Assembly: GCA_963924565.1 (NCBI GenBank)
Contig: OZ004610.1
Location: 248,001 to 312,000, forward strand
DNA from: Ascidiella aspersa
Taxonomy: Eukaryota
Length of the DNA stretch: 64,000 nt
Direction of reading: 5' to 3'
This document shows, piece by piece, positions 1 through 64,000 of the stretch (the stretch's first letter is position 1; each line of letters begins with the position of its first letter). The notes beneath the pieces are model-generated. The model saw nothing but the letters and a program-made list of their open reading frames with translations. It did not search any database and was not told the DNA's origin. The position numbers and the translations under genes are program-made.

Positions 1-379
1 AAAGTTTGACATTTCCTACAAAATTGGGGTTTTAAAAGAATCACTGAGATTCCTAAAAACAAAATGCAACAGAAACTTATTAAACCTAGTTTTTAAACTA
101 CATGGCAATTTTATTGTTCAATGACCGCACTCAGGTTTGACATTGGTGATTGCTTGCAACTATTTCTTCCTAGTATGTAAAATATCCATAAATCTAGTTA
201 AAGATGTGGGTTATATTTTAAGGAGCCTTCAGAGGAATTATAAAAAAAATTGACAGTATTCGAATGTACAAGAAAGCCCAGTAGGTGATGTGGTTTGGAA
301 TTAGCTTTTTTGTCTTCTAGGCTCCACTTTGAAATACTAGCGATGTAAAGTATTAATGCAGTTTGGTTTTAGTAAATAC

Positions 380-2810
380 CTTCTAAACAGTTTAGTGTAA
401 CTCCAGAATGTTTGACAACATGAACATCAATGTTTCCATTTTGTGACGTGCAATTTAAACTTCCTTCAATCGTACCAACTTTTACGTCCTTTTCTGCGCA
501 CAACTTTGAGTTTCCGTGTAAACTTTTCATTCTGCAAATATATTCACAGTAAATTACCCTGTGTATCTAAAACAGTAAAATAGTAAGTGTTTAAACTTAC
601 TGTCATATAAACTTCTCTACAAAGAAGTGAATCAAACAAAAGTATTTTCTATTATCGTTATTCATCATTTTAAAGTTTTATAACAATTTAATTTACTAGG
701 AATATCAATAGAACTACATACCTTTAGATAAATCCCAAATACATACTTTACAATTTAGAATAATATTAGGCAAATTAACTTTTTAAAGACATGTCTGTTA
801 GTTGTGGCTAAAATATTCCATTTCTTCAGCCATTTATAAATATAATGTTTCAGTTTTTATGAACACCTTGCATCGCAAAAGCACTTACAAAATATTTCCT
901 TTGTCACATTTTGCATAAAGTTCGTCGACATAAACATCTTCAACCAACAACAAACTGCAACTTTCTAATGTCGCATTTGTTCCTTGTAGTTTCTTGAAGC
1001 ATATTTTCCCTCGGTGACTTTTAGCATTGACGTTCCCTTGCAAGATTTTCGACGAGCTGATATTTCCACTCAATGATTCCGCTTCAATTGTTAGACCCTT
1101 GTTTAAAAATATAAAATTTTGAGTTATAATTATAACGATTTTTAAGGTTAAGGTGAATTTTCCGAACTAAACACTAAATGAAATGTCAAGAAAATAAATA
1201 TGCGTTTGGCTCCCTGCAGATGTGAACACTTTTGGATATATAAAAAAAATACCAAATATGGTTTAAAAATAGTAAAATGTGTTATTTGGAAGTCCGAAAC
1301 ACTTTTTTAGATTCCAAAAGACTTTGTAAATTGCCAGTATTTTTATGTAAAATTAGTTTTTTCACCTCTAGTTTCATTTTTTTTTGATAAAAATAGAATC
1401 TGTAGCTATAGAATTCGAAGCAAGTTACAAACATACACATGTGTAAATAAATACCACTTTAGAAGTCTGATGTTTTCACCTTAATACTGTTTAGGGTTAT
1501 GGATCCCAGTTCAGTTTTTGTTTTTACAGAATCACATTCCAGTGAAGAAACTTGGATGTTTCCATAACCCAGAAGCTTTATGTCAAGATCTATAAATATT
1601 AACACATCAGTAAAACACCGAAACAATTCTCTTTAGGGATAATTTCCAAAAGTGCCAAGACAATAGCCTTTAATTAATGCTAAAATAACATTAAAAAAGT
1701 CAATTTTGTTTTTTTATAAATCTTTTTTACCATTTAAATAGCATTGATAACAATATATTTATCAATCGCAAGCTGAGGACTTAATAGGCAAAATACAGAA
1801 TATGTGTTAAATTATGTTAGGGTAGAAATATTTAAGTCTGTAATAAAGCTTGACCAAACAAGTTGACACCATCTTAAAAAAAACATTTTAATACCTCCTT
1901 GTGTTAACGTAAGATTAACTGATGATGATACAAGTGCGTATTAAAACGTTTTTTTTTTCAATTTGATGTCGATTTACTTTTTGCTTGACCTTTTTTTCTT
2001 GTAGGCTTTGAGATCCATTATTTTATTTTAATTTTAGAAATGTTACAAATTATTTAAACACACACTCACTGAATGCTGGTGGAGTCTTAATATTAAGTTT
2101 ATCAACTTTGGAACATTCACCAGAACCTTCAACTGTGACCACTTCATTTTGCAAGTTCACTTTTAATTCATTTCCAACTTTAAAAGCATTTACAAAAAGA
2201 AAATCATAAAAAAAATATTTAATGTATAAAACTTGGAGGGATTTCGACATTAATTAAGGTATAAATGCATAAAATTAGAGTTTTTAAAGTTACTTAACAT
2301 ATTGGCTTATGTTTTGCGCTTGGTTAAGTGATAAATACTTTGCGAACCGGTAAATTAAGTATATTTTGCTCATTGAAGAACTCTTGTTTGACACTTTTAT
2401 GGATTAATCATTCAGACAAAAAGAAACATATTAGTCGAATAAAATTATCCCCAAAGAGCAGACAATCAAGCTTTTCCTAAGTTGACACAATTAATTCTAC
2501 AAAATACCTAAACTTGAGTTTAAATAAGAAACGAATTTGGCAATTAAGTAAACAACACATGTAAAAACTTACTGTTTTCATATTTAATTTGATCAATAAT
2601 AAGTTGATCTCCGTGTGGGTTTGAGTTGGGATCGATTGCTGAAACATCCACATCGCAATTCTTCAAGGAAATGTCCAACTTCCAAAAAGGCTTCACTGGA
2701 AACTCCCAACTTTCAATGTTAGTTTTGTTACTTGAAGCACGAAATAACACAAGGCAAGATTTCAATTGACGGGACAAACTAAAACCGCTTTTAATGAAAC
2801 AGGGAAACAT
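380..2810 (-). CDS. FAM185A: FAM185A-like protein (DUF4097/putative adhesin beta-repeat family); 3' end not resolved. Exons 2810-2573, 2177-2070, 1589-1480, 1097-889, 531-380
   Basis: The GT-AG exons join in phase. The protein has a basic, mitochondrial-presequence-like N-terminus, then WEFPVKPFWKLDISL, GNIQVSSLECDSVKTKTELGSITLNSIKG, GNISSSKILQGNV and KSLHGNSKL...GSLNCTSQNGNIDVHV. These are the repeated G-x-I beta motifs I recognise from FAM185A. Confidence 0.8.
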
Positions 2811-5249
2811 GTTTAGGGAAAATAATTTAAAATGAGAAAATTCGAACCATTAAATTTAAATCTTCTTACAAATTAAATTTCAACGAAAGGTCAAAACAAA
2901 AAGATCTTTATAGAAATGTCAAAAATATTCGGCAGACAAATTAATTTTTTCCAATTGACTTAAATTAACCAAATAACTTCAAATGGGTAATATTATTTGG
3001 CTAACCACTTTTAACTTAACAACAAAAAAAGTTGTTTTGCCTTTTGACAAAAATAAACGCTAACGTTTTGAAAATAAACGCTAACGTTTGAATAAGTCTT
3101 CCATTGTGTACCTCTTAGTTTGATTTATGTTGACGTTTTTTAAGCATTTCTTATAAAGACTTTCTATGATGGTGAATACCCTACTTCGGAAATATTAGGC
3201 GGGCATTATTTTTGCAATAAATTTGTTGCCAATTCGTTTTAAAATGACGTAAACCGCATACAAGCCAACATAAAAAAGGGACAAGCCATTTGAAATAAAT
3301 AACGCACAGACTCCCAGTCTAAAAAGTTATTGGTGCTAAAAGTTAATGTTAAATAGTTAAAACTAGTACATTTATTCCATTTTACTCCTTCCTAAGTTAA
3401 ATAACGCATTGAAAAAAAATATTTTCAATTAAAGCACTTAAGACAAGAAATTTTGAGGAAAAGCGTCACAAAGCTACGCCAGAAGGGTAATATTTATTTT
3501 AACAACAAAATGCTATAACTTATTTCTAAAATTAAATTAAATTTACTATTTTACGAAGAAATTACTAATAACAAGATTAACTTCGCAGCTGTTCACAATT
3601 GTTTACATCAACCAACGTTTATGATGCGCTGAATACTTTTAACACAGCTGGTAATTCAGGTTATTTTATTACTTGGTTTGCTGGACTATTCTGAGTTCTG
3701 ACTTACATTTATTTAGGAGTTTGTCAACTTACAGCATAGATCACTGAACTAAATACTTGCCAAACTAAAGGCAACATGTGTTTATTTCTTTTAATATTTT
3801 TTTATTATGCTACTTCATCGCTTTACAAAATAATGTTTGGGAAAAAGTTTCCCAAAAAGAAAAAAAAATCCACGGTTGACTGCTTTCCCTGGATATCAGT
3901 CACGCACCAATAAACACATCAAACAACAAATTAATTTAAAAAATTATAAAATGTACAAAAACACTTAACAAGTTTTGAATTGTACAGCAGCTTGTTGACG
4001 CTAGATGTCACATCGGAGCAAAAGTAAAATGAAACGTGTTTTTGAACTCGTTGAAAAATATGGATTTGAATCCGCAACATGATATAGGGGGAAATGGGGG
4101 CATACAAAGTGAAAGCTAGGGGCAATTTGCAACATTCAGTAGAAAAAACATAAGCATGGGTACACTATGTCAAACAAATTAACTGAAGATGATACAAGCT
4201 CGTATCGAAACGTTTAAATCAAGATGATGTCGACCTACTCGACCTTTTTTTGCTTTGACATTTCTAATTTGTTATCTTTTGAATATGACCGAATCCTTGT
4301 GGTAATAACGAACGCTAGGTGTGTTGTAAATGCTTTGCGCCAGTGGTTGTCAGCATTTATGAGTGATGACTAATGGGCTCGCGACAATTTGTCCCTTGAT
4401 TCTGTCAAGGGAGGCCAGTGGAGCTGGAGTTATTATGAAAACCAAAAACTCGAGTCGAACAGGCTAATAATTGAAAAATCTCCAAGGGGGTCGCAGGTCA
4501 CGTTTAAGGACAGCTGATATAGAGCATACAGAAATAAAACGGCAAAATACAAATATAAACAAGCAAAAAATATTTACATGCTGATCAGAAAAGTTTGTTG
4601 CAATTATCATCAAAGTACACCGAGTTGTTTGGAAGCAAGTAACATGATAAAAGCACAGTTTGGTCCAAAAAGCAAATAATTAATCACAACTTGGTTTAGA
4701 GGCAAAAGTGGAATGTAGGGTCAGGGGTTATTCGAGGTCAAGGGGTTATCTGGGGTCGTGGGTTATTCGTTGAGTTTTCACGAAAATGAACTTTTTTCGC
4801 TACTGACATTTCGCACAAAAACTAGAAAAAAAAACTTTTTTCGTGCTTTGGACGAACATGGCTTGTTATTTCGTAAGCGCAGTAAAAAGTGATCAACGTC
4901 CAATAAAAATATGTTATGCCAACTTTAGTACAACGTTTTTAAAAGCCTGAAGAACTATTTTGCATATAACGTATAATATTAAACCAAACGCATTATCAAT
5001 TGAAAAAAACTAAAACCAGCACCAAGATTCTCTTGGCGGCGAAATAAAAGCTGCATAAGTTCATAAAGAAACAGCGAATATAGAGCTTTGGTTGAATTAG
5101 GAAATTCACGAAAACCTCTTCAATGGAATTGCGTATTTTTTTAAAGAAAACCCATTCCCCGGAAGATAAAAGTAAAATTGAAGCCAAGTTATAAAACGTT
5201 GCGCTGATTAAGCCAGCCTCAGTAAACAAAACGAAGTTATAAAGCGACG

Positions 5250-5439
5250 TTTCGGCAGCAGGTACCAACTGACCTCACCAGGGTTAATAAGTACACGGCA
5301 ATGAGTTAGCAAGCTTATACTACGAAGTATAAAATTAAGCTGCAATAGAGCAACAGGGATGACTGGATACATTAGGATCCTAAGTATTAACCTTTTAATT
5401 GTTAACCCTGATGAGGTCAGCTGGTATCTGCTGCCGAAA
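5250..5439. repeat. 38-bp inverted repeat (5250-5287 / 5402-5439), each arm a Penelope-type minimal hammerhead-like motif
   Basis: The arms match at 35/38 nt. The + arm reads CTGATGA-ggtcagc...gctgcc-GAAA. The - arm reads CTGGTGA...GAAACGTC. A third family member lies at about 59176-59213. Confidence 0.7.
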
Positions 5440-5518
5440 TTACTCAATTTACACCAAAATGATTTCTATCAACAGATGTTGTCTGGCGAGCAAACATCTC
5501 CACAAGAACAAGCAGATT

Positions 5519-8500
5519 TCAGTTGTTCCCGTAGTTTTGAGTCCCAGAGTTGGTGAAACTTCCAGGTCCGTAATTCTGACCTCCTTGGTTGTAAGTCCCT
5601 TTTAGTCCCAAAATAAAGAAATCTTGGTCATTTTACGTCATAGTGGTAGTTGTTACCTCACGAATAGTGGTTATGGTTACGTCACAAGTAATCGTTGTTA
5701 CGTCACAGTGGTAGTCGATTGGTCATTAGTAGTTTTGTTTCCAGTAAGATAGAGTTATGAGTTTTTCGTAAGAAAATTTTAAAACATACTCGGTTTTTCA
5801 GGTTGTTAAAAACGTAACAAAATACCAAGTGCGACAAGAATTACTTTAAATCAACTGAACAAATTTATAAAAGTGTACTGGCTTTCACAAAATATCCTGA
5901 AAACATTTTACAAGAAAGTATCACAAAAACACTACACTTTTATACAGAATAGTTGGCGTGAAAAAAAAAAACATTAAACGGAATATTTTTCATACTTTCT
6001 TCGACGCCAGGTAGGCTTATAGTGGAAACTGTAGCGTCTACTCTTTAAAAAGTACTTTTTTTTACTTACTTGGATTGTTAGTTGTTACATTGTCCCTTCC
6101 GGCAATACTGGCGCCACTAAAATCTAAAATTGGAAATATGACAAATTAAATAATTAGCCTTTCATAAAACAGGCTTACACATGTTTAGCCATAATATAGT
6201 TTATAGTGTGATCAATTATAAAGCTAAAAGTATTGTTTGAATCAATGTGATATCCCTACCCATAACCACCTAAAAATATGCACATTAATACTTACTTGCT
6301 CCATGTCCTTGAATGGAAATTCCACCTTGCTGACCTGCGCACATATAACACAAAGTTTTAAAAAAATCATGTTTAATCATAGTGTTTTTAAAAACTTATT
6401 ATTTTTGGCCCAATTTGCTGATTCATTTGTGAGGCTAATACAACCAATAACGTATATAAAACATAGTAATCACTATTTTTTCAAAATTAGTACTGGGATT
6501 ATATTAAATTACGGAAAACTTGTGGATGATCCATATATTCTGATACCACTGTTATGTAGAACTTTATTAAGGTAAAAGTGTTCAAACTATTAAAACGTAT
6601 TGGTTAATCTGTGCTTGCTGTTGTACACTTCATACATAAATGTACAAAACGGTTTGTTGATATTTAGGACAAAGCAAAAAATACTCAAGGTGTGGAATTA
6701 CGATAACACAAAATGTTTTGTTAAAAAAAAAATGACTGATGGAGTGATAGTTATAGAAATAAAATCCCAAATAAGTAATATGCATTTTTAAAGGTTGAAA
6801 ACTATTTTAACACACATAGCAAAAAGACTTATGTTTCAAAACTTTTTTGGTGTTTACAGCTGTATCAAAACAAAGATTTTAAATACATTTTGGTTGTAAC
6901 TTTATATTAATCTAGAAAGTAGCTGGCAATGTTTAGCAACCAATTGTAAAATTTTGACAAGTAGTGACAATTTTTTTCGTCTTTTTTTAGTTGACCTGAT
7001 AAAACATGGTAGTTTAAAAGCTTGTCAAGATTTTAATACATTTTGTTGTTAAATATTGCCACATGATTTCCAGATTTATAATTAGACCGGGGGTTCTCAA
7101 ACAGAGCCTTGGCGGTAGGTGAACAAGTTTAGGGGTATATGAAGGCAAGTTTATTTGAAAACAACAATTTTTTCTTGAATTGAATTAATCTTTTACATTT
7201 TTAGGACTAAAAACAGTAGATTTCTTTGATATTTTTATTTAGTTATGTAACTTTATGAAATCAGCTCAAAAAGTTAATGCTAACCCTTGCCCATAAAAAC
7301 CAAATACATTTTTTCAGGGTCTGTGTTAACAAAAATGTTAAGAACCACTAAATTAAACAAATATGGTTACTGGCAAAGATTTATCTTAAAAATTATCACA
7401 CTCAATAATGTCCACTTACCAGCGTTGGTGACCTGGTTATTGTGGTTGGTTTCATATCTAATGTCTCCACCAGCCATTGTGGCGTTATCTGAGTGAAATA
7501 AAACAACTTTAAGACAGGTCGGCTAAGTTTTTAAAATAAGGAGCATAAAGGCAAAAAAACACAAATTAAATGGCGTATTTTAACCCACAAAGTAATTGGA
7601 TGCATTCAGTTTTTACAAAACTTTTTGCCAAATAAAGAAGAAAAGAAATAAATAATTTAGCGAATAGTAAGAGTGACATTGAATAGTTATAATTTTGTTT
7701 TTATTTTAAAAAATTCAAACGAAATGCAACAAAAATAAATTATGAAAAATATCTATAAAAATGTAGAACTTGTGTAGTAATTAGGCATAATAGAATATTA
7801 CAATATTTTTTTAATAAGAATACATTTAAAAGTTAATTTAATTTTTTTTGCCAAACAGCAAAGCAAATTAATGAAAACATAATGATTTTAGTTTTGGTTT
7901 TACTCCAAAATTATCAACAAAACATGAAAAAGGGAAATTGAAAAATGTAGTTTTACCTCCGGCTTGCATTGAAATTCCTCCGCTTTGACCAATGTTCACG
8001 TTGTGTGTTTTCGGGGCTGCAGCTGCCGAACCAACTAAACAAAAACACAAGCTGTTGAGTTAAGGTGTTGATAATTATTATTCAATGCCAATGCAACTTT
8101 CAACAAAGAACAAATTTTTACCACAGCACCTAATGTACATATTCAAGTGGCAAGCTTAGATTAATATCTGTCATTGTAGCTTTTGCAGTGAATGTAGCTA
8201 ATCACAATTACTCGGTAAAGCCTCAAAATGACAATTGGTTAAAATGTTAACTACTTTTATTACAATGTGCACATGTTCACGAACTGTTTTACGATTATTT
8301 TCTGTTTAGTAAAGAGTATGTTTTAGTTAATCCCCCTATAAATAGAAGTTAAATATTACAATAAATCATACTAGGGCCACATTCTAAATTCAAACTCTGT
8401 TCTAAAATATCTTACCAGTTAACTTTGAATATCCCTCCCTAGGCCTGATAAAATACCAGCTTTAATTGATTGTTATAAATTTAAAGTTACCTTGCTAAAG

Positions 8501-11283
8501 CAACTTTACAGCTAGCGAGCCGGAGCAATTGGGTTTGGGTTTGATGGCTTCAAAGCTGGAGCCCAGCCCTTATAAACTCACATTTTGATTGTTTGTTATA
8601 AACCAAAGTTGTTGCATAAATGAAAATAATGCTTTTACACATTAAATCACAATGTTTTAATGCTTGGGCAGTTTTCTTCTTTGTTCTAAATATTAGGATT
8701 ACCTTGCATTGAAGTGATGGTGAAGTCCTTGATATGACCGAGGAGCTCCTGGTTTTGTTCGGCGAGTTTCCTCACTTGTTCCTGAAGGGATTCGACGAGG
8801 GTCGCGGATCGGACGCTATCAACAACTCGATCCAGTTTTCCCTGGGTGGCAAACTCAGCAGTGAATGAAATCGCTTCTTCAACCTTTACAAAGTCGTAAG
8901 CCTTAATTCCACTTTTGTACAAAGAATGACACAACGCGGGCAGAGAACCAAAGTCGAGGAAAGATTCGAGGTCAAAGTTTGCAGCGGCGATTATATCTGT
9001 TGAGAGCGGACATTCTTTGCCGCCAAGCGTAACACAATAGGAGCCACCAGCATTTTTAAGAGGGGCAGCGTCGTCAAACGAACCTTTTATTGCAAAATCT
9101 TCTTTAACTACCATCGCAAACTTGTCTTGTACTTCAAAATGGTGTGAGTTGCTGCAAAAATAAAATGTTTTAAGAAATTGTTTGAGTTTTTAGTTTGAAA
9201 TGATTTAAACATCAAGCCCGTACAGAAGTAGGTAACATTCAGTAAACATTCTGCTAAGTTTACATAAAAAGATCTTGAAATAAAAACGCAGCTATTTAAT
9301 AAAGGCCTGTGTTTGTTTTATTTTTTATTGTTCTTGGTCTTATAGAGCTGAAACCGATAACAAAGCCAATTGTTCAAGATTATTTTGTGATTATGGCCTT
9401 AACAATAGGATAAATGTTATTTCCTTTATTTCTGAAACTTTCACAAACAAGCAAAATTATCTATCTGATTTTCTGTTAAAGTTTTAAATTTTAGAGTTCT
9501 AACTAGGTTAATGTAAACAAAAATGAAGGCGGTGGTCTAGAATCTTACCACAGTTCTAAAATCAAGGCACAGAATTTGAGTTAGGGTGCGGGTTAGCGTT
9601 TGGGTTAAGGTGGGTCAAGTATTATTATATTCTTTGTTTAATAATAATACTTGACCCACCTTAACCCAAACGCTAACCCGCAACCTAACCCAAATGATGT
9701 TTCGTTGTGGTAGGATTCTAGACCAGCGCCCAATAATTAAATCAACACACAGTATGTGGATTAGGGTGCCAGTTAGCGTTTGGATTTGGGTGGGTCAAGT
9801 ATTAGTTTTAAATAAAGAATATTATAATACTTCACCCACCCACACCCAAACGCTAACTCGCACCCTAACTCAAATTCTGTGCCGTGATTTCATAACTGTG
9901 GTAGGATTCTAGACCAGCGCCAAAATGGGTCCTATAACATTTTCATGCTAACGATGGCCAATGACACATTTTGATATATTTTTTTTAATTTTATTCGAAA
10001 AAAGGATTTTATTGGAACTCAGACTATCATAAAAACCTGCCTGACCCCGATATCGAACTACGAAATTCGCACTACTGTAGCTGAATGTGCAACATTTTAA
10101 TATAATTTATGGCGCTGGTCTAGAATCCTACCACAATTATTCAATCAACGCACAATATTTGAGTTAGGGTGCGAGTTAGCGTTTGGGTGTGGGTCAAGTA
10201 TTATTATATTCATTATTTATTAATAATACCCTAATCCAAATAATGTGCGTTGTGGTACGATTCTAGACCAGCGCCCAATTTATTGCTAAACCAGTGGACA
10301 GTAATTCGAAAAGTTTGATACACAAATTTCCGTCTAACTGTAACCAACACTTATAAATGCAGAAAACAACTCGAGGCCCCTTTGTTGCAATTTGAAATCG
10401 CAGTACCCAGGGATTTTTGTAGGTAATTCCCCTAAAAAAGTTTACCATGTTTGCAGTTTATCACGTGACTTATTCTAAATATATGTTTTTCAAACAATAA
10501 CAAACTGCAAAGTCCTAAACTTGAGTAATTTTTAAAGTAATGGTATACGATACAAAACGAAGACGTTTCTATGGTAAATCAGCAAAACTGATCAAATTAA
10601 AAGGTACAAACAAATTCGGAGATGGCGCAATATTTGTTTGACGTCAGTTTATTTGAACTGCTTAAGTTGCCTATTAACAAGAAAACGGCTCCTTTTAGCA
10701 AGATTTTGTGACTTTTTCCCACTAAAGTTAACTTATTTAAACGTGAATTGAAATATAAAGTTAGGATTTAAGGTTATTTGCAAACCGTGTGCGGTCAAGC
10801 ATATCTAGTCAAGTGAGAGCTTTAACGAATTGTTTTGTGAAATTTTATTAACTTTTAATTTTTATTTTTGTAAAAGATTAAAGAAACGTTAGCAAGAAAT
10901 CACTACTGATCATTGAACCCTAAGAAAGTAGCAATTAGAACATCTAGAGATGGCCTATGATTTGAACTACAAACCTTTGTACTTATTTTATGAATTTTTA
11001 CGCGCTAAACGTTGCTTAACTTTAAACAAAATACTGTTTTTTTATCAATTTGCTAAACTTAAACGATATCACTGATTGTTTCAATTTGAACAAAAACGGC
11101 CATGTTTTGTTTAGCGTTTTCGCAGAAATGAACTGTTCTAAGGGTGATTTAAAAAAAAGCAATTATATATTTTAAAAAAGAACTGGAATATAAATTGTTC
11201 TAAGAATTTTATGCCGTTCAAATTATTATTTGTTAAAAATATTCTTTAGGTGCGGATATTTCGGTTTTAATTACTTACTTCAT
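5519..11283 (-). CDS. Uncharacterised ~257-aa protein: TRADD-N-like segment + coiled coil + C-terminal RHIM/amyloid-like G/N/Q-rich motifs. Exons 11283-11279, 9151-8703, 8034-7957, 7488-7420, 6334-6296, 6123-6070, 5598-5519
   Basis: All junctions are GT-AG and in frame (774 nt including stop). Product: MNNSHHFEVQDKFAMVVKEDF...VEEAISFTAEFATQGKLDRVVDSVRSATLVESLQEQVRKLAEQNQELLGHIKDFTITSMQ|VGSAAAAPKTHNVNIGQSGGISMQAG|DNATMAGGDIRYETNHNNQVTNA|GQQGGISIQGHGA|NFSGASIAGRDNVTTNNP|RTYNQGGQNYGPGSFTNSGTQNYGNN*. Domain labels come from motif resemblance only. The first and last exons are the least certain. Confidence 0.7.
9528..9921. mobile_element. Compound palindromic MITE pair with degenerate TTAGGG-like internal repeats
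   Basis: TIR GGCG(C/G)TGGTCTAGAATC(C/T)TACCAC ... GTGGTAGGATTCTAGACCAGCGCC. 9528-9731 is a near-perfect hairpin. 9732-9921 is an inverted partial copy ending in the same TIR. Confidence 0.8.
10111..10275. mobile_element. MITE of the same family (internally deleted)
   Basis: Both TIRs are present (ggcgctggtctagaatcctaccac ... gtggtacgattctagaccagcgcc). Confidence 0.8.
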
Positions 11284-13055
11284 GATACAGATTTCAACGA
11301 TTATCTTATATTTAAATTAAACGAACACTAAAAATCCAGGTTTTGTTTAAGGAAGCAGGAAATTTATTTTAGTCACAAAGTTACATCTAAACATGACGTC
11401 ACAAAGAAGTAACTTTAGAAACACCGCGTAGTTTGTTTAATTCTAGGGTGGAAAGGTGTTTTAATACAAAGTTACAAAAAGATAATGTCAATTCTAGTGA
11501 AGCGAAAAAACGCCTTTTATTGTTGAAACCTTCCTACCTTAAACTTTTAACAAACGAATTATTTTTTGACGTCACGGCATAACGCAACTTTATGACGTCA
11601 TCATATCCGAGCCTGCTAATAAATAATTAGAAAATAATCCACACACATTATATTGAATTACACCATACATCGAGCGTTATGCATCAACATGAACTAACAA
11701 TGATGGTTGCACAAAGAAATACTTTTCCAAGTAAATTACAGACAGACTTTCTGCCAATAACTTGTTGTACAAGCCTACATAACAAGCATAAACCAATGCA
11801 TCCAGCAAGCAACACAATATTTGTCAACAGTAGGCTACAAGCTTGTAGTCTCAACATTTGTTTTTTTTACGTATATAATTTCTCATTCCAAACCGACGTT
11901 TAGATTAAGAATTTTATCTAACTGACAATGTTATTTGTTCAAATGCCCATTTAGGCCGGCTTAACTTTACAACCTTAATAGAGTTCCCAAGCTATTATCA
12001 GGACATAGGAGCAATTCACAATTAGTTAGAATAAGAATTAGCCGCATTTCGCCCTAATTTATTGAATGAGAAAACTAGAATTAAAGACAACTTTGCTTCA
12101 GAAATCTAACCTTACTTTTCACCTTCACAGAGCTCTCAAGCTTTTACTTCCTGTTCAACGCAAGCCATACAAGAATGTCAGGTAACATACCTGGAGGGGA
12201 ATACCCGGGTAAACAATGGTAGCACATTGTGCGCAAACAAAGCAGTTGTAGCTTAACTGCGCGGAATTATGTACAATACTCGTTTGTTCGACTTGTGCTT
12301 TTGAAGTTTTGACTTTGGTGAGACATTTTAAAAGACCGCAATTACTTTATCTGTGTATGTTAAATTATCATGACTGCAGTTGTAGAAGCTATGTTTGGCA
12401 GAGTGTTTGATAAACTTTACAGGCAGTTTCGGTTCCTCAAAAAGACCCTAAAATTACTAAGTTTGTGAACCGACGGCTGGTTCTGTTGAAGTCGCACTGA
12501 CGAACTGTGAAGGCACACGTATTAATCTTGGGCTGTTTCTAAGGTCTAGGGTTCTACACAGTCTTATGATCCCAATCTTTTCTTGCTTAATTCGAATTCC
12601 TTAGTATATCTAATGCCTCAACGAAGCCAAAATTTCATTTGTTACGTTTTACGCATCGCTACATGATAAAGCTACACAATCACGACATGCAGTACAAGCG
12701 CACACTTGTAGTTCACTTCTTTCTATTCACGCTTATTATTATTTGGGCAATAAAAGTAACTTTGCTCAGCCGCGGGCAGAAGTGGGAATTCCAAAGTTAC
12801 CCAGTAAAAATAACTTTAGGCAAAGTAACGTATACATTTGTTTTATACCTATACGACGCCCATATACAAAACTTTATTCTAAGGAAAAGGGATTTTTACG
12901 CCCAGCGTTCAGAGAATTTGTAAAACACGAATATTATTTTTGGTTTAATAGGGTGTTTATTTTTACATACTTGTTGCGGCTTCTTAATTTCTCAGCGGCG
13001 AACAAAGCCAACCATAAAAAAACTGCTTGCAACCATAATTTATCGACACAAATGC

Positions 13056-14983
13056 CCACAAGTGCAACCACCAGTTGAAACCCAAGTTTCCCACAAAACC
13101 AAACTTGTCTGGCGCCTTTTCACGCTTGACTGGAGAAGTTTGTAGTTCGCGTTCAACAGTGCGTGACGAGGTGACAATCCTTGCTCACGTTAAACACAAA
13201 AGTATAACCCAGGTATTGTTAAACTTGGGTTCATAGACCCCTTGGTGCACGTGGTCTACTTTTAGGGGATCCATCAAGTCCTAATTCATATCTTTAAAAT
13301 ATACAATAAATATTTCAAGAAAAGATCATGTGAAAAAACAGGTTTTGCTACCTTCTTATGTATTATTAATTTCAGTTTCACATTTGCTTGACCGTAAACA
13401 GCAGGTTCTTAAAACTAATTATTTGGTGTCGTCAGTTAATAACGTCAATTCCATGCCGACCCTGGTCGACGTGGACCAAAAAATTTGGGGGTTAGGGTTA
13501 CAAAAAGTTTACGGACCCTGGTGTAATAAGACGAAGGCTTGCGCGGGAATAACCAGTTCCCTGCCGCAGAAGAGATTTTATTTCTTGTAATTGCATTACC
13601 TTGTTGTAATTGAGTGGTGTTTAAAGCATTTTCACGTTTCTAGTTTTGGTCCATAGCGAGACACTTTATATAAGCACTCTATGTGCGCAGCTATTCCAAA
13701 CTTACAAAGTGACAAAATAATAATTTGATTTAAAACCTTACAGTTTAATCGGAGTAGAAAATACAACAAAATTAATTATTTCCTTACAAGTAACTACGCA
13801 CTATAACGAACCCTAGAAGAAGCTCACTGTACAAAATAATCTCACAAAATATAAATTGACTGAGAACAAACCTTGCGAAACTGATTTCTAAATGTTTTTT
13901 ATAAGACGTTTAAAAAAAATTTTATGTAACAATTTTTCTAAAAAACTAGAATTTTTTTGCCTCGTGATGGGGAATTGATTTTCTTGTGGTATACTGAAAC
14001 TACATTCTTGTAATATACTGAAACTACATTTATTACGATTTACACGAAGTTACACGAGCTCTCGAGGGAAGAAGAGCACATGGCCACGAAACAAAATCAA
14101 TTATTTGTCTATTTTGACTATATAAACGCAGAAAACGCTCGAATCTAAATTATGTTTCCAGTGTGTCTCAGCCTATTTTCATAACATCGTTTTAACCCAA
14201 AGGCGTCTTGTGTCTCATCGCATTTTTTGAAATAAAGTTTTGGCAACTTCAACTATAAAAAGGCATTTTTACGCTACACACGAGTGTTTCAGGTCTTTTT
14301 CAATAGATTTCTTGAATAGTCACTCCAAATAAAGGAAACATTTAAAACTGCGACAGAAAAGTCAATTTTACAAAATACGACGAAATAGTTGCGGTCTGCT
14401 AATAAGGCGGTCTCTTGCAAAACCAAACCATAAAAAACCTGCTCCCTTATTTCATGGACATAAATCTCCACAAGTGCAACCACCAGTTGAAACCCAAGTT
14501 TCCCACAAAATCAAACTTGTCTGGCGCCTTTTCACGCTTGACTGGAGAAGTTTGTAGTTCGCGTTCAACAGTGCGTGACGAGGTGACAATCCTTGCATCA
14601 AACACGGAACAAAAATCTTGTAAGCGTCCAATGTGGTTGAAATATTTTAATACTTTTGTCAATATACGTAGTTTAAGCATTCAATGCGCGGCGTGGTTTC
14701 AAACTTGCAAAGTGACAAAATAACCATTGGTTGGAAAACCCTCCTGTTTAATCGGAGTAGAAAATACAACAAAAAATAACTATTTCCTAACAAGTAACTA
14801 CGCACTATAACGAACCCTAGAAGAAGCTCACTGTACAAAATAATCTCACAAAATATAAATTAACTGAGAACAAACCTTGCGAAACTGATTTCTAAATGTT
14901 TTTTATAAAGCGTTTAAAAATTAACAATTTTTCTAAAAAACTAGAATTTTTGTGCTTCGTGATGGGAATTGATTTTCTTGTGG
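13056..14983. repeat. Local direct duplication: 13056-13184 = 14468-14596 and ~13743-13989 = ~14746-14983; copy 1 is interrupted by a hAT-like insert
   Basis: Direct sequence comparison. The first block is 129 bp with one mismatch, and the second block is highly similar. Confidence 0.9.
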
Positions 14984-16804
14984 ATTTATGGCTATTTTTT
15001 TTTAAGTTCAATTTATTCAAAAAATATAGACCAGTCTTAGTCTTGTAGCATAGATTTTTTTTCGTAATAATATTGTGCCTGAAAATTGTTGTCTGGGTAG
15101 GTTTTGGTTGATATTATAGTCCTCTGTAAAGCACAACTCTGCTGGGATTTTCTAAAGCCTGAATGAACCTGAAACTTTTATCGATTTGGGAGGTGTGACT
15201 GCGCTCTACCGCAACATAGCGGATAATTACAAAAATAAATACATTTAGTGAGGTTTTGAGGAAATAGATTTAAGTGGCCGGTATAAGTGATGCAGTTTGA
15301 ATATAAATTCCTTAACATTGGTAAACATATTGCTCATTGAATGTTAGTTGGTCACCCAATAACTAAAACAGGACATTTACAAACATATGTAAAAAAATAC
15401 GTAGACACAAAAACTTACAGACGGATCTAACAATTAGACAGAAAGCATACAAACAAACATACAAACAACCTAGGCAGTCACAATGCAAATACTGCGTGCA
15501 AATCAGTGTTTGTGGTAAATATCGCACAACTATGTGAATTGGCTTAGTATGTTTCAACAACAAAATCTTGCCGCCCAACAGAATACATATAGTGAGATAT
15601 TGAAAGTTCTAAATTTGTTTAATAGCTTTAGAAACGCACCGCTTCCAACAAAAACGCCAGCAAATTTCGTAAAAGTTATAATTTTTTCCTTGCAGTTTTT
15701 GAGAGAATTGATGCCGTTTTGCATGGAGTGGTACTGGCCAGCGATAACGACACACAGAGGATAGTAGGCTCACACATAATGCCTTCGGGAAGGTTACCGA
15801 AATCAGTCAGCTTCGCCAGGAACTTGCAGTGACCAGGCAAAATTCACCGCATTAGAATCTCCCGGTTTGCAACTTTTCCAAATACTTTAAATATTTCTCG
15901 GTTTCCTTCGCTCGCGCGCTTTGCATTGTTGTGCAATCGATGGAAGGAAATGGCGGAACATCGAGCAATATTCAACACCAGGTTGGCAGCGCTTTCAATA
16001 ATGCACTTATTATTGCGAAACAATAAGCGTCGCGCGCTGAAGCACTCGGAAGCCAGAATACTTCCCATCAGCTCAGCTCATGCATTTCTTTCTATTTGCT
16101 CTGAGCCCAGCGATACCTGGGGGGCGGTTGCGGGAGTCTAAAGGAGGGTGGGGGGGTATTACCTAAATAGTGGCTTTCTTATGAACAATTTGCGGTTTGA
16201 ATTTCATATACATGGTATTGTGTAATCTAACAGATGATTATTTAGAGTTTTGTTTTCAATAGTTGTTTGCTCTGAGCTGCGATACCAGGTTGGGGCCGGT
16301 GAAGGTATACTGGCTGAGTTTAAGTCCCAGTCAAGCCATAACTCGAGCAAGTCAATTTCAAGTCCTAGTAAAAAATAAAACGTTAACCTATTGGAATTGG
16401 TAAAACCGTCCGATTATTACAAGCAACAAATAAACTGAAAATATAAAAACGTAACATATGCAAGCAAATAATTTATGTGCAAAAAATCGGTCAACACAGC
16501 TCAAATTCTTGTAGCAAATTTGTAGCAAAGGGGCATCCATATTGTAGTAAATATCATGCAATTCCTAAACAAGACGGCCCTATTTTAAACTTTATTTACT
16601 TTACGCAATAACATTATCACGCCAAGGACTGCAACGAATGGTTGCTATACAGGCTTAACTCAGGGGGAGCACTGGTTACCCACTCCTTCAGTTTAGCGAA
16701 CGTGCCCTGGCTAGCAGAGCTTACTTCCAAAGTGTGCAAGTCGCGAGCCTCAGACATTTAGGGAAGTTGCAGCTAAATAAAACCGGGACAATTACAAGTT
16801 GAAG

Positions 16805-19800
16805 ATGTCGCCTGATCCCTATCTTAACGCGAGCCTGGATTATGAGCTTGTAGATGACATGCTGGAACAGATGCGGGAATTGTGTGAACAGGAGGGTGGA
16901 GGGAGTGATCGGCTTGTGGAGTCGATAGCCCTGTACGTGCTGGTGGCTGCTGGTTTGGTCGGGAATGCACTGGTTGTGTTTGTAGTAGCGATGCTGCATG
17001 ATTATACAAGGAGCAGGCCTGGATGGTGAGTAAATGTTGTTTGTTGGTAAGAACTATTTCTAAGGGTTCTGTTTTATTTTGACTTGATTTTAAAATGTTG
17101 CTCACTTTGACTCGGTTGATAAATGCGAGATGTTCGCTAATAATTTGACTTATGTCGATTTAATATTTTTTTATTTTTTCACTTAGCTCTTTATGGCCAT
17201 AATCGACTTGGAATATATTCATTGCCAATCTTACTTATGAAAGAAATTCTATTTGATTTCTATATTAACCATTAAGCAAAATCAGCACGTGCTTAGGGCA
17301 CTAAGGGAAGGGGGCACCACAGAAATTTCCAAGCCCAATATTCAACGGTGTCTAAGTGTTTCATGAAATAATTAGAGTTGGTCAGACGGCTCAGACCTCA
17401 ATAGTGGCCCGGCTGAAATAAATGTTTGCCTATTTTTCCTTCTCAAGTATAATCTTAAACCTGTCTATATTTTCGATGGATAATATCTTGTGTGGTTTAT
17501 TGTGTTTATGTTTTCAATGGCACATATAGGGCAAAAGTCTTAAATGCCTGGGGCCTCCAAAGGTATGATCGGGCCTTGACTGTAACCACTGACGGTCTTG
17601 CCTATCACATGTACCGTTGTTGTTGAATTTCTATGGCGAGACTGAGAAAAAAATTAAACAACACTCTTTTAAGGGCCTAAATGTACGTGCAAATTCCTCC
17701 AACGCTCATTTAAAATATAGTCTGCTCAATAACTGCAGCAGATAATTTTAGTTTTACAAACTGGGATGAAATAGTTGCGTTTTGTAAGTTCGTAGCGGTC
17801 AGCAGCTTTAATCAACGTGTGATGTTGTGTATAATATTCATCTTTGTATCTTGTTGGGCTTAACATATTGCGTCGCGCAGCGCTAGATCACCTTTCCACA
17901 AACAACCTGCTTTTTAAACGATGAATTTTCTCGTTTAGGGTCTACAATAATGTTTTAATAACCAGAGCCCGCTTTCACTGTGCCGTGAGGTTTTGAGAAG
18001 CCTACAAGAAGAAAAAAAATAGTGCGCATTTCAGTCTTGCAAGACTGCATTCCTATACATGAGTTTATTTAAAAACAAAATTCTCAGCACACATTTATGG
18101 ACGTCCGATAACATTGTATCGAAGCCGATATCCGATACTGAGTGGTAGTATTGGTAGAGATCCGATACTAGGGTGGTGTCTATTTAATAAGTAAATCTTA
18201 TTTGATTTGCAAAAAATAAGTCTATTCGTTCAGCTTTAACATTTTTACTCAAAATACTATAAAAGTACTTGTCTCCCCCCCAAAAAAAATTGATGTTTTC
18301 CTAAGTAAATACAAAAATTTGTGGCTCTCCGCGCGAATCTAATTATTTCTCTAGGATTTCTAAGCCTAAATTTGTTAAAACTCGTCTCAGTGCAGCCTCG
18401 AAAATAAAGAGTTTTTTTTTTGGCGCGAATCGATAACTTCTTTGCAATATTGCTTTTGTATAAAAGTAATATTTATTAAACATAAAATCTTTAACAAAGC
18501 AATCAATCTGGGTGACGTTCTTAAGGTTACTTCCTTATGACATCACGCCTCTAAGAAACTTTGTAACGTCACGTCTGAAAAGTTTTTATGCCCCAGAAGG
18601 AAATTCCTGGATCCGCGCCGGATCAAACTTTGTGTGCGTGGTATCCGCTTATTTTCAAGTTACTTCCCCGAATATTTCAAGCCAGTGAAAACAACCCGAG
18701 CCCGACTCCGGCTCTACAGCCTGTATTCCGCCCTTTTAAGTACAAAACTACAATAAGAAGTAACTACAATAAGATAAATATTTAGATCCACTCATAGAGG
18801 TGGAATACAATGCATCAACACCATTTTGCAATTTCATCAGAAATTTGATACTGCGCATGCGCACGTCGGGCTTCCCAAGTAGTTACTTAAACTTGACTCC
18901 GCAGTTTTACTTTCAGCTTCCCTTGAATAAACTTTTATCTTTCCAGGATGTTAATTCAGATGCTGGTCGCCAACATCCTGTTCATTGTCTGCGTCATAAT
19001 CAGGCTTGTCGCCGACTCATCCGACAAATGGACGGCAGGCGTGACGTCATGCAAGATCCACACATTCCTTACTACGTCATCGCTTAGCAACGCCGTCGTC
19101 CTGCTTATGGTATGACATCACTGAAATGTTTTGCGACATTTAATTATTTAACTGCACTTCCAAGGCACAAACAATTCAAGCATTAAACTTAGTATGTGTT
19201 TTTAACAGAACCTTGCAATCCAACAGAACACAAAAAGTTTTAAAAGCTTGAGAAGCGAACCGCTTCGGACAACAACCAGTCAGCAAATAACTTTTAATAT
19301 AAATATGGGAAACACTGCCCTAACCCTAAGTTCGGTCCAACCCAGTTCACGCAAACCTTTCAGTTACAAAAAAAGTTTACAAACCTTGTTCTATAGATAT
19401 ATTATGCGCAATTTAATATATAAACTGTTGCTACCAGGAATAATAATAATAATCAAAACCAGCTCCTTTGGTAATTGAAGTTGTTAAACAATGTTTCGGC
19501 GACTTTTCAAATCGCCTTCGTCAGGGTGGAACATATTATATAATGATGTTTGGCGAAACGATTACAATATTCAGAAAAGGGCGCATCTTTATTAGATCCA
19601 AAACCATTTGCAAGAGGTTTCTAATTTAATATTATTATTATTACTTTGCTGTGTATTTTACTTTCCTTATAGGAACTGACGATGACAGTACAGGCGAAAT
19701 ATATATTCCTTTAAAATATGTCTGATCCCGTTTTTACTCGGGTTTTGAAACTTTGAATTTTACTATTTAACGTTTACAATTACAAGAGGAACTTTTTTTT

Positions 19801-22800
19801 GATTAATATCAAGTGCTTGGAATCCCTGTATGTTTATATTGTTTTGCATCGTCAGGTGACGAACATTGAGCGAGCAGTGACGTACATCGGTCCCAGCTTC
19901 CCCCAACGAATCGCGTCCCTTTGTTCGAGGAGGGGGGTCGGTATGCTCACGTGCGCCATCATATGGATGTTCTGCCTGGGCAGCAGCGCCCCCCAGTGGC
20001 AATACGCGGGCCTCGGTATTTGTGAGAGATGCTCCATGATCCACCCGCTCAATGAATGGGAGATATGCGAATTTGTGAGTGCTGGCAAGTGGTCGCTTAT
20101 TCCCAAGGTCGAGAGTTCGAATCCCGATCGGATTGGTTGTACCTTAAGTGATTCTCGCTTGGTTTAAGGGCGTGAGTTTTATTCAAATTAAAGGTGCCCG
20201 GATATTATCGTATTGGAACAGACATCTTCTCATAGTATAAGTTCCGAGTGCATTAGACCAACCTAACTTTGTCATTTTAACTTTGGTATAACCATTGACA
20301 AGGGTTGCCCGATACATTCCCTGCGACTTTTCCTGCCATAAATGCCTAATTGCCGTGTCGGCATGTTGAGGAAGCAGTTTAATCTTTTTGTTCAAAAGTT
20401 GCTTACTTATCCTTATGCGTGGCAAGCAAAACTTACTTACATATACCAAGAAATATCGGTGGGTTCAACTTTGGTCTAATTTTTTTTAGTTAAAGTTGAA
20501 GACAACAGAGTTTGTATTTCTTAGACTTTTTGGTGTACTGTCAGTGGTGGATAAAAACTAATGTCTGCTCGCTTTAGGGGTGTTTTTCTTTAAACCAGGA
20601 AAAAATTTTGATGAAATTTTGTAACACAATTTATTAAAGCTTTCTACAGTTTGTGTACAATAGTTACTTATTATCTTCCTATGACGAAAACTAAGTTAAT
20701 AAAGTTCGACAATTATTTTCTATCAGGCCCGAGATGATAAATCCTTTCTGTCCTTTATGAAAAAAGTTTGGCGAACCCTGCTTTAAATGATAATAAATTT
20801 TATCTTACAGAAGTGTTTAATTTATCGGTTCCTAGGGTGAGGTGCGCTAACCAATTGGGCTCGTTAAAAGTTTTTAGCCTTCAACTCAATCCAAATTGAA
20901 AAAATGGAAATAGTGAAACAAGTGAACGCTTCCCAATGAAAAATCGCTTAAGTTACTGTAAAGCTGGTTTCTGGCTAAAGTGTTTCATTTTTCAAGTGTT
21001 TTTGTCTTTTTACACATTCATTGCCATATTTTTACAAAACTTTTCAAATTTATTTAATATTTTCAGCTAAAGTTGAACGCTACGGAATGCAAAGAGTACG
21101 TCAGTTTCCAGGAGTTCGTAACCGTGCATTCGCTCGACCCTGGTGAATTTGAAGACGACATGGACCACGCATGGAGAGACTACATGGACTACTACCCGCT
21201 GCATGAATACGGGGACGACCAGCGAATTGTGTCAGCTCAAGTCATGTACGAGTTTGAGGAACACATGAAGAAGTTGTTCGCTGAATATCCGCTCAATGAA
21301 ACTAAACTCTACTATCCTTGCAAGTAAGTGGTGGTTTCACTAGGCCAGGAAATGTGCCACAAATTGTTCAAAATAAAGGTCAAATAAATAGAAAAAGATT
21401 TAGAGTGAAATTTCTCAAAGTTCTGATAAAGTTGAAGATGGAGAGTTAATAAGAACCAAACGAAAGTTCAAAACCAATCTTGTTTTCCGACAGATTTAAG
21501 CAGCCTTACTAGAGATGTGTAGCTTTTACAGGAAAACAGGAAAAATAATTTGCTTGTATTAGGATTAACATAAAAGTAAGTAGGGACGGTAAAAACTGCA
21601 GTAAGAATATCAAAGCCCATACAGAAGTAAAGGCATTTTAATGGTTTAGAATATTTCTTTTTAACATAGACTATGTTGCAAAAGAATAAAGAGTTGATTG
21701 TTACTAACAAACTTTCAATTGTTGCTAACAATGGGTCGATTGTTGCTAATAATGGGTCGATTGTTGCAGACACGACCAGCCGCAGCATTTCTTCAGGTTG
21801 CTTTACACGAGGTTCGTGGTATTCTTCGTCTTTCCAGTTGTTTCGATGCTCATTTCAGCTTCAGCGATGCACAAACACAAGAAAATGGTTTCCACATCAC
21901 CGGTGAGTACATTTACCAAACTACATCCCCTGATACTTCTGTATGTACCGGTGGTGGCCAGTCGGCAGAACAACAAGTGTATTTGCAGCTCTTTATAATA
22001 ATGCTTTTCAAACCGGAGTCCGTAAGAAAGGAGCCTCGTAAATTCTTTTAAGTCATAAGTTCATAATGTAACTTGATAACGAATGTCAAAACCAAATAAG
22101 GTCGCAGATCGATATGATATTCAACCTTTGCAACTCACAGTTTTCGGCGTAATCTTAGGAAATTTGTACTGCGCATTCGCACGGGACACAAATCTCGAGT
22201 ACCCGAGCCCTAATACTTTTACCTTGATATTCTATAACATAGTGGTTCAAAAATATTCCAGCATATGCTCTTCCAGCTTTAGAATTTAATTTCGGTCGGT
22301 TTCAACAGTTTCCCAATTTGCTACTGCGCATGCGCGCGCCGGACTAGGGACTCGTGTAATCCAGGATAACCTTAACCCGAGTCCGGCTACGAATCTGTAC
22401 CTATTGCAAAGTCAATTACATATTGTATAACATAAGGTTTATCAAGATGCACACAGATACTCATAAAAGCGCCATCGCGTGGTTTCAATATTCTCTTTAT
22501 TCGACCACCAGGGGGCGGACGCGTGCGGCCAGTGGATGCTGACGGTGCTTTCCCTAAACTGCTTGTTCCTGGTGTGTTGGCTCCCGTCCCACGTCATCAG
22601 TTTGGGTCGAGTTGGGGGGTTAGGGGGGTCGGAACAAACCTGCTCGGCGCTCAACAGCTTCGCGCACTTCATGGTGGTCGCTTACCACGCAATCTTTCCA
22701 TTCGTGTACATGTGAGTATCACCTTGAATTTATTTGTCCGTTTGTATGTACTCTGTGCTCTGTCTGTAGTTGTAAAAAGGGGGTATCTTTATGCAATACG

Positions 22801-23268
22801 AAGCATTTGGAAGCAGGTTTCTACTAGTCGATCACTGATCATTAGACGAGTATATTAACAATAAAACTTGAAGTTAAAAAACAAAGTAAAACAGGAATCA
22901 TGTATGCGAAATGTGACAACCCTTTTTTAACAGTGGATAACGTTGGCGCACCGATTCCGGGTATTCATTATATTAAGCGATCATTTTACTATAGGTCATC
23001 TCTACCGCTACTTAACTGTAAAGTTCACTTACCTTTTGGTAATCTATTATATGAAATCAAAAATTTTGAAAATTTTTTGGAATCAAATTTTCGTATTTTC
23101 AGGTTGATGACGCGCAACTTTCGGATCCAGTTCCTAACTTCGGTAGCTTCGATCTCTTATTGCGTTCCTCATCGAACAAAAAGCGACTCACTCCCGCTCA
23201 GGAGCAGAAGGTGTTCCTGTCAAACCGTGGACATCGTGGAAGTTGTTACCGAAGCTGAGAGCGCTTGA
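16805..23268 (+). CDS. Rhodopsin-family (class A) GPCR, 452 aa, peptide/chemoattractant-receptor-like with a large ECL2. Exons 16805-17025, 18947-19109, 19856-20074, 21067-21323, 21770-21902, 22512-22711, 23103-23268
   Basis: Seven in-phase GT-AG exons. TM1 GLVGNALVVFVV; ECL1/TM3 WTAGVTSCK; TM3 end IERA; TM4 AIIWMF..SAP; TM5 FFVFP; TM6 FLVCWLP; TM7 IFPFVY; helix 8 MTRNFR. Confidence 0.92.
19485..19531 (-). ncRNA. Hammerhead-like motif (Penelope type), degenerate stem I
   Basis: The - strand reads CUGACGA-a-GGCGAUUU..AAGUCGCC-GAAACAUUGUU with a strong stem II, next to a (TAA)n tract. Confidence 0.45.
19671..19710 (+). ncRNA. Minimal type I hammerhead ribozyme-like motif (Penelope type) in GPCR intron 2, sense strand
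   Basis: AGGAA-CUGACGA-u-gac..ggc-GAAA-UAUA-UA-UUCCU. The core boxes are intact, stem I (AGGAA/UUCCU) is perfect, stem III is palindromic and stem II is weak. Confidence 0.5.
20081..20130 (+). mobile_element. tRNA-derived SINE head fragment
   Basis: A-box-like TGGCAAGTGGT and B-box GAGTTCGAATCCC at tRNA-like spacing, with no complete cloverleaf. Similar heads lie near 29590-29645 (+), 31245-31290 (-) and 57650-57675 (+). Confidence 0.45.
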
Positions 23269-26200
23269 AGCTGGTTGTGACGTCATAAGGACCATTGTGT
23301 TGCAATGTTGCTTGGCGGTTGTGGGTTGAGGTTTGGTAAATGGAGGATGTAGAGGGATTTTAGCCGGCCAAAAAAGTTTTTTGTTGGGCCTTATAACGTT
23401 TACGCTGCATATTGGTAAGATTTGCAAAAAGTCCAAACCCCCGATTCTAAACTAACGTCTCTTTCAAGAGTTGTGCCGGAAATCCAGCCCCTGTATATCT
23501 TACAAATCCTATTTATTAAACATATAAATATTTTGCTGAATTATCGCCACAAAACAAGCCAGAATACTCAAACCGCAACATTGATTGATCGAGGGTTTTA
23601 GTAATCGCGTGTTATGACGTCACTTGGTTGTTTTCAAACCAGGGACTCGAACCGCTTGACTTTTTCGGTTCGGGTCCAAGGATTTTTTCGGAATCCGGTT
23701 TAGTTCCGGTTTCGAGCAATTAAAATTTTCCGGTTCAGCTCCGGTTCGACCATCGCTATTTTAAAACCGGTTCATTAATTTCAGGTTCAGATATGATATA
23801 ATTTGCGTAAAACCTAAAAATGTGGGTCAATAAATATATAGTGAATAATCTTTGAATTGTAAGTCATTTAATCTAAGTTACGTGACTTATTAAAAAAACA
23901 GCAACTGATTATTAAATATCTGAAGACGAACGTGGCTTACCTATTCCCTCTCCCTGCAGTTTCAGGCATTATTTCGGCCATTAGGACCTTCTTCCGGGGA
24001 ATTTAGAACTTATTTAGGCGGGTTTATGTCGTATTGAGACAATTAAAATCTTATTATGTTGTGGATACGTATTTGGCTTTATTATGTCGTTGGTCTTAAT
24101 ACTATGGTTTTATAGATTATTCTGCTTTAAATATTGTTGATTTGTAAGTCTTATAGTGTGTTTCTCTTCTGAACGACGATGCCAACATTCGATTCTTTTG
24201 TCAATTGTTTTTAAATCGCACAAGTTCAACCAAAACAAACCGAAAGAGTTACATTCTGTCTTGTTTGTTTATAAATAACCCACCTTAGTCATGAAGCAAT
24301 GAATGCGACATGGCAGTTGCTCGGGAAGCTTAAAATGTCGGGAAATTGCTTTTAACATTATACAGGGGTCATCAATCTACGACCCTACGTATGTTTGCTA
24401 CATATCACAGCCTACTGATTACTGACGTTTCCATAAGCTATACAAAAATCTTATCATATAGCAAAATATTTGCCCGGTTACAATATCATTGCCCCGATGA
24501 AGATTTCTTGTATAGGTTTCAAAACGTCTCTACATTTAAAATATAATGTCGGATAAACCATTTTACAGTTGGTTTTCTAATAAAGATAAAGTTGAAATAT
24601 TGCCGGGTGCAATTAAAACCGAATTTTGAAAATAAAGTGGCAGACAATCTCATAAATATAACTACAGTTTTGGTGCAACGTTTATGCGAAATTTACTTGT
24701 GAGGAGTTTACCGATTCAGTGGTCAGAATAATACAAATAAAAGACTTTCAGGTCTATTTCTTTCTGTTTAAAACTAGGGTGGAAGTGGAATAGTTGTCTT
24801 ACCGAAATGCATTTTTTTAGAGATGACGTCACAACAATGTACGTCATAAGGGGCGTTTTACACAAGTAACCTGAGGTCATAGTTCGATGCGGTCAACAAA
24901 TACGCAACCTAATTGTTCGTTGAAATACATTAAATGAGATGGCGGAATGTTTTGGTGAAAAGGGACATTGTTTCACCTGAACGTCTTTCTTCCACTGGTT
25001 TGAAGAAAAGCTTCAATCGCACAAACATCAGTAAACATACATTTTAAAACCTTGCAACGTTTATTTCGAAAGTCGACCAGAAGATAAAGAGTTTAAATTA
25101 AAAAATAATTCCCACTTTATTAGATGCTCACATCGTCTAGAAAAATATAGTAACATCGGAACATGTTGGTTAAAAGTTGTTCAAAATTACGCGGAGCTTA
25201 ATGGTAATTTGACAGCCAAACGTTACTCCACCTTGATTTGAAGTGTAATACAAAAGGCAATAAATGAAGATAAGTGAGTTATTTCGACAAAGTTGGTGAA
25301 AAGCTTGAAGCAATAACAGCGAATTAAATGTTACAACAGATTAGCGAGGCTGCGCGTGGAAGTGAATGAGCGTTGCAAGAAATATATTCAACCTACAATG
25401 GTCGGAGTCAACCAACATTTAAATGGTGGCCTTATATTTTTCGTGCGTATGTGCATATCTTTGTTAATAAGAGTTTTTGAAAAGTGTATTTAAATCTTGA
25501 CAATTTCATTTGAATGGTGACCTTATTTTTGTATAAAAGTTTGCGTGCGTATGGGACGTGGCAACATAGAAATCAACAAAGTAACGAAGAATTCGTTCGA
25601 TATACTCTACGTTCGCGTTTTGACACAATTTAAACGAATACACTTATTATGTGCTGATAGTTAATTGATTCTTATTACTCCGCCAAATGGACGCATAACT
25701 TTCGAGGTAATTCTCACAAACTCAAACTCCTGTCAAGCCTGATGAGGTCCAGGAAGTTTGAGAAATGTTACTTGGCACTTCTTATTAAAACCAATCACTA
25801 GATGGCGGACGGATTGCAACTGGCCTCGTAGTTTAATAATGAAGATTTGACGCACACTGAGCTAAGTGGTGGTTGTTCGTGTCACATAAAACAATGTGCC
25901 AGACAGTGTAGAAAAATTGTGATTTTCGGCATTCAGCTATTTAAAAGAAACAATAAAAAAATTGTTTAATAGGTCGAAGGCGAGATTTGCATAAATATTT
26001 CTGGGTATGAGATAATATGGAAAAAAAGAAATAAAACCTTAATATTCGCCTTTATAATCTGCGCTATTAGTTCAATATGCGACTTAAATATTTCCACAAA
26101 AACACCAACAAAATAAATAAAAAATCTTTGTGTAGAAACAATCTAACGTAGACCAACTCACAGACAGTGGGAAGAACGTTTCATAATCTTGTTCTTTAGA

Positions 26201-26697
26201 AGTTAGCTTTTGCGATATTGTAAGATTTAAAATACTCAAAATAGTGAATAAAACAGCGTAAAGCTTCCAGCCACATAAAAAGTGAATTAATGAGCACCGT
26301 TCAGTGTTCCCCAAAGTTTGTGCGCGGCAGTGTGATTTATAAGAGATTGGTAAGTGTGCAGCGTAACTCTTCGTTATTTTAAAAACTAATCTATTTGTAT
26401 TACAAGTAGGCATGCAGGTAATCATTTTAGACTTGAATCAACACTATGCATTGGAAAACTGATAATATTGTGATACATTTCCCTAATGCCTTGCCATCAG
26501 TTAAGGGCGATTGTCCAGTTACAAAATCGTTGTTTTGTAAAAACTGTGCCGCCAATAATGTTTGATTAATTTGTCGCAAACAAAAAAAAGTTTAAGAAAC
26601 ACTTCCCTAAACTTAAAACCTCAATAAAACAATATCTAGCTTGATGCAAACTTAAAACAAGATATAAAATCTAAAATAAACTGAAGTTAAGATTTGT

Positions 26698-29600
26698 TTA
26701 CTTTGGTTTGACTGTGGGGCTCGAAAGAACTGTGGGGGGCTCGGGGCTCACTTTAGGGGGCTTTGGAACCATTTCGGTAGCCTGGGCCTCCTTGGGGACC
26801 TGTTTGGGAACTTCGGGAACTTTAGGCACAACTTTTGGGGCCTGGGAAACATTAGGGGGTTGGGAAACAACAGTAGGGGGTTGGGAAACAACTTTAGGAG
26901 CCTGGGTAACTTTAGGGGATTGGGAAACAACTTTAGGGGGTTGGGTATCAATTTTAGCAGGCGTAGTAGGATTTTTATTGGTTTCCGGGGCAACCTTAGG
27001 GGTTAGGGGTGAAAATTTGGTTTTTTTTCCGTTCTTAGGGGTGCTTTCAACCCTGATGGTCGGAACCTTTTTAATTGACCCTTGACCTTTCGATTCTCCG
27101 CCAGGTGGAGCCACAGAGGCGCGAGGTATCGTTGTAGGGAGATTCCCCGACAAGACCTGACCTACTGGGGAAGGGGCCAGTGGTTTGAACCCGAATGACC
27201 CCGCATCGCTGGGCAAGATAAACTTGCTGTTGTTGTTGTTGTTAGTATTGCTGCTGTCTGTGTTATTGTTGCTGTCTGTTGTTGTTTCAGCTGAGGATAT
27301 TGACGCCATTGCCTCCTGTGGAAATTAAATTCCTGCTTTCAGACTTGGAAAACTAGATTTGTTTTAGCTTTTTCAATTAAATTAAATTAGAACTAAAATT
27401 ACCGAATTCCTGAAAAAACAGAATTTAAACGTGAATGCCATTTAATTAATTCACATTAATTTAGTTTAAATCGAAATTTATTCTTATAATAATGTGAATG
27501 GTAAATTTTGTGTTTTTATATATTTTAGCATAGTAGTTTTCAGAATGTAAAAATTACCAACAAGTCTTTTCGACCGATTGAAATTCGCATTTTTAGTAAA
27601 ATACGAAAAAGCTGCGTTTTTCTCTAATTTTTTGAGTCAGAAAACTAGAATTATTTAGTTTTCCAAGTCTTCCTCTATTATTACAAATGCAAAAATGAAG
27701 TCAAGACTAACAAAGAGAAGCTACAATAACTGTGCTGTTGCATGATATATTAAAAGAAGCTGTTCCGGAACTTAGTTAGTTTATCCAAAATTTGATGACG
27801 TCATCCTGCACAGGTTTCCGAAACATCGGAAAAAATCAATTAATACCGAAAGAACTTATTTTTAGCAAAGAGGAGGCAGCAAAGCGTTTTTATAAATATT
27901 TCTCTTTTATTTTAAAACCTTAATTCTATACTTCTAGCGATGATACACTAAGATTTCAATCTAAATCAAGTCCACCTACCTAAAACTAAAACAAGTCCAC
28001 CTACCTAAAACTAAAACAAGTCCACCTACCTAAAGGGTTCATGGACCCCTGTGAAGAACCCCAACTTTAACGACTAATATTGGTAAAAGGCTAAAAAGCG
28101 ACATAGAACTCCTGTTCGATTCATACTTTCCCAAACCAACTCAAACCGTCACCTTAGAGTCACTTGCATCAGCTGATGATTGAATCATGATCTGGTCGAG
28201 CTTGGCCTGGATCTTGTTGAAGCTGTCCTGCCCGTGGTAATCAATCGAACCGAACTGCCATCGCTGCAGGTCAGCAAGCGTCGATACGAGAACCCCCTCC
28301 TCCTAAACCGGGGGTCGGGGTTACTTGGGGTCAACAACAACTCTAATATGACAACGAACTCCTAAAACGGGACGGGGGTTACTTGGGGTCAACAACGAAC
28401 TCCTAAACCGGGATTGGAGTTACTTGGGGTCAACAACGAACTCCTAAACCGGGATTGGGGTTACGTGGGGTGAACAACGAACTCCTAAACCGGGATTGGG
28501 GTTACTTGGGGTCAACAACGAACTCCTAAACCGGGATTGGGGTTACTTGGGGTCAACAACGAACTCCTAAACCGGGATTGGGGTTACTTGGGGTGAACAA
28601 CGAACTCCTAAACCGGGATTGGGGTTACTTGGGGTCAACAACGAACTCCTAAACCGGGATTGGGGTTACTTGGGGTCAACAACGAACTACTAAACCGGGA
28701 TTGGGGTTACTTGGGGTCAACAACGAACTCCTAATACGGGACGCGGGTTACTTGGGGTCAACAACGAACTTCTAAATCGGGACGGGGGTTACTTGGGTCA
28801 ACAACGAACTTCTACACCAGGACGGGGGTTACTTGAGGTCAACAACGAACTTTTAAACCGGGATTGGGGTTACTTGGGGTGAACAACGAACTCCTAAACC
28901 GGGGGTCGGGGTTACTTGGGGTCAACAACCACCTACTAAACCGGGATTGGGGTCAACAACGAACTCCTAAACCGGGATTGGGGTTACTTGGGGTGAACAA
29001 CGAACTCCTAAACCGGGATTGGGGTTACTTGGGGTCAACAACGAACTCCTAAACCGGGATTGGGGTTACTTGGGGTCAACAACGAACTACTAAACCGGGA
29101 TTGGGGTTACTTGGGGTCAACAACGAACTCCTAATACGGGACGCGGGTTACTTGGGGTCAACAACGAACTTCTAAATCGGGACGGGGGTTACTTGGGGTC
29201 AACAACGAACTTCTACACCAGGACGGGGGTTACTTGAGGTCAACAACGAACTTTTAAACCGGGACGGGGGTTACTTGAGGTCAACAACGAACTTTTAAAC
29301 CGGGAAGGGGTTACTTGGGGTCAACAACGAAGTTCTAAACCGGGACGGGGGTTACTTGGGGTCAACAACGAAGTTCTAAACCGGGATGGGGGTTACTTGG
29401 GGTCAATAATGAATTTCTAAACCGGGATGGGGGTTACTTGGGGTCAACAAACTGCTAGACGTTGGTGGTTTATTGTTCGATCAAGTTTTTGAAGTAGCAT
29501 AAAATGTTGCGTTTACGTAATTTATTTGAGCGACGTCAGTGATATTGGACCAAAAAAAAGATATATTTTTTTAGCGTTTTGCTGAAGATTGTATGAATGG

Positions 29601-32600
29601 GTAAAAGTGCTTCCTGAAAGGTGCGAGGTTTCAGGTTCGAATCTAAACAACAAGCGAGCATAGATTCGTTACGCAAGTTTGGGAATTAGTTTCCAGGTCT
29701 TCATTATTTATATTTCTAATTAGTTTCTAACTTGTTAATTTCGCTACAACTATCCATGCAATCCTCTACCAATCTACCTTAAAGAAAAAGTAAACAAAGT
29801 AAATAATAATATTAGATTCATGCAAGTTTCATTCACGATAATGAAGTATGGAAAGAAACGAACAAAAACACAGGCAGCAAAAAAAAGGAATAAAGAAAAA
29901 AAAACTAACAAAAATAACTTAAAAAAAACGCGATTTTATTCGTATTTCATTTTTTTTTTCAAAATCTACAAAAAGTAGAGAAAAAACGTCAAGAAACATC
30001 AACGACCAATCACCACTTTGTCGTTTTCAGGGCAGCGACCTTTGGTGTCAGTAGTGACGTCAGGGCTTGGCGTGACGTCATCTTTTGGCGTGACGTCAGT
30101 GCTTGGGGTGACGTCAGTGCTTGGGGTGACGTCACAAACGGAAGTGGGTTCCTTCTCGTTGGGGGGGCTTTCCCCGACCAGAATGCGGTCCATTTTTTCG
30201 CGAATGTTCTCGAAGCAATCTTTACCGGAGAAGTCGATCTGCGCACTCCGCCACTGCGCATGACGCGCGCGCTCCTCTGCCAGGGGGTCCTTGGTGGGTT
30301 GGGGGGATTCCCTGGGCGTTTTGGACGCCGGTGAATGGGTCACGTGACATGGGTTCTGGACATGCAAGGGCGGGCGTCATGCTTCGATGCGCACGCACAA
30401 GGGAAGGGGATTCCCCGCGAGGTTATTTCACCCACTATTTTGATATTTTTACAATTAAATCGTTTTTTTGGCAATGTTTTCTAAATTGCTAAATTTAGAG
30501 TTAAAAGAAATTACTGAATTCGAAAGGTTTCTAGCAAATTTTGAGACAAAATTATTTTCCCCAATACTGGATTCTAACCAAAGTAATCTCCGATTATGAC
30601 CAATCATTAACCAGTGGTTCCCAACCTTAACTGGAAACATTATGACGTACCTCGCTGACATGATGACGTCAATGGTTTACTGACATCACAAAAGAAAAAA
30701 AAGTTTTATGAGGATAACCAAATTAAAACGGGGGATTATTCGAAACATCGTTTGACGTTAAACAGCTTTACTTAACAAATAAGTTCTGTGGATTGACGGC
30801 GAACTCCTAAAGTTGTTGTTGTACTAATGTTCCAGACAGCGCTAACATTATGTTTATGACCTCGACAAGTTAACAACAGCCTTGCGTGAAGCAAGCCGCC
30901 GTTGTTCGCTAGGGGCGACAGAGCGCTAAATTACAAATTTTGTAAAAGTTTTGAAGGAAACATATTTAAGAGCCATTTTTATCTGTTGTTGATTGGGAAC
31001 CACTGCAGAAATGTTTCTCAGTCCCTTATTCCCTGTTAAATTTATCACAAACTCCAAACATTTAACAATCAAAACTTTCCGTGAATAAAAAGTTGCAAAA
31101 ATCAAAACTATTCAGTGCGGAAAAACAAAAACTTGTGGCAAAATATTGTGTTATTAGCAACTTAAAACAGTGTATTTATTTAAAACAGCACCTTAACAAA
31201 AACTTTGTGCATAAAGTAAAAAATAAACCGGCAACCAAACTTGCTTGAGTGGGGTTCGAACTCGTACCTTTGGATTATCGCACATGGAGTCTCGAGTTTC
31301 CAAAGTTTAAAATTAAGGAAATAAAAACAGCTTAGAAAGTTAGAAGAATGTAAAAATAGCATACTGGCAAAATTTAAATTAAAGCATGCTTTTTTTCAGA
31401 AAATACCCATGGTTTAGAATCAAATATTAGACATGCATTTCAGATCTACTGTATTTTTTGTTATGTCGTTATTCGAAAAAAGTATTTTAAAGATTTAAGG
31501 CATTAAGATAAAAGTATTTCTATAAATTCTGAATTCTCATACTTAGTGAATTCTAAACGTCACTAATCTCGCAGCTAAGGAACTTCATTAAGTGTTAACA
31601 CCATGAAATATTCGTGCATCGGAATCACCAGATACTACCAACCAACTACATCTTAAAAGGGGGTAAAGTGGCAATAATACCCCTTAACTAACATAATATA
31701 AAAATACACCGGGTTGGCTGAATGGAAAATAGAAATAGCTCGTCACTATCAGTTCACCGATAATATCGGCCGATATATCGCTATCGCTAAATTTGGCGGT
31801 ATTTTACTATGTAAATATAATTCAACTTTTTTTGAAAAAAAAGCAACTTTTCTATTTTAGAACTTGAATTTTGTTTTTTGCTTTTTTCAATATCGGTTAA
31901 TTTTGGGGCTGATATTTTACTTTGAATAAATTATATAAAAGTTTCCTTCAAAAATCCCGAAAACTTAAAGGAAAAGTGTGAGGTATCCAGGGGGGTTGTA
32001 CCTGGGTGGGGGGAGGCGTGCTTTGTGCGTGATCATCACGTGATGGGGTCGTGATAGGTGCGTGGTAGGAGCCACTCTCATACGTGATGGGCGCGTGATA
32101 AACCTGATCATGTGAATCCATGAACAACTTGTTGGCTGTGGTGAGATGTCGCCACCATTGAAGCAAGAAGTTCTCCTCGTGGATTCCTGGGACGGCAGAT
32201 TGCAGTTACAAAAAGTGTTGCTATTAAATAGGAAAAAATATAGTGGATGAATGGGGAAAAATATTATATATATTAAAAATCAGGGATGTGGTTAAATGGC
32301 TAGGGTTGTTGTAAAATTGGATAAATGATGGATTTCAAAACTAGAAAGGTCGAGTAGATCGACATCATTGCGTTCTAAGTTTTATGAGTGAGGTTGGGAT
32401 ATGCTTTGACACACAAAGTGACAATGATACAAGTGCATATTTAAACGCCATTTGCAGCTTGGTACGTGAAAATCCCTGGAGTATTAAACAATTGCTTCGA
32501 ATATTTCTAGCATAACTTCTTGTTTATTTGGGAGATGTTGATATATGGGAATACTGCTCTTAGTAAAACATGGAGCTAGAATAGAATGCGGACTTAAATT

Positions 32601-35600
32601 TACGAGAGGTTCTTAGCAACGGATGGAAATCATAGTACAGCAAACAAAATTACAATTTCTTTCAACACGGACGGAAATAAAAATTTTGCTTTCTGGAAAG
32701 TTGCTAGTTCATGTATAAAAATGGAATTTCAAAATAACGAGTTAAGTAAAAAAAAAATTGTATAACAAACGGAATTTTGGAAAAATCTTTAAATGTAAAA
32801 AACACATTATATAAAAAAAATCAAGACTTCTAAAATATGTAACTGTTCAACGATCGTATCCAAAAGTAAAACCGAGATTCTTGTAAAATTCTAAAATAAA
32901 TTCCCATGACTTTGCACTAAGTGAGATTCCTTGCAACTGGCATGTTGTGGTTTTGCAAACAAATATTATAAAACCTGCTTAACACTTAAAAGAAATGTTT
33001 AACAAGTTTTATCACCTTGAAAAACCTTACCAGCAGGAACATTTGGTGAAATGACGTAAGGTTGCAAAGAATTGGGCGTTACAAAACGTAATAGCAAATT
33101 AATTTTTTTAGTAGGTGACATAATAGTAGCCATTTCTAAAAAGCTATTGGGTTTTAAAATAAACAATATTATGTTTTTAAGGTTTTTGCATTAAAAAACA
33201 AGGTTTTTTGTTTTTAAATAACACATATTCAGAGTTACTTTTTTTAATTTTTTAAAAACAAATTGCTCCTATAATAATATTAAGTCAAGTTTAGAAGGGT
33301 TATAGTAGCGAGTCTCTCCAATCAATAATACATCTACAAACACTCCTTTACATAAATACCAAGTGGTATTTTACCATCTCCATCAACTTGCTCCAAACAA
33401 CCATTCTCAGCGTTGTATTTATGATGCCAGGGCTTCACTGCTCCTATGAAATGAACTATCTTTGTAGCGTGGCCAAATCTACAAAACACGGAAAAACTTG
33501 TTTATTAAGCTCTAACTTAATATTTCATGCAGACTAACCACAACGTTTTTTAGACTTCCGATGTAGGTAAATGCTAACAATAATCTCGCTAACAATAAAA
33601 TGTAAGAAGCTCACTTGATGTATTTTTTTGTAATAAAATTTTGTATCTACAGGCTGGAAATTAGTTGAGGGGTAAACTTGTGACATAGTTTTAAAAGATC
33701 TGATCTGAGCATACTAAAACACATACTGTTTACAATATAACCGACACATACAAGTGTGTATTTAAAGAGTTTTAAATAATATTTCGTGCTATTGTTGCAG
33801 CCCAAGTAGCAGTACCTAACTCAGTCTACAAATTAGTGATAGGCCGGTTCACATGTTTTAAGTGAAATGCACCCAAAATGTGGTAAACTTGTGACATACT
33901 TTAAAAATTCTGCTGTAATATACAGTGATGTAATATATGCAAATTGAATTTAGGTGAGTAGTTAAAGATTTTCAAATGACAGTACTTCTGCAGTAAGTCT
34001 ACCTCGCAAATGCAGGTGTGTAAGTGTAGCTTGATGTGCTGTGCATATTGTAGAGAAACGACAACCTCTTTTTAGCATCAGCGGTCCTCCATTGATTGAA
34101 ATAAGTGTTCAGTAATCCCTGGTCACCACCTTAAACACAAAACACCAACATTTAAACCAAAACCAATACAATGTTATCCAGTTTAACTTTAATCATAAAC
34201 AAACTGTCTTTTAACAAAAAGTCTTTATCTGTTATTACATAAACTTATACCACAGTAACTTGTGCAACTTAATTCAAATGGTTAAAACATCACAGTTATA
34301 AAAAACTTTGGTATTTGATACAAGCATAAAGATTTTAACAAAAACTGAAGACTTGAAAATTTTAACTAGTTAAAAACTAAGGTTTAAAATAATTACTTTG
34401 CAAAACTGCAACACAGCAAAAGTTGGGCATTGTTAGGGCAATTTATTGAAACATAATGTAACCTTTATTTTGTGGTGAAATATATTTCTCTTTTAAATGA
34501 TTAGAACTGACAAATTACTGACTTTAATCAGGAAGGTATTTGTCGTCATTTACGTGTAAGGACGATGAGATGTCTTCTTATTTAACACGTGAATTTTACC
34601 TTAAGTCCAAGATAAGAGAAAACTATTTTTAACAGAAATAATAAAATACCGTCAAAGCTTCCCTCTTCATCGGCAAGTTTTATGAGAGCCAGGTAAGTTT
34701 GCATCGACGGTTGGTAAACAAACACACCGGAGTTGAACATATCCGGCCAACCCGAGTCGGGGGCCGCCGATAACTCCTGACGCTCAAACAACTCATCAAC
34801 ATTACAAAGAGCCTGGAAGTAAAGTGTTGAATAGTTTGAACTATAAAGTGCTTGAAGATTTCAGTGAAAAATTTGGTGCAAAAATAATTAATTTAAAACT
34901 GTATCTTTGCAGATAACTAAGATATGTTTTATGAGAAAAATATGTTTTATGTAGGAATAACAGTGATTAAACATGTCTACAGAATAACTGAATATGTTTT
35001 TTGGGGAAAATCGTAACCTTAAAATATAAAGGTGACACAATAAAACAAAAACAACAAATTTAAAAAGAGCTTGGTCATATAAATTATTTAACACTTAATA
35101 GGTAATTCTTTTTCATTTAAAAATAGGACAAAAACTGAATAAAGCGTATGACAAATTGAACCTTAACCTACTGTACAGGCAATGGTAAGCACTTCTATTT
35201 AATAATGAGCATATAAATTAAACAGAAACAAAACAAATATAATTCTATTTTAACATTTAGCTTTGTTCAAATGAAGTGTTTTTTTATGATATTGTCTCAC
35301 CATAGTATCTGCATCAAGAAACACGCATTTGTCATACTGAGTCAGACTCCAGCAATGAAGTTTGGTGAAAGTTACCCCAAGTTCAGGTCGCTTTAAAAGT
35401 GACAAGTGCGTTGCGTCTTCGCTGTCCAAGATGTTCACGCTAATCACATGGTCGAAGAAAAATTCTAGAAGCATTCTGCAAAACATACTTGTTGAGATTA
35501 CAAAAATAAATAAATGAGATGTAAATGACAAGTAAATGTTGTAATGTTTAGTATACTGATATATTTTCTACAAACAAGACTTTGAATACTTTGAAAGTAA

Positions 35601-36525
35601 AACAAATATATGTAAGAAGTGAAAAACAACTATATTCTTAGGTAAACTGTCCACAGATCTGTAATGTAGCTTGAATAAAGAATTTTAAAGCCAAAAAGGT
35701 CGATTAAATCGGCACTATTTCAACAAAGAAAATACGCGCTTGCATTATCTTCAGTTAGTAGAAAAAGTAAACTTTGCATCTCCAGGTAGTTACAGTTAAT
35801 AAATTCATCTATCTATCTATATATTTTTATATTTATAATACCCTTAAAACGACAAAAAATGATCACAAAATGTCATTAGAAATTGAAAAAAGATCTATAT
35901 AGATATAAGATAAATATAGGATAATACACAGAAAAAAGGAAATTAATTTTTACAAAATATTTCGCACAAAATTCTAGTTTTAATGATGCTTTTCTTGTAC
36001 GAGAACAATCTTATTCTTATTAGATCCATTGATGCAGTTTTAAAACAAAACAATTGTGGTAATAAAGTGACATTTAGACACTGTTTTTTAAGAACAGCCA
36101 CTAAAAACAAACTATTAAAGCAACCTGCTGTCGGGGGAAACTTGAGGTGTAATGAGCACAACGAGTTCTTTCTGCGTTCCGTGGCATTTTAAGGATTGTG
36201 CTAAAACCAAGGCTCCTTTGCAGTAAACATCATTCGTTGCGAGCGTCACAAAAGCTTCTGTAAATAAATTTGACAGATGATAAAATAATATTATTATTAT
36301 TTTTAATGCTTATATTATAATCTAAGCCTGTTCCAACACTGCCAGTATCTTTATTGTAAGGTCCAAAAATAACCACAACGGTTCAAAAAGCTCAAAAAGA
36401 ACTTTAATTTAATTTTATTTTTTAAGCACAGCTGATGATTTGTGCTTAAGGCCAATATTCTGTGTTTTAAATCTTTTTAACTTGTGTGTTATTTAGAATA
36501 TATACATGAACTTACCTCTTGGCAT
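26698..36525 (-). CDS. GYG1: Glycogenin (GT8). Core exons 36525-36516, 36257-36125, 35475-35301, 34812-34650, 34129-34003, 33478-33375, 32186-32104 (or -32002). 3' exons: A 30355-29999 (or donor at 30017), B 28302-28153, C 27315-26698
   Basis: [38 protein letters not shown] (DXD), [39 protein letters not shown] (autoglucosylation Tyr region), [12 protein letters not shown], and C-terminal glycogen-synthase-binding motifs. All junctions are in phase. Confidence 0.95.
27962..28033. repeat. 24-bp tandem repeat x3
   Basis: The unit contains aacaagtccacctacctaaaac and occurs three times. Confidence 0.85.
28300..29450. repeat. 41-bp minisatellite, roughly 28 units, inside a glycogenin intron
   Basis: Consensus caacaacgaactcctaaaccgggattggggttacttggggt. 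A block of variant units at about 28681-28860 recurs at about 29081-29262. Confidence 0.97.
30612..31005. mobile_element. hAT-type non-autonomous element
   Basis: TIRs cagtggttcccaa ... ttgggaaccactg; no clear target-site duplication. Confidence 0.65.
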
Positions 36526-37222
36526 GGCAGGAAAGTTAATTTGGTGAATGGTTTGAATAGTTGATGTTGCCTTTTCAAGCACAGTGAGTATAAGAAAGAA
36601 AGGAAATTAGGTCACCAAGCAATCTATAAACAGGAAGCAGCTAATTATTTACAAGGGATGCGACACAACAAATGCATAAGCAAAAGTAAGTGCTTTATGT
36701 TAGTGTAGACAAAAATTCAGTCATAATAATATCACTCCTACGTGTTAATTAAACGACTTCTGTCTAAGTAACACAGATATTGCCGTTAAAATTCTACTGA
36801 TTTAAACATTTGAAAAAAAAAGCTACTGGTTATTAAAACAGGCCCATTTTAAACCATTCCAGATTTTTTTAAATTCTGATAATAATTCTACAGTGACACT
36901 TATAATTAGTTTCATTTAATTTTATTTTACTTCATGCATAAGCGACAAGCGTGCCTAAAAAAAACAAAATTATTTATAGAATCTGGTATATTTCGTATCA
37001 CATATATCTGAATAACTCTGACAACTTAAGTACTTTGTTATATCTGTGGATAATGATGCTAACATTGATAATATTGTCTTCCCTGTGAAATCACATTTAA
37101 AACTAGTTTGGTACTGCTGTAGAACCCTACCACTTTTTTTAAAGTAACAATAAAAGTTTTTAAAATATGAAATTGCAAGAAAGAAAAATAAATATGGAAG
37201 AATAAATATAATAATAAAGCTC

Positions 37223-37614
37223 GACCCACCCAAACCCAAACTCGCACCCAACCCAAATATTGTTAGCAATATAAACCACTAGGCAAAAATGTGGTAGGAT
37301 TCTAGCCAAGCGCACAAAACTTTTTAAAATAGCATCATTTTCTTAAACTTTACCATCATCGTAACATGCCAACTATGCAGAACAAATCGGCCAAAAATAT
37401 ATAAGCGGGGTAATACTAATTTACGGAATGATGAATGGGTGGAACGCTCACTAATTTAAGTGTTACCCCGTTAAAACAATTATTAAACCAACGCACAATA
37501 TTTGGGTTAGGGTGGGGGTTAGCGTTTGGGTGAAGGTGGGTCAAGTGTTATTATATTTATTAATAATACTGTGAGCGTTCCGAGCATTCATCATTCCGTA
37601 AATTAGTGTTACCC
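37223..37614. mobile_element. MITE cluster: half copies of the TTAGGG-like family plus a second inverted-repeat element (~37409-37614)
   Basis: gtggtaggattctagccaagcg end near 37311. IR gggtaatactaatttacggaatgatgaatg ... cattcatcattccgtaaattagtgttaccc encloses another half element. Confidence 0.7.
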
Positions 37615-39009
37615 TTTTCTTTTCTAAATCGGTAAAACATTATTACAATAACAATCGCGGACAACTAGATGTGCGTTATAAGCAGCCAGTTTAAATCACA
37701 GAGCCTTAACGTGGTAATCGAAGTCGCAGTAACCAACTCCCAAGTGCATTAATTGCAACAGCTGCATTGCAAATCATTTCTCCACAATCTTGATTCAAAT
37801 CTTCATTTCTTTCTTTAAAGAAGAAAGTTGAAGAAATTCTTGCATGCCTCGCACTGCATCTTACGTCAACCTTCCAAGCTCATCAATAATTAAGTAAAAA
37901 CTTGACATAAATATATCTTAACACTCTATTGCTTCACTTAAGATGTTACAAGCTTTTTTATGGTTTAATGTTTTAAAAAATGCAACTAAATGAAAAAAAT
38001 ATACTAAATTTAAACAAATTTTAATGTTGAAATTGCTCAATCGTGACAACCAACCTTGGTGTTTGACGTTTTATTAAATTGCGGTAAAAACGCCGGATGA
38101 CACGCATGAGTGATTCCAAGATGTTTGTGGTTTTTCAGTGACCTTGAAATCGTAAAGGTTGCCGACTAAGCTTATTTATGCGTGGAAATAAGTATGACTT
38201 AATGCAAAGCGCCGTTCACAACAAATTTGCCTCACCTTGCAAATTTTAACAGCAAGTATTTCAAGTATTTAACTTTTTATCACCAATATTTTTAAACATT
38301 ATATTACACTTTAGTTTTTGTTAAAACTTGTTTCAGTTACTACAAAAAAAAATACACAAAACTTTTAGCTCCATAACTCAATTATTGAATGTTTTCTGTA
38401 ATGTAAGTGTTCTGTTCTATTTAAGCGCGAAAATTTTAGTTCAATTTCAGCACCACACAAGTAAGTGACTTTAAGTGCTTGCATAAAGTTATTTAAATGT
38501 TTTTTACTGGTGATCTGTGGCTTAATATACGCCTAACCTGCAGTGAAATGACCGCACTTTTTCTTTAAACTATCCGAAACGTGTGGAAACAGCGTTCCCA
38601 TTCCATTTAGACTTACAGCAAACTTTTGGTAATTTGTTGAGCACTGCTGTCAGCTTGCAGAAAACACGTCCAACAACAAGACAGTCAGGTGGCTTAAGGA
38701 GCTTCGGCTATTTTAACATTTAGTCATTTTTAAGATGTAAAGCAACTTTATGGGCTCTCGATTATTAATAATCATCTAATTTTTTTCTGACTTACGACAA
38801 ACATTTAATATTTACTTTGTCTGATTGTGGTGTTTCTTAGACAATTTCTTGTAGCTCAATTTATTTTACCTAAATAAGCAGATTTAGTCACAGTTGAACA
38901 AATTAGAGAAGAAGTAATAACTTCAAAATTGATACTAAATATTTAACCGGAACAATTAAAAATGTTCAGAGATGACGTCACAAGCTACGTCATAACGATA
39001 CGTCTATAA

Positions 39010-39673
39010 CAGGGTAACCATTTTCTAGTCGCAGGTCAAAACCAAACTCAGAAAGATCTCTGTGGGCCGCACAAATTAATAACTAAGAATTGTGTTATTT
39101 TCATGTTAGAACAACTGTGAATCAGCGGGCGTCGGATTGTTTTGCACTTAAAAATGTGTTTAATTACATTTAAGGTTGCAGTAAAGTGTTGGCGCTAAGC
39201 ATGAAAAAAAGCGTTTGTTTGGTTTAAAACTCGAGTTCACATGTAGTCATCCATACTACTAATGAAAAGTGTGATAAATGCCTTTTGAGGGAACGCAATG
39301 ACATTTAAAGTTGATACTTGGCAGACCTGGCGAGCGAAGCGAGCGCGATTTTTTTTTGGTACACCGGCATTTCTTTCAAATTTCTGCAAGTTTTATTACA
39401 TTGCCGACAATAAAATAATGTTAAAATATATATATGTGCAATAGTTTTGAATACGTTTGCGTTTGTCCGCGACGCACTTGGCAGCCTTGCACGGCTCAAC
39501 GGTAAAGAAGCGCTGGACGTATGATGAACATTTGCGCGAAGCGCGAAAATTTTTGCGCACTTACGTAGTTAGAATAAAATTCTAAAAAGTATGAAATGGA
39601 CTCGTGCCTCATTTGTCAAAGAGGCGGCGGGCCGGATGAATTACATCGGCGGGCCTTAGGTTGCCGACCCCTG
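39010..39673. mobile_element. hAT/Charlie-like non-autonomous element
   Basis: Ends cagggt ... ggttgccgacccctg, subterminal gcgggccg motifs, and degenerate 8-bp flanks gtctataa/atctacaa. Confidence 0.6.
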
Positions 39674-40948
39674 ATCTACAACAAGTAACCTTTGGAAACC
39701 TTAGATTATGGTTAGATTTAGAGTGGACAATCAAGGAGATACTGGGATGGTTTGGTGAAAAGGCACAGTTTTACCAGTACGGCTTACCTGCTTACTTTCA
39801 CCACTGCGTTTAATATAACGCTTTACCAAAGCATCTGAAAAACAAGATCTCCTTTCGTGAGTGGTTTAACCTTGGTTCGAACACAAACACCCAGAGTCAA
39901 GTTTGGTTGAATTTTATTGCAAAGAAGCAAAATAAGCGCGTTGCATCGAATCCGTGGCGGGCTCCCCCCACAAAGCCAGACATAATGGGAAAAGTGACGT
40001 CACAATAAGAAAAACAATAAATAAAACGCCGGAATATGGTAGTGAGCGTAGCTGATCGTTTTTAAGTCCAGGATTACCTTTGTCTAACTTTTTTGTTATT
40101 TTGTCAAAATTGACTTTGTCTCCTAAAAAAAATTAGGTTTTGGCTTTTTGATAATTTCTAGTTACGCGTCAAAAACCTAAATTCTGTGAAAAAATTATGC
40201 GATTTGTCGAAGAAAAGGCTTTACTAAAAATTAATTTTTAAAACTTATATTACAACCGAGTTTGATTTTAATATTGCACGAAGTTTGATGCTAACCCATC
40301 AAGTGTTAACAGCGCCGCAAGTGGATGCTTCCGTTTCTTTAACACCTCCACTATATGGCGGAAAAGAGTGTAAGGAAAACATCTTAATAGTTACAACATT
40401 TACGATTTTGAATTTCAGTTTGTAAAAATTTTGCTAAAATATAAGAATTGATTTTGCTGTTGACGTATAAATAGTTGCTTTAAAGAGCAGTAAGTTTTTC
40501 AACTGAAGTTGAGTCACAGCAGTAAAGTTAAACCAGTGATACCTTAAATATGTGATAATTAAGGATACAGGTTTAACATAGAACGAACATGAATTGAAAC
40601 GTGGCACCTTTTAAACATTCCAAGGTGTTATCGATTAATGTTACAGTGTATATGCGCATATAGTTGATAAAAAAGATTCAAAATTGTTATTTTACAGCGT
40701 TCAATTATAATTCAAATAAAGCCTTTCTCGCGTTGAAAGGCATTATGACGTCAACATAATTCAGATAAAATGTAACAAACGAATCTAGAACAAAATCTAA
40801 CGAAACAAATAATTTTGCCAAGAATTTCAAAAAATTGGCGGAAATATAATTTTCAGTCGAATTTGCGAAAAAAATCGAACTGATATGACCGCAAGGTGTC
40901 GCACCCGCTACATCAGGCAATCGATGACGTCACTACACCGGTGTGACG

Positions 40949-43900
40949 TCATACAAGCGTACCAGCCTGGCTGTCGTTGGTGTCCGTCCACAAGAGGTCC
41001 TCAGCGGACGCGGAAAACTGTCGCGTGTCGCGCTGTGTTGTGTCGCGAGGCCTCGTGTCGCGATGTCGCGTGTCGCGGGGGTACCTGGCGCCGGGCTTGG
41101 AACCGGCGATTGTTTGGTAGTTGGGGGGTTGCTGGTGGTATTCCATGTTGTAGCGGGGGTGTGGCACCTCCACAAAAGGGGCGTGGCTCAAATGCTGCTG
41201 ATTGTCAGCGGACAATCGAAATGCTTCCGACTTTGATCTGCGAGAATTTAAAAGTAAACAAAATGCTTTTAAAGCTTTATGCGAGTTTGAATGCAGGTTT
41301 TGTTTTACTGGAGTTTGGAAAGGCGCTTAAGTTCCTTGGTAAGTTCATTTTTACAACAACAAACTATATGTTAAGGCGAATAAACTATCATCTACTGGTG
41401 TATTTGATTTAAAACAGACAACAAAGTTGTTTTAACATAAGGTATTGAAGGCAAAAGCTTTCGTATTAACATTCATTAAAATAAAAAAGTGAGTATTTGT
41501 AAAAACATAATATTTGTTTTCCAGAACTAATTGTAAAGCAATTGGACATTTTAATCGAAATAAAGTAACTTTTTTAAATCAACTTTTAAAACAAATACAA
41601 GCAAACCTATCTTTAAATGTTTAACGCATGTTAGTTGCAACAATATATTATGATGTTTCTACAATGCAGTAGTTTAGAACAAGCAAAGCCGTGCGAATCG
41701 ACAAAAACAAACATTCAATGAACAAACATGATTTCACTCACATGAATTACGGAATTTAATGAGACTTTGTGAGCCAATATGAAACTATTTTTATTGAGGT
41801 TTTTACAAGATGTTTAGAATGTTGTATTTAGATGTTTTTAATACAGTTAGTTTTTTTAATCCAACAAATACGTTAAATCGGACAAAACATGGCTTCCATT
41901 CATTAAACATTTGTGACAACCAGTCGATCATGCTTGTCAACTTTAGCGCACAGTAACAAGCATGGCACGTTGTATACCATTTGCTTGTCTTCGTCCCAGC
42001 GCAGCTTTAGACGTAAAAGTGGATTTAAGGGTTGTTGATAATAGTGTGATGAATAAAGGGCCCGTTTATGTTTAAAATAAGTACAACAAATAAAATCCAG
42101 TTAAAAAATATCAACTTGAAACAAACATCAAAAAGTTAAACCAAGTGAAACATCAAGAAATATTTGATGTTCCTGTATAAAGTCGGCGAAGAATAAATAT
42201 ATGGTAAAAAGACACCACAGAAAATTGACACGACATGGAATGGACAATAATGGAGATTTAAAATCTTTTCGGAGCGAAAATGTTTAGTTCCAAGTTACAG
42301 ACGCATGTTGGAACCCCTTAAATAGCTAAAATATTGAGGTATTAGGAACCAGTTTAACGCTTTATACATATTTATATAATTATTTTATTTGTTTTTCTTA
42401 TTTGTTAGGTTTGAAGCAATTACCTCGGTGGCATCGTTAAGTGTTTCATTTTGAATAGTTTAATTTAAAAAAGCAAGAGACAAAGAAAGTTTGTTATGAA
42501 AGGGTGAATAGAAAGGAAATATGCTGAGTAAGATTCAAAGCAAGAAGAAAATAACTTGCCATTCAAATGCCAGAACTAGAAATAAGCGATAAAAAAATCA
42601 ATACTTTATAAATTTTGAGGGGTCACCATTTGGCGGGTTCTTATATATATTTGTTAACAGCCAAAGGAAATGTGTTTAGTAAAATAAACCAATTTTCTGA
42701 GTAACAAAGATAAAAGTGCTGAGCAAGGGTCAGTAGAAAGCAAAAAAATGCTGAGTAGTAAAACATTTAGCCACGAAAGGTGATTTCTGCTGAGTAAAGG
42801 TTCATGCCGGGGTCACCAGTGTTGCCAGGCAACAAGGGAGGTACCTGTGGTGAGCGGATAGGCTGGGCGAAAGGAATCCCCTGGAACGTTGGGTGAATGG
42901 GTTCTTCTGGGGGGTTCCAGTGGGGGTGGTTGGAGCCGAAGCAGGGTTTTGCTCGTACAAGTAATGCTCGATCAGCGAGTTTCTGGGGAATACCCTTAGT
43001 TGAGAACCACTGCTTTAAGTGCTTGAGGCAAAACCGAATTTTTATTCAGCGAAAGTTGCTTCCCCACAACACGCGTTGTTGGGCGTATGGAGAAGTTGCA
43101 TGTATAATTGTATACACATGGTATCCACGCACACGCCTGGCAACAGAGCTTTTAATTTAAACAGCCGCACCGCAATATGCAACACTGGTTCCAACCTTTT
43201 TGTTTTTGCGGACCCCTTTTCAGTTTTCAAAATCTTTCGCCAATTTTGCTGATGGATGTTTTAGATTTGTTTAATAAAAATATCGTCTGATTCGAAACAA
43301 GAATCTTTTTTTACATTTTATTGTCATTTGGAGATTCCTTACATTCGAAAATGCTTTCGAATAACTGGTATTGTGACGTAATATACGAGCGCTAGAACGA
43401 CTTGTGACGTCACGCTGTGAAACACAGCCATTGTTTACGTCACATATATATTTTGGGAAAATACATTAAAAGATTTGCCTAAAAACCAACACAATATTTA
43501 ATTTAACTAAAAAAGAAAATATATTTGTTAAACAATGTTTTAATTCCTTTTGTGATTCTCCAACATTATCAACTTCAACATTATTTTTAAGAAAGTGTTT
43601 TTATAATTTTTTGTTATTCAAGGATTTGTTAAATCTGCTTTTCCCTGCACGATGACGTCACCACATGCACGGTTACCATGGTTACCTGCGCGACTTGCGA
43701 GCGGCAGCGACATCTAGTGTGAGACGCGCTCTCGCGGGGGAATTCCCCAAAGCAGGAGCGGGTGCCAACTTGCGCCTGGACGCCCTGGGTAAAGTCCCCG
43801 ACGTGAAACCCGGGGATTCACCGAAAGTGGGGGAATCGAATCTTCGAGAAGGGGAATTCCCGAGGTTGGGTGAAGGGGATTTCCCCATTGTAGGTGAGTC

Positions 43901-46900
43901 GGCGAACCTTTGAGAGAAAGGGTCGACCATCTTGGGTGAAGGGGAATTCCCGAATGTAGGGGTTTGCGAGTCACGTGACTTGCGAGGGAAACTCCCTGAT
44001 TTTGGCGACGGGGATTTCCTCAAGGTGGGAGAGTCCCTGAGTATCGATGTTGGGGATTTCCGAACCTTAAGCTTCAGGTTCGGCGACAAGTTGCTCGATT
44101 TAGGTTTGTTCCTCCCCAAAGTGTTGCTGTGTGACGTCACAGTGGGTGGGGAGGGTGACTGGCGGGCTCTGACGTCACGCCTCCCCAGAGTTGCGGCTTT
44201 TGCTTCTTTCCTCGATTTACTCGCTGCTCGCTTCACTCTGGGTGGAGGCATCGGTGTTACGTCATCACTTCGTGACGTAGTGCGACCTCGTGATCGCCGG
44301 CAATCAGTGACGTCTCCATGGTCGATTGTGACGAATGGAACAAGGGAGGGTTTGATGCGGCTCTTGAAGCTCGGGGTGTGAACAATCACAGGGTTTGTGA
44401 CGTCATTGTGATGACGTGACGCGCTGAGCAGGTCGTCGGCGCTCTGATGACGGTGCCCTGACGTCAAATTCTTGCTAGTGATGACGTCATCTTTCGCAGG
44501 GGAAGTCCCGAAGAACGAGCTGCCTTCCGCTAGGGGGGGATCGAGGGGAGTGTTGGGGGCGCTTTTGGTGACCTTGAAGGCGCTGACCGTGTGACCTTCA
44601 GGACTCTGGGTGAGTTGCTGGAGAACCACCGTGTTAGGGGAACTCCCCTCCGTCCCAACGAAGTCGCTCGATCTGGGGAAGGTCGATTGTTACGTCACTA
44701 TATCGTGCTTTGTCACCAGGAAGTTGTAGATTCGTGCTAAAGATTGAAACCTCGAGAAACATGCAAAGCACAGGAAGCTTTGGGAAGAAAGTTGTGTTAT
44801 TTGGAATCCATGCTGAGGTTTGGAGAAAGATTTCACCTGAACATTCTGGAGCTGCATTCGACCTTTTGTTATTTGAAGGTCACATATTTGTCAGTTGTTA
44901 GTATTCAGTGTAGGATCATGCTTTTGTTCTTCTTGTGTATGTTTTTTGTTAATAGTTTCGATTTATTATTATTGTTTAATTCTTCCAGAAGATTTGTGTT
45001 TAGTTGTTTTAGTTACGTTGGTTAGAATTGCATTGATGTTATCATCAACATGCTCAAGTAGTAAAGGTTAATAAAACTTGTTAATCACAAGAGCTTCGAA
45101 AATATTATGAAGAATAAAAGCCACCAAAGATAATAGTTATTATGATTGCAATTATCAACAAAAATCTCAAAGCAAGGATGAATTTGTCAATAAATAAACA
45201 AATAAACATAATTCAACAAAACTGGAAAATCTTGTTTGTTGAATTAAATGAAACTCACACAAAACTGTCAAAAAAGTGCAAACAACCACCAAAGACCCAA
45301 AAGAACATAAAAAAGTCAAAAAACCCAACTTACCCAGGGTCAGGGTTAAGGGGCGTCCCCCCGTTGCTAGGCAACAGCCTCGCGTCATCTGAATTCCATC
45401 GTTGTGGCGCCGCTAGCCTCGGAGCAGTCTGGGTCGTCTGCTTGGCGGGAACTGAGGATTCAAAATAGTCACGTGACGGTGGCGCGGTGCACTGTGGGTG
45501 GTGCAAGTAATGCTGGAGCAGAATTCGTCGTTTCGCGTCCGGAACAACCGGAATGGCGGGAGTAACAATGGATTGGTGGTTGCCATAGTGACCGATGGTG
45601 CTATACGGGCGATATGCTGCCTCCAGTGGTGGTTGTTGTTGTTGTGTTACTATGGCGACACAATTAGTTTGTTGTTAGGGAGGGTTAGTCGTGCGCGGCG
45701 AACCGTGACGGTTATGGTCATGCGATGAAAATAAATTTGTAAAACAACAAAAGTTTAAATTTTAAATATTTCTGTCTTAGTGGTTTATTACTATATAATA
45801 ATAATGATCATGCGATGAGTTAATGAAATCGCATTTTATGAAAAAACAAATTACATTAAAACTTTAATGTATAGTTTAGGTACAATATGAATTAAATGAA
45901 AATTCGCACAATCTGTAATGTAGCTTGAAAATGAAAAGCCAAAAAGGTCGAGCAGATCGACATCACCTTGATTAAGACGTTTCGATACGAACTTGTATAA
46001 ATTAATTGTTGATAGAATCTTTATCTTTATCAAGATCATGTCGATTTACTCGACCTTTTTGCCTTTGACATTCATTATATCAATGTATAGTTTGGTTCAA
46101 TAATAATACTAATGATCATCATGCGACGAATTTAACATATTCAAAGTAAAGTTACAAATAGCAAGATAATAAGTTTGTTAAAATCATGAGCGATGATGTG
46201 AAACAATTCAAACATGCAATGATAACGTTATTCACATGACAAGAGCTATGGTGGTTATTTCGTGGTTGCTATTAATAATAAACTAAGTGGGAAATAAACA
46301 TATGATTTGAACCCGCTAAAATGTGGCCTGGGTGTGGTTTATTTCAACTCCTTTGCATAACTTGGCATTGTAACCAAATGCACCAAAATCTAATAGGGAT
46401 TAAGAGCAAAAAAACAGGGGTTCTAAACCTAAAGAGGGTAATTTGGCAAATATTTTGGTATATTTTTGACAATATAAGACTTTGAAATAGTCTTTCCTTT
46501 CCGCACTTCGATTTGAATGAATAGTTGAATTAGTGTTGCTGATCCCAGGTTACAATTATACTTTAAAAACGAGGTTAATTGAAATCTGACAAGTTTTTTT
46601 CGAAATGTAATGCTAAAAGGTTAAGAACCTCTGGTACACAACTGCCCATTGTAAGAAGTGGGCCTCTTATGTCGAGTAAAACTTGTTTAACAAACCTGAT
46701 CTTTGATGTTGAAGCTTCGGTTGCTTCTGGGTCTGGTAAAGCAGGAAGGGCGCGTTGTTGGTTGTGGGCTGGAGGGGGCCAGGGGTCGTTGGGGGGTTCG
46801 GGGGGAGGGGAGGGGGCTTGTGCTGGAATATACTGGCTCGTGATGACGTGGAGTCGGAGTGGTGCAACCTGGGGTGGAAAAAGTGGGTTTTGGGTGGGTT

Positions 46901-49900
46901 TAGCTTAACTGGAAGCCCTGATTGCATTCCTGTACCTTCCCGCTAAATATCTTTGAGGTATAATACCTACCTACACTGACACCAGTGACGTCATTTAGAG
47001 TGGATTAGTGAATAAACATGAAAAATAACAGTTTTATGTATCGTAAATTTTTTTAGTTAATCTTTGGCCACAAATTATGGAATGCAATCGGTTTGGTATC
47101 AAGTTTAAGAACCAACATAAAAAGGTAATTACATTCACATTTTCGTACTTTGTTGAAGTATGCTCTAATGTTTGATAAAGACGCACGAAATGCAAAAAAC
47201 TTCAACGTCTAAAACCGGCTTTAGCGCAATAAGGTTAATATTTAACGTTTTCACTGAAAATAATTTTTTAGTTTTATCTTAAAAAATATCACTTACGGGT
47301 TTGCACCGTGTGGTGATTTCCCCGATGTGAGAAGTTGCTTCTGGTATTCGGCCCAGGTTTGACCCGAACCTGAACTCTGGGGGAAAACACGTAAAATAGA
47401 CGAAGAACATAAGTTGTGTGAGATAAATGAAAACACAACAGTTTTAAACCAAGATATACAATAAAAATTTAAAACAGTGTATTGTTCAAAATTTGTTGTT
47501 AATTCCTTCTTATTTACAAAAGTTGAGTTACGGTGTAGGTATTAAATACAAATTTTCAATAACAAATAGTTTAATATTTTTTTAACAAAGTTCGGGGCAT
47601 TGGGGTTAAGAAATTGTGAAAAAAGAATTTCCCAATGCCATATTTAACTTTCAAAACAAGATATACAATAAAAAACGTTATTATTTCCAATTTGTTGTTT
47701 TTTGAATGATTGATTGTGACGTCACATACCTTGCTCGTTGTCTCCCCCTGGTGGGAGCCGGTCACGGATGGTCGCTTCTTGTCAGCGATGTGAGATTGGA
47801 GGAGCCGGCGGATGTCCTGCGATAATTGGGAGGTTTGGGAATTAAATCAGTTGCAAATTCATGTTTCTCATATTCCCCACAGCTAACATCTATTGAACAG
47901 CCTTTAAAGCAGCGGTTCTTAACCGGGGGGGGCGCCAAGGAATTCTAAGGGGGGTGCGAGCTCGACTTCAATATTTTAACTTTTTGCAGTGATTTTAATG
48001 GTTTCGTTTGGGTTAGGCATAATTCCTACATACAAACTCTGTTTTTTGACAAATTTAACATTAAAACTGCAAAAATTTTTCTAATTCCTTTTAGAAAATC
48101 CACGGTATCACCGCCCTATTAAATTAACTTATAGATAAACGATAAAAGCTATCGCCCTTTCGGCTATTTTTCATCCATATTTATATATGATAACAGGCTA
48201 TAGCAACAGGGGGAGTCGAACTTTTTTGAGCGAAACTATATTGTTTTTGTAATATTGCCGTTGTATTGTGTGTCGTTACATCTTTTGAAACACGATAACG
48301 CTTTAATATTTGCGCTTGACCTTTTTTGCGCTGGACATCATAACTCTTACAACTGTGGAGTCAATGCCCTCGCAACACGTTTGTCAAAACCAGCTCGATA
48401 AAATCAATGTGTCGAGCTCGTGCAATTTGTTGTGTGCTCAATGCGAAACGCCTCTTCGGTTGCAGTTTAGCCAATTCGACCAAATAAAACTCAAAATTGT
48501 TCGCGCTTCGCACGACCAACGACACCCTTCACTATATTCCTGTTTTCTCAATAATATTTAATCGCAAAATGTCGAAATATTTTCATAGGGGGGCGCAAGG
48601 CATGAGAAAATTACCAAAGGGGGGCGCGGCTGAAAAAAGGTTATGAACCACTGCTTTAAAGGATATCGCACAATTTGTTTGAATTTAATTCGAAATATGG
48701 CGGCCTTTTCTTATCTTGACAAAAAATCATATACTGAGAATAATTTTGTATTTATGAGTATAGCATTTTGATACTTGCTGTGTCTATTTCATTAATTGAA
48801 CAAAAATAAAAAAGTGGAAAAACTTGTAAATTGGCCAAGTGTTTGGTTAAAGATTCTAATTCAGATCTAAATTAAAAAAGTAAAAGTAATTTAACTCAGT
48901 TAAATGTTATATTATAAGTTTTTGATAAAATCTCAATGCAAAAATGTGACAAACACACATTTCCTTCTAAACAAACAAGAAGTTGAAAAGCACGCCAGAA
49001 ACGATTTATTTACCTCTTTCTTGTCGACAGCGCTCGCACTTTCAGCTACACTCGCTCTACTGCTGTACTCAAGCAGGGAAGGAACCCAGCCCATCCCGAT
49101 GTCGCTGTACACCTCGTTGTTGAGCTGGTCGCGCTGGGAACTGCTCATCTCGGTCGGATGCTATAAGGGATGAATAAGAGGGAATACGAGGGTGAATAAC
49201 GGGTTAGTTGTGTCATTAAACTGTGGTAAAGGGAATGTTTAACAATTTAAAAGGGGGGCGACTATGCAGTATGCACGGATCTGTAATGTTACTTACTAAT
49301 GAATTTTAAAAGGTCGACTCTACCTTTTTGGTTTCAAAATTCATTTTAGTAAGTTAAAAGGGGTAATTCGAATATTTTTTAGGTAATTTTAAAATGATAG
49401 AAGATGCTTTCTTTAAACGTAAAAAGCAAATAGTTTTGTTCAGCCTAGTCTAACTTTTTTGATTTTATTGCAATTTTTAGACCATTTTGGATTTTCCCAA
49501 GGGCTTTAACAGCAAAGGCACAGGAAATAAATTCTCGATTTTTTTTATATTTTGGTTTTGTCAGCGGAGCAGTGATAGATAAGCAAAAACCTGCAGCCAA
49601 TGGTTCGAGATTCCATAAAGATGCACCCTTTTATATATTCCACTTATCAAGTTAACCATCTAATGTAAAAAATCAGCAAGCATCCAATAAACACAATCAG
49701 TAGATACTAAACTAAAACATTCCCCATAAACCCACCGATTCATCGAAATACACCGGCTGGTTGTTCTGCATTTGGGGGATGTACCCTGGCGGGAAACCCC
49801 CTTGCCTCGCGTAGGGGTTTTCCCTGTAGTAGGGGGGCGGGGGGTAATAGGGGCCAGAGTTCTGCCTGGAAAGGGGCCGAACCATTGGGGCGTGACCGTG

Positions 49901-52900
49901 AGCGTGGCTCCACTGGGGCGGAACGGGCGTTGCCATGGAGATATGGCCCGAACTCCTGGTTAAATATTGCATCCTTATGTTGAGGTTGGTGTCAAATATT
50001 ATGGGCGGGGGGTTCCCCGAAGCCGAGGGAACGTTGTACGAGTTGTGGTCCTGGGGATTCCCCTTCTGGCCGCGGTGTGATTCTGGCGCCCCCTGGTGGT
50101 TGCGGGACGACTCGGTGAAACTGGAGCTCCTCTTGCGGAATCTGTGAGCGAATAATGGGCGATTGTTGGGTGATAAACGTTCAGTAGGGATGCTGGTTGA
50201 GTGAAGTTTTGTGTAGATTTTAAATTGATATTTAATCACTGATGAGTGTAGGTGTGAGCAAATGAACAAATGGGCACTTCCGTAGGTTATTTACACGGCT
50301 AACATAGATTTTAAATGGATTAGAAATAAATCGTGGAAATAAAGTACAACTCTGGGAATTAAGTTTAATGTCACCACAACCCAATTTATGTATAATCACT
50401 AATGGGTGTATGTGTACCACAGCACCTGTCAGATTGCAGCGATGTTTCGTCGATCTTCGGAAGCTTCGATGAAGATTCTGCTTTTCTCTTCGCTTCAGGG
50501 TCGGCTCGTGATTGGCTGTTGGTTGCCAGGACAACGGGAGTGCTCTTGGTGGAAAGCTCGGAGAGAGCGCTGTCGCTCATCTGGAGAAGAGTGGGAGCAT
50601 TAGAAGCGTTAGGAGGGAATTTTTGTTTACATTGTTGAACTTATAAACCTTCTAATTGTCTTTGAGAGGACTGTACGCAATAATGTAAGAACAAAAATCT
50701 AGCTATAAGCAATTTACTTGGGTCCAATGATCGCACTTGCTCACAAAATTCGTCGCAACGGTAAATTTATCCTCGGTTTGGAAGCTTTAATCTATAGCGG
50801 GACTGAGTAAGAATACGCAAAACTACCAGGGTCCCGCGTCCGACCTGCGCAATTACAAGTTGATGGCCGCAAACTGGAAATTGTACAGGTGGAATAGCAT
50901 ATGGTGGAATATTTTCCAACTATGTGTTGTGAGTGAATGAATTATACGACACCCCTTTAAGTGGATTGCTGAATATCCGCGTTATTTTAGTTACGTGAAT
51001 TGGCAAAATACAAGTGTAAAGTCTGAGTCGGGACTCGGGACTCGACGAAATCGCACATTTGACCGGAGTCGGACTCGGGTTTATTTAACCGACTTCGCAG
51101 CTCTGATTAATAACTTTGTATTTCACGGCAAAAAACTGTTAACACAAGCAGCTTACATTAAAGCTGTTTAATCAATCCGAAAAAAAGAAAGAAATCTTTT
51201 CCCACCTCTCTAGTCAGCTTCCTCATGTTGAAATTATCGCTGAGATTTTCCTGCGAAGCTGAAACTCGCGCGTTGTGATTGTTCTGGTTGCTATTGGCGC
51301 TTAGCCTCCCATCAGCCTCACGCACACGTAGCCTCGAAGCAGTCGCAAGGTCAGGTTCAATGTCAACTCGCTGGGGTCGCGAGGGGTCAAGGGGCTGGGT
51401 CAGCTTTATCTGTAACAAAGGGGCATTGTTTGAACGTTCCAACACAACAATACCAATTATTGACGTCATAATGGCTGAAAGCTGCAAGTTTTTTTTAGCC
51501 AGGCAGAAATAGTAAGCATTGATAAATCCTTGCTCTTAATGAAATTTATAAAATTCGCCAAAAACCTATTGTTTCCACTTTGTTGAGGTTTATAAAATAA
51601 ATCTAAATTTTTGGGTCAAACCTAAAAATGTTTTCGAAAAATCCAGGTGTTTTTGTGTTTTTTATATTTTGTAAATTTTAATTTATAATAAAAAATAATA
51701 ATTACTCAAAACGTTCACACATTTTCAGCTATAATTTCTTGGTCTTGCAAAAACAAATCATTTTACTTGAAATTCAAAGTTTTTTTCACTGAATTTAATT
51801 TATTTCCCACCTTGCTGTAACTGTGTGTGGGGGAAACCCCTCCGTTCCGGTCGGGCGACCTGGGTTCCTCGCTTAATCTGCTCGTCGTTGAACTTGTTTC
51901 GATGCTGTCGAGTGAAGACTCGTGCCAACCCTGCTTCGAACGCGACCTGGGGGTAGGGCAGGGGTTAAATTTTGAAGTATCAAGAGGGAGTTTTCGTATT
52001 TAACGAAATACACGTTTTTGTTACGGTATGCAATTTGTCATTCACTACAACTTCATATTTTATTTTCATGAAAATATAGCGAAGAAATATATAGGCGGCA
52101 AAGCTTTAAATTCGAATAGTTTATACTTATACTCATTGTTTCTTGAGGGGGAGATTTTAAATAGTGGTTAAAAGGTCCGGGGGGTTAAAAAGGGTGAAAA
52201 AGCCAACAGAAAATATAACTTCACAATAATATATTACATTTGCGTTTCCAAAACTCAGAATAACCCGAATTGCTCGCATCCAAAAGGTTGGCAAGCAATG
52301 GTTTAAATGGAGGTAAAATATCAACTGAAGTGAGCAAATGTTAACCTTGGTGGATCCCATTTGACCGAGATCCAATTCCTGGAAGTATTTTGTTGGTTGT
52401 TTGTCGGATGAGCGGTCCGCCTTTTGTCCGGATTGCCGACTTTCCGATACAAGAACGATTTGTTGTCCTGGACCATCTGGTTGACCCGGTCAAATGATGG
52501 CGGCGGGGTCACTGACCTGGGGTTAAATGGAAAGGTCAGCTGGGGTTAGGGCAATATAATGAGTCAAGTTTAGGGTTTATTTCATAATGTAAGAAAATGA
52601 CCCAATTGTTAATAAATGATTGGTCACATGGATAAATACGTAATTTAATTAACTAATAATCTTTGAAATATGTTTTTTTCTTAAATAATAAAATTCAAAA
52701 TAACTAAACTTTCTTGCAAGGCACATTGTTTTAACAAACTTCATAATCCACGAATAAAAATATTGCAATGTAAGAATGACGTCATTAACTTTCTTGCTAT
52801 CTTGCTCGTGAAAAAAATATTTAGTTTCCGAATATATAACGTCATGACGTCACCCATTATAGAGTGACGCAATAGTGACGAGTTACCTCTGTATTGCAAG

Positions 52901-55900
52901 CACTTCCTTCATGTCAACGTCAGCAGGGTTGCCATTTGTCCTGCTGGGTGGAGCCGCTGTGGCTGGTCGTGGGCTAGGGGATTGGTTGAGTATGGCGGGG
53001 GTGCTGTGGGTGGAGAGGGCGTCCACCCCACTACTCAGTGACGTATCATCGTCCAACAGGAGGCCTGCGGAAAATTAAATAAAATAAAATAATCACTTTC
53101 AGTTAGTTAGTTTAGAAAAACTGTGAACGTGGCAGGAGTCTTATAATATATCACGTCAGATAAATATGGTTTCCCAGAGTAACAACGCCAAAACATTTGT
53201 TGGCTCGTGTAACAAGCTAGTATCAGAAACTCGTTAGTTGATTGCACCCATTCAAAAAGGATGTATGTGTCGAGCAGGTTGTATGGCAAGTCTAGAAAGC
53301 AAACTTATCTGCATTCAAACTGCAGTGGCTACACATTAAAAGAGTTTGTTGTTGAAATTTACCAGCGCCTACAATGCAATGTTTTCCTGCAATGACTTCG
53401 GGATAGAAATAACTAAATCTGTAGGTCGTGGATATGAATTTACAAAGGCACCAAATTTAAAGACCTGGAAGCGCAATGCAAAGTAAGTGCCACGAATGCA
53501 TAAGGTGTTAAAAATATTTCCAAGCACTTTATTACCGCAATTAGGTTTAGATACGAAACGAAATAAATAAGCAACTCTGTTGGAAAGTAAACCGACGCAC
53601 GGTCATCACAACACTGACTAGCACCACATTCCCACACAAATATATAAAACCATGTATCTCTACAGAATCCAAAACCATTAGAAGCAGGTTTCTGCTTGTC
53701 GATCACTTTTCCGCTGACGCACATATAACAATAAAATTAAAGTTTAAAACCCCCAGGATCAGACATTTTTTGTGGCCGTATAATTAATTCAACGTTAGAC
53801 CCAAAATGGCTTCCAAACGTTGTTTACCGTCAGACAATGAGCTCCTCTCCGACTCTGTCCCATCCCTGAAGCTTATAACTCCGTCCTCGTGGATTAAATC
53901 GGATGACTGGTCGATGAGTATCGAGGCGCGGTCCGAAGGTTTCTGACCAACTTTCTTGCGAAGGACGTTGATTTTACCTTCAACAACCTGCAGGTGAACA
54001 AACAAGTTGATTGGTATCAATGTTTAAGGTTTCAAATTGGTAGGATTTAAAATGTTAAAATACTAATTATTTATTTGTTTGTGCAAAAATTATAAAAACA
54101 TCGATAGCCTCGCATTTAATACTTTTTTTTGCGTAGAACTTTGGTTTACCTTAAACACCTGGTAGTAGAAATATACGACTGTTGGCAAGCAATGTTTAAG
54201 TGGTAGGGCAAAAATTTAGAATGTAATAATATCAACTATTTATTAATGCTAATATTAAAAAAAAATCCATAAAATCGCATTTAATACTTTTTTTGCTGAG
54301 TTTTAACAGCTGTACACCTATACATATGCGCACTGCCGCACTGTACAGTACACCTTGGAATCTCCAAAACGTGGTAGTGATTCTACGAGTAATTTGTGCA
54401 CTTTTAAACAAGCGAGTTTAGTTTAGGAACGCGTTTCTTTTAACAACAACCTTGCAGTAGGACACAAAGTTAAGAGTGGTCGGTGTTTTTCAAACCCGGG
54501 GTAAAAAAGTTTAGGGACCCTGCACATCTTGTAAATTAATTGACCCCGGGAAAATTTATGATCGTAAAACTACATGTTTTGCTTATTTGAAAACTAAATG
54601 CAATTATTTTGCATTTTTTAACATAGGTTTTCTAGGTTTTTTGTTTTGACGTCAATTTGTGATGTAATTTACGGACCCTAGTTATCCAAAAATTGTATTT
54701 ATAGGTACGAGTTAAAATTATTAACCGCTGTGTTAGAGGTTCAAAATAATTGTTACACTCACTTTAAATTTCCAAAAAAAATGCTAAAGTTTCGAGTTTT
54801 CTCAAAGTAACATTCCAGTGATTCCAAAACATGCCTTGAGGCTCGTAATACCGTGGAGCTTTGGTTAAATTGCACGGCTTTGGTCGGGATTAATGTATAG
54901 CTGTGCAGACAACAAACCTTCAATTGACGCCCACGGGCAAACAGGCAAACAGGCATGTAGGTGTGTCAAGGTTGATGTGACATAACATCACATTGTGGGC
55001 TAGCAAGTATGAGATATTCTGTCGATGTTATGCGAAGTTATGAAACTCTGGTGCTGCAAAACTATGTAAATGTTGAGTTGATTAATATTGTACCAACACA
55101 AATGATTTTGTGGACAAGTGATTATAAGATATTTCTGTCGATCTTATGCAATGCCGTGACACAAGCTTTAAAAACAGACTACATTGATTTGGAAATGTTC
55201 TATGATGAAATCCTGGCGTATATACCGCAGGTTTTTGGCGTAGGATTTCAGCAAAAGATACTTTGACGTAATTTTTGCGGCCACTAATCAACCTGCAATT
55301 TCTCGATATCGGAAATTTATTCAGAATTTATTTGAAATTTGCAATTTATAAATAATTTATTATTTCGTCATTTGATGTTTTTTGCACTTTAAAAACTTTA
55401 ACAAGTCACCTATTAAGAAATATGCCCTTCAAAATCCGACCTGCAATTTATCGATGGACTTCTTGTAAGATCCAAGTCGTTTCGTGCGAGTTCTCCTGTT
55501 AGCGTTCGGGTCGGCGGCGAGTTTCTTTGCTGCACTCGCGATCTGCGTGAGTATCTCGAACTCTGTCTCGAGTTGCCCGAGTTCGTCAGAAGCGTCGTTC
55601 GCCTCAGAACTGAACCCGGAGGATGAAGAAGATGCAGCTGTTACCGTGGCAACAGGGAGGTCGCGCTCCTGGAGGAAATTTAGATAGAAAAAATTAGTAT
55701 TTAAAAGATTACGCTAAAAATTGACATTTAAAAAACTAAAAAGCAGTTTGTTTTTATGTTAAGATAAATATATTTTACTCCTATGAGCACCATTAGCATT
55801 TAAACAAGAAAGTATAAAACTAACAAGTCATAAATAGTAATTGAAGATTGTTTAAAATACTGATGACATATATTTATCATATAACATCCGAACAAACTGA

Positions 55901-58900
55901 TTTTCGGTTTACCAGTTCTGTATCTTTAATCTTCATCATTGATGTTGCAATGTTTTTGGCAAAATTACGACCTTTGTTATAAAGCAACTATTGCAGGCAA
56001 AGTAGGATTGACAAAGCAGCTCAAATTAGGTGGATGAGCAAGGATTTTAGCAAATCACTACATTTTGGAGATTTATTAAGTGATACCACATTTAAATACC
56101 GGGTGTCGGTTTCGATCAACATTATTTATAAACTTTCACCAAAAAAGCAACAATGTTATTTAGAATGGTTAACAGCAAGGATACAAAGGGAAACGGTCAC
56201 AAGGAGTTGTGCAACTCGGAGCGGCACATTTCAATTGTTACGTCAAAAGTTGTGTACACTCACGTGGTTGTTCTTGTTCTTTCCTTTGAGTTTGATCTTG
56301 AACTCTGCTCCGATCCTCTTCTTGATCTTAGGTCGCTGTTCGTCGGGATCCATGTAACGGATGTATTCGGGAGGAAGCTTGCCGATTATGTCCTGGTGGA
56401 GATGGATGAGGGAGGTTATTAAGCTGGACCGGAAAGACCGGAATGTTTCCCCTGTTTCGGGATAGTGGTGGGTAAAGGTTTGGACCAGGGTTAAAATTAT
56501 TAGGGAAGTTAGTGATGAAGTTAGGGATGGGGTTTGATAAAATATTGTGTAGATAGACCTTTTCTGGCCATTAAGGTTTTATTCCGAAAAAATTAAAAAC
56601 TTTTAGAAAAACAAAAGGTTTTTAAAAGACCTTAAAATTCCAAAATTACTACAAAAACAATTGGAAACATTTAAATTTCAAAGACTTTATGGCAACGGTG
56701 GTTAAGGCAGTATATTGTCCTCAAAAACAAGAACACGAAATTAAAATAAAAAGCCCCACTCACAGCTTCCTGTAGACATAGCTTCTTGAGTTCTTGTACT
56801 TTGTCGTAGAGTCGATCCTCCAGCTCGGTTCTTCTGCTCCTGAGAGCTCCAACCATCTCCTTCTTTGCTGCTCTCACCTCAGGACTCTCATCTTTGCTCC
56901 CTGGAACAATAAACCCTTGTTACGTCACTAATATATCAGCAGTCGGGAGGCATCATTTAAATCGAACACCCGTTTAAGAATATTTGCCAATATTGTAGGG
57001 TTAAAAAAAAATTTGTTTTAAATACATTTGTTTTGTTCACCACAATATTTTTAGCGTTTTCCACATTAGCGGGTGAATGAATGGAGACTTGAGGGGGTCA
57101 AAATAAACTCACCCTTCTTAACAGTGACGTCTACATCCCTGATCTGTTTGCGCGTCATCAGTGGAGTTTCTTTAGTTGGAGCGTCCTTTAGTTGTGTGAT
57201 GAGTGAGTGTGGGTTGGAAGTAAGGTCGTTGCTAAGGTTGGTTAGGTTTGTGGCGCTTGTGAGCTTCGTCTGGTGAAAATAAAGTGGTTTAAACATACTT
57301 AAGTGAAATGTGGACAACTTAACATCAATCTTTGTTGAAAGCTGTATTTGACTAAACTTAATCTGGAGACTTTGTGGCACTGTTGGTATCTTACTGTTAA
57401 CAAGCTTTACCGTGCTTTATCAGCATTGATCAGTAAGTTAGATAATAAGCTGGTTTAAACATACACTTCAAAATAAAGTCACTACACTTTGAAATGATAT
57501 GCCTTAACTCGACTTAAGTTATTCGAACAAATGACTTGACTTGGACTTAATGTTATTTTACGAATGACTTGACTGATAATTTAGTCATTTAAAAATTCCT
57601 TGTTTGCAACACTGATATAACTAGGTGCTTATAAATATTCCTCATGATTTGGCCGAGGTCGCAGGTTCGAAACTGATTTCAGTAACAGGCTTTCCAAAAG
57701 TATACAGATACGAAAGCACACGTTAACTTATATATTATAAAACTTAATATCCTAAAAAAACGCTGTTTTAGCAACCGTGAACCAATAACTTACACTTACC
57801 TTGCTTTGTTTTCTGTCTAGGTAGTAGTGATGCTGCGAGATTGCCATGATCCATATGCACTTGATGAGAGCTGGCGATCCATACCAAGTATGCGTCTTCA
57901 CTTCATGAGTTCCGAGGGTTCGCGGGTTCGAATCCACGCCAAGGCGATCCTTAGCTCCTGTGCTGTTGATGCGAGGGCGGAAGTCGTTCACTTCGATCGA
58001 AAACTTCTTGTCGCGGAAATAAAGGTTTTCTAGTTGTCGCCAACTGAATGTCTGCACAACAAAATTTAGTTCTATAGTTTAACTAAATTTTAAACATAGG
58101 CTAGTTGATCTTACACTTTAACATAATTGTAAACAAAACGATTTTAGAAAACCATATAAAGAAGGGGTTCTTAAACTGGGATACGCGGACTAGATTAAGT
58201 GGGTTTATGAAGGCCTAATTGAAATCTTGGGACTCGGGTTATATTTGAAAAATTCAATGAATTTTAAAGGAGAAGAAAAAAAGGAAACAATGCTTTTAAA
58301 ACAGATCTTCTATGTAGTGAATTTGTATCCTATTCATCAAATAGCAAGCATGGATGCTGCATCGATATTACACCATAGTAAAAAAATCAATGCAACCTTT
58401 CAAAAGAATTCACGTTAAATTGTAAAAATCAGCTATTTTTGCAACATTTTGAAACTTCTTAGCTTAGCGACAAATAAACCCACACTTAACCCACTTTATT
58501 GTGACGTCATGCCTCGCTTTGTTGTGACGCAACAACAGACTTTAACGCTTTACTGAACACAATTAAAGAGTGGAACTTGTAAAGGAACAAATACTGCCGC
58601 GCTAAGTTGTAGGTTCAGCAGACAAATAAGAAATAACTTCGATACCTGTCAATATAAACTATAGAGTGCAGGTGAATGTGAACTTGCTAATGGTATGTTA
58701 CTGTAGAAACCTCAACTTACCGAGAAGTAGAACGTGATTAAATGCAATGCTTCGTATTAAACGATATTAAATGGACAACCTATGGCCACCACAAAACATA
58801 ATCTTTGTGTTCTTAAAGTTTTGGCTCTACAGTTTAAATGGTTGGAAGGCTAAAGTCAGGTTGTATTGTTATTACCCTATTTAACAATGCCAGGCTTTTA

Positions 58901-61900
58901 AATACAACACGTTGATAGGTGAATCGCCTTATTTTAACGTGGTCATGTTTAATGTACATCAGTGTCTGGCAAAACGTCGCACTCATGTTTTCTCTTTTTA
59001 CGCTTGGCAAGTTTCAATGGTTATCAACCGCTTCAAGGCCAGCTGGTAGCCTTTCTTCGCTCTGTGTTTGTTCCAGCGGTAAAACAACGGATTAGTCTGT
59101 TTTAGAGGGATTGTTTAACTGCGAGGTTAAGTAAAGGCTGGTCACTCGATAAAAATCTCTTTAACTAAGGTTCCTGGCGTTTCAGCAGATACAAGCTGAC
59201 CTCATCAGGTTAATAGTTGCAACTTAGATGGTTACTTTTATGACGCATACACTTTCAAATGTAAAACAGTTTCAAATCGTGTTATTAAACATGATACATC
59301 AGCCTCCAAACTTCTCGTACATTCCAATCCACCCACACAACTCAAGAAGTGGCGTGATTTAAACAACAAACGCCTGTTTGTGATGTCATAACCACTTTGT
59401 TACGTAGCATCAAGTCGCTGGACATATGGTTTCCACACTTGGCTCCCTGGCTCCTTCAGAAATATTTAAATCATCACACAATCTACTGAAAACTATGTTT
59501 AAGGCAACACTTCATCAGATTGTCCAGCAATTCTAACTGCCTTTGTGACTACGTTCTACACTATAGTGACGTCATACACAGCAAGTTTAAATGATTTAAT
59601 CATTACAACACAATAAAGTGGTTAAGGCAAGCACGAATATTGCGATGGATTTAAATTAGTTTCAAAGAAAAAATACAAAATACCATATTTCAATTTTTCT
59701 TATCGATATTGTAATAGAGACTTCGTCTGCATAACTTGTTAATATTCATATTATTTTAAACCCTCGCAACAATAAATCGATAAACGTCAGCAATATACCA
59801 CTTTCCTTGTAGCTTACCAGACAGCAGACAGCAATGTAGCTTCAGTCATACGCAGCCTCTTAATCGGATATCGTGGGTTGCAATCTGCTAACCCGGTCTC
59901 GTGCTGAGATATGATCAGATTAAGATCAACTCTGACTGAAAACTACTGTCCAAAGAGTGCCTCTGACACACATTTATAGCAACTTCAGTATAAATGATTC
60001 TGACACACACAGAATGCGTCTAACACCACAGTTGTACAATCTGCGAAGCTCTGTTCTTACAATATCGCCACGCCTTAAAAAAAATGCATAACGTGGATTA
60101 ACACTTGAACGATATTTTCTTGCATTATGACAATATTTACGTTATCTGACTGTTTATTTGGAAAAGCGTTTAATAGCTTGACGGTTGTTTTACAATGCAA
60201 GTGTTCGGTGACCGATTAAATCGTGTAAGTATTCTATAACTTGAGGTTAAAGGTCACTGAGCACATGCCGCCTTGACATTCAAGTTGTCCTTACAATTGG
60301 TGTTAATGGCTTGTCGCGGTAGGAGCTCACCTTTTTACTTATTGTTAGTGTTCCAAAATGATGTTTAGCTTACGCTTGTGCGATTCTAACAACAATGTTT
60401 TGTTTGTAATCATTTTAATTAGGAATCCACTTCACCAAACCATTGTTTTACAATGATGATAAAGACGTAAGTATCAGATCCACTCGTTTCACAAAGATTA
60501 AATCTAACCTTCCTAAACTTTCTTAAACTTCAACCTAACGAGTGGCTTCTATTGTTGCAAGCGTGTGCAGCCAACCGGAACAAAGTGGGGTTTAACTGGA
60601 AGAAGTCGGTCCTTTAAAGCCAGCACTTTGAGATTGTAAACCTGCCTGAAATCAGCTGCATCCATTTTAACGATAATTTTACATCAGTAAAATAACACAA
60701 AAACTGAATATTTTCTCTCGTTTGTTCACGAGTTAGTTCTTGTGTTATTCGAAGCGATTGTTGGTAAACTGAAAGTTGCTGAAAACAAGGCCTCAGGTAC
60801 TGTTAATGTAACCCTTTAAATTTCACCGACAACACAGATCAGTTAAATTTACCGGCCATGCTTAATTGACTTCTATAGTCCTTCTTTACTTTGATATTGC
60901 TGGAAATGGCATCTGCTTTCTACACACAGTGCTACTGTTAAATTTTAATACTGGACAAAAGTTTATTTTGCGAGTAGGATATTGAAAGGTTGAGCAAGCA
61001 CAGTTCTGAATGGATTATGAACTTGAAACATCACACAAACAGCTGCTTGCTTATGCGCTTTTCCAATCTTTAAACACTTCATTTGTTTTTGCTTAATCAT
61101 GATAGATACTTAATGTGCGCACAACGTAGAAAAGAGTTCCGTCTGTTTAAAAAGTCTTGTAAATAGAAGTTGTGGGGAAACTAGTAAAGTACAAGTGGGA
61201 CTTAAGACTGCGGGAAGCCCTCAGCGTGGATTAAACATTTCGCAGATCAAGTAAACCCACATTCCTGGTAAACAAAGGTTTTGCTGGCCAGTCCTGGGGT
61301 TGGGGCTTGGCTAACTCTGGCATTTTGTAAACTAACTAAAACACTTTTCTTTCTATTGCACATAGTAAAGGTGTGTTTAGCGATATTTCTGCTAAAAACA
61401 GAAGCTAGTACTTTCAGACTTTCGGGCAAAGCCATGCTTTTAATGCTTTAATAAGAATTATTTAAACAATAAGGAAATAAAATTTAGCCCCAGGTCCGGG
61501 TTTTACTTAAACTGGGGTCCGTTAAGTGGTTCTAGGGGTCCATAGAGCCTCATGAAAATCTTAGTGTATACTTGAAAAATATGTTCGATGAGCAGCCTGC
61601 TTAAGTCTAAATGTTCTATGACGTCATCTATAATAATTTCACGTCGATCGACGGTCGTCGCTAACAACAATACATTTATGACTTTGTGCTGACAAAGTTT
61701 TAAGGACCCCGGAATTAAGGTAATCAATAAAAATGGATTTTTTGTTACAAAGGAGTTATAAAACGGCGTTTCGACAGCAGCAGACTACTTTGCCTTATAA
61801 ACTTTGTTTGCAGAGTCGGTATTAACCTCAGCTTAAACTTATCTGTCTAAACGTCAGCTTGAACAAACCATAACCTGCCAACACTACATCCAACTCAACC

Positions 61901-62495
61901 AGTCCACATATCAGTAACATTACACTGGCTACTTACTATCTGTAGGTGCAATATTAACTAAGTCTGTCTGCTCCTAAGCTGAATTGTGAACACCTCATTC
62001 TCATATATCGGTTATTTGACATCCACTGTCAACTTCACCTCACACATTATTTGAATGTGATTTGCATAATCGACTCGTATAAAATGACGTAACAACGCAG
62101 ATTTGTTTATAATGTAGTGACGTAATATGAGGTAAAAATACGTCACAAAAATTGATTATGTGTATTACTCTTAAAAGGTTGAGAATTTACCCGCTAATGA
62201 TTTTTACAATTTTTAACAACAATCATGTCAACATCCGCCCTATGCATGTTTCAAATTTAACAAAATGTCAATGTTTCTTGAATGTATTTAAACCGGGATT
62301 TCAGTCGCACATGTGTGCACAACATCCAACAATAACGTCAGTTTTCCTAAAGCTACTTGATAGAAAAGCTCTCATTTTATAATTCATTTACCAACCAACA
62401 AAGCTTACCTTGGAAGGTGCGATTCTATCGTTGATTTGATATTGGTGAATTCCCTTGTAACTCAAACCCAACCACCAAGCTAAACCACCTTTGTC
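40949..62495 (-). CDS. FRMD4: FERM domain-containing protein 4 (FRMD4A/B-like), 3' portion; 5' exons lie beyond the window. Exons 62495-62409, 58051-57800, 57269-57113, 56900-56764, 56392-56264, 55668-55441, 53987-53828, 53064-52887, 52516-52346, 51946-51811, 51409-51206, 50580-50426, 50141-49736, 49160-49014, 47816-47730, 47376-47297, ~46868-46697, ~45649-45334, 44672-43686, 41237-40949
   Basis: FERM-C sequences DKGGLAWWLGLSYKGIHQY and FSWRQLENLYFRDKKFSIEV...WYGSPALIKCIWIMAISQHHYYLDRKQSK. CUPID region ELKKLCLQEA-DIIGKLPPEY...KIKKRIGAEFK. WHESSLD motif. C-terminal GTLV as in FRMD4B. Exon phases are consistent. Confidence 0.92.
45905..46075. repeat. Dispersed repeat family (core aaaaaggtcgagtagatcgacatc...acgttt..atacg..cttgtatcatc)
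   Basis: Related copies lie at about 1920-2000, 4185-4262, 32340-32450, 35650-35755 and 49272-49335, in both orientations. Confidence 0.7.
47910..48653. mobile_element. hAT-type non-autonomous element with intact 8-bp target-site duplication
   Basis: TIR cagcggttcttaacc ... ggttatgaaccactg, flanked by CTTTAAAG at 47902-47909 and 48654-48661. Confidence 0.88.
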
Positions 62496-62575
62496 CTAAA
62501 AAACACAAAAGCTGATTAAACATGCGTTGAAAACATACTTAAGAGTAAGTTAAAGAAACATGGAGTAATTGCAAT

Positions 62576-62799
62576 TAGGGATTTACGATAATATCGGATT
62601 GAAGCCGATACCCCATGCCTAGTAAAATAATGGGGTATTGTCCGATACTTTGATGGTATCGACGTTGATCCGATTACAACTCAACTAAATTATTTTCGAT
62701 TATTTGTCCATGGTATCGACGTCATTTTGTACCGGATCGGCGATACTTTTAACCTAATTTGTTGGCATCGGGGTGAACATTGAGCATCGAACATCCCTG
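62576..62799. mobile_element. MITE-like element rich in ccgata/tatcgg motifs
   Basis: Ends tagggat ... atccctg. Related fragments lie near 18100-18172 and 31745-31800. Confidence 0.5.
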
Positions 62800-63265
62800 A
62801 TCACAATCACCATTTTATTCAATATTTTGAACTTCCGCGCACAGATACCCTAACAACACTAACAGCCAACATCTTATTCGTTTTTCGTTTCAGTTTTGTC
62901 CGACTCCCGTACAGTTATCCTAACCTGTTCTTACATCCTTTTAACATTATCTAAGCTACAAAGTTCTACAACATATATTTTAACTTTTTTAATTCTTTAC
63001 TTTGTGCTAAAAACAAATCCTTGCGCCTGCTAGCAATGCCCCTATATAAAAATATAAAAGCGTGAGAATTAAACCTTGAAAATAATCAGAGTTTAGTGAA
63101 AGCATAATTTGCATGAACCGGATGTCCCGGAAGTTATTCGCACGTAACAATGCTTTATTTACAACGTCATAATGACATTGCGGTATTCCACAATTGTGAC
63201 GAAAAAAACAGTTTTGTTCTATTTTTTTCTTTTTTGCTTAAAGGTTTACTTGTGACTTTCCCAAC

Positions 63266-63301
63266 TGACCTGATGAAACACGGTTGTGAGAAAGCTCGTC
63301 A
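63266..63301 (+). ncRNA. Minimal type I hammerhead ribozyme-like motif
   Basis: UGAC-CUGAUGA-aa-CAC gguu GUG-a-GAAA-GC-UC-GUCA. Stem I is UGAC/GUCA, stem III is the palindrome AGCU, and the CUC cleavage triplet is present. Confidence 0.45.
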
Positions 63302-64000
63302 AGATTCTAAACAATTAAAAACAGTGCCACCTAGAATTATACAAATACTGCTCCCAACAAATGTGTGGAAAACACCAGTTGAACTCAGTTTTTTTCAATT
63401 TTTTAATGTTTTCTTTTAACGTTACAATTTACTTGGTAGCAATGCACAAGTAAGCCTTATTATGAAACGGATTTAATTACCGACTTTTGTCGCTTAATAA
63501 TTCGTCGAATAAAGAAACCTACAATTAGCAAGGAGCTTTCTCCGTGAGACACAACAGCTAATTAATCACTTTACTTAGCTGGAATCTGGTGTTTCATCTC
63601 ACAGAGGAAACTTATCTAAGCTTCGGTTCAAAGATTTCCGCATCACGTGATCTGTACTGTCTTAATTTATGTAACTGACTTGGTCATTTTACGACATTGA
63701 CGTTAAAGTGAGGGTATTTAAAAATTACTTGGCGAGTAAAATGTCCAACATCAACAAGGTATTTATATGTAACACAAACATTAAAAAGAAGTGAATCTCA
63801 AATCAAAAGTACAATCCTGTGAAACTTAGTGCAACCCTAAAACCACAAGGTACGAACAGAACGAATGTTGTTGTTGACCCAAAGTTCGAACCAGTCCTTG
63901 CAACCAAGATGCCTGTCAATTATTGTTTTCTATGCATATGCAACAATAACTAAATCATTTATACACAAGTGTAGCTTTTGAACGGACATTTAAGTCATTT

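What the first reader, a model, noticed from the sequence alone, without database searches (positions are those of the whole stretch)
5519..11283. Hidden micro-exon gene: TRADD-N-like adaptor with a multi-motif RHIM/amyloid-signalling tail
Seen: five small exons continue the 8686-9114 ORF in frame into a ~106-aa G/N/Q/S/T-rich tail. The tail has two pseudo-repeats (HNVNIGQSGGISMQAGDNATMAGGDIRYETN and NQVTNAGQQGGISIQGHGANFSGASIAGRDNVTTNN) and a different terminal motif (TYNQGGQNYGPGSFTNSGTQNYGNN*). Known: the RHIM cores of RIPK1/RIPK3 are IQIGAYNYM/VQVGDNNYL, and MQAGDNATM aligns with them. Two-fold pseudo-repeats are the hallmark of HET-s-type prion-forming domains, and short G/N/Q motifs with aromatic residues characterise fungal PP/sigma and bacterial BASS amyloid signalling motifs. 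The segment VEEAISFTAEFATQGKLDRVVDSVRSATLVESLQ resembles the TRADD-N-like pattern. Inference: this is a death-domain-less immune or cell-death adaptor that polymerises as a functional amyloid. It may bridge two different amyloid motif classes and so define an undescribed chordate amyloid signalling system.
Basis: partly seen in the sequence, partly recalled or inferred. Interest (0 to 1): 0.9.

Follow-up and report, generated by a model that had tools for sequence, protein, structure and literature searches.

The report
Tunicate TRADD-N-like adaptor with prion-like tail
A real, expressed six-exon tunicate gene joins a TRADD-N-like protein-binding head to a glycine/asparagine/glutamine-rich tail of short motifs shared with sister genes, so it could be a cell-death or immune adaptor that self-assembles through its tail, but the amyloid part is untested.

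Summary
The 8686-9114 ORF is exon 1 of a minus-strand gene. Five micro-exons (78, 69, 39, 54 and 80 nt; all GT-AG, all phase 1) extend it to 243 aa. All five junctions appear in transcript-like contigs of one public run, one also in raw RNA reads, and none in a DNA run.

The head (aa 1-137) has no Pfam hit. It folds confidently (pLDDT 92.5), and the TRADD N-domain (1f3v_A) is its best PDB match, though modestly (Z 6.6).

A second head family in the same genome carries the same terminal exon. It matches TRADD-N clearly (Z 10.4, next 6.7) and gives sub-threshold Pfam TRADD-like_N hits. Ciona homologues of the window's head carry a DED and lie next to caspase sequence. "TRADD-N-like" is therefore supported.

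The 106-aa tail is 43% G/N/Q and holds two motif classes. Each is better conserved among paralogues than the head. The window gene is the only copy found with both.

It is not a canonical RHIM: there is no [IV]Q[IV]G or GxQxG core and no Pfam RHIM hit. No NLR, kinase or executioner partner with these motifs was found. Amyloid signalling is a plausible analogy that nothing here shows.

The parts
8703..9114 (-). Exon 1: start codon at 9114 and the whole TRADD-N-like head (aa 1-137). Ends in phase 1 at the donor caag|gtaatc.
   Evidence: ORF. AF2 model pLDDT 92.5, pTM 0.87, RRM-like b-a-b-b-a-b with a hairpin insert. 1f3v_A is the top Foldseek hit and top VIA hit at Z 6.6. Joint 8034|8703 in X3.
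7957..8034 (-). Exon 2 (78 nt): Ala-rich linker plus motif 1, first copy (about 7958-8002, N-V-N-I-G-Q-S-G-G-I-S-M-Q-A-G).
   Evidence: Motif 1 is 72% identical at C2:38102216 and also present in L050 and at C5:819260.
7420..7488 (-). Exon 3 (69 nt): second half of pseudo-repeat 1 (D-N-A-T-M-A-G-G-D-I...). An allele in X3 reads D-G-A-T-M.
   Evidence: It is the only copy in the genome.
6296..6334 (-). Exon 4 (39 nt): motif 1, second copy (Q-Q-G-G-I-S-I-Q-G-H-G).
6070..6123 (-). Exon 5 (54 nt): second half of pseudo-repeat 2.
5519..5598 (-). Exon 6 (80 nt, stop at 5519-5521): motif 2, made of two N-x-G-x-Q-N-Y-G units.
   Evidence: Joint confirmed by 4 raw RNA reads and an X3 contig. The motif occurs at only 8 genomic sites, all on C4. 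Only the coding part aligns to the paralogues.
9115..9519 (-). 5' UTR, continuous with exon 1 in transcript contig 13 of X3. Further upstream it enters a high-copy repeat.
   Evidence: table 8.

Best explanation
This is a real, transcribed, cytosolic 243-aa protein of a tunicate-specific, locally expanded gene family.

Its head (aa 1-137) is a divergent TRADD-N-like domain: an RRM-like alpha+beta sandwich that serves as a protein-protein adaptor module.

Its 106-aa tail is encoded by five phase-1 micro-exons. It is a cassette of short, conserved G/N/Q-rich motifs. Motif 1 occurs twice and motif 2 forms the terminal exon.

Inferred mechanism: the head docks a sensor or effector in a cell-death or immune pathway. 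In Ciona relatives the same head sits behind a DED and next to caspase sequence. The tail takes the place of the death-fold domain of TRADD or DEDD2. It would provide homotypic, cross-beta or prion-like self-association with other proteins carrying the same motifs. Because the window protein alone carries both motif classes, it could link the C2/C5 motif-1 proteins to the C4 motif-2 proteins.

Shown: the gene model, its expression, the fold similarity, and the conservation and sharing of the motifs. Inferred: the binding role of the head, the polymerising role of the tail, and the bridging.
For: Splicing and expression.

Head:
- AF2 pLDDT 92.5.
- 1f3v_A TRADD-N ranks first of 350,542 chains in Foldseek (E 0.016, prob 0.99).
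- It also ranks first by VIA (Z 6.6, rmsd 2.9, 97 aligned residues; next hit 5.2).

Sister head ('type B', which shares the terminal exon):
- 1f3v_A at Z 10.4 with 119 aligned residues; next hit 6.7.
- Foldseek prob 1.00.
- 5 of 9 members hit PF20694 TRADD-like_N at 15-17.6 bits over beta2-GS-beta3-alpha2.
- hhalign of type A against type B gives E 2.7e-4 over the same region.

The G-S turn that Kaur et al. 2021 (PMC8195603) give as the TRADD-N hallmark is present in 6 of 9 type A and 9 of 9 type B sequences.

Ciona homologues: DED plus head (P0008, PF01335 E 3e-6), a caspase fragment (P0007) and a neighbouring caspase gene.

Tail:
- 43% G/N/Q and 7.5% charged residues.
- Motif 2 is 70-79% identical to the paralogues, while the heads are 44-47% identical.
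- Motif 1 is 72% identical where the heads are about 31% identical.
- Only the coding part of exon 6 aligns to the paralogues.
- The same terminal exon is attached to two different head families, and one type B gene sits inside the type A cluster.
Against: - The window copy itself has E-A instead of G-S at the beta2-beta3 turn.
- Pfam TRADD_N and NCOA6_TRADD-N do not hit these loci.
- Z 6.6 for type A is modest, and generic ferredoxin-like folds score 5-5.7.
- The tail has no canonical RHIM/PP core and no Pfam RHIM hit.
- Motif 2 has no aliphatic residues. It looks more like a yeast-prion or FUS-type low-complexity segment than a RHIM.
- All 8 motif-2 sites and all motif-1 sites found lie in these small genes. 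No receptor or executioner carries them.
- Sharing of exon 6 between type A cluster genes and type B genes comes with 92-97% identical flanking DNA. That points to recent DNA transfer and not to long-term selection.
- No DED or caspase lies near the window gene.
- There are no functional data.
Confidence: 0.45

Rival explanations
1. The head is TRADD-N-like, but the tail is only an intrinsically disordered, low-complexity linker or condensate-forming region (FUS or yeast-prion-like LCD). It would have no ordered, templating amyloid and no signal transfer between proteins.
For: Motif 2 lacks aliphatic residues and is G/N/Q/S/Y-rich. There is no canonical RHIM/PP core. No receptor or executioner partner was found. 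An allele changes a motif-adjacent residue.
Against: The motifs are discrete and position-specific. They are better conserved than the folded head across paralogues on three chromosomes. Each occurs as a pseudo-repeat. Pure composition-driven LCDs usually drift in sequence.
Confidence: 0.3
2. The tail motifs are true, divergent homologues of RHIM / PP / BASS3. This would be the missing tunicate RHIM system.
Against: The core tetrad is not met (MQAG, IQGH) and there is no GxQxG. The Pfam RHIM model gives only marginal hits elsewhere in the genome and none on these exons. The 'N' of GDN is polymorphic. The joined exon 2/3 peptide could not be scored.
Confidence: 0.1
3. The head is a generic ferredoxin/ACT/RRM-like domain unrelated to TRADD-N, for example a small-ligand or nucleic-acid binder. 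The gene would then have nothing to do with death or immune signalling.
For: The full VIA scan gives ACT, RAM and HMA-like folds at Z 4.5-5.7, with the NMR TRADD-N structure at only Z 4.6. No curated Pfam threshold is passed.
Against: TRADD-N is the top hit for both head families by two aligners, and clearly so for type B (Z 10.4 against 6.7). There are PF20694 hits. The G-S turn is present. Ciona has DED fusions and a caspase neighbour.
Confidence: 0.15

Closest known systems
TRADD / DEDD2-clade TRADD-N proteins (Kaur et al. 2021, PMC8195603)
   Same: An RRM-like head whose best PDB match is TRADD-N. A G-S turn between beta2 and beta3 at family level. Lineage-specific tandem expansions in a marine invertebrate, with a constant head and variable C-terminal parts. 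Ciona members have a DED in front of the head. A retrotransposon lies inside the cluster.
   Different: Not detected by the curated Pfam TRADD_N or NCOA6_TRADD-N models. Not counted in that survey, where Ciona has 2 TRADD-N proteins. The window protein has no death-fold domain and carries a G/N/Q motif tail instead. The window copy has lost the G-S.
RHIM adaptors (RIPK1/RIPK3/TRIF/ZBP1; Drosophila IMD/PGRP cRHIM; amphioxus RHIM proteins, PMC4262963)
   Same: A short motif in an otherwise disordered region, sometimes in 2-3 copies. It takes the position usually held by a death-fold interaction domain. It contains N/Q/G with a central Q.
   Different: No [IV]Q[IVLC]G core, no Pfam RHIM hit, no kinase, TIR or Z-alpha partner, and amyloid is not shown.
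Fungal HET-S / HELLP and bacterial Bell-BASS effectors
   Same: A small globular head plus a C-terminal motif of about 20-30 aa, present as pseudo-repeats. The same motif is shared by clustered genes with different heads.
   Different: The head is an adaptor fold and not a pore-forming HeLo, HELL or Bell domain. No NLR carries the motif. The motif sequences are unrelated to HRAM, PP, sigma or BASS signatures.
Prion-like low-complexity domains (Sup35 N repeats, FUS LC)
   Same: G/N/Q/Y-rich units such as Q-G-G-Q-N-Y-G, with few charges.
   Different: The tail here is short, discrete and strongly conserved. It is exon-modular and attached to a death-pathway-type adaptor head.

Membership tests
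TRADD-N superfamily | Two-layer alpha+beta RRM-like fold (b-a-b-b-a-b) with kinked helices | tested here: met
   AF2 models: type A has E3-11, H57-67, E71-78, E81-88, H91-128 (broken), E133-136. Type B has the same order plus a C-terminal helix.
TRADD-N superfamily | Closest solved structure is TRADD-N, standing above generic ferredoxin-like folds | tested here: met
   Type B: 1f3v_A at Z 10.4 against 6.7 for the next hit. Type A, the window head: Z 6.6 against 5.2, and Foldseek rank 1. In the representative-only scan, however, the NMR entry scores 4.6 and other folds reach 5.7.
TRADD-N superfamily | Conserved tiny-residue + Ser (uS) motif in the beta2-beta3 turn | tested here: inconclusive
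   G-S at the turn in 6 of 9 type A and 9 of 9 type B sequences. The window protein has E-A there. The equivalence to TRADD Ser67 was not checked residue by residue.
TRADD-N superfamily | Significant match to a curated TRADD-N profile | tested here: inconclusive
   PF09034 and PF13820: no hit. PF20694 TRADD-like_N: 15-17.6 bits against a cut-off of 23.7 in 5 of 9 type B heads, and none in type A.
TRADD-N superfamily | Association with death-fold or effector domains | tested here: inconclusive
   Ciona homologues: DED (E 3e-6, below the gathering score), a caspase fragment and a caspase neighbour. In this genome no DED or caspase lies near the loci. Type B' heads are followed by a TPR-like ORF.
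RHIM (PF12721) | Core tetrad [IV]-Q-[IVLC]-G within a motif of about 18-22 aa | tested here: not met
   The tail has M-Q-A-G and I-Q-G-H.
RHIM (PF12721) | Match to the RHIM profile | tested here: not met
No hit for exon peptides at E<=10. The genome scan gives only marginal hits elsewhere.
RHIM / amyloid signalling motifs in general | Forms cross-beta fibrils and templates a partner carrying the same motif | not testable with these tools
   Needs ThT/EM, SDD-AGE, DAmFRET and cross-seeding assays.
Fungal/bacterial NLR-associated amyloid signalling (HRAM, PP, sigma, BASS) | The same motif on an NLR/STAND receptor and on an adjacent effector | tested here: not met
   Motif 2 has 8 sites and motif 1 has at least 4. 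All lie behind type A or type B heads or in small exons, and none is in an NLR-like gene. Sharing between two head families does occur.
PP / BASS3 | G-x-Q-x-G pseudo-palindromic core | tested here: not met
   Motif 2 is G-x-Q-N-[YF]-G, one residue longer. Motif 1 is G-Q-S-G-G / S-M-Q-A-G.

The most novel reading that the evidence does not exclude
Tunicates were reported to lack RHIMs. They may have evolved their own amyloid-type signalling code: two new motif classes (N-V-N-I-G-Q-S-G-G-I-S-M-Q type and N-x-G-x-Q-N-[YF]-G x2 type) attached by micro-exon shuffling to expanded TRADD-N-like heads. The window protein would be a two-code bridge that couples otherwise separate polymer networks in a cell-death, immune or allorecognition pathway.
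Probability: 0.25. Interest if true: 0.85.

Novelty: new variant of a known kind. Interest (0 to 1): 0.62.

Why it matters
TRADD-N domains are known as expanded adaptor modules in marine invertebrates. The published survey counted only two in Ciona, so this is an unrecognised, highly divergent tunicate clade.

Here the usual death-fold partner domain is replaced by exon-modular, prion-like motifs. If the tails polymerise, that would be a new metazoan class of amyloid or prion-like signalling motif, in the sister group of vertebrates, a lineage said to lack RHIMs.

The system is also tractable. The proteins are small, the motifs are discrete, and natural combinations exist: motif 1 only, motif 2 only, both, and two different heads.

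If the tails do not polymerise, the finding is still a clean case of micro-exon cassette evolution on an immune-type adaptor.

Tried and rejected
- Pfam on the head and on each tail exon: nothing.
- phmmer against 1.84 billion representatives: only two Ciona proteins plus repeat noise.
- Word-indexed search with the single ORF and with the type B alignment: nothing.
- ESM Atlas: no usable lead.
- HMM searches of both head alignments against PDB sequences: no TRADD.
- The full VIA representative scan does not single out TRADD-N for type A.
- The Pfam RHIM scan of the genome gives only marginal hits, probably repeat-borne and unrelated.
- tblastn of the Ciona DED against the window and all fetched loci: no DED upstream of the window gene.
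- No caspase or DED lies near any type A or type B cluster.
- Earlier findings of the scan: nothing relevant.
The head of the C5 motif-1 gene is therefore unknown.

Left out by rule:
- The joined (spliced) protein was never assembled for any search, fold or complex prediction. Motif scoring across the exon 2/3 junction, tail structure prediction and complex prediction on the tail were therefore not done.

Middle exons of the paralogues are splice-site predictions only. The link between the type B head and the terminal exon rests on compatible phase-1 splice sites and has no RNA support.


Full report
**Observation**

Reading the minus strand of window 5400-9400 shows that the 142-aa ORF 8686-9114 has a phase-1 donor (caag|gtaatc) at 8703. 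Five short open segments follow, each bounded by AG and GT:
- 8034-7957
- 7488-7420
- 6334-6296
- 6123-6070
- 5598-5519 (ends in TGA)

All internal exons are multiples of three (78, 69, 39, 54 nt), and all introns are phase 1. The CDS is 732 nt, giving 243 aa.

Public reads settle the model:
- Run X3 behaves like a transcriptome. Exon bins have depth of about 84-257 and intron bins 0-9.
- X3 contigs carry all five predicted joints, each with CT..AC ends on the plus strand, which is GT..AG on the minus strand.
- Four raw RNA-seq reads of X5 span the last intron, although only about 6% of that run was read.
- The DNA run X2 has flat depth and none of these joints.

The transcript contig continues upstream of the ATG to at least 9519 as 5' UTR. 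I found nothing coding between 9115 and 11283. No DED-like exon is detectable in the window with the Ciona homologue as probe.

**The head**

Pfam gives nothing for aa 1-137.

The genome is 308 Mb in 75 contigs, and the window is C4:248001-312000. It holds four tandem paralogues at C4:6.247-6.287 Mb (44-47% identity). More distant copies lie on C2 at 29.23 Mb and 38.07-38.15 Mb. Outside this genome, an exhaustive phmmer search found only two uncharacterised Ciona intestinalis proteins, so the organism is a tunicate.

A nine-sequence alignment (A1) gave a confident AlphaFold model (pLDDT 92.5, pTM 0.87). The order of elements is beta1, a hairpin insert, alpha1, beta2, a turn, beta3, a long broken alpha2, then beta4. 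That is an RRM-like sandwich.
- Foldseek against 350,542 PDB chains ranks the TRADD N-domain (1f3v_A) first (E 0.016, prob 0.99).
- VIA-align on Foldseek's list also ranks it first (Z 6.6, rmsd 2.9 A, 97 residues; next hit 5.2).
- The representative-only scan is less clear. The best hit is Z 5.7, and the NMR TRADD-N entry scores 4.6 among ACT and ferredoxin-like folds.

**A second head family strengthens the case**

The terminal tail exon also occurs behind a different 175-aa ORF, which I call 'type B'. Type B is expanded to at least 35 copies, mostly a tandem array at C4:3.85-4.12 Mb.
- Its model (pLDDT 76) matches 1f3v_A at Z 10.4 (rmsd 3.0 A, 119 residues). That is 3.7 units above the next chain. 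Foldseek gives prob 1.00.
- Five of nine type B heads give sub-threshold hits to Pfam PF20694 TRADD-like_N (15-17.6 bits; cut-off 23.7). The hits lie exactly over beta2-GS-beta3-alpha2.
- hhalign of type A against type B aligns the same segment (E 2.7e-4, probability 41%).

Kaur et al. 2021 (PMC8195603) define the superfamily by the RRM-like fold with kinked helices and a conserved tiny-residue plus Ser motif in the beta2-beta3 turn. G-S occupies that turn in 6 of 9 type A and 9 of 9 type B sequences. The window copy itself has E-A there.

A profile search recovered three more Ciona homologues:
- P0008 has a full-length DED match in front of the head (PF01335, E 3e-6, below the gathering score).
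- P0007 ends in a caspase fragment.
- The gene downstream of P0008 is a Peptidase_C14 gene.

DED plus TRADD-N is the signature architecture of the DEDD2 clade. That survey counted only two TRADD-N proteins in Ciona, so this family had not been recognised.

I conclude that the head is TRADD-N-like (about 0.7-0.8). It is a divergent clade that curated models do not capture.

**The tail**

The tail is 106 residues:
- G 20, N 17, Q 9, so G/N/Q make up 43%.
- 7.5% charged residues and three prolines.

It is modular. Exon 2 resembles exon 4, and exon 3 resembles exon 5, which points to duplication of an exon pair. Exon 6 consists of two N-x-G-x-Q-N-Y-G units.

Two motif classes are conserved beyond this gene.
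- Motif 2 (exon 6) occurs at only eight sites in 308 Mb, all on C4. These are the window, four to five type A paralogues at 6.25-6.29 Mb, and three type B genes at 3.982, 3.994 and 6.263 Mb. The last one lies inside the type A cluster.
- Between the window gene and the others, only the coding part of the exon aligns. It is 70-79% identical in protein, while the heads are 44-47% identical.
- Among the cluster genes and the type B genes, the exon and several hundred flanking bases are 92-97% identical. There the sharing reflects recent DNA transfer (exon shuffling or gene conversion).
- Motif 1 (N-V-N-I-G-Q-S-G-G-I-S-M-Q) recurs at 72% identity behind the distant C2 heads, whose heads are about 31% identical. 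It also recurs at C5:819260.
- Ciona tails carry a related G-[VL]-N-I-V-Q-[GV]-V segment.

The window protein is the only copy found with both classes. The predicted tails of the C4 cluster paralogues lack motif 1, and the C2/C5 genes lack motif 2.

**Is the tail a RHIM or an amyloid signalling motif?**

The evidence against RHIM identity:
- The RHIM and PP families are defined by an [IV]Q[IVLC]G / G-x-Q-x-G core. The tail has M-Q-A-G, I-Q-G-H and G-x-Q-N-[YF]-G.
- No exon peptide hits any Pfam family, RHIM included.
- The RHIM model finds only marginal, unrelated hits in the genome.
- No NLR, kinase, TIR or pore-forming gene carries either motif.

RHIM membership therefore fails.

The functional analogy remains open. 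The motifs are short and discrete, and they occur as pseudo-repeats. They are better conserved than the folded head. They sit at the C-terminus of an adaptor domain, where relatives carry death-fold domains. They are shared between proteins with different heads in clustered genes. Kajava et al. (PMC4262963) note that amphioxus RHIMs occupy positions normally held by death-fold domains and that tunicates appear to lack RHIMs.

A plain prion-like or condensate-forming low-complexity tail is the main rival explanation.

- The spliced protein was never joined for a search, fold or complex prediction. The tail was analysed exon by exon, and junction residues were only counted.

**Verdict**

RHIM identity is not supported, and amyloid signalling is untested. 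The find is a new, divergent tunicate clade of TRADD-N-like adaptors with micro-exon-encoded prion-like motif cassettes. It gives a concrete, testable hypothesis of motif-coded self-assembly.

Noticed in passing
L020:4253-4792 (+); array G000:C4:3.85-4.12 Mb; L062:5968-6879 (-): A second TRADD-N-like head family ('type B') has at least 35 copies in a tandem array. Most copies (B', 41% identical) are followed about 3 kb downstream on the same strand by a 250-300-aa TPR-like ORF with sub-threshold TPR_12/SNAP hits. Four near-identical copies instead precede the G/N/Q terminal exon or stand alone.
   Followed up: partly
L065 (Ciona intestinalis AP043573.1:8247878-8270932), genes at 10001-13055 and 15392-19148: In Ciona, the DED plus type A head gene (P0008) is directly followed by a caspase (Peptidase_C14) gene. 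P0007 fuses a caspase fragment to the same head. This may be a caspase-8-like prodomain arrangement.
   Followed up: partly
L049, L050 (G000:C2:38.07-38.15 Mb): The distant type A-like heads on C2 are split by an intron exactly at the P-G|S/T beta2-beta3 turn. They are followed by an exon ending in a motif-1 copy. Their further 3' exons were not determined.
   Followed up: partly
L022:255-4137 (+), G000:C4:6257555-6261437: LTR-retrotransposon gag/RT/integrase ORFs sit inside the type A/B cluster. This recalls the retrotransposon association reported for expanded TRADD-N genes.
   Followed up: no
window 9500-10300, 5300-5499, 6900-7099: Very high-copy repeats, with depth up to 5e5 in a DNA run. 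A 402-bp presence/absence difference (9519|9922) is seen in both the transcript-like and the DNA runs, so it is an indel and not an intron.
   Followed up: no
G000:C6:31.1-32.7 Mb: A large tandem expansion of caspase (Peptidase_C14) exons. One weak type B-like hit (C6:31379673, E 0.34) lies within it.
   Followed up: no
G000:C3:12912530-12914047 (-): A weak DED hit and a weak NCOA6_TRADD-N hit lie 1.2 kb apart. This is probably the conventional DEDD/DEDD2 orthologue of this genome.
   Followed up: no
L011 (G000:C4:6254114-6254185 region): In one type A paralogue the motif-2 exon has lost its stop. It reads on (A-Q-Q-A-G-R-N-I-V...) to a GT donor, so motif 2 may be an internal exon there.
   Followed up: no
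window 26698-27309 (-) and 43682-44629 (-): Two long low-complexity ORFs: a P/T/V/K-rich one of 203 aa and an S/P/R-rich one of 315 aa. Neither was examined.
   Followed up: no
L055:2117-2580 (G000:C5:~819.9 kb): A minisatellite of a 33-nt unit lies just downstream of the C5 motif-1 exon.
   Followed up: no
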